NCBI GenBank assembly: GCA_000934665.2
Contig: KZ538816.1
Span: forward strand, 1-46,371
Length of the DNA stretch: 46,371 bases
From: Catajapyx aquilonaris
Lineage: Eukaryota
Reading direction: 5' to 3'
Under the pieces are notes generated by a model that saw only the letters and a program-made list of their open reading frames with translations, was not told the origin of the DNA and ran no database searches. Every line of letters begins with the position of its first letter. The stretch's first letter is position 1. Made by a program: the position numbers and the translations under genes. This document shows positions 1 to 46,371 of this stretch, in pieces.

Positions 1-830
1 TCTACCATTTCTTACTCTCACTGCTCGCACTCCATCAATTCAATGTGCACTTCTGCGGCATCAGAAAATGTCGCTAGCAGTATGACTGAATTAATTTCCA
101 GCACTGTACTGCCCTTGGAAAAAGCCACATGTGTAATGTGCGGTAAGGTCTAAAGTTACTTGTCTGCCTCATTAGGACTACGGCAACCAACTGGAGAGTC
201 TAATGGAGCTGGGAAAGCAAATCTAGATCCTCTTGCACATTGCAGGTACTTTTTTTTCAAGGCCAAAATCTAGAAATTAAAACCCTCAGTATTCTGCTTT
301 TGGGACTGTAGCATGGTGTTGGAATACACAGGTTTGGTCACTCCCCCTCTTTTTGCATTCAGGGGCTGATGGGGTGGTAGTGTGTTGGGTGGCCGCGACA
401 GCCCTGCTCAGGGGCCGCACCTGCCGCGATCCTAACGGGCACCTGGCTTCTCTCACAGCTTTGCTTCTACTAAGTGCAGAGGAGCCCCACTAGGTTCACA
501 GCAGGCATAGCCCCTGAGCAGCTCTGTCGCGGCAACCCTACGCACTACCACCCCATCAGCCCGTGAACACAATAAGAGGGGGGTGGGGGGGGGGGGGGGT
601 GACCAGACCTGTATATTGTAAGACCGTGGTCTGCAGGGTCCAGCCACCTGTCATCTTTAACCACAGTTGAATCTGCTTAATGATGTAGTTCTTTTGCTAA
701 AATATTTGATACAGGTACTATAGTATCGCTCAAAAACATAGAGACGATTCGGTGCAAAATGGTCTCATGTTTTTGAGCGATGTAGTACCTGGCTGATTTG
801 ATTATGTGGAAGAACCCAGATTGGGCAGTA

Positions 831-992
831 CAGTGCTGGCCAATAATCGAGGCAACCGCCAGCGACATTTTTCCGAAGCGGCAGAAGAAGGAATCGAAGA
901 TAAGCATGCTACAAGCAGGGCGAGCCAGATTCCTTCTTCTGCCGCTTCGGAAAAATGTCGCTGGTGGTTGCCTCGATTATTGGCCAGCACTG
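831..992. mobile_element. Palindromic MITE, Tc1/mariner type (CAGTG termini, TA TSD)
   Basis: 65-bp inverted arms 831-895 / 928-992 with one mismatch, 32-bp spacer, TA on both sides (829-830, 993-994). Confidence 0.9.
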
Positions 993-1165
993 TACAAGTT
1001 GGGGATTTGGAAACTCTATCAGGAATATGCAGTAATCTGTAATGCAATTATGTGGATTCTACTGTACTTCATTTATGAACTGTAGATGATGTTGACAAGA
1101 GACAAATTGTTACTTTGCTCCTGGCTTAGAGCAGTTCTTATCAAGCTTTGTTGATGGGTGGCACT

Positions 1166-1407
1166 GGCACGGTAGTGTAGTGGCTATCATCACAGCCTTC
1201 TACCTCTGAAGTTCAGTGCTCGATCTCCGGGTCGGACAGAGAATTCTCATGTGTAAAGAGTTTCAATAGGTTCTACATGTGTAGGTGGAATTTCTTGGGG
1301 GGTTTTGCTGTTTCCTCTCCCACAGTCCAAAAATCCTTTTCCCTCTCACCCTCCCTTATGCCAGATAGCCTTAGTTGCTTTGACTTCCCCAATAAACCAA
1401 CCAACCA
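1166..1407 (+). mobile_element. tRNA-derived SINE with a V-domain-like core (decayed)
   Basis: Head GGCACGGTAGTGTAGTGG (A-box-like) and GCTCGATCTCC (degenerate B-box); central TGTGTAAAGAGTTT...GTTTCCTCTCCCACAGTCCAAAA resembles the V-SINE domain as recalled; 3' tail AATAAACCAACCAACCA. Confidence 0.6.
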
Positions 1408-3888
1408 GTCAAACTGTGTTGACTGGGGCCCTTTTATGGTATAACAAAAGCACCCCTTTGGCTACTTCACCCTCACAAGTGATATGCCAGTAAAACTAGA
1501 ATACCCTAATGAATTTAATTTTGGATCAATTTGTGGTGTACTGGGAAGGCCCTTGCAGTCTGCAAGTGGGCCATAGACTGCTCTGGGAGTACCACTAGGC
1601 TTGAGGATGTAAAAATATTACCTTTCTGAGCTCGCTGTAATACCCTAAATTAATTAACATTGAGAATACCCAACAGTTTTTTGTTTATTGCAATAAGCTG
1701 GTATCACAGCACAGTATGCTCGATGAAACTGAATCCATTCAAATTAGTTTCGCACTAAATTAGTATTAATCTCCTACTACTGTATCCTTCTCAGTATTTT
1801 CATTCTTATACTGTGTATTTCAAAATTAAGCCTGCATCCATATCAGTTGAGATGTTGCAGGCCATTGTCAAGTTGGTACTTCAGTACTGCCAAATTTTCC
1901 TCAGCCAGAAGAACTGAACATGCATACCCTCACGCTTGTCTCCCCCATCTTTTTCCTTCCCCACCCCCCCTCAGGGCACCAATAGGACTGGACATGTGGC
2001 ATTTCAACTGATCTGGATCCAACCTTAATTATGAAACTTAAGGTACTTGAAAACATTTCTTAAGATGTACATGAAATGAGACAAATTCAAGGTTGAGTTA
2101 TTGCTACAGCGCATGCAAGGGATTGCTCGAGTTTGACTGGTATTTTCCCAATATCTGCAGCCTAAAGTTTGTCCCAACTCCCAATGAGTTGTACTGTCGG
2201 CACCATATTATTGCTGACACTCTCCCATAAGAAAAGCTCTTGAAAGTGCCCAGAATAATACTGCACAGATAGTACATTCAACTACAAAAGTGATTTAAAA
2301 CTGTCCCCTGGGACGAGCCTGCAGACTAATAAAATCTGCTACTGTTTCACCTGCTGTGTAGTGAGCCTAATCAGCAAACATGAGCATGAGCAGAAAATAA
2401 TGCTTACATGAAGGACACCTTTGAATCTCAAGACAAAATGATCCATTTTTTTCAGTGAATTTCAGGCACCATCATGCATGATTACGTTCAAACTGGGTAT
2501 TCAATATTACGGTACAAGCGTTGCTATGATCGTGGCAGTAATATGGTCTCAATATAGAACAGCATGTTGCAGTGGTGTAACCCCGTGGCTCCCATGTCGT
2601 AATACACTAGCAGAAGATTTACATCTCTTATTTGAAGGTCAATTGGGCTTTCTCAATGGTGATGTCACATGTGGAAAGATTGGGCTACTTGCCCATATTC
2701 ACTTTGGGCTTCTAAGTTTGAATTAACCTCGAAAAGACCATCAAATATAACATAATGAAATTGACACTGTTCATGGGTGTTAATGGGTGCAAAAAAAATC
2801 ACTGTGAATTTCAGCTTGAAAGGATAAACATAGTTCTCCCAATCTACAATTTCTATGTATGCAATTATTTTATACTTCCATCAAAAGTTGCAGGAACAGG
2901 TGAATAAAGTATGACCATCCCCTTGGCAAAGGTCTTTTATGAAATCATAACTTTTAATCAATGTTCTGTTGCCAGACTTATTCCATCAACCAATTTTCAT
3001 CGTGACACTCAGTTGGTGCAATCACTATCAGTATGACTGATTTAAAAAGCTGTTGAAAATCATGAATAAATTTAATGATAATATAATTAGTTTCATATCA
3101 TTTAGAAAATTGCTCATGGATTAAAATTTTGATTAGATTCAGGCAGGTGTAGCCTGTCTCCATAAAATAGGTTAGGTTAAAATAGTTTCTGTGATTTTTA
3201 CCCACTTCTGGTTTGGTTTCCCTAGATTCACCAAGCCAAAGAAGTATCAAAAATGCCTCATTCCCAGGTCAGGCGGAAGGTCAAGCAAGCAGGAGTTAAC
3301 GGCACCTGCACTGCAGTGGTCCTTCACGTCTGGGCTAAAAAGCAAACACCTTAGTTCTTCACTGTGGTTAGCCCTGTCCTCACAAAAAAAAAATTATTTC
3401 CAATATTTGCGCATGTGCAATTTCCCTTATGGTCGGGAACCAAATTGTTAAGCTTCTATACCTGTCAATTTCAGGTCCTGTCAATATGATTGGGTGATGG
3501 ATTTTTCATATGGATAATGTTTTAATCTGGCTTGAAATTCTTATTTGCCACTAAATGTTTTAAATTTTTATGGGCATACCAATAATTATCTGTGTGGTTA
3601 AGGGGATGGCCAACAATTGTCATTCAGTGATTTGCTTAGCTTCGGGTCCTAGGTAGAGCCAGTCAGTACTTCTGATTTCCTACTTTCTTAGGGGGAACTT
3701 GTTTAACTTTCTGGCAGATATTAATTATGCAGATCAATACTCTTGAGACATTTCATTGATTCACTGAGAAAACACTAACTTCTCAGCCTTCTTGGAATAC
3801 CTATATACAGTGCATCCTAACTTCTCATTTGAGGTGCTATTGCAAATATAGTGCCTGCTACTTACCTCCTCCTTTTCCTATTTCAAAG

Positions 3889-4137
3889 GTTTTAAGGTGC
3901 GAGCATTTGTCCGGCAACCATCAAAAATTCCTGAAGGTCTTCAAGTAGATGTTGTCATCGGAGATGTCACAAATGCTGAAGATGTACAAAAAGCAGTTGA
4001 AGGGCAAGATGCTGTGGTTGTTGCTCTGGGAACTCGAGGAAGTCTTGACCCAACAACCCTACTCTCCGACGGACTGAAAAACATCCTGGCAGCTACAAAG
4101 GCATATGATGTGAAGCGTATTTCTGTCTGTATATCAT
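3889..4137 (+). CDS. BLVRB: Flavin reductase (NADPH)/biliverdin reductase B, internal exon
   Basis: Pyrimidine tract + AG 3887-3888, donor GTATGT at 4138, phase 1/1; encodes GFKVRAFVR...IGDVTNAEDVQKAVEGQDAVVVALGTRGSLDPTTLLSDGLKNIL, typical of BLVRB. First exon (GxxGxxG) not found in the window. Confidence 0.92.
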
Positions 4138-4454
4138 GTATGTATATCAACTCCTGACACATTAATCTCTGAAATAGCCTCTGTGCAAATGTTTCTTAGC
4201 TAAATTCAGGCTTCTTCCTGCAAGCAAACCCCACCTAAAAAGCACAAATAAGTAAAAATCAGTGTGAAAAATTCAAGCAATATACAAGAAATACAAGAAT
4301 GTACAAGAAAAACCATGCCTTGGCCTGAAAAGTGCATATAGATTCCCACATATTTATTTGAAGGAAGATGTTGGAAAGGGAGTCTTGTTGCTTTCATGAG
4401 GGCGGAAAGGAATACTAGTAGGTCAGCTGCTTGACAAAATCATTATGCACTCTT

Positions 4455-4588
4455 AGGCAGTTTTAGCACTAGTTTTAGTCTAAGTGAACTGCCAATTGGC
4501 ACAGGCTACTCTGGGGTGAAGGGCAGAGTGGCCCATGTCGATTGGCTGATCTTTTATACTAAGGCTAAAACTGGGACTAAAACTGCCT
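4455..4588. repeat. Old imperfect palindrome (decayed MITE) in BLVRB intron
   Basis: AGGCAGTTTTAGCACTAGTTTTAGTCTAAGT vs reverse complement AGGCAGTTTTAGTCCCAGTTTTAGCCTTAGT; inner arms CCAATTGGCACAGGCTACTCTG / CAGAGTGGCCCATGTCGATTGG also pair. Confidence 0.7.
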
Positions 4589-4850
4589 GTGGGCAGATCA
4601 CTCTATCCTCTATTGCTCCCGGGGGGGACCTTAAAATGAAGAGTGAGACTAGCTGGTGTGCTTATGGGGCTCCATAGGCTCCAAGATACTTATAAGCTAT
4701 TTATGAGTTATTATTTTGGGCATACGAGAAGCCTGATATACGAGTAAGCAGGATATGGTACCACTGATTTGAAAAAATTGTTGCCAAGAAATAAATGCCT
4801 GTAAGCAGGTTACAGCAAGCAATATTATAAACATTTCTGTACGAGTCCTG

Positions 4851-5372
4851 TATGAGGTAGGCACCAAACGTTCTGGCCTGTCTATGTTCCAGGTGTCATG
4901 GATATAAAATGACTGTCATTTTTTAATACTAGTCTCTTCTTGTACTACAACACACTCTTTACATCTCTGGATTAGCAAACAATTCCATTGCAGAAATTGT
5001 GCAAAGTTTTGTCTGCAAGTGCTTATAAACTGCCTCCTGCAACTCTTCAATTTTTCTTCCTGGAATGTCTTTTTGAGTTTTGAAAACAGGTAAATGTCAC
5101 AGTCTGGGCTGTAGGTTGGTTGGTCAAGCTCCTCGAAGTCAGAGTCTCTGTTCAATAGCACTGGGAGAAGGCTTTCTTGGTACTCTGTTTTCAACATGAT
5201 CTGAAATGGTGCAACTCGTCTGGCTGAAATTAGTTTACTCAAATGTGTGACACAATTGTCAAGCAGAAACTTGTACAATCATTCACTCATGAATGGCACT
5301 ACCTAACATTACCGTTGTTTTATTAGCATCACCCCTGGAGTGAGGCCAGAAACTCTTGGCACCTACCTCATG
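4851..5372 (-). mobile_element. Internally deleted mariner element with transposase relic
   Basis: ~28-bp imperfect TIRs (ATGAGGTAGGCACCAAACGTTCTGGCCT / rc ATGAGGTAGGTGCCAAGAGTTTCTGGCCT); minus-strand ORF 4916-5278 has QPTYSPDCDIYLFSKLKK, a decayed mariner HPPYSPDLAPxDxxLFxxLK motif. Confidence 0.85.
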
Positions 5373-5540
5373 TGTGTCGCTCCCTCTTATGTTGTATCTC
5401 ATGGGAAAAATTGTTTCTACAGGTTATTAAGATAATCTCAAGGTCACTCTTAGAACTTCTCTTGACTATATACCACTGTTATCATCCAACATGTATTATA
5501 AACATATTGCATTTACCATATTTTGTCATTTTGTCCCTAG

Positions 5541-5672
5541 CATTTTTATTTTGGGAAAAGAGCAAAGTTCCTGAGAGGTATCAAGCAATAACAGAAGATC
5601 ATCAACGAATGCTAGAAGCTCTAAAAGACAGTGATCGCGAATGGGTTGCAGTATTGCCACCACATATAGCAG
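5541..5672 (+). CDS. BLVRB: Flavin reductase/BLVRB, penultimate exon
   Basis: Acceptor ccctAG, donor GTGAAT at 5673, phase 1/1; SFLFWEKSKVPERYQAITEDHQRMLEALKDSDREWVAVLPPHIA matches the BLVRB DH.RM and PPHI motifs. Confidence 0.92.
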
Positions 5673-5731
5673 GTGAATTTCTCTTGTCTTTCAATGGCTT
5701 ATGCACTATAAACTTACCAATGCTTTTTTAG

Positions 5732-5883
5732 ACACACCTTCAACAAGTGGCGGTTATGTGGTAGAGCACGACAAGTCTCCATCACGGCTGGTATCCAAGT
5801 ACGACCTTGGTGAATTCCTGATCAAGTGCCTTACTTCCACCAATCATGTACGACGCATCTGTGGAATTGGCAACCCTGCATGA
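5732..5883 (+). CDS. BLVRB: Flavin reductase/BLVRB, last coding exon
   Basis: Follows a 59-bp intron (5673-5731); DTPSTSGGYVVEHDKSPSRLVSKYDLGEFLIKCL...NPA*, TGA at 5881-5883. Confidence 0.92.
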
Positions 5884-6001
5884 GAAAACAATGCGCATTT
5901 TATTTTGCAGTATTAAATGTTCCTGTAGTATAGTACGTGCTCCATTCCTGCTTGGGTCACACAGAGTGGTTATTTTTGCAATGTTAGTCTGCAAGGCTTG
6001 T

Positions 6002-6007
6002 AATAAA
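6002..6007 (+). promoter_or_regulatory. Candidate polyadenylation signal of BLVRB
   Basis: First AATAAA downstream of the stop codon (~120 nt). Confidence 0.45.
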
Positions 6008-8885
6008 TTGTGATTACCAGGTATCCCATTGGAGTTTATATCCCAACCAAAAAAAAATATGTGGGTTGGCACTGCCCCGGTTTTATTCCACACAGGCTCT
6101 ACATTGTAACATGTGACTCTATGCACGGTGTGGAAACAGTGCCTGTTAACAACCTTCTAATGTTACAGCTGCACCATACTGCTAATGGCTAAGAGTTTTG
6201 GGGATTAGTCTACTCCATATACCAGTGAAACATGTTACTCTACATTTTGAGCAGTTCGGTTGTTAAGAGACAGCAAAGAGACCACTTACAAGTGAGTTTT
6301 TTTTCCAGTCAGGGCGATGGCAGGGGTGATTGGGAAAAGGAAATTCCAAGAACATGGTTAGATAGCACAAGAGTCACACATTTTCTACCTTTCCCCACAT
6401 GACAAAGTGGACGAAAAAATGACACCCACAGCATTCACACTCTCACATGCACGTGTCTGGACACAAAACGAAGCGCATCTGACACATTTTTGGCACTCGC
6501 GTGAAAAGTCACTATCTCAGGCGAGGAATAACTATTGAACTTTTTCAGCTTTCTCTATCTTCCATTTGTTTTTTGTTTTTTTTCTGATTTTTTAGCGGGC
6601 AGGACACAGTCACGTGTTATTCGCTGGATAGCGTCAGAGGGTTACATTGGTCCAAGATGCTTTGTGCCGAACAGTGATATACTCTGGCAAAATAGAGTTA
6701 CAAACTATGTATGTACAGGCTGACAATGCCCGAAATTAAAACAGCTTCTATAAGGAGACCTCACAATCTGGATAGTACTCTCTTCTTTTTTGCGAAAATA
6801 TCAAGCACGAAGCGTCATGATTCTATTTAAGCAGTAAAAATAGAACTATTTTGTTAATGACCTGATGTTTTCCCAGGCTTAAAAGCAGCTTTACTCTCCA
6901 TTTATGAAATTTCCGTCCGCTTTGAAGTCAGGCAAACATTTAATTACATGCGGAACAGTTGATTTGAGTGGCAGTCAATATGAAACTTGTGTAGCGTGTG
7001 ATGCAAAGTTCTAATATTGTACCGTATATGATGGACCTGCCGCAGTCTGCTCATTCCAGCATGCTAGCTAGAGTCTCACGAAGCCAACACTTGAATGACC
7101 TGGCAGCCGGGGCTTCCTCTGCTGATGGACAAAGTCTGCTCCCTGCTCATCCAGTATTCTAGGCATTTGACTTGGCCCACCGGATCGGAAAGAAGCCAAC
7201 TTAGTCCATCGCCTATTATGATTCTACACGCGTGTAAACCTTGCAAGATAAGATGCGCGACTTTTGGAAAGAATCATTTTACCCAAGCATCAGCCAAGTA
7301 CGGATGGGTAATTAAGATGTGCCATTGCACGTCTGAACCCGAGTGAATGAAAACACTCGAGTCATAAAAGAGTAAGGGGATGGCACGGCAAAAGCGGGTC
7401 TTAATTTCAGACCCGGGAATAGAGTAGCAATTGAAATCTCTTCTTGTTCCATCCCGGCCAAAAACCTTCTCTTCGGGTAATTAAGGCCCCGGCGAGAGAT
7501 GAGACGAGGCAGGGAAATTTCCCTCTTTGCTTTGCACCGTTCTTCTGCATTCGATTTCTCAGCTGGAGCTACACTAGGTTCGCTAGACTTTCTGCGGGAG
7601 CGGCGATAGTCACTGGAGCAAAAAAAGAAGGGGGGGGGGGGGGTCGAGGGAGAGCCCTTTCAAGGTTTCCAATTTATTCCGGCGCTCGCCATCCGGGCTC
7701 CTCTCTCCAGCTCCCCCCGGCCCTCCTCTCCCACTCAGATTTCTTCCGTGCCAATCAGGGCGGAAAAGACACTTTCATTCTCGCTCTGGGCCTTCAGTGT
7801 CACTGTGGCAACACTCGGCTTTTATATCGTTCTCAGCTTATCGTAGAGAAGGCCGCCTATATAATTGAAGGTCCGCCCCAGAAAGAAATAGTGCCATAAA
7901 TTCTCAAATCAGTGTACGAGCCGGCTCTCTTTCTTTCCGGTTTGAAAACAAAAAGATGGTGGTTGAAAGGGGGCAATACCCCCCCCCCCCCAAAAAAAAA
8001 AAAAACGGACAGGCAAAGAAGTGGAGAATCTCCAGACGGCAGCTGTAAATGCTGGGCTTGTAAGGTGAAGGGTGCATGGTGGGGAAAAAATGGAGGCTCT
8101 CCCCTACAATTGCGCCTAGAGGGAGCTGTGTCAATAGCAGTTGGAATCCGGGAGGAATTGCGGTCGTTATCGTCATTTCGGGGCGGGAAAGACCTAGTTC
8201 GATTCCCAAGGGTGTCCGGACCAGCCTTTTGTGGCGGATGCGTGGGGGAGGAAACATATCAGCATTCACTTGCGTCCATTTTCACAATTGTTGTGTCGAC
8301 TTGGGTATGGAATATCAAATCCATGACATACAGGTTCACTTGACGTCTTCTTGGTGGCATTCAAATTTTTTTTAGGAGGAGATGGTGGTAACTGCGACAT
8401 TGTCGATGGGCGTGTCAACACGTTTTCGGTCTGCTGCCTGCATGGGAAATGGACCGTTTAGGATTACAGAGCATTGACAAAAGACTGGCTCCCAAGAGTC
8501 AACTAGAAAACGGGGCGTGGGAAAGCAACTCGTCTCCAACTTTTTGGAAAAGTCTGTCTTGTTGTACAGTCCAATCACGGTGAAGTAATTTGTTGCTGTC
8601 GGTGGCTGGTATGGTTCTGCACAAAGTGGGGCAGTTTGAATGGTTAGGAGAGCCGGTGCGGTTGTTGGCGGGGCGTCGGTATAAAATATCGCGTGGTTTG
8701 TACAAATAGAGCCCTCCATTTCTGATGCGTGTCCTGGACGCCCCGTGTGGTCAACTCGGACGAGATCCCCCAACTGCCACCGCCTTTGATCAGCAATGAG
8801 AGGGTCTGGCCTAGTTTGATCATACCCACCGGTATATGACCCCAGCGGGAGGTCACCTTGGGTATGAAACATCGCTGGTGGTGTT

Positions 8886-9245
8886 TCAAGCACTGATGGT
8901 ACTGATGCAATCCAGACGCATCTCATACAACTCGTGGCCGGTCCAGGGTCTTCTCTGGGGCGGAGGTGGGGGCGGCGGTGGCGGTAAGGAGAGCTGTGGC
9001 GGCTGCAGAGGTGCGGTAGAGGCGGCTCCGAGGTCGTCCCAGCACAGGCCGAGGTCTTCAGGAGGAAGCGCCAGGAGTGGCTCGGCGTCGCATGGTCGTC
9101 GGTTGGCATCTTCAGGCCAGCGACTGGACGCCACGATGGGAGCAGGTGAGGAGTCGCGGTGCTGCCAACGGCTGCAGAGTTTCTTCTGGACCAGTTGTCG
9201 GACGTCCTTGTTGAGCGCGCAGAAGAAGAGGAAGATCAGCCAGTT
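8886..9245 (-). CDS. Adhesion GPCR (7tm_2), last coding exon: end of TM7, helix 8, cytoplasmic tail
   Basis: Acceptor tttcAG at 9246-9247, phase 0; NWLIFLFFCALNKDVRQLVQKKL...LPPPPPPPPPQ...CISTISA*; 360 nt in frame with the previous exon. Confidence 0.85.
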   Translation of the reverse strand, partial: NWLIFLFFCALNKDVRQLVQKKLCSRWQHRDSSPAPIVASSRWPEDANRRPCDAEPLLALPPEDLGLCWDDLGAASTAPLQPPQLSLPPPPPPPPPQRRPWTGHELYEMRLDCISTISA

Positions 9246-11116
9246 CTGAAATGTGTGGGTACAAGTTGAGTACAGGGACTTGCCAGTGTCAACATTTCCG
9301 CAGCCTGGGATGAATCTATTGACATCCCCCCATTCCCTCCCCTGTAATTAAGCTTCCCATGTCTGCCCCTGCACGTGACGTCAGCAAGCCTGGAAAGGTC
9401 GGGGTTGGCCGTGGGGGAAGGTGGCTGGGGGGTGGGTTTGCGGATGGGGAGCTGGGGGAGGGGGGGGGGGAGTAGAGAAAACTAAAGAGCAAAATCGGGG
9501 TGCACCGAGGCGAAAGTTTATTTAATCACATCTCCTGCAGCCAAAAATCACATTCGCCCTGGAGACCCAGGGTCAAAGCGATTTCGGATCAAAGGCCAAG
9601 CCTGATGAATGGAAAACACTTTTCAAAATTGAAATCAGGCAAGCTTCGGAACGGAGGATTGTTTCCGAGGTTTGCCAATACATTAGAAAAGCCGAGCTAG
9701 TGCAGTGGGATCATGTGGATGAATCCCTGGACACTACTGGTCGACTGTGTTTTAAGTGCTACGGCTGTAGGGATTTGGAAACCTGTTGACTTGCCGTTCA
9801 CCTTGTTCAAATTCAATTGCCACTCTCAAAAATGATTAGCAATCAAAAGTCAATAATTCAGTGGGCATTTATTAGTGGCGTTTCGATAACTGAAGCAGAG
9901 TTGCTCATCAGGTCATTACACCTATACCCGCTATTCATCGAGTATTAATGTGATTGATCCTTAAGACGTGTAATCAGCTCAGAGGACATTATTTTTGCCA
10001 AGCGCGATGTATGTTCGTCAGTACTTTGACTAATGAAGATGTAATTACAACCATAAAACCCGAGATTAGGCCTTTATAATGAGGGCACCGCAGCAGATCA
10101 ACTCTTTAGCCGGGAGTTAATAAGCCCGAGCTTATTGTACGTGTTAACGAACAAAGGCAAACAAAATTACGTCTGAGTCAAAAGTGAAGGCGATAAATCC
10201 AAATGGAAAGTATCCGGCGGCCCTAAATAAGCCATCGCTGGGGATGGATGGTCCAAGTTATACATTCTTAATTGCTTCTCGCAGACCTATTTCGCGCCTC
10301 GTCCCCCGACTAACCATAAATCGGCGGAAAGTAACGAGCAACCGAAATCTGTATAGCAGTAGGAAATGGGGCTTCGGGAACCTTCCCAAAAAAAAAGGAC
10401 CCATGTACACTCCTGGAGCTTGCCGTGGCCTTTATTAGGCCCTGAAAAGTTTCAACTTTGACCATTAAGGCTGTGCTCCTTATTTGCATAGCACAGGCAA
10501 CCCATAAATTTAGACAGTGTCTCGCCTGGGCCATTCCTTATCCAGAACCGAGTCCCAGCAGACGTCTCTTTGGGACTAATCTCTCTTCCTTTCCGGAAGC
10601 TTCGAATAACTGCCCTTCTCCAATACGCGGAAAGGAAAATCCGAGAAAAAGCTAAGTGGGTGGGAACGGCCGCTGGAGAGAACTGGTTACGATTTGTGAT
10701 TCTAATGGAGAAACTGAAGGCCTATACATTGCTTGACGATTAAAGGGCGGTGCCGTCTGAGGGTGAATCGAATGCAATCATTTGTAGCGGATAGGCATAT
10801 GTCTAACAACCCATGAATAAGTTATGTCTGCTTTATCAAACACATTTGCAAGGAATATACCGATACCTCCCACTATTCTTGGGTGGGTGACATATAGATG
10901 GCGTCAGTTGCAGCCATGAGCGATTTTAGAGAGAGAAAAAAAGTCCATCTGACTTTCCACTTTCCAGGCTGGCAAGCACGCAAAGTGGCTGCCATTGTCT
11001 TGAGCGACACAAACTGATGGGTTTGGTTATCCCCTGGGATGCGAGCACCAGTGCTTGTATCAATACAAAGCGACAGCAGACGGACGGCTCATCTGGACCC
11101 TTTGATGCATACTCAC

Positions 11117-11332
11117 CAGAAGCACGTAGGTGACGGCAAAAACCAGGTGGAAGACGATGGTAGATGTGCTCTCAAGTGCGATGACACCGAAGAACCAGCA
11201 GATGACGAAGAGGGGCAGGAGAATAGCACCGGCTCGCAGAGACAGACGAAGCCCGGCCACATCTGATTTGCGGGTGTAGGGTCTCAAGGCGAAGAGATGC
11301 TTCAGACTCAGCAGGATCAGGGCTGTGTTCAC
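11117..11332 (-). CDS. Adhesion GPCR exon: end of TM5, ICL3, TM6, start of TM7
   Basis: Acceptor ttacAG, donor GTGAGT, 216 nt, phase 0/0; VNTALILLSL...LRAGAILLPLFVICWFFGVIAL...VFHLVFAVTYVLL. Confidence 0.88.
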
Positions 11333-12048
11333 CTGTAAGGAGAGAAAAAAGTGCGGGCTGCAGTACGTCAAGGAAAAAATATTTGGTGTATAGGTCAGGT
11401 TCTAAGCAAACAGGAATGACCGTTTCTCTCGGGGGGTTTGAAAGCCGCAGAGGACGGAATTCGAGGCTTCCTTTTGGGTCCATTCGGGGGACGCTCCAGG
11501 CCCTTTCATATCGGTAGGGCGGATTGTGATGGATTTCGATGGCTCTTCCTTTGTTCATGCAGAGACGAAAGTACTCCGATAGCACGCCCTACTTCCCCAG
11601 CGCAGCTCCGGTTACCGTATCGGATGCTGCGACTGCAGCCACCCGAAGATGAAACTCTGCAATGCCACTGCCCAATTTTTCTCCTAAACTTTACTCTATT
11701 ATTTTTCTTTCCATTTACGGTACAGTAGGTGGAGGGTATTAGTAGAAGCTGTGCGCTGCCAGTTGGAGCCGCCAAAAAAATAGATGTGTGTCTCAAGACC
11801 CTCTCTGAGATGGTCGTCATTGTACGTAATTTTAATAGACGGAAAATTAATTCAATTAGTGAGTCTTCAGACTTTCTAAGAATGTTTTAAATCCTATACA
11901 GGAATTATAGGAAAGGCCCTCTTTAATTAAATTAAGCTAGGCTTTAACTTGGACTGGTTTCATAATTAATCTGTGATTAATAATTTGACTCATTAACACT
12001 GGTGGGGAGATTAGCCTGCTCACATGTAAGTAGGTCCTATACTATGTT

Positions 12049-12081
12049 GTAGGTAATCTTATTACGTAGGTAATCTTATTA
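12049..12081. repeat. Short tandem duplication
   Basis: GTAGGTAATCTTATTA occurs twice, 17-nt period. Confidence 0.85.
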
Positions 12082-15000
12082 TATAGTTGTTAAGTTCTTC
12101 GCATTGAATATTCTCCTATTTCATATTTGACAAGCAAAAGTGGGTGCGCATTTCGAGTTCCGGTCTACACAGCCTACTCCCGCTTTAAACGTACAGCTTA
12201 ACCTGTTCAAATAGGTGCATTATCTCAGTGCATTACACCCGAGATATGAACAAACACCACTTTGTTACTACTTACATTTAGCACACATCTCCCCAATGCA
12301 GTGCAGATTCGTGAGCTCTTGGTAATTGAATAGGGAATTTACGTGACCCGGAGGCAAACATGAGGAACCTTCTTGACGGTAGGTGAATGCAGAGAAATAT
12401 ATGAAAGAGCGACGCCGTGCATTTCCACATTGGCGCATCCCGAGCGTGGGATTAGTTTTTTTTCTTCCCTTTTTCCTCTTTTTTTTCTATTCCTCTAGCG
12501 GCGCCGGATGAGGCCTCTCGGCCTCCACAAAAGGCCCATCGCATCCCCTCCCCCGCCACCCTCCCCCTTACCTCCCGTTTGATATCGATTCGGCAGCCAG
12601 AAAAAGCAGGCCCATTTTCTCACGGATAAAAATTCAGCGTCATAAAGTCAGTATAGAGTACAGCAGGCCCTGCCTTCTGGCCGAGTAGAAATTCGTGTCT
12701 GGTGGTAGTCAGCGCGTCGGCATGAGGACCTCATCTGGTCTAATGAAATTTTAGGAGCATCGAATCTCGTATACTGACTGTCCATCCCCCTCCTACTCCC
12801 GCCTCTCCACCTCTCCCCATTAGTCGAAATGGGAAAAAGAGGGAGGACGCTCAAATCACAATGAATGGGAAGAGCCACCTTCTATACTCTTTTCGAAACC
12901 GGTGCACGTGCTGTCGTTTCCTTTCCAAGTCTCACCTACCTAACCGAATTAGTCAGCGGCTTCTAGAATGGAAAATGCGGACTCAAAATGGGTGTCTCAC
13001 ATGTATCTGTTCTGGACTAATTATGGGGAGCGTCCCCCGTCCAACGCGTTAATAATCTGCACCCATCCTTGTGATAACAGAATTTGGACCTGCCTGTGGC
13101 GCACCACAATGCAGCCCACACATACATATTGATGGTGTACATTTCATAGGCTGTTGGGCATTGGTGTTCGCTCGAGCTTGTAACTAACAGCTTGACGGGG
13201 ATGGGATGAGCTTTTAACCGCAGTTCATCGCAATGTTCACGAAACCAATGCGTATACAAGTAGGCTCAAGCCTTTCTCCAATTCTCATCCACCTACACTT
13301 CACTCTCGCTTTGTACCAGGGTAGAGTAGTCTCTCATCCATCATGTCGAAGCCGAGATTGAGCTTTTGTGGCTGCAAGTTCCGTAGGGTGCGGCTTCTCC
13401 AGGGACAAAGGCCAGCTTTTCTGCGGGAAAACACTTGCCCACCATCACTTACAACTTTCCGTCCCAACTTTTGTCTGTAAGTGAGAAAATTCCAAGAAGG
13501 ACGACTTACTCTTCAGGAACAGTTCCATTTCCTATGCATTTCTACCCACTTTCGGTTCAGTCCGTCAAGTTCCGGACACTTACACATTTTCAAAGACTTC
13601 ATCAAAGAAGCAATCGAGCGGTTCTAAGTGACGAAATTTTGAGAATACCAGTTCCATTCATGAACTACATGTGTGTGCAGTGAATTTAAAAAGGTTGTCC
13701 AGGGGTCATCCTGCAGCACACTTGTACCACCAGAAGTATAATCTACAGGCGTACATTGGTCTCAGTTGCCTTTCATCCTGGTCACTAGATAACCTATGCG
13801 CCTCTATTGCTCAACGCGTTGCCTACAAGTCAGGGGCTTCCAGTACCCTACTTCAGAGTAGAGAAAAAATCAAATAGTTCTGTATTCATCAAGATGAGGT
13901 TCACTCATTACTGTGCATGTGCATAGCAATAATATTCCGAGTAGCAACATCCAGATTGGACTTATCTATGTTTGGAAAAAAAAAGTATGGTACCTGGAGT
14001 TGATAAATACGAAATCAGGATTGAAATGGTTCAGGGACTCACGTCAGTTTTATGGCTAACCCGATGCGCAGTTTTAGCTGGAAGGATAAAACCCGTCGTT
14101 ATCTACCCTATGATTAATACATTCGCTTCATCCAAGCTCCAATTAAAGCTTTGTTTCGTGCTTTATGAGTACCCGACGCATTGACCATGCAAGATCAAGG
14201 GCTGGGGGGATCGTGCTACTAACTAAATGCGCAAATCAAAAGAATAGAACCGATCTCCCGGAAGCCCGAGGCACAATGCAATAATTACACCGCACCATAT
14301 TAACGTGTTCTTTCAGTTGCAACAAAATTAATTTTCTGGCGTGAAATTCGACATGCGGTCCTGCACCGCCCAGTCCTGCAATCAAACAGATTCCACGGCG
14401 TCAATTTGCATTGGCCTATGCGACATCAATACTGGTCCCCCGTCATCAATATACCCCATCTGTTCAGAGCCGGAGGAAGGCATAAAGCAAACATATCTGC
14501 AAAATTATCCCGAGGCTAACTTGTCACCCCCCCCCCCCTACCGCCAAGTACAGAGTCGACCTTATTACTGCAAAGTGCATAAAAACCTGGGATTTTTTGG
14601 ATAGTGGGCGAGGCATCATCGTCGTCAAGAACCACCTAAGCATGCTGTCGAGGCTCATGTGAAAAACTCCATCCTTTACCGTCCATCACTCCGGTGCCAA
14701 CTCCAGTTAACCATTTTCCCAGCTCTACCTCCCCCCCCCCTCTCTCTCCATTTGTATGCCACCCATCTTGAGTTCCCAGGAAAACGGAGAGTTTGGAAGA
14801 AGAAGAAAAAAAGAAATGGCACATATCCGTCTCACTTTCTCGTTTCGTTTTTTTTTTTTGTGTGTGTGTGTGCTGGGAGCTCTTTTTGGTGAGATGATTC
14901 ACGATTCTGGCGTGTTGTCTGCGTTGGTAAAAGATGACCATTGGGAAGCGGTGGGGCATGCGGATAGTATGTTGTGGGAAGGGAGGGAGCCAGGAAAAGT

Positions 15001-17929
15001 AGGGGGGATCGATGTGAAATATATTGCGACGGTCTGGGTTAGAGAGAAAGCTGAAGGGATGTGAGGGAAAAGCTCTTTTTGCCAGTTTTGTGGTTCCGGG
15101 GGACAGTCCAACTGAGCAAGCCTGCATTTGGCCTAAACCGGGAGGGCGGAGCTTCTTTTTTTTTCCTACCCAAGCCTATCCACCACAGGACTGTACGTAA
15201 TGGAAATTTTCTGCCTTTGCCACGGCTTTCGTGGTCACTCGCTAATGGCTGCTGTTTTCATTTAGATCCGCAACTGGGAAGCAGACCCACTTTTATATCC
15301 AATTTTTCCCTTGGCTGCTCCCAGTTATTATCCGCCTTTTTTCCCGAACCAAGCGGAAATTCGAGGTAAATAAGGACTGCTTTTTCCTTAATGAACTCGA
15401 TTATAAAATTCCTCACGCGCAGCACAGATACGGGTATAGGCATGAATAAAAGTGGTCGAGGCCACATTACCCGGAGAAACGAACGCACCGTACAGACTCC
15501 CGTTCCAGAACAAGCATCCCTAATCAGCAGGTGGAGGTCGAACTACTCTCAACCGTGGGACCTTTTCTTTGGACTATTTACACGGTGTAATCAGATTTGA
15601 AGCCAGGACCGGTTGTACGTGCAGAGTCCGGGGGAATAAAATATGGGTCTAATCATGCAAGTACGTGCAACCGACTTGAGAGCTAGGTTTTTTTCTTTTT
15701 TAAATTCAACACGTAGCTTTTGTAGAGAATCTGAACAAAAGCGATTCACCGACTATACGTAAATAGCGTGCGACAATTTCCTGCAGAAATTACGTTTCGG
15801 CAAGGCCACATTGTGAAGGACGCTCTAAAACGACGCGTACGAGAGATAAATTGGGTTACTTTCCGGCTTAAATGAAGGGCCCGGAATCTCCATGCTGTAA
15901 CAAACGCCCGGACATAAAGTTTGAATTCAATTCCACCCACCGGCTGAGTTGAAATCGTGTCGGATTGCACAGGAGCGGAAGAGGTTCCAGGGATGTCCCC
16001 TAGAAAGTTGCACACATGCGCGCGGTAAACGTATATGACGCAACGATGAAGTATGTAGGTTTGGGGGTTAGCACTTGACGGATAATCATACCTGGCCCTG
16101 GTAGAAATAGGGATGTGACCTATGTGATTTTCAGGGTAGAAAAGCTCTCCTAATTAATTATGCGTTAGATGCTCAAGTTTAGGGAGTAGGAGCGCTCCGA
16201 AGGTAATTACTCGTCATTCGGATTCAAATCGGCAGGGACTGAGTCAAGTCTCACAAAAGACGTTCCGCGGGTATCCTGCGACAACATTCCCGCAGTTTGG
16301 CGCCCGCTGTCTAAATGGGACGTAAATCTGGGGTTCGCAGGCTGCTGGAAAGAGCCTGTCGCCATCAGTCATGCAAATGATTTTCGCTGGGGCATTCAGA
16401 TGCAAACGCGTCGGCCTCTAAAGTCGCCTCGGACCAATCACTCAGCGATTGCAGCCAAGGTCTGTTTCCGGATTCCCCACCAATCTGGGCAATTAAGCAA
16501 ATGGGGTAATTCACATTAGCAAGGATGCCCACCCCCCTCTCTCCGCTCACGCAGATGTTTCTGCATGGCTTCCCACACAGGCTTTTCCCGGATTCATAAG
16601 TGAAGGCCATGAAAAAATTATTCGCGGAGAGTGGGGGGCTTTTTTTTATGCCCTCAGGTCCATACACTCATTCCGATATATTCCATTACTGCCCGGTGCT
16701 AAGTTGGTTAGAAGTGGATTACTTTCAAGGGGGCCAAATCCCTGGCCACTTTTTGTTCCGTCTTCCACCACATCCGCAGCATTCCTCTCAAGTTGGGAAT
16801 TAACACCCACTCTTCCAAGTGTTCCAACCTTTCCGACACCTCCCACCCCTTTTTTTTCCTGTGGTGTAATTCACCCGTGTGCATTAGAGTGGTAGTTGTC
16901 GAGTCTGTAGGGGGAGCCATTAGTTGGATGGCGACACGGATTTTTACTTATTCTTATCTGCCTAGCTTATAAATAGATTACACAACCGAATCAGCAATAG
17001 AAAGCTGACATGGAGTACTGACAACTTTGCTATCAATTTTTGACCGCATCCTATTCGAGCAATATCCTGTCGAATTATGTTGGAATATTTTCCAGTAAAC
17101 CTCTCCGTCTCGGGATGCATCCAATATTGAAATTTCCCGACAATAATTCGTTTCACATAAAAGTGGGCAGATAGGAAGGGAGTGAGCTGGTGCAAAACCT
17201 GAAATCCAATAAAAGCTGTATCTGTAGTTTTCTCGGAATGCCCATGGCCTTTTAAGACGAGCGAACGAGAGAAAAACGCGAGAGCTAGGATGAGGACAAA
17301 GTTGGTTCCCCACCTCTTCAACCATCCCATTTTTCCTAACCTTCCCCACCTTACCCCACCCATGCTTTGATCTAGATTTATGCATGAAAAGGCGATGGGA
17401 TGGCAATTTCTTGAAGGCTGAGCGCCCTCTGAGATGATCTTCCACGCCTCATAGAACGGCCCAGATTTTTTTCTCACTGTTTTTTTTTTTTTTTCCTCTT
17501 CGACTTCCTTTCAACGGAAGAGGACACACCGCCAACGCCACCTGACACTCTCAGACAGTCACAAGTCTACCTCAGTTCGTTTTTGTCCCCTTCACTAGGT
17601 TTCGGTTCTCAGGGTGAGCGCCACCTTCAGAGCAGCAAACCCTTTAGCTGGGACAAGCTTTCTTTGTCGTGCTAGTGCTGGGGGGATTGATTCTGGGGCC
17701 GTGCCATTCCGTGCTCGTTCGTGGGAGCTTAATTGGGAAAAGAAGCCTGGCGCTAAAGGTTAAAAACAGCAAGATGGGGGTGGGGAGGGGGGTGGAAGGA
17801 ATAAGGAAACGACCCGACCTCTAGCCCGTTAAAAAAAAGTCACCCTGGAGCCTTCCAAAATTGCGCTACAAGACAAGGGTCACGAGCCTTTTCACAAGGT
17901 CCCCTTGCTATAGCTTGTTGCCTTCTATA

Positions 17930-18078
17930 CAGTACTTCAATTATCCGGATAGCTTGCCTTCAACCGGGCTATAATTGAGTTACTTGGAACTACACAGAAA
18001 AAATGTCCTGAATTGGGAGGCACAGAGAGCAGACCATTTTTTCCCCCTGCGGCTAGCCAGTAATTGCGTAAGATACTG
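17930..18078. mobile_element. Decayed pogo/Tigger-type MITE
   Basis: TA-CAGTACTTCAATTATCCGGATAGC vs rc of right end TA-CAGTATCTTACGCAATTACTGGCTAGC. Confidence 0.45.
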
Positions 18079-21060
18079 TACCTCTACGTGAGCGGTCAAT
18101 ATTCAACTCACCTTTGGACATTGAATTCCCAGCGTTGAAATGATGGTTGCATGGGACAAATGGATTCTACTTGTTACAGAGCACTGCATGCACTTTGGGT
18201 CAACATGATTCTAGATTTGATTACATGTGACTGTAAATTGGGAGTTCATTAGAGATATAATTACAGTAATACTTTCAGGGAAGCTGTAGGTTGATGCTGG
18301 GGCTGATTGGTAAGTAAACGAGTACTATTTACCTTCCTCTTTAAAAATAGTCCCGCAGCTGATTTAATTAGAACTAATTAACATATTGTGGCGGAATAGT
18401 GCTGCAAACTGTCCACAGAAATTATCTTATGAAGTTGTTTATTTCAAATCAACTCACATCTTATCTGAAAAAGCTCAGGTCCTGTATTTGACACTAGACT
18501 GTGACCTGAGCTCATGCAAATAGTCAAAATGCCCCCCTTGCCATTGGAATAGAGAAGAGGCAGTTTTCAGCACACGTAAGCGATGAGTCGTGCACACCAC
18601 CACTCGAACCGCAGGACTGAAAACTTGGGGGGAGTTGTTGAGGTAGTTTGCCCGAGTGATTCCGGGAAGACGCGGCAACCATTTGTGCCAAGTTGGGAGC
18701 GTGCAACCGCCCGAGCGCAAGAGGCATGTTTATCATGCAAGGAGCTGCCATTTCGCCCAGATGATTATGATGCCGCAAGAAAAGCCCTCCTCACTGTTAA
18801 ATGGGGTGGGGTGAGGTGGAGACCCCCCTCACTATAGGCGGGCCTTTCCCTTCGGAGCAGAGGTTTCAACGGGAAAATGACCTTGTCCACTTGTTTCTAC
18901 CCGGATTGCGGCACTCTTTGGCCGCCGCCCAGAATCCTCCATTCCCACTCATTTTCCACTGCATTTGCCGCGCGAGCTATTCCAACCAGGCCCACTGTTC
19001 AACCAGCCTTATTCCCAAAATTTCTATCCTGACTCAGGCTTAGTCCAGGGACACCAAAAGAACCCTTCTTGTTTGTGTGCTGCTAGGTATAGGCACTGGT
19101 TTCAAATCCCGCTGCTAGGATTACTCTACGGTTTTTTTTTTCTTTCTTTCTTTCTTTTATTTTTGTCTCCAGGGCTGGAAAATGTGGCACCAGCTAAGAC
19201 CCCGGGCCCAGTGAAGCAATTTGCTGCCTCAAACACGTCAAGATGATTTTGGATTTATTGCGCCAACTTTGGGGCAAACCTAACGAAGATGTATAGTGGC
19301 GAGACGGTTGAATGCTGATGATGCGCTTTACAAAAGACCATAAATTTACGCACCGAGCTCGCTGCATTTCTCGAAGCCCGTATTCATCGCCCCTGCAAAT
19401 TGAGAGTATACAACAGCTTCACACTCTGACACTTGCCCTTTCATTTTGAACAATGCCCTACTTAAAACTGTCTGAGATATACCAGTATAGCAGGAACTAC
19501 CCAGCGATGTGATGCAGGATGCGTTATAAGCAGTCATTTTTAAATATATACTGTAGTTCTCTTTCAGGTTCAAATATATGAAAATGTTTTGACAAACCTT
19601 GTTGGTATACCGGCTGCGAAAGTCAAACTGCTGTGCTTCATAGCCTATTTGCATTAATGGGTCGGCATTTTCAGATTTAATTCTGAAATTTTACCAGATA
19701 TATTGCGACATTACTATAGTAGGCTACAAGCAAAGTATTGTTCGAGTCAATAAGACAAAATGTTACTTATGAATAAAATCGTTACTGGTGTGTTTAGCAA
19801 GAGAGGATTACAGTTCACAACAGTTTTGGACTATCCCTACGTCTATTACATTCTTTATAGTCACTACATTCATTCCTACATCCTACTGCAACCACTACCA
19901 GAATGAATATAGATCAGGCTTAGCCAGGACAGAACAGTGAGCAGTAAGTTACGTAAATGAATGCTAAGCTGACTGAGTCCTTCTTCACTCCAGGCTGGAC
20001 ACCAATCGCGCGTTGTTGTCGGGACAGTACGAAGGCAGTGGGGATGCACATTAATCTCTTGCCGACATGCTGCGGAAATGTGCAGACCGCTCCGGGACAA
20101 AAGTGTGAAACGAGATTCCATTCCTCCTGGCTGAACAGCAGCATGAAACGCTTCAAACTTCGTCGCCTCTTCAACAATACTCCTCCTTGGAGACATTTCC
20201 CCCCAGCCTTTCAGAACAGGCGAACAAAAATCATTCCGAGGGGGGTACACGAAAAGGAAAAGGGGACGCTTTGACATGATTGTCAAACGGAAATCGGGCA
20301 TTCCAGTAAGGAGGTTTATCGCGTGTTGAATCTTGTGGAAGGAACAAGGAGCTGGAAGCCTCGGTGGGTCTCCCTTTTCCCGTGGCCTCAGCCTTCAGGC
20401 CACACTCTCCCTTGTTTGTTCTCCGGATCCCTACCAATTCGTCCGGGAACGAAAAATCCGATAGCAAGGCAGCCAGTAACGATTGGTACCAAAACCTTGC
20501 TCTCACTTCAACGCCTCAGATTCGGTGTTTTTTTTTCTTTGCTTTTGCTGTACACAAAAATGGCCAGTGCTTCGGCCTCTATAAGATTACAGTATGAAGG
20601 AAGTCTGCCCTGAGGACGCGATCCAGATTTTGCTCAAACTTATTCCAAGGAATTGTAGAGAAGCAGGGGTGGTGGTATTTGAATAACTCATCCCGAGAGT
20701 CAACAAAAGGCCAAGATAAACTTGGCGCCTTGGTGGCTGCCAGATCCCTCTTCTCCCGGCACCAAGCCATTTTCCCGATTGATTCCTCTCAGCCGCTTGA
20801 TTAACCATGTATGAATGCAAAGGAGCCTGAGTGGGGACGGGATTATCAGGAGGGTGGCCAGGAAAACAGGGTACATGACGCGACGGGAGAGAAGCATCAA
20901 CTTGGCGACACCTCAACTACTATTCTCCATGTTCATTTTAGGAGAATATACAATTAAGGAATTATCGTTAATGGGTGGCCAATTCTAATCTTCCTTTTTT
21001 TTCCCATGAGGGATGAAGGCTACTTTATTATAGGTCGCTGGATGATACGCTCATCATCCT

Positions 21061-21133
21061 GGCCCAGTGGCGTAATGAATAACGCGTCTGGTTATGACTC
21101 AGAATATTCTAGGTTCAAATCCTGCCTGGCTTG
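21061..21133 (+). pseudogene. tRNA-Arg(ACG)-derived pseudogene
   Basis: 73 nt colinear with metazoan tRNA-Arg(ACG); anticodon position now ATG, D-loop GG->GA, TTCGA->TTCAA, no adjacent oligo-T terminator. Confidence 0.8.
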
Positions 21134-22169
21134 TTATAACGGTATGTTTAAAGCTTGATGGGATCGTAATCACTCCTGTATAATTTATGGCAAATTTTAA
21201 ATATATTATTTGAAATTGAGGCCATGAGTATAAAGAAGTAATATTGTATATAATTATATGTATCAAAGTTTTGGATATTTTAAAATCATACGGCCTTCAA
21301 AAAGCTCGCCGATGAGGTGGGAATTACTTTGGTATTTCAAACACAATAGTAGCAAATTCATTTTTTTTTGAATTAGAAAGACGTTCATGACAGTGCGGCA
21401 TCATGATGTAACAAGTGGCCGATTGCTGGAAGGCACACTTCGTCTGGCAATGACTAGAGGCTGTTGTTGTTGCTTAGCTTTTTGACTGATGCTGTCCGCT
21501 ATAAAGCTGGGTTCAGACGAGATATGTTCCGGAGCGAAGTGGTAATGCCGGCCGGTCGTTTTCACAAGGCCGACAGCGCTCCCCAAGATTCGTTGACTCA
21601 AATGGGACCGGCACAACAGGACAGTCGCCTCCGGATAGTCTCCCGTGTGAACAATGTTGCTGATATTAACCAATTCTTGGCTTACACGTGGCGGTGATAA
21701 ATTAATTATCCGAGACGGAATTCGAGGTTGCCTAACCCTATACGCATAGCTTAAACTCGTAGGTAAGTCACAAAAAACAACAACTGCGATTCATTGGCAC
21801 GTGTAGCGGTAAACCCTATATAGTACCAGAAGCCCGAGTAACGTGATAATTTAATAGGAAGGCCGGAGGGTGGTAGGTTATGGGCTGATTAATGAGTAAG
21901 ATGGCCGATCGTCCACATTACCTTCACTTGCTTTATGTTGCTAGCCGCTCCCTTAATTTTTAAAATAAAATGAAATGAAATAAAGGTAATAACACCAGAA
22001 AACCCCAAGGAAGAACAAGGAAGATGGTGAAGCGAAGGCTGAGAAGCCATCAGTCAGTGCGAAATCGATAGTTTGTTATAGTCGAGACTGTCAACTGTAA
22101 CATTTGCTACAATCTTTAAAAAAGGCTTCTGATTATGGTACTAAAACACTTTTTCCTCATGCAGTTACT

Positions 22170-22239
22170 GACTTCATGGCGCAGCTGAACGAGCGTCTAC
22201 GGTTCTTAACTCCTCCGGTTCGAATCCGTGTTATAGCCG
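22170..22239 (+). pseudogene. Degenerate tRNA-like sequence (isotype unclear)
   Basis: A-box-like TGGCGCAGCTG and perfect B-box GGTTCGAATCC, but anticodon/variable region shortened and acceptor stem poor. Confidence 0.5.
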
Positions 22240-23541
22240 TTAGCCTTCTATTATAATACAAATAACCTTACAGGCTATACATCTCATTCAAATCAGCCTC
22301 CGCTACGTGTTTCATATCATAATAGCTAATTCCACAAACGTTAATCTTTAACTAACCAGACCACGTTCCCGGATCCGAATTGTAATATTCATGAACATAT
22401 AACACATCTAGGTTTCGCCACGCCACAATACCAGGTCCAAACACTGGGTTACGTGACAAATTCCCAGAACACCTCGAGGGAATCGTTTCATTGCATGGAG
22501 GATTCTTCTCACATGCCGCGATAAAACAAAGTAAAGCGCAATTAGATGCATAAATTAGCGGATGGGAGTTTGGGTCGGAATGCAGTTGGCACAGTCATAA
22601 TCATCCTCCAGCATGTCCCTCTCGGGGGAAAACAACCTAGCTTCTCAACAACCAGATTCAGCAGTGAAACTGCGGAATAGTAAAGTTTCTCTTTTATTCC
22701 TTAGGGAGGTTTTTTCTCGTACAAAAACGTGCCCGTTTGGGCTCAACTTGCACTCGTGGATGAACGAGAAGAATCGGGTTTTCCCATGATGTATTCATTA
22801 AGTCTCAGCAAACGACCGTAACTCCTGCACCACTACCAATCATTTTTTCCATCCTACTAGTTCCACTCTGGTGGAACTCAATAGTTTTACCGGGGGAGTG
22901 GTGAACTATACCACTAAAAATCCTGGGATTTATTACTGCCGTTGGTTCAGCACCAGTAACTCGGCAAAGCACAGCTCAAATGGCAAAGCCTTGAAAACTT
23001 TCTGCACCAAGCTTGTGAGGTGGTCGTCAGAGGATTGGAGAAACGTGAAATGTCTTCCTTGAAGACAACTTGAAAACCTCTAGGCATCTTACGGAACACT
23101 GTCCACGACATGAATAGCAACGTTGGAGGTGGAAAGAAACTTGCTTCAACTAAATAAAAGACGGACCTAATATGAGTGCTGCATGTCAGCAAGCATGTCA
23201 GTGTATATAACACGAGATGATGATTATTTGTAATATTTTTAAATTAACAAATAAATAAATACGTTAATTAATTAACAATGACACAATAAATTATTTCATT
23301 AATGGTTTGTCTACATGTTCATTGCCTAAACAATCCTCTTCGATAAAGGATAATACAGTATAGAACCCGTCTTTCATGTACAGTACGTATTTCCAGCCGA
23401 TTGTCAAGTCGGAGGCCAAGTATTGCTGGTTTCTCCATGCCTAATTTTCAATCGGTTTCCCAAAGGTTTAGTTACGTGCAACACCGGTCCACGCGTTGAA
23501 TATACAAAACAAAAACAGTTTTGGAAGGGAAAGAAGGCCTA

Positions 23542-23614
23542 TGACCCAGTTGCGATTCGAACCCAGAATCTTCTGATCCGAAGTCAGACGCGTTATCCGT
23601 TGCGCCACTGGGCA
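23542..23614 (-). tRNA. tRNA-Arg(TCG), probably impaired/pseudo
   Basis: Minus strand TGCCCAGTGGCGCAACGGATAACGCGTCTGACTTCGGATCAGAAGATTCTGGGTTCGAATCGCAACTGGGTCA; D and anticodon arms intact; 1:72 mismatch and two T-stem mismatches (CTGGG/CGCAA). Confidence 0.8.
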
Positions 23615-24339
23615 TTTTGTTTGAATTGCATTGATAGGCAGGGTAGACAATATTTAAAAATAAAAATAAACAACAATGGACATGCCTATATTGTTGCAAG
23701 AAAAATCCTACTAGTACTTGCAAGTGCATATGCAATATTAATTATTATTAATATTATTTTCGCTGATGTAGGCCAGTGTGAACAAGAAGACAAGAAGATC
23801 GCGGGTATCTGATCAACACTTCTCATCTGTGACAAAAATTGAGACGTTGACATGGGAAAGGGTGTAAGTCACACATGAGATTTTTCGCAGGGGCTAGGCA
23901 AAAACAAACAAGTTTTGAAAACACCGTGTGGCAGATTTTATTACACGAAAGATTTATTATTAGTGGATTTGATACACAAAGTCATGAAAAGTTAAAGTAA
24001 AAGCAGTTTATGAGTTTAACATTTAAAGGTTTAAAGGTAGGCTACTTTTTTTCTTTTTGTGGCACATTTCTCATTGTGACTTACGTCCTTTTCCATGTCA
24101 ACGCCTCAATTGTTTCTCTACTCAACAGTTCAAGCCTGACTGGAAGGTTCTTGTCACAAGCAAGCGTGTCAGACTTCCTGGGAAAAGAGAGAATAGTTCC
24201 ACCGAAGTGCGCCACGATCCATATAGCAGTTCGTCCAGTTGATGAAATGACAAATTAGCGAACTTTATTGTATTAAAGCGTGGCCTCCAAGCATTCAACA
24301 GAGCTATCGATTCCATGTGCAACTGACCACAAGTCCAAG

Positions 24340-24750
24340 TCCAAAGAGACAAGCAGGCTGCTATAGAATCTCGATATTGTGCAGAAATTCTGAAAGGATG
24401 CCAGAATGGGAAATCCGCTCATCCCATCCATCTCTAAACACGTAAAAGTTGTTAGGTCCATGGTACAAGATATAATCAACAGGTGCAAGGACACAACTTA
24501 CACTCAATTGCAGCACAAAAAAGCGATCTGGCACTCCACTTAAAAACCACTCAACAGAGATAGAGCTTTAATGTGGATCATACGGGGGGGAAAACCGGTG
24601 GATGATTACACTGAATGGTCTAAAGAAGTGATCTATAGCTGCGCTGTTATTGTCACATGTACGAGTAATCTCTCAATGTGCCTCATGCAAAGAAGCCCCT
24701 CATGAGCACTCCAGAAGAAAAAGCGATTATATAGAGAAATAGTTGGGCAG
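24340..24750 (+). pseudogene. Tc1-family transposase relic (N-terminal DNA-binding domain)
   Basis: With frameshifts reads AEILKGCQNGKS / SISKHVKVVRSMVQDIINRCKDT / KKRSGTPLK-TTQ-DRALMWIIR / AKKP, matching the Tc1 paired-like HTH, RSGRP.KTT..DR and KKP motifs. Boundaries approximate. Confidence 0.7.
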
Positions 24751-25594
24751 GAGGGCCATGACGTTATGTATTTAGTGACGCGCACCCACTATACAGTACA
24801 GTAAGTTATAGTATGAGAGGAGAAAAAACTCTGTTTGGCTAGATCTCTTGTTTGCCCGATATTTGCTATATCTATCTTGGTGCGAAATCGACGTCGCTCT
24901 GCATGGTTGATTTCGTAACGTGAGAGTGGAGACAGCGCTCAGGACGTCATGACAATGACACTGGAACGCTGTTGTTAAACTGCTTTCATTCATATTCATC
25001 CTATATTCCAAATATGAATGAAATCGGAGTTTAACAACTCGCTGCATTCCCTTGTGAGAACCACCATACGATTCTATTGCAAATAATGTGACCCACTGAA
25101 ACTCCCCAGGATGCGAACAACACGTAAATGCAAGTAAAATTTGAACATCCTGGACCCTATAGCGTTCATTAAAGGGTTGTTCCATAACAAGTGTCGACCC
25201 TCTGCATCTATCATTTAAAAATTGTGGCTGCAAACACTACGTGAAATGAGTGTAGTCCAAATAAGAGTCACATATTTCTGAAAAACCGATGAAGATGAAG
25301 TTTTGTGGTGTGACTGATACTTTTAAAACCGTACATGAGCGCAATCAGTATTAAGAAGTAAAGAAACGATTTGTAGAGAACAGCCAGGAACAAGTGAATA
25401 CCCCCGCTTCATAACCTCATGTTCTGCATGACCTCAATGTACGAATTAATTTCATTCAGACGTGATTATATTATTAATCTTCACTACTACACTATTATAT
25501 GCTCTTCGTATAGTTAGATTTTGCTTGCAACAATATCGCCGTGGCCATTGTTATTGTTTAAAAAATACTGTCTACCCGGCCTACGAATGTCATT

Positions 25595-25667
25595 CAAACA
25601 ATGGCGCAACAGATAACGTGTCTGACTTCGGGTCAGAAGATTCTGGGTTCGAATCCCAGCTGTGTCA
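25595..25667 (+). pseudogene. tRNA-Arg(TCG) pseudogene, inverted paralog of 23542-23614
   Basis: TGGCGCAACAGATAACGTGTCTGACTTCGGGTCAGAAGATTCTGGGTTCGAATCCCAGCTGTGTCA; T arm intact, oligo-T at ~25676-25682, but a ~9-10 nt deletion removes the 5' acceptor strand. Confidence 0.82.
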
Positions 25668-26228
25668 TAGGCTTCTTTTTTTCTTGCCAAAATTAATACC
25701 TCTTTCAACTGTTTTCAATACGTTTTAATAATTTAAAATTCACATTAAAGGCGTTCCTTATATGTTTTGCAATTAAACAGCACATTCGCAATCAGAAAGT
25801 CTTTTAATTTTGCTGCCGTTATATGAAATTCAGAAACAATCTCTGATAAACAAAATGTTTTTGTGTATGCGTGTGTCTTGTAGTCAAAACATATTTCATG
25901 TCGAAAAAGAAAACTCGTAGTAAAACAAATAACCATTGCAATTACCATTGGAATAATTTGGGCAGAAAATTTGATTATTAATATTATCTATATTTCTAAC
26001 CGCTGCACGGTTTGGATGATATTGATTATTTGGCTTTATTGCAGCACTTTATCCGAGATATGCCGACGTTGTAGGAGATGCATTTATTCATGTGATTCCC
26101 TGTTCCATCACCTAATCTGTTCTCTAAACCACTTAGTTTGCGTGAAACTTGCAGCATCGCCACCGGAAACAGCCATAATTAATTAGGATCTTCCTTTCGA
26201 GATTTTCCGCCCAGGACAAAGCCAGGTA

Positions 26229-26464
26229 CAGATATAGTTCACATTTTACGACGTTTCACATTAACAGTGCATTTAAAAATGTACATTTTGAAAACCATTT
26301 GAAAATAACAAAAAAAATGAAACAATAACACATCTCTGTGACATCTCTGAGTCGATGTTTCATTTTCCGTGGTGCCATGTGGCAGAGTACAGATATGTTT
26401 TACTATACGTTTTACGATCCTGTTTTGCTGGAACCTAACCCCGTCGTAAAATGGGGCCTACCTG
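26229..26464. mobile_element. pogo/Tigger-type MITE
   Basis: TA-CAGATATAGTTCACATTTTACGACG vs rc of right end TA-CAGGTAGGCCCCATTTTACGACG; subterminal GGAACCTAACCCC is Tigger-like. Confidence 0.6.
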
Positions 26465-28644
26465 TATAATGTTCACTCGACTAACGATGCTTCCGTTACC
26501 GATGACTCTCTCATCCATATATGCAAAATCAATTGTTACTCCGCAGCTCTCGGCTCTAAAAATGTGCTGCTCGTAGACTTCAATACTGCATGCCATTAGC
26601 TACCAGTATAAAATTCACGCAACTCACTCTGACGAATCTTCCAAATTCGGACACTGCAATTCATGCAGTAGCAAGAGTCTATGATTCAGTAAACAAATCC
26701 GTATAGCTCTCCTCTCGAATATGACAAATAGGAGCATATCCTTTGTGACATGAAACGATCGAAACACTGCACTGTTTTATTTTTGCAAATATGCACCTCT
26801 CGAACGTCAGGCGGAGCGTAAAATTACGCGCCGCAATGTAAAAGGGCCTTTGAGCTATAAAATCTCATCAATTAAATGTCAGCGAGACAAGTTTGGCAAA
26901 TAATACCTGAAAATGTCAAAGAGTCACAGGGAACGATCCGAAGCTAACTATGCGCACATGGGCCCCCGCTTTCCCCCAGAACTGAGCCTGCATGACACGT
27001 TCAGGGCTAGAGAAAATGACATTCTTCGTCCAGCTCGCACAGAAATGAAGTGCTGTCACTTGAAAAGATTGCAGCTATAGTAATTCCGGAATGCTGTCCT
27101 TGTTGACTGGCAGAAGCTGGCAGCCAGCTGCACATACATGCAGGTCACACTGTACTGTATAACCCCCTTTATATCATAATGTAATGACGTCAAGTGGATA
27201 GAAGGAGAGGTGCCACATTATACGAGCAGTGTTTTATAGGTTGCTTGTTGGCATTTTGTGCCATACTGGAGTGGAATGTATTACAGTGAAAGGAATGAAA
27301 AATATGCATATATTCATAACCTCAATGCATGTGTATGCTACTGCTCTATTTATAAACTAATGTGTATATACCAGCTACTTTCCAATTCTCCTCGGGGTAT
27401 ACTGTAAGTTACAACCTGTTACACATAACCTAAAGTCACAGTATGTTACATAACGTTATGCGATGATAAGAAATGCAAACCAAGTTCAGCTCAGAATTCG
27501 AGGCCCGATCCTGCACAGTCACATGTTGCATAAACAGAGTGGAACATGTTTTGCCACTGAATCTAAAGTGCACTCACGTTTTCCCAGTAAAGAGCTCCAC
27601 CTTTTACTAGAGCAAAAGCGGGTTGGAGGGAGAGGGTGGTACTAAAATTCATGCTCTCCGTGTTGGAACGTCTGCACACCAAAAGCAGCATGTCTCTCCA
27701 ATTCTGATTCAGCAAGCCCAACGGTTCAGAATAACATGTTTTTCGACTTTCCTCTTTTTTTTCTGACACTGAAAGACTAGAGAGGCTGCGTCAGCTGGTT
27801 CCCAACTAGCGTATATTTTACAGAGGCCGTCCAGCATGTCCTCCGGGACGAAGCGTCTCTCTAGATTTTTTTTTTTAAAAAAAAGTTCCTTTCTCCAGAG
27901 ATTCACGGGGGAAAGCCAAGCCGGCCTTCTAAATCCTTCTTTATTTCGGCCGGTTAGCCCCAGGCTCAAAATTCGTCCCCCGAAGCCCACTTACGGAGGG
28001 ACCACCATGGCCTCAACAATGTGTGAGGTGCTAACCTCATCAAGAGTCGGACAATATCATTTCGCTGCGAGGCCTCAAAATGGGGGCCCGACCCGAAACC
28101 ACGGGCTTGTTAGCGTGAGGTGAATGTGGCCTGAAATTTTTGCAGGCCCGCGTTTCTCTGCGTGTCTTTTGCCTGGAGGTTTTGTACCGGCATGGAGAGG
28201 GGGGAGGGTTTTTCGGGTAACGGGCGAAATGTTGGAATTTTCCGCCGCTGCTGCAGCTAGAAAATTATTTTGTAATGGAGGACCGGTGTGGTGGAAAGGG
28301 TTTACGGCATAACTATATCAGTTGCGGTTCGCGTTTTTGTTGGGATGAGAACATGCTGGATGGGAGTGGGTAGGGCTAGCAGCACATCCCAGAGGTAAAA
28401 TTGCTTCAAGAATAAGCGTACACCTTTAAGCGATATTAAATTGCTAGCAAATTTGATAGAGCCTGTTTGTTAGGACCTCCCAAAATATTGGAAAGCTGTG
28501 GGTTCTGACACTTCTAATAGCTCAAGGATGATTATGTCGTGCAATTGTATGTGTTAAATACTGATTATAGTACAGGCCGCTCTCATATTAATCACTTGTC
28601 AAGTACACTCAAATACTGTAAACTAATACTGCAGTTATCATATA

Positions 28645-28973
28645 CAGGGTGTTTCAACTTTTTGTCCGAACAGTTATCGGAAAATTGCACGTAGCTGCTA
28701 CTTTGCAAGCAGTGACTTGCAAACGGTGATTTTTCGGAGGAACGGGGAATATTCCCTGCGAATCGTAGGTTGAAGTGGCATACATGCTGCCCACTGAAAA
28801 TAGAGGGTCGAGCCTTGAAAAAAGAGGGTCACACACGCCATGGGATGTGCGACCCTCTTTTTCCCCATTCCACATTCCTCCGACAAATCACCGGTTGCAA
28901 GTCACTGCTTACAAAGTAGCAGCTACGTGCAAGTTTCCGATAACTGTTCGGACAAAAAAGTTGAAACACCCTG
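28645..28973. mobile_element. Tc1/mariner MITE with ~100-bp TIRs (CAGGGTG termini)
   Basis: Arms ~28645-28742 / ~28875-28973 largely complementary; TA on the left; extra internal hairpin GAAAAAAGAGGGTC...GACCCTCTTTTTC at ~28818-28863. Confidence 0.9.
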
Positions 28974-31538
28974 CGTATTGCCAGTCAATTGGTTCAAATA
29001 GTAATTTTAGTAGCTGAGGAAGCTGCAAATGCAACAATGCCGCTTCGATGGAGATCCATATTTCTGTGCTAATTCCTTTGCCTTTAAACCCTTGTTTAAA
29101 CCTTTCCAACTTTATTGTACAGTACCGGTTTGATCGTTTGCATTTTGCATGGACTTCAATATGGTGATGTAATACTTGGAAGGTTTATTACAAAATCTAA
29201 GTTGCTCAATTGATTTCCGAGTAAACCTATTTGGTCATACGAGGATAGTGAGGACCTCCTCCTTGATATCCGCTGGCAACCCCATATCTGTTTGGGAAAC
29301 GCCGTGAAGATGATGATGATGATGATGACAATCAAACTATCCCAAACATTTAGGAAGCTATGAGAATGCCCCATTTCCCCTTTTCAATTTCAGATTATAG
29401 CCATAAAAAACCTGAATATTTCGTCGATCCTCATCCATCTGTGCTTTACTATACAGCTAAAACTTTTCTCCGAAACCAGGTAATTTCCACTGTGCAATAA
29501 ACTTACATTGATAAAAATTGAGATGTCAGTTGACAAGCCCGCGTGCACGGAAAGAGGAAAAGCCAAATAAAAATTGAAAATAATTCCGTTGCTTCCCAGC
29601 ATGACGACTCTTGGACTCCCAGCGGGAACACAAACCTGCCAACGCTCATTCGCCCCCTATTCTTCCGGATTACCATCCACTCATTTTTTACAAATTCCAG
29701 AATATTACCATAAATTCCCTCGATACCTCCTGGATTTTCTCTTTCAGTGACTATACCTCATCCTTGCTCACGACGGAGCAATTCCTTCAACATCACCAAT
29801 CAGGGAGATGTACAGCCTTGGTGACGGATGGCTGGACACAGAAGAAATGGTGGGTAAGAAGCTGAATTCCAAATCACCAGAGAGTTGGGTTGCCGCATCT
29901 TCCTTTCCCAATTTTTTTTTCTGGTTGGTAAACGGGTCCAATCCTCCTGGCAGACCTTAGCTTAGTCGTGCGAGAGTCGTAAAAATGACTAGAATCGTGG
30001 GTGCAGTTGGTCGGAGACGAGCACTGATTCCCTCAGCGTGAAACGTCGGAAATGGGACAGACTGAATACCTGCAATTTATTCCCTCGCGCAATTAGGCCT
30101 GTTCGGTAGTGACACTTGTCACGCTGTCATTTAACGTCCTGGACCTGCTGGGTAAATCCCCGACTGAGAGCTAGCCGCCAGCTTAACTTTTTTTTTTTAC
30201 CAATTGATTCCGGCCAGTAAAAACCACTGAGTTATAATGAGCACACCTGAGATTTTGAAACTCTTAACGATCGGGGAGTCAGCTCAAGGCACTGTTGTTA
30301 ACACTCTCCGGGAAGGGATTTGAGCTTAACTTTGGACCGAACTACTGCAAATTGATTCCACTTCAGCTCGTCTTGGAGAAAGACACAACTATAGAAGAAA
30401 GAAAGGCCGTCAGATCAGCCCGGAATGATCGCTTTTCCGACTCTCCAGGGGTTTCCCCTCCTTTTTCCTCAGCTGGTTCGGAACACAACTCTCTAAGCCA
30501 TATCATAAATCCATTAAAAGTATTGAAGGTGGATTCTTAACCACATCTGCCGGATTCACCCTGTTTCTCCTTTCGGGAGAGTGTGAGAAGAACCCTTTTG
30601 TCTGGTTCTTCTTGTTTTTTTAAAAAAAGAACCGCTGCAGGCTGTTCCCGTTCTAATTTTTTGACAGCACTGGGTTTTCTAAACGAGGGAATGATTTCCC
30701 TCGCCGCTTGCTCATTATTCTCTTCTGACCCAAGCAGTTTCGGCCTCCATCTTCACCTACCGTCCCATTTATTTCAAGCTTGCACGTGAGACACATGCCG
30801 GCGTTTTATTACCTCGGCCTTATTAAGAAGGTGGGGATCTCAGCAGCCTCCTCCTGGGATGTCCACATTTATTAAAGCGATCTTTCTGCCAACGTGGATT
30901 AATCTCCACAATTTCAACAGTAGCCGACCAAAAATGGGGTATTGCTGGGAACATGTCCACATTATTACGCTTCATACCACCCAGTGGTCAACAACCGACG
31001 ATTTATGTCGCGGACCAATGCAGTAATGCATTCCGCCGCTTAGAGAGGGTCAATTAGTGCCTGGCGCGTCTCGGCAATTTTGCACATACACAACAATGTG
31101 TGGGGGAAAACCTTCTCTGGACGAATGGAGATGGTTGTATATGGGGGGAAAAAAGCGAGACCGGTTTAATGGCTGTGTGCGGCGGCCAGTCTCGCTCTGT
31201 TAGCTATGGTTCCAGTCAATTACTCGGCGCAGGACCGGATGAAACTGTCGGCCGCTCCATCTTCACTTCCACTTCAGAAGGAAATAGGCCTGGGAAAGTG
31301 TTCCGATTCAACTCTGCCAACCATTGCAAAAACAGGAAGGATCTTTTGCTAGTTTGTCCTCCTGTACCCCGCCTACTTCTACTTCTCGCACCGTATCGAC
31401 AGGCGAAGGGAAGTCTATAGATTGGTTCCTAACTCAATTTCCTACCGGAGAATACAAAGCAGGCAGATGCGTTGTTTTTGCTTCCGGGACAATTCCTTGC
31501 CAGACGAAAGAGGCAACAAAAAAAAGAAGAAGAAGAAG

Positions 31539-31552
31539 NNNNNNNNNNNNNN
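31539..31552. other. Assembly gap (14 N) between a GAA repeat and poly-G; single N also at 40259
   Basis: Ns in the sequence. Confidence 0.98.
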
Positions 31553-34500
31553 GGGGGGGGGGGGGTCCTCCCAGAACAAGGAATGGCGACAGGAATAGCC
31601 TACTCTGGCGCCATGCTAGGCAACGACATCACGCTCCATCCGTTACAAAGTGTAAGGAATCCAAGCAGCTGACTTTTCCTAAGAACTCCGCTTGCGAGAA
31701 GCCAATTCGGCTCTAACGCCTGCCTTTATTCGGGACATTAGGCTGTAACAACCCGGAGGCAATAACTATACCTGCTGGACGAATGCTTTACTCTAATCAC
31801 CTACTCCCTGACTAAACACTTTTCCCCTCCCTTACGTCGTTCTGGTACCTCCCATGTTTATTAAAAAAAGAGTTTAGTTTGCAGGGAAAAAATTCCGATT
31901 TTTTTGCCGACTAGAATTGATTGGTGCGAGTGAAGCGTAATATTCTGGCTTCCCATTCACTCTACCTGTGGGCGATTTTACTGTAAAAAAAATCGCATAA
32001 TAGCCCATTATGCAGCGAACACTTTCCCAGCGATTGATTAAAAAACGCCGAGCGCAATGTCCAGATATGCGGATGAACAATTACGGATTTATGAATTAAA
32101 AGTTTCATCCATTTAAAAAAAATCGAGGGGAAAAAAAATACTTGGTAGAATCTCCATCTTCATGCAAAGTGAATCGCCAGCCAGATTAGAACCGGGCCCA
32201 TTCCGCGGTTGAGATGGCCTTACCGCCCCTCACCAGCACCAATTTCCTTCCCGCAACAAATCCCGAATGTTGCCAGCCAACGAAGCAAAAACCTCCCCCA
32301 CGTAAAGGTCTAGGGAGGTCACCAAGCTGCCCTAAACTACACGACCTACAACAAGGGCCACCTGCAATCTTTATAACGAGGACCGCAGATCCTAACTGGG
32401 GACCTTGCTGCACACACGCACCAAAAAAAAAAAGAGAACCCTTTTTACAACCTCAGCTAACGAGGACCCGTGTCGAATGACTCGCTGGGGGCACACAGAT
32501 TCCATTCTGTAGGTGCCTCTGGACCGATCGCTGTTGCCTGGAATTTTGTGCATAAGCCTTTTCCACTCTTTTTCGGAGGGCCCAACCAGCCCTGCGGGAC
32601 GTGCGTTACAAAATCATGCACGCCGCTTTGCAGGTAATCAATGTAGTCCCTGGTATAATGCAATAATAATTATCGGGCCAATGCACAACGCAAACAAGCG
32701 GGCGATGTGAAGGACTTTGTTGCGGTCACCCCTATAGAAAAAGGACGAAAAAAAAAAAGAAATCGGAGCAGTGTGGCAGTGTTCCGCCTACCTCAATAAA
32801 ATAATCCGGGACCGGCCCTAAATCCGTCCCACACAGACTCCCAGAGGACCGATTAAAATCAGTCACGTCGGACAAAAGAGGCCCCAAAAGATTCTCGGAG
32901 AAGATTTGTTGGAGTGACAGGGCGGGTCCGGTGCGGCTCCATGAAAACCTGGCCTCCCCCAAAAACCGAAAGCAATTCCGCTTATGAGTTCGCAGCCAGA
33001 AGTGCTGGCGTCAGCTCTGCTCTTGGGGACAAAAAAGAGCCTGCTGACATGGCAGATGACAGGACAAAGGCATTCCAGAAACTCGGACCACAGTTGAATG
33101 CACGAAAAACCTGGAGAAATTATTTTGCGAATAATTACTTGCGTCTATTGCACACTGAGCTGCTTGTTTTGTTTGATTTGCAACTAGAATGAGGTGAATT
33201 TAGAGTGTTAATTTGAGTTGTATTGAGCCAGACGGATTAGCCAATAGGAATGGGCAAGGCTGGTCTCTAACCAATCACGCCTCACGCTTCGCAAGTCAGT
33301 TTAGTCTACAGTATAACGGATTAATTAATCATTTGCTGGGACTCGGGCAATATCCCGAAGGTTTCACTACCCCATCGTGTTTCCCCAGGAAAGTCAGCGA
33401 TTGTTTACTCGAGAGTGACCTCAGGCCGTCGGAAGTTGCAAACTTAAATCTCCCACTTTTCCGCTGGAGTAAACTTGACACGCTGCGCCTGCCATTAACT
33501 TAAACCGGGCTCAAGTGGGAAATCTGCTCTTCGTCTAGGGAGTAAGCCGGCCAAGATTGCTTCCAGGCTTAGGTCAACTAACAGCACAAAAAAAGCTGTA
33601 ATTAAGTACTGGGGAGTAATGGTGATTTAGTAGCAGGGTCTCCGATTCCTACACCTAATAGTCGTCTGTCGAGTAATTATGGGGCCAATAATTTATAATT
33701 CCACCCCATCCCGGTCACTGGGTCTGCTGGGAAGAGGGAAGCCAATTGAGCTCCAATAGGCGATTCCCTGGCTTGTCTCCTGCTCGTGATTTGCATGCAA
33801 ATGATCTCATCTGGGATATAATCATTCTCGGAAAGAAGCGATCCGAGTTGGGGGCGTTGAAGAAGATTTGGATCCTATTTCTCTGCCAGTAAAGAAATGA
33901 AGGCGATGTAGTGGCAAAATGGAACGTCTGTGAGGGATTTCATGGTCCTCAAGCTAGATGAGGAGCTGTGGTAACCTGGTGTGTAATGGACCTGTCACTT
34001 TTACCCACTGAAATACTGTAAATTGTTCGGCTGGGCACTTTGTTCTCGGAGATTAATCACGCTCCTTTGGATGGCTGCAAAAGGGAAGGCATTTTTAAAT
34101 TCAGATTTTGTCGCAGTGGCTTTTGTGGTGCTATATCAGCCCAATGCCATTCAAGTAGCTATTACGTGCTCTTATCACTCAGGTTGAAATTAAGTTAAAA
34201 AGAGCTTGATGAAACGATATTGACATCTTATAACTCATGTTAATATAAAAGGTACTTACAGTATATGAGGAGTGAGTGTACTTCCTAAATTATACTGCCC
34301 TAAGGACCTTCTATAAAATGTCTCGCAGACCAAAGTTTGGCTCCTCAGGATCATTTTATAGCACGTATTATGGCAAGGGCGTGCCCTCGCACTAAAAGTT
34401 TTTTGGGATCGCGTTTGTTGTATTAAAGTCTTCTTTGATATTTACACAGAACAAAGAAAGCGGTGCCAAAAAACAGAGTGGAAAGGTGAAGAGAGGCAGA

Positions 34501-34802
34501 GCGTCTGTGGCTACGGATATAACTTTTGAAGTCCCAGATCAATCAGGCGTTTCTTTCCCACACGATGTGGTTGCCAGTTGTCAAATTTCGACATATCCGC
34601 CAGGGAGAAGCCAACAAAGAAACTGGTCTCATGTTGACGGTGGCAAAAAGGACCCGACACGCAGGCCAGGCGGTCCGCACTATTTCCATTGACAACAACA
34701 ACAACAGAGCTCACATATACGCACATTGGGCCCCAATTCATGTTATTGCCCTAACACAACATTGCATATTTATACAAAATATAATAGTTAGTGGTTAAGA
34801 AT

Positions 34803-34977
34803 AGGGCCGGTCCCCGACTTATGTATAAGTGGATCGTTCCTCAATATTAGGCGCCAAAATTTGACTTGCATTATCGTAATTATCGGAATTTTACATTAAC
34901 ACTTTAATCCGTAGATATTTCGAGCACGTCGATTTTTCTTTCATAAGTCCGGATCTACGTAAGCCTAGGATGTCCTG
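34803..34977. mobile_element. Decayed Tigger-type MITE
   Basis: Left GGTCCCCGACTTATGTA, right CATAAGTCCGGATCTACGTAAGCCTAGGATGTCCTG-TA; resembles the GTCCCCGACTTACG...CGTAAGTCGGGGAC TIR type. Confidence 0.5.
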
Positions 34978-36496
34978 TATAAGCTCGAAGGTACAGAGTA
35001 AGAATTGTTTATCCGCAATTCCAAAAACCGAAAACCTCCAAAATCCGAAGGTTTTTTTGAGATCTGAAATGACGCTCAGAATATGAAAAATTTCATGTGA
35101 GTATGACAAGGCTCGACAAGGCCTAACCTCATGAGCATGTGGATTACTTACATGGGTCAGATAACTAATTGGTGTTTGGTGTGAAATATTTTGAATCCGA
35201 ATTATTGGATTCTTCTAATCTGCTGAAAAAACGGAGTATGCTAACAAATCTTTTTCTCCTGAAAGAACAGTTGTTGCATTACTTGTCCTGAACCTTCCCA
35301 CTGACTGTCAAACCTGTGAAGATGTATAAGATTCAATGAGTACATTCTCTGAATTAAACTCGTAATTTTTTAATGATTTTTTTTATGAAAAGTGGAACAT
35401 TACGCATTATGATTTCACCTTTTACGTAGGAACAGCATATCCGTCTTGAATATTTCCAATATTACTACCGCTTGCAGATATGGGAACCTAATGTCGTGAT
35501 ATGTCACATCAGTGTGTCCATAAAAAACTATTTTTAATATCTGAAAGTGGTTTAATGAAACGCAGGGAATGTTTTTCTGACTCCTGAAAAACGACATTTT
35601 TTTGTCATAACCTACCCTATATTGTTTTTGCAAAAAAAAGGGGGGGGGCTTCAATTTCAAAAGGGATAACACTATCTGAAACAAACTCGCATGACCATAT
35701 TCTGTCCAGGAATTTTGAACAAGGGCCAAATTAAAGTCAAGCATAATTTCTGAAGTAACGGTAACTTACTGGCGTAATCACCTAAAGTCCTCAAATATAA
35801 TTATTCAGAAGAGTGATGAGTGGTGCAAATGATAGGTTGAAATCTTTTGATATCAATAATAAAATTAATATCAGTGAGTAATTTTAGTTCGTTTGATGAT
35901 AGTATACTTCAGCCCCTTACAATGTGAGTCACATGTGAGTGACCTGTTTACCTTTTGTGCGCACGTGCCTTAACGTGGTGCTATTTCTCGTTCTGTTGGT
36001 ATTTCCACTTTTAATCAAGTTCATTTCTCATTGCTATTAAATAGATGATATTGCGCTTCACATTTCACACATTATATTTCGAAAAGTGTTGAAAAAATTA
36101 GAGATTTTACCGAATAGCAAAAATTTCCCCGTAAGCTCCAGGGTTAAGACAATATCTGAGCTGTCAAACCCATGAGTTTACCTGAAAAGGGTAAATTGAA
36201 AGAAGTCATTCTTGCTACCAATGTTGCCAATTTCAATGTTCTCTGTTGTCAAATATTTCATTTATATTCTGGTTATAAATACTCAACATTTTAAACAAAT
36301 GAAGTACGGTTTCTATGGTTGGTTACCAGGGTTTGATGGTATTGAGGCTCTTTATTGTTGTCTCAGGTTGTGTTCGGGGTCTCGAGAATAAGACGCAAAA
36401 AATTTACTTTGTGTGAGTATATGTTGTTATTTCCTATATCGGTGGAATTTTACTTAACTTAATTACAATACAGGGCAGGTATCGTTCAATGTTGCG

Positions 36497-37303
36497 ATGT
36501 CTCGTTCGAACGACCGACTTACGGTGAACCATTCATGGGCTCGAGGCACGAGGCACCGGATAGACAGGGTCCTTCGACGATACCCTAGCCCCCCGATGCT
36601 TGGACAACTAGTGGAGCGGGCCTCCACCACGGCACTCTCAGGCAGTGACACAGGTGTAGCACGGCTTGCTGCACTAGAGGAAGAGGATTCATTTGATGCA
36701 GAATCCTATGAACATGGTATTAACTACCGGTACAAGAACACCAAGCGCCCTGGATCCCATCTTATGCTCACTAATATCTTGAACCCTGACGAGACCGATG
36801 ATGACCCCGAGGCTGCCGAGCAAGAAAGGGCAAACAGGAGCCTATTTTTGCAAGAACTGATATTGTGTACCCTCACAGAGAAACCTGCCGTTGACATCAC
36901 GCCCGCAGATCCTGAGGCAAGTACCTCCGCTGCAACTCCAAACCAGGACGAGCCTTCTGCCGGAGAGAATGCAGCCGACGATGAGTCAAATGATGGCCAA
37001 TCATATCTGTACTTGTCGAATCTTCTGCAATCCATGTCTGTACGCGACGACCCTGACTTGATGCCCGCTGTCCCTGACTCTACTACCACCGCCTCAACCC
37101 CGGATCTGGACGGGGCTTCCATTGCCGAGAAGCCTGCCGAGAAGCCTGCCGAGGAGCCTGCCGAAGAGCCTGCCGAGGAGCCTGCCGAAGAGCCTGCCGA
37201 GGAGCCTGCCGAGGAGCCTGCCGAGGAACCTGCCGAGAAGCCTGCCGAGAAGCCTGCCGAGAAGCCTGCCGAGAAGCCTGCCGAGAAGCCTGCTGACAAC
37301 TGA
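36497..37303 (+). CDS. Orphan 268-aa acidic, largely disordered protein with (AE[K/E]P)14 tail; nested antisense in the GPCR intron
   Basis: Longest ORF in the window, ATG start, 209 open non-repeat codons, visibly GC-richer than flanks; candidate 5'UTR exon 36367-36412 and 61-nt intron 36413-36473 (GTGAGT..CTTAAC..CAG); TATAAATA 36274; AATAAA 37557. No family recognised. Confidence 0.65.
   Translation: MSRSNDRLTVNHSWARGTRHRIDRVLRRYPSPPMLGQLVERASTTALSGSDTGVARLAALEEEDSFDAESYEHGINYRYKNTKRPGSHLMLTNILNPDETDDDPEAAEQERANRSLFLQELILCTLTEKPAVDITPADPEASTSAATPNQDEPSAGENAADDESNDGQSYLYLSNLLQSMSVRDDPDLMPAVPDSTTTASTPDLDGASIAEKPAEKPAEEPAEEPAEEPAEEPAEEPAEEPAEEPAEKPAEKPAEKPAEKPAEKPADN
37124..37291 (+). repeat. 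12-bp coding minisatellite x14 (GCCGARRARCCT)
   Basis: 2x AEKP, 7x AEEP, 5x AEKP; other variants are synonymous GAA/GAG in the ORF frame. Confidence 0.97.
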
Positions 37304-37740
37304 GATGATCTTACTCAATAACACGGGTGATGAAAAGCACAACGTTTAAAATCTCTAGATATCTGTTAAACAGTGGTCGTTTGTGCTTGAATCATTTATG
37401 TTTCATAAATGATTAGCTTTTTCTTTATCAAAAAATGGACACGAGTTTATTTTTAAGCCGAATTTGTAAAAGGTAGTTTAGACTATCAGTATCACTCATT
37501 AGGCACAAGTGGAAGTTGAAGATGTGCCACTTTGCAGAGTGCTCACACTTTCATAAAATAAAATTTATCGTTGATGTCAAAGTAGTTGAGTTGGTTGATT
37601 TTCAGGGGTTACCCGGCAGTAATGGAAATGCTGGCATCATTACCTGTTGGTGTACGTAAGTTCTGCAAAATTATTATAAATTAATAAAACCTATACTATC
37701 AGGGTTATTGTATAACCTACATTAAGAATATGAATGTATA

Positions 37741-38264
37741 CAGGGTGTAAATGAATTCGGGGGACAAATTTGCAGGGGTAATAGAGGGGACCAAGACAAG
37801 TATTTTTCATATGGGAACCCGTGTCCGGAAACGCCATCTAGAGGGGGTTCATAGACAAGAAACGGGTGCGCTCAGACGCGTCAGGCGGGCAGCGTTATCG
37901 AGCGGACCTTGCTAGGTGGCGCGCGGATTGTACACAACTTCGCAATTCGCCATAACCTGGCAACAACGGAGTTGTTGTTTATTATATCTGCGCGCTACCT
38001 AGCATGCTGACTTTAGTTGATAGGTGGCTCTGTTGTTGCCAGGTTATGGCGAATTGCGAAGTTGTGTACAATCCGCGCGCCACCTAGCAATTAAACGGTC
38101 CGCTCGCTAACGCTGCCCGCCTGACGCGTCTGAGCGCACCCGTTCCTTGCCTATGAACCCCCTCTAGATGGCGTTTCCGGACACGGGTTCCCATATGAAA
38201 AATACTTGTCTTGGTCCCCTCTATTACCCCTGCAAGTTTGTCCCCCGAATTCATTTACACCCTG
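37741..38264. mobile_element. Young palindromic Tc1/mariner MITE, ~230-bp TIRs (CAGGGTG termini)
   Basis: Arms 37741-37971 / 38028-38264 differ by ~5 substitutions and one 6-bp indel; flanked by TATA / CTATA. Confidence 0.93.
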
Positions 38265-38387
38265 CTATACATGGATATTGTGTTAAAGGATTTATATCCC
38301 ATCCCAAAGCTGCCCCATATTATACTGTAGATGCAAATATACAAAAATGTTCCAGAATCCGAAATCCAAGCATGTCGGATGAACAAT

Positions 38388-39052
38388 GGGGAACTAGCCT
38401 TGGTCTGGGATTTGGGATTTTTGTTCATAACTAGCTAGCCCATGCCTGTAAACATACATTCCATCACTCTGTTGCATCAAAATGACATTACTGGATAAAT
38501 TACGGCACATTTAAAAGTGCCTTCAAAATTGGCGGGAAAAACGCCGCTGCCAATCGAAAGGGTACACTGAAATGCCTGGTTGACTGCGAGATATGAGGAA
38601 TTTGACTTTGAATGAACCGCGGACACGACGGGAAGCATTCGCAAGGCGGCTGTAGGCCATCGAGGTGGAGAAAAGGGGGCCTTCATGTGCCGAATTCGGG
38701 TGACAGATGATTCCTGCCAGTTGGCACCCCTGCCAGCCCCTTAGCTGATTGAGCGGCGTGAAGTAAAAACGCGCCCCGGCCGCTATCTTGCTCACGGAAT
38801 GGGACGGTTGCTAACAACAGCGAAGCATTTTACAACAATGACGGGGCGCGTTCTATAACACCATTTTTGCGTTCATTTCACTTCGCGTGACGTCAACATT
38901 TTCTAGGGAAACAGTGACGTCACCATTTCCCTACATAAAAACCCCAATTACTCCGGAACGGGAACTGATATCTTAAAACGGAATATGACAAAAAAATCCA
39001 AAAAATATGGGCGAATTTATTATGTAGTTTCCAAAATGAAGGCTAGTTCCCC
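38388..39052. mobile_element. Non-autonomous DNA transposon with AT TSD (ISL2EU/PIF-Harbinger-related)
   Basis: Perfect 14-bp TIR GGGGAACTAGCCTT; AT on both sides (38386-7, 39053-4); removing it restores the host Tigger TIR to exact length, which fixes the TSD at 2 bp. Confidence 0.75.
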
Positions 39053-40405
39053 ATTCTCAACCTGTATCACTACAGGCAACTAGAAAGGATGGGTCTGGTT
39101 GGGGGCGGTGGGGAAAACTGGATTTATCTGCATATAGTTTCACAGGAAAGTGTCCACTCCCGGTCCATGGCGGTAGTATTAAATGAGACATGTCATGCCT
39201 CGCTTCAAGAGCAATCATTTCAGTATCATCACGCTCACATAATGCATATACCGGCATGATTATACGATATAGCCTACTCTTTCAAGTTAAATAATTACAG
39301 TAATTCCATAATAGTCTCTTCAGATCTATATCATGAGACCACAGTCATTGTTTCATATTCGAAATGGGGGAGGCCAACCATTACGCAGGATCACCTCGAC
39401 ATAACAAGTCCCGTGCCTTTTGCGTAGCGATTGAATTTCCGTTCGACTCTCGAGTTCAGAAGAGCCAAAAGTGCCAAGGTTGTTGGAAACATCGGAGCCA
39501 AAAAGCCATCAAAAGTTATCCGCTGGTTATGCAACCCAAGGGCCTGGGACGTATGAGAGGGCTGTGCGTCATCCAGGATGACTGCTCTAAGGACCTTGGG
39601 GAGGGCAGCCGGAGACAGCGGAAATGAAGAGGCGATGGTTCAAGCCAAGAAAAAGAAGAAATTGGGCTTTGCCGGACTGCCCGACGCGGACTACATGAAT
39701 AATAAGCGGGGGACGAGGGAGGTAGGAAAGGAATAAAAGTTGTCGCTGTCCAACTCAAAACCCACATTCCGGACCGAAGTGTCCCTATACCATGGAAAGT
39801 GCTAACAGACCAACCGGAGTCAATGAACCGTCCAAACTGCTGTATTATACTGCAATATTTTACTTCTGTAATTGGGCAATGTAATTAGCGACAATTAATA
39901 TAGTGGCATTTCTCATCACAGTTTTAGTGGTCCCTGATTTTAATTACATGAATGCTAATGGATGTTGTGGGAATCCACTTGCTTGATTAAAGTGCCATAC
40001 CCCTCGTTTTTTTTTTTTTTTTGAGCGAGTGTCATATGTGAAATGATACAATCAACTGGGTCAAGTTTAGCCTCTGCTGCTCAGACCTAATGTGCCCGAA
40101 ACGAGGGGCCAAATAATCCATCTCACGGCGTCAGACCAGTATGTCGCGTAGTACAGACCGGCCTTCCATGACGTGCTCTTACGATACTCCATCACTGTCA
40201 CAAGCATCCTGAAGGGATGCTGGGAGACGTGGGAGGTGGCATAGGAAGGGGGGGGGGGNGTGCACCCCCAAGTATTTTGCTCAAGTGCTCCCTGCCTACA
40301 CGGGTGAACAAGTGTCCATGACGGGAAAGTGTCACATGGTCCCCTAAACTGATGTACTTCCCACGCTCACCGTCACAAAGGTTATTGCACCAAAAGTTTA
40401 CTTAC

Positions 40406-40516
40406 CACAATCAGGATGAAGACTGGGACGATGAAGGATAGAACCATTCCTCGCTCAACGGACATCCAGCAATATCGTCGTGTTTCGTATCCTTGAGGAT
40501 TGACCACGTAACTCAC
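40406..40516 (-). CDS. Adhesion GPCR exon: end of TM4, ECL2, TM5
   Basis: Acceptor tttgcAG, donor GTAAGT, 111 nt, phase 0/0; VSYVVNPQGYETRRYCWMSVERGMVLSFIVPVFILIV has the GY....CW....G....F..P class-B signature and joins VNT of the next exon. Missed by the ORF track. Confidence 0.9.
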
Positions 40517-43007
40517 CTGCAAACACAAAGGGAGAAAAAAATGATGATTTAATACCAGTTATTCTACAACCTAAAGGCTTTACACAACACTGCACGACTT
40601 TCATCTATCCTTTGTCAGTTTAACATCGCTTCGGGCTACTCAGAAAAATGAGAGAGAGAGACTCTGAGTGAACGGAAATAAGTTTCGCTGTCTATAAAGA
40701 CGAATGGAAGGTTTTTGTGAAGGAAGGTACAAAAAAAAAGTTTATTGCAGTTCGGGCCACTGAGCAATTTCTTTACTTGTGTAAATCGTAACGATCACTC
40801 GGGGAGGAGTTGGTTCTGTGCCAACATTACGAAAAATACGCAGCAGTGTCTGTTTTCCTCAGCTTGTTTTCGTCTTTTAGCTTCTAGATTGCTCTTAGAG
40901 TGAGAAGTTTTTTTTTTATCTCGGTTACTGTACCGTGCAATGAACTGAATGTGCCTTTACAATAAATCACTAGAATTCTTCCTTTAGCTGGAATTGGTGG
41001 TTGAATGATCTGAAACAGAAGGTACTGTACAATATGACATAGTTGCTCTGCTTTCCTGCATTGGTATTCCAGAAGGCTTGTACTGTATTCAAGTGAATGC
41101 AGGAGTAGCTCTATAGGTAAATGCCTTCCTTTCTCCTTCCAGTTTTGTTAGGATTGGACAGATGTGAAGCAGGAAGGAAGTGCCGTCCCTTTCCTCCTAG
41201 TCCTTCTAAAGCTCGGATTCACCCCACTGCTTTCCACACTGCCTTTCTCAGGCTCCGACTGACTCATTCATTCATTCATAGCCTCAGCTTGAGGTTTCTC
41301 TTGTGCCTCCTCGCCTTGGACAATGGGGGCGGGCGATCTAGATACCGGCAGCTCGGAAGGATGAATAACCGCAAACATGAGCCAATCATTTTACATCAAT
41401 AATATCCCTCCTGGAGAAGTGACGTGCATCCTAAGCAGCCAGATAATAATTGAACCATGGAATCAGAAAACGGCTTATGTTACATCAAAAATGAATTCCA
41501 TGGTTCAGTACTTAAAATCTGGTCTTAATACCCATCCTTATCCAAACAAGATGGTCATTAGTGTCCATTTCTCCTCGGTTCGTCCCCCATATTTGCTTCA
41601 AGACTCACTTTTCGCACGCAGTAATGCGGTTAGCCCCCTTTGCCTCTCAACTCCACACCTGGCAGGCTGCAGTACCGGAGTAAGTTGTGTGAGATCCCTG
41701 CCTCTTTACACCTGATCCCAAGCAGTGCGCCGACCCTCTCTCCTTAATTAGTTTAGTTGTTAGCCCGCCTCAAGTTTTGTTCCCTCCCAATTCGCGCTTC
41801 CTCGTAGTATGCAATTAATTAACCTTGGCGAGATTCTCCAAACGACAGGCTCAAATCCTCAAGTTGGCAGACAATAAGGACTCCCTGACGTGAATTCGAC
41901 TTCGTTTCTTCTGGAAATTTTACCTCGAATTATAAGCAAATTTCTGAATTTTGTGTCATATGTGGCTCTCCAAATAACAAGACTGGCCGCGTCTAGTCCC
42001 AACCTAAAACCTGCCTTTTGGCTTATTTCCTCCCAATTAGATCCCCGGGTGCCGGAAATGAGGTGGGCAACAAATTACACGTCTTCTCCACACGTGTCAT
42101 CCAATTCCGAGCCGGGCGGATATGAAGCCGGAGAATCCTTGTAATAGGAGCGGAGGTTTCCCCGGTGGCTGGGGTGCAGCAGGAATTGTCCAGGTGATGT
42201 CAATCCGGATTATGTCCGACGTGACGGAACAATGTGCGTTCCGGAGGCACTGGAAATAATCCATGTTTGGATGGGTGGTGCAAGAGCGTGTTGGCGAAGC
42301 TCCAAACGACCGTCCTTAATGAACGTGGGTGGCCAGGGTGCCTTCTGTTCCAATGTGCCCCTGTAGATAAGGCAGAGCTTTCAAAGCCCTGAGGGTACGT
42401 CCTGTCTTTCCAGGGTATGGGTGAGAACGACATCGTCTCAAGTGTCCCCCTTGCTTCTCAACGGCCTTCTCAACTATCAATAGAGGAAGCGCCATCCAGC
42501 CAAATAGCTGGCCGGAACGATGTCAAGAGGTTGCCCCAGAGATCACGACCCTGGGGGTTGTGCCCAAGAACAGAATTTATGGACCCATAAATAAAAAATG
42601 CGGTGCTGAAACAATTGCAGCATTCCAAAGGTCCAAGGCTGCATACTTTGGCCTCAATGTGTTTGCGCAGAGCCCAAGTAATTGCCGGAGTTATGAGTCC
42701 TGCCCGTACTTGGGACTAAATTGATTGCATGGAATAACGTTGAGTTAGTGAAAAACAGGTTCCGGGGAAATTATTTTGGAGCTGTTGGGAGCCGCCAACT
42801 AAAGGTGTATGTTTGGTGAGCTGACACTGTGCTGTAGTACGTGCTAAAATTGTCAAAGAGTGCTCTTTGACTACCGATGCGGAAGGCTACCGGGTCGAGC
42901 ACAATGGAGTAAAACGCTAATACTAGCAGGTAGATGTTACACGACACTCAGTGGGCCTGTTGGTTCACTTTCCACTTTTCCCTATTTTTATTTTTGGGTA
43001 TTAGGTA

Positions 43008-43772
43008 CCGTACTGGAAATAAGGTCATTTTTCAGTTTCTTGCATATTGCCATCATCTGGCAGCTACTTTTAGGCAGTTACCTTTAATAACGGTTAGAGT
43101 ACCTTCTAAAGACGATTGTGTATTAGTTTGTTCACCTACGACTGCCCCTTTGTGGTACCGTATATAATTTTGGTCCCGCGATGTCATCTCAGGAAAAAAT
43201 ATCGGAAGTTGACAATTTGTGTCATCGGCTCTGATGTACATTTGAGAAATGTAACAACACGATATATGCATGGCTAAGTGTAGTTGAAGTGGATGGAACT
43301 CGTAAATAAATAATATGTGATATTCAATTTAGGTTAATTACATACTACAATTTTGTTCAGGCCCGCAATCAAGCCAATTTCTGAACATCACTGTGCAATT
43401 ATAGCTTCGGGTAAATTAACTACTGAATTATGATGTCAATATTGACAATTGATCTATCTGGCCTCAACGTGTGACAATCACCATTCATTTTATGCTGATA
43501 TATTGTAGCAACTTAATACAGAATTAACTTGTACATTGCGCAAATTTACAGCAGTAAATGTTGCTATTACACTCTCAGGTCAGTACATCAGTCAAGAAGT
43601 GTTTGAAGACAACATCTGAAACCTTCACAACAGTTGAAACCTACAAGATTAATTCATGACATAACTAAATATGGACCTTATTATACACTCCCAGTTCCTA
43701 ATTAGGCCAACTTTGTGAACAAAATACTCGAATATTAAAATAATATCCTGGCCTTATTTGGTCCATGTACCG
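43008..43772. mobile_element. Possible decayed pogo-like non-autonomous element
   Basis: TA-CCGTACTGGAAATAAGGTCA vs rc of right end TA-CGGTACATGGACCAAATAAGGCCA; subterminal copy GGACCTTATT near 43674. Confidence 0.4.
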
Positions 43773-45539
43773 TACGTAAACACGCTAAAAGCTACTGTAC
43801 CTTCCTGCAAAGTGAAAAATCGCCATGAGCATTTCTTTGCTTCGTCTCACCAGCAGTGATGTGGGTATGACTTTTTATACAAGCCTTAATTTGCAATGGT
43901 ACGGCTGGCCTCGAGAGGCGCTCCCCCTACTTATACGAGCAAATTATAAAGGATCCTTAATCTGGTTCCTGCTTGCAGCTAGCGCTTTATGGATTTTGAA
44001 CAGCAAAATTCATTTCGGCCTCTTTAATCTTCTTTCTACTCCCTAGCTTGCTAGGAGCCAAGAGTATAAAAAAAGGAGAGAAAAGCGAGAAATTCTCCAA
44101 CGGGCCGAGCGAGAAAGGGAATAAGGTGGTGGAGTAAATGTGAACTGGCCTTTTCTGAGCCAAAGCCTGGACCTTTTTTTTCCAATTTAAAGACCAATAT
44201 GCATGGATATAAATGATATGTCGTTACTCTTCCTCCATTTTGTTCAATAGGCTAATGCGGCCATCTCATAGAGTCACACACTCGAGCCATTCGTTGAAAT
44301 ATTCACAACTGCAACAAGGCTGCTGAAGGGAGTCTCTAGTGTGGGTGAGGGCATAATGATGCAGCGTAAAGGGAAACTTGTTCTGCAGGGGCTCCGAGGT
44401 AAAAGACAGCCATCCGGATGAGCCTGCAGGCAGCTGTCTCCAGGGACGTGAATAAAGAGAGCTGGCGCGGGTTCTGCATGGCTGCTTGCCTTGTCAGACT
44501 GAATATGGAGCAGCACAGAAAACGCCCAATATGCAGACACTTGAGGCGCCAGGATGCTCTTTCCTTGCTTTAGGACCCATTACGTGCATGCATTTTTTTT
44601 TCGCTCAAGAATACTTCAAAGATGTGGACCTGACCGTTTGAAGCTCAAAGCTTCTTAAGGTTCATTAGGAATATATAATGGGGAGGGTAGCGAACTTTTT
44701 ACAATGTGAATATTTTCCATTAGAGACCCACAACGTGGCTCATACAATTTTATCAACGTTGTTTTAAAACGCAACGTGCATGCTGCGCTTCGCACACGTA
44801 ATGCAAAACAAACATTAGCATTCATGGCATGTTGGTTTTAATCAGGAATCAAATGCACCATATTTGAATGGAATCAATTGTGATTACAACTGCTGTTGAC
44901 TTAGCAGCATAGGGGGAACAAATGTGCGTGTCGAAGGTAAGTTGGAAATGCTGGCAGTTCATTGCACCTTGAATCTAATTAATGCCTGCTTTAAACAGTG
45001 GTGAAGATTATGGGAGATGTCGAAATAGTCAGGTACATAATTGGCCAAAATTGCATCCTGAAACAATTCACTTTAATGTGGCTGGTGTACGTGTATTTAG
45101 TGACATTAAATTGCCATATCAACGAAGGTTAGGAATAGGATCAGGATAATACCAGTATGAGGTTACCCGCATTCAGATTTGGGTTATCCGTTTTTATGCG
45201 ACCTGAAATATCCCTTTTGACACGAATCCGATTAATGAGGGCCCTAATTTTAGTACTTTTAATTTTCATCATAGGATGAAAAATTTTATCTTTCCAATCC
45301 TGTACTCAGATTACCATTTTATGCCTTATATAGCTTATACACTATTTCACTCATTATTAGGATACGTTAAGATATTAATTCCTCAGTTGTAATAACTGGA
45401 GAAGTTCGGTTCTAAAAATAACTGTTATAATAAAATCCAGCATGAGATCAGTTATAATCATTCACATGTGGAATAATATAATATTATTAATCCAGGAAAG
45501 GGTTTTTATATACAGTATAGAAAACAACAAAATAATATA

Positions 45540-46172
45540 TAGTAAAACTTCTATAAGTCGACACTCCATGGGACCGGAAAAAAACTTCGAGTTATAGAAG
45601 ATTCGAGTTAGAGAAGTTTGGAGTTTTTTAAGCACATAACTCTATAAGGAAGCCTACCTGCATACCCAGCGACGAAAGGTGTTCATATCTTAAAAATAAC
45701 TATCAGTCTATCACTATCACACTTACAATGTTCCTCGTTGTTTTGTTGTACAAAAATCTCCGTTATGGTCATTTGCCTACTCTTAGATTCAAGGATTCAA
45801 TTGTCACAATCGAGTCAAGTACTTCTTTGGTTACATCTGGTAGACGGAGATCAGGAAATTGAGCCTTTCTGTGCATGTGGCCTACTCTCGACCCTTCGGC
45901 TGGGAAATGAGAAAATTTTCCGTACTCGCCAACATGAACTTCGACTTAGGGAGACTGAAAATGCATTGATATCCCATCGTAAGGCCTTGCCTGCACTTCG
46001 AGTTATGGTCTTAAGGAGAACTTCGAGTTGTAGAAATTCCAGTTAGGCCGGAAGTTTATTTCCTATTCTTTTAAATTGTGACCAACCAAGCTCATCATTT
46101 TCTTCGACTTATAGAGAACTTCGACTTAGGGAAGTTTGACTTATGGAAGTTCGACTTATAGAAGTTTTACTG
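45540..46172. mobile_element. pogo/Tigger-type MITE with subterminal TTCGA(C/G)TTA repeats
   Basis: TIR (T/C)AGTAAAACTTCTATAAGTCGA / TCGACTTATAGAAGTTTTACTG; motif TTCGASTTA recurs many times internally. Confidence 0.85.
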
Positions 46173-46371
46173 CAGGGTGTTCCAGATTCGTGGGTCATTT
46201 TTGATAACTGATATCGCCCGATAGCAGTTAATATTTTGTAGCTTGTTGTGCCCCTAACCATGTGCCCCATTATACAGGGTGTTTCAGAGTCACGGGTCAA
46301 GCGCGCGCGAAGGGGTAGTGAAAAATCGTAGGTGGCCACAACCCCGGTCGGTTTTATAAAACAATTAGAAA
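46173..46371. mobile_element. Left end(s) of further CAGGGTG-type MITE(s) running off the window
   Basis: CAGGGTGTTCCAGATTCGTGGGTCA at 46173 and related TA-CAGGGTGTTTCAGAGTCACGGGTCA at 46275. Confidence 0.5.

Follow-up and report, generated by a model that had tools for sequence, protein, structure and literature searches.

The 2.5-kb sequence between two TA-flanked inverted repeats in the window, by which we mean the whole 46,371-nt stretch of Catajapyx aquilonaris DNA analysed here, is an insert that splits one short resident MITE and carries a complete candidate gene. The original prediction had called this gene an orphan. Instead, it has two paralogs in the same genome and encodes the pin helix of KCMF1, a subunit of the UBR4 ubiquitin ligase, and the reading frame is evidently under purifying selection. 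We consider the origin proposed below likely, and we hold the whole explanation, origin and function together, with moderate confidence.

Results

One MITE split by a 2.5-kb insert

The two arms are consecutive, colinear pieces of one 361-bp TA-flanked MITE, with no element sequence lost (Table 1). Pooled, pieces A-D are identical to the family consensus at 284 of 341 positions (83%, within a family range of 68-91%); this consensus was derived from 30 extracted stretches, two of which were the same place, L016 being dropped as a duplicate of L038. The complementary TIRs noticed at the outset are present at both ends: once the 665-bp insertion is bridged, 18 of 22 positions agree between the left TIR, which starts at 34994, and the right TIR, which ends at 39064. 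Moreover, a two-base variant common to both TIRs occurs in only 1 of the 21 other left TIRs. Arms from different TE families would have spoken against a single unit; both proved to be halves of the same family. Their TIR-bounded outer limits stand and their inner limits were redrawn, since the left arm, thought to reach ~35150, ends at 35113, and the right arm (~37.6-38.39 kb) consists of pieces B and C with 524 bp of a separate palindromic MITE between them.

The subterminal sequence of the arms may be Tigger4-like. A TA target duplication and short TIRs, which characterize pogo/Tigger MITEs (PMC7386202), are both seen here; as TA is common to Tc1/mariner elements as well, the duplication is not specific for pogo/Tigger. 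Pogo-type transposase genes are present in the genome (54 DDE_1 matches), and none of the best 30 of these 54 loci bears the ends of this MITE in its 1.5-kb flanks, nor was an autonomous partner of the MITE found among them.

The MITE is broken internally, at consensus 118-119 of 361, with a 2-nt overlap of a length that chance could produce. The estimate of ~2.4 kb of non-transposase cargo was correct in that the arms enclose no further long ORF, the size being revised to 2,517 bp. Homologs of the cargo reach within 1-4 nt of the junctions, in C1633 on the left and in C4843 on the right; these are separate contigs, and the C1633 homology falls within a repeat. The first ~530 bp of the cargo are another dispersed repeat. 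In genome searches (20,583 contigs, counts being lower bounds), 0 of 32 other matches of the left-junction query extend more than 2 bases beyond the junction, and both other matches of the right-junction query begin at it. The cargo was found in 0 of 30 MITE loci. An unrelated 150-bp high-copy repeat was also met in the genome search.

Two further elements are nested in the right half. The 524-bp palindromic MITE has relatives elsewhere in the genome; among the loci compared, a single partial relative of the 665-bp element was found (76% over 148 bp). With one of the two elements inside the right TIR, 12 bases from its tip, the unit is immobile; the left TIR has decayed.

As predicted, the whole unit lies antisense in a GPCR intron. 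It occupies the plus strand between two minus-strand exons (40406-40516 and 11111-11332) that match consecutive positions of Pfam 7tm_2 (135-170 and 171-242), with scores of 20 and 17.6 bits, each slightly below the cut-off of 20.6 bits.

Table 1. Features of the unit and its host intron, in window positions
Feature	Positions	Strand	Remarks
GPCR intron hosting the whole unit	11333-40405	-	29 kb; secretin-family (7tm_2) GPCR gene; unit antisense
Left TA target-site duplication	34992-34993		seen in the sequence
MITE piece A (consensus 1-119)	34994-35113	+	left TIR decayed; 96/118 aligned bases as in family consensus
Insert (cargo) splitting the MITE	35114-37630	+	2,517 bp; flanking MITE pieces overlap by 2 nt (CT) on the consensus; poly(A) tail absent
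Old dispersed repeat Y, left end of cargo	35115-35645		~530 bp; 35314-35640 multi-copy; 35115-35314 matches C1633
Segment Z	35707-35982		common to C1412 paralog locus, inverted; 69% identity
Upstream block W	36151-36342	+	conserved (77% to C4843, 86% to C1412); candidate promoter or 5' exon
Candidate 5'UTR intron	36413-36473	+	GT..AG, 61 nt; junction 36412/36474; predicted splicing
268-codon ORF	36497-37303	+	open; acidic, low in aromatic residues; purifying selection
KCMF1 C-terminal pin-helix segment, aa 86-129	36752-36883	+	human KCMF1 288-331; ungapped over 44 residues
12-nt tandem repeat	37123-37293	+	14.2 copies; encodes (E/K)PAE tail; expanded only in window copy
AATAAA (37557-37562) and GT-rich downstream stretch	37557-37626	+	C4843 homology to 37626, 4 nt before right junction
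MITE piece B (consensus 118-216)	37631-37740	+	83/98 identical
Nested palindromic MITE	37741-38264		524 bp; 98% complementarity between its arms; TA to the left; duplication on the right not clean
MITE piece C (consensus 212-352)	38267-38387	+	94/114 identical
Nested element inside right TIR	38388-39052		665 bp; G-rich terminal inverted repeats; apparent 2-bp AT duplication
MITE piece D (consensus 351-361) and right TA	39053-39066	+	right TIR tip 39053-39064; TA 39065-39066

A probable pin-only derivative of KCMF1

The ORF, the 5'UTR intron candidate, the polyA signal and the TATA-like box (TATAAA at 36274-36279, inside block W) were all confirmed, the TATA word itself not being kept in C4843. 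The genome has at least three copies of the gene, in the window (open), on C4843 (open) and on C1412 (frameshifted), and our comparisons rest on these three copies of one genome. The window gene and its closest relatives share only 64% of positions (575 and 576 of 895 gap-free columns), so no direct donor could be pinned down; the relatives are also rearranged. On C4843, examined over the whole contig, and on C1412, examined over 24001-49844, every MITE copy is self-contained and no arms bracket the gene. Furthermore, no gene copy was found beside the X-Y repeat in seven stretches of C1189, C799, C378 and C1633.

The candidate intron, all three of whose matches in the genome fall in the gene copies, is unusually conserved, with 87-90% identity versus 52-75% for segments of the ORF. 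A structured RNA or mirtron was considered and rejected for now: Rfam gave no match over the intron (its one match lies elsewhere, far below the gathering score), and the three copies share no hairpin.

No Pfam domain scored above cut-off in the ORF, which also had no match in a word-indexed protein search and no usable match in the Atlas; since a piece of KCMF1's own last exon found no match in the word-indexed search either, that search is insensitive to so short a motif. On the other hand, the human KCMF1 chain was matched at E 5e-5, with all three PDB matches being KCMF1, and hhalign gave the link a probability of 96.8%. A search of 1.84 billion proteins returned two matches, both with the motif and one with ZZ and zf-Di19. 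Residues R114, L116, F117, L121 and L123 correspond to R316, L318, F319, L323 and L325 of human KCMF1, the pin residues required for UBR4 binding (PMC12286842, Fig. 2g legend; PMC7618180). The genome's own KCMF1 (contig C187) is intact, with 8 exons and the ZZ finger; the window gene shares 25 of 50 residues with it and 65% of nucleotides over 124 ungapped bases, with 27, 34 and 20 of 43 identities by codon position. In five aligned sequences the invariant residues are E, R, S, L, F, Q, E, L, T and L, and include R316, L318, F319 and L323. In C4843, which is open, the L325 position is occupied by Cys; C1412, which is broken, carries further changes.

KCMF1 has ZZ and Di19/DZB zinc fingers, whereas the window protein has neither and no demonstrated homology beyond the helix. 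The ZZ finger is absent from the window and C4843 ORFs, and the window ORF has 1 Cys in 268 residues. Outside the helix, matches to KCMF1 gave shuffle p values of 0.01-0.85, chosen post hoc and inconsistent between copies. We did not accept a chain of N-terminal motifs resembling KCMF1 exons 4-5 (window copy only, p 0.01-0.03 under cheap gaps), and rejected the intron or upstream block as a remnant of KCMF1 exon 1 or the ZZ exon, because a three-copy profile matches KCMF1 solely at the helix. At the KCMF1 exon 7/8 junction the window sequence is ungapped, matching the end of exon 7 at 19 of 25 bases versus 15 of 25 for the end of intron 7, with profile scores of 39.6 versus 34.2 bits; this single junction weakly suggests intron loss in the window gene.

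Selection on the reading frame

The hint of selection in the original prediction was borne out. Pairwise dN/dS between copies, a measure that assigns the selection to no particular branch, is 0.44 over the ORF (bootstrap 0.29-0.63; 0 of 1000 replicates at or above 1), and 12 of 12 indels within the ORF are multiples of three; outside the ORF this holds for 1 of 12 internal indels. Over aa 83-131, the helix region, dN/dS is 0.22, the lowest among blocks with estimable dS. Two blocks with no demonstrated KCMF1 homology, aa 7-45 and 173-208, have pN values of 0.25 and 0.21, and the helix has 0.27. Overall dS (~1.06) is near saturation and more than twice the MITE's 17% divergence. Judged from these alignments, the gene is evidently under purifying selection.

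A simulated 208-codon frame stayed free of stops in 2.5% of runs at 17% divergence (0 of 2000 with indels) and in 12% at 10% divergence (0.2% with indels). A late arrival of the insert would escape this frame-decay argument.

Discussion

A possible role at UBR4

KCMF1 is a subunit of the UBR4-KCMF1-calmodulin (SIFI) ligase (PMC12286842; PMC7618180; PMC13721120), and UBR4 is present in this genome. The window protein appears to be a mostly disordered acidic chain with one recognisable motif, the pin helix of KCMF1. It would most likely take KCMF1's place in the socket beneath the lid of UBR4, giving a UBR4 complex that lacks the ZZ-DZB substrate module. We tentatively propose, at somewhat less than an even chance, that it is a pin-only decoy or an alternative adaptor for UBR4, acting as a competitor in the first case and through the constrained blocks at aa 7-45 and 173-208 in the second. 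The pin helix is kept under selection, so the copy may tune the UBR4 complex. We note that KCMF1 lacking its N-terminal part has lower affinity for UBR4 (PMC13721120), so the window protein, which resembles an engineered KCMF1 without residues 1-140, may compete poorly. A natural counterpart is plant DI19, a pin-helix partner of UBR4 that likewise has no ZZ (PMC7618180). However, DI19 is described there as the plant's main cofactor, with the ZZ supplied by UBR4 itself, whereas in this genome KCMF1 itself is still intact and the window protein is devoid of zinc fingers.

More speculatively, and doubtful as a whole, the pin-only derivatives may form, in this arthropod lineage, a small family of exchangeable UBR4 (SIFI) subunits that fill the socket and keep the ring assembled while substrate choice is silenced or redirected through new disordered motifs, one selected whole gene surviving in a dead MITE.

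It is unlikely, in our view, that a real protein-coding gene of the same origin carries a helix that no longer binds UBR4 and works through another partner or other motifs. The two non-helix blocks are as constrained in amino-acid sequence as the helix, C4843 is changed at the L325 position, and Ssk-FB4, a published protein-coding Pack-TIR, appears to stay outside its parent's complex or to be weakly bound (PMC8277862). Against this, four residues of the UBR4-facing set are invariant, and the helix block shows the lowest estimable dN/dS.

Origin of the unit

Based on the anatomy described above, we propose that KCMF1 gave rise, probably by retroposition, to a copy without ZZ and Di19 fingers, which would have gained its own upstream block and 5' intron. 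The new gene then duplicated at the DNA level into at least three copies; the cargo shares intron and upstream block with its paralogs, while being apparently intron-less relative to KCMF1. Later, 2.5 kb of genomic DNA would have been patched into an internal break of the resident MITE in the GPCR intron, presumably by gap-filling repair, and the two further elements would have nested in its right half last. Insertion into a MITE was one of three options raised originally, and the colinear arms without loss, the rare variant in both TIRs and the relatives without bracketing arms all point to it.

Single-copy Pack-TIRs formed by gap filling, such as Pack-Tigger1, are likewise split halves of one short old TIR element with an internal breakpoint, near-zero loss, a median of 2 bp of microhomology and armless relatives (Tan et al. 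2021, PMC8277862). Their median cargo is 224 bp; the present cargo measures 2.5 kb and comprises a complete candidate transcription unit, shows purifying selection and has no identified donor. As in the definition of that study, at least 10 bp of each terminus of one TIR element flank the unit, the internal sequence falls within 100-5,000 bp, and the relatives' copies are not bracketed by the element. The definition also asks for a unique parent that is at least 90% identical and has 80-120% of the length, and the relatives fall short of this; this threshold selects young cases, and our unit is too old for it. It further leaves aside retroduplicates of multi-exon parents, a point on which the cargo looks like a DNA-level copy when set against its paralogs but apparently lacks introns when set against KCMF1. 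The term Pack-TIR is apt in one sense of PMC8277862 alone, that of a single-copy unit formed independently of transposition.

That the MITE ends transposed the gene here, as a mobile multi-copy Pack-TIR, is very unlikely. Both ends and the TA duplications do come from one element, the genome has pogo-type transposase matches, the assembly has 20,583 contigs, and our counts are lower bounds. However, the genome searches returned armless relatives of the gene and no second arm-plus-cargo copy or junction, none of the best 30 of 54 transposase loci carries the ends of this MITE, both TIRs are damaged, and just 1.4% of animal Pack-TIRs are multi-copy in the published survey (PMC8277862).

Nor does retroposition of the gene's mRNA straight into the MITE seem at all probable. 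The insert carries ~1.3 kb of upstream DNA with an unrelated repeat, as well as C4843-matching sequence past the poly(A) signal, and keeps the candidate intron, while the locus lacks the poly(A) tail and target duplication of a retrogene. It would nevertheless account for an insert stopping ~65 nt past AATAAA, and a target duplication, since decayed, might have left the 2-nt overlap and the 8-nt direct repeat close to the left junction.

We would give equally little weight to a recently dead or silent duplicate that carries over its selection signal from the donor lineage. Such a copy would be compatible with a dN/dS blind to branch, with a candidate gene known from its sequence and with a tandem tail expanded in the window copy only; but the insert must postdate the MITE, and a frame seldom stays open at the MITE's level of decay. 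Finally, a de novo orphan born inside the MITE, as the empty Pfam, word-indexed and Atlas searches might suggest, is refuted by the armless paralogs and the clear KCMF1 homology.

Implications

Capture of DNA by TIR elements is known, and the published animal cases, as far as the cited survey describes them, are mostly short fragments, with one protein-coding family, which is young. That family, Ssk-FB4 of Drosophila melanogaster, likewise consists of a complete protein-coding gene enclosed by the ends of a TIR element, and its parent works as part of a protein complex (PMC8277862); it is multi-copy, transposed and nearly full-length, whereas the window unit is old, single-copy and immobile and keeps one ancestral motif. 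An old, whole, selected gene within a MITE is thus an uncommon end state. No report of a pin-only KCMF1 derivative appeared in the literature listings searched, where most papers do not mention KCMF1, and this is weak evidence of novelty.

The cargo weighs more than the capture, as recent structures show that assembly of UBR4, a quality-control ligase, depends on the pin helix of KCMF1 (PMC12286842; PMC7618180). If a natural protein retains that helix alone, the UBR4 socket would accept other subunits, and this, if true, would offer a way to inhibit or retarget UBR4 in a tissue-specific manner.

Results

The assembly searched comprised 285.6 Mb in 20,583 contigs, one of which (C1569) is the window. 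The original prediction placed TA-flanked, complementary terminal inverted repeats (TIRs) around a 268-codon ORF with a TATA-like box, a candidate 5'UTR intron and a polyA signal; TA flanks, ORF, TATAAA, a 61-nt GT..AG stretch and AATAAA were all present, and the TIRs agree at 18 of 22 bases once a 665-bp insertion is skipped. We also recovered the predicted antisense placement within a GPCR intron, which spans 29 kb; the two exons flanking it match successive portions of Pfam 7tm_2, both at scores slightly below the Pfam cut-off. Two tRNA calls lie within this intron; the His call is unusual in its anticodon and possibly represents a pseudogene or SINE. The window also holds an exon of an NAD(P)H-binding gene, presumably flavin-reductase-like.

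Features of the window and of other contigs
Feature	Location	Position	Remark
NAD_binding_10 exon	window	3852-4154	
tRNA-His	window	21060-21134	anticodon ATG
tRNA-Arg	window	23542-23614	anticodon TCG
TA flanks	window	34992-34993, 39065-39066	
MITE piece	window	34994-35113	consensus 1-119
MITE piece	window	37631-37740	consensus 118-216
MITE piece	window	38267-38387	consensus 212-352
MITE piece	window	39053-39064	consensus 351-361
Old dispersed repeat	window	35115-35645	cargo part
Segment common to C1412	window	35707-35982	cargo part
Gene unit	window	36151-37626	cargo part
Candidate intron	window	36413-36473	
ORF	window	36497-37303	
665-bp element	window	38388-39052	
Nested MITE pair	C4843	11803-12405	L038 2803-3405
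150-bp repeat	C1633	3687-3836	region of L055 3060-3215
KCMF1 intron 4	C187	L052 7431-7774	
KCMF1 exon 7, 3' end	C187	L053 2535-2564	
KCMF1 intron 7, 3' end	C187	L053 4309-4338	

A left-end query matched the assembly at 33 places; apart from the window's own, 28 of these cover the arm and 4 fall on cargo-internal sequence. Against a 361-bp MITE consensus built from 30 extracted stretches (two of them the same place), four window pieces, in order along the consensus, agree at 284 of 341 bases (83%), within the 68-91% spanned by other copies. Both window TIRs have a two-base variant in common that one of the 21 other left TIRs also carries. Since the four pieces are colinear with one consensus and both ends have this variant, the arms are a single short MITE interrupted by three insertions, namely the 2,517-bp cargo, a 524-bp palindromic MITE and a 665-bp element in the right TIR. 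Of the predicted pogo/Tigger arms, the origin of both from one TIR element stands, whereas 524 bp counted as arm belong to the separate palindromic MITE. The family is putatively Tigger4-like; no transposase locus with these ends appeared among the top 30 of 54 DDE_1 matches. The 665-bp element, presumably ISL2EU-like, has G-rich TIRs, apparently with an AT duplication, and lies 12 bases from the MITE tip. On C4843, two oppositely oriented copies of the MITE family are apparently nested, one inside the other, and lie 1.5 kb upstream of the conserved block of the ORF paralog there.

The cargo is a mosaic of a dispersed repeat, a C1412-like segment and a gene unit. The ORF matched the assembly six times on four contigs: at its own locus, in an open paralog on C4843 (47% amino acid identity), in three pieces of a frameshifted paralog on C1412, and in the final exon of a C187 gene. 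The upstream block, candidate intron and ATG position are common to the window and both paralogs, and the poly(A) region is also found in C4843. An old low-copy repeat (contigs C1633, C1189, C378, C1412 and C799) adjoins the cargo's dispersed repeat on both C1633 and C1189, and on C1412 it adjoins the broken paralog; it may indicate the gene's ancestral surroundings. C1633 also holds a 150-bp repeat that was recently active, since its copies are 97-99% identical (40 scored of 1,223 candidates).

The gene had been called an orphan; instead, it has paralogs and is homologous to KCMF1. The C187 gene models cleanly as KCMF1, with 8 exons, 601 codons, and ZZ and zf-Di19 domains, and 25 of 50 positions agree between ORF residues 87-136 and its residues 384-433. 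All three sequences returned by a PDB search were human KCMF1, whose residues 288-331 align without gaps (E 5e-5) to the pin-helix segment of the ORF, residues 86-129 (36752-36883). Among 1.84 billion proteins, profile searching gave two matches, both with the motif of this pin helix. The ORF match runs ungapped across the last KCMF1 splice junction, and therefore suggests a processed (mRNA-derived) ancestor. This test is weak because the KCMF1 intron end resembles the exon end: the window matches 19/25 bases of the exon end versus 15/25 of the intron end (39.6 versus 34.2 bits). The established homology to KCMF1 is confined to the pin helix. The cargo gene is KCMF1-derived yet not a KCMF1, since the two defining domains are absent.

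Within KCMF1 itself, the 3' end of intron 7 resembles that of exon 7 (19/30 bases), as if the intron came from a local duplication or held a decayed alternative exon end. Intron 4, which we take to be U12, has AT-AC ends and minor-spliceosome-type donor and branch words, and the exon model is in frame across it.

Discussion

Mobilisation of the unit by its pogo ends, one of the options originally proposed, found no support: every other left-junction match stops within 2 bases of the cargo edge, both other right-junction matches begin at the junction, and 0 of 30 MITE loci carry cargo sequence, in searches that give lower bounds for a fragmented assembly. There is, then, no sign of mobility. 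Arm-free relatives do exist, the C4843 and C1412 paralogs having no bracketing MITE halves in the DNA examined. Homologous sequence elsewhere extends up to 1-4 nt from both cargo junctions, a poly(A) tail is absent from the cargo, and the insertion removed no MITE sequence, leaving a 2-nt overlap. Such a signature is described for single-copy Pack-TIRs that arise by gap filling independent of transposition (PMC8277862, section 8), and the unit resembles them in its arm-free relatives, near-junction homology, lack of MITE sequence loss and overlap. It falls outside membership by the 90% identity parent filter of the same paper (section 14), because its relatives are 64% identical, none of them recognisable as a direct donor; nor is it a mobile Pack-TIR. 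We regard the proposed origin, a KCMF1-derived gene patched into a MITE, as quite probable.

The open ORF between diverged TIRs had been read as a hint of selection, and comparison of the copies agrees. Against C4843, dN/dS over 202 codons is 0.44 (bootstrap 0.29-0.63; >=1 in 0/1000) at a dS of ~1.06, near saturation, and 0.22 over residues 83-131. In a codon-blind DNA alignment, 12/12 indels inside the ORF are divisible by three versus 1/12 internal ones outside, leaving out two terminal gaps and counting a 10-nt gap directly before the ATG as outside. The C1412 paralog has lost its frame. At the divergence of the arms, a neutrally evolving frame would seldom stay open, an argument that does not apply to a late arrival of the gene. 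Identity of the candidate intron across all three copies, at 87-90%, exceeds that of the ORF (Fisher p 2e-4) as well as that of the 3' flank (p 7e-5); the intron has no Rfam match and no hairpin common to the copies, and may be a regulatory intron or core promoter.

By cryo-EM, the KCMF1 C-terminal helix inserts as a pin beneath the UBR4 lid, and R316E/F319E/L323E/L325E or L318A/F319A/V320S changes prevent assembly (PMC12286842, PMC7618180). Substrates are engaged by the ZZ-DZB module, and deleting residues 1-140 of KCMF1 lowers its affinity for UBR4 but does not abolish binding (PMC13721120). The predicted window protein has R, L, F, L and L at the R316, L318, F319, L323 and L325 positions and Leu at V320; zinc fingers are absent, and a net charge of -34 makes it strongly acidic. 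The genome encodes UBR4, and we infer that an exon with four invariant tryptophans (C2424:11207-11920) holds the lid; the best named matches of the UBR4 exon are insect (54-59% identity), which places the genome among the arthropods. A limited literature search found no published report of a pin-only KCMF1 paralog; plant DI19 is described as a pin partner without ZZ (PMC7618180, section 6), a type that the window protein, a putative UBR4 binder, would share. The Cys at the L325 position in the C4843 paralog and the binding weakened by truncation count against a socket function, and we hold such a role as tentative, at slightly less than even chances. In its simplest form, the window protein would fill the KCMF1 socket in UBR4 as a competitor, or would serve as a UBR4 adaptor through its two other constrained blocks.
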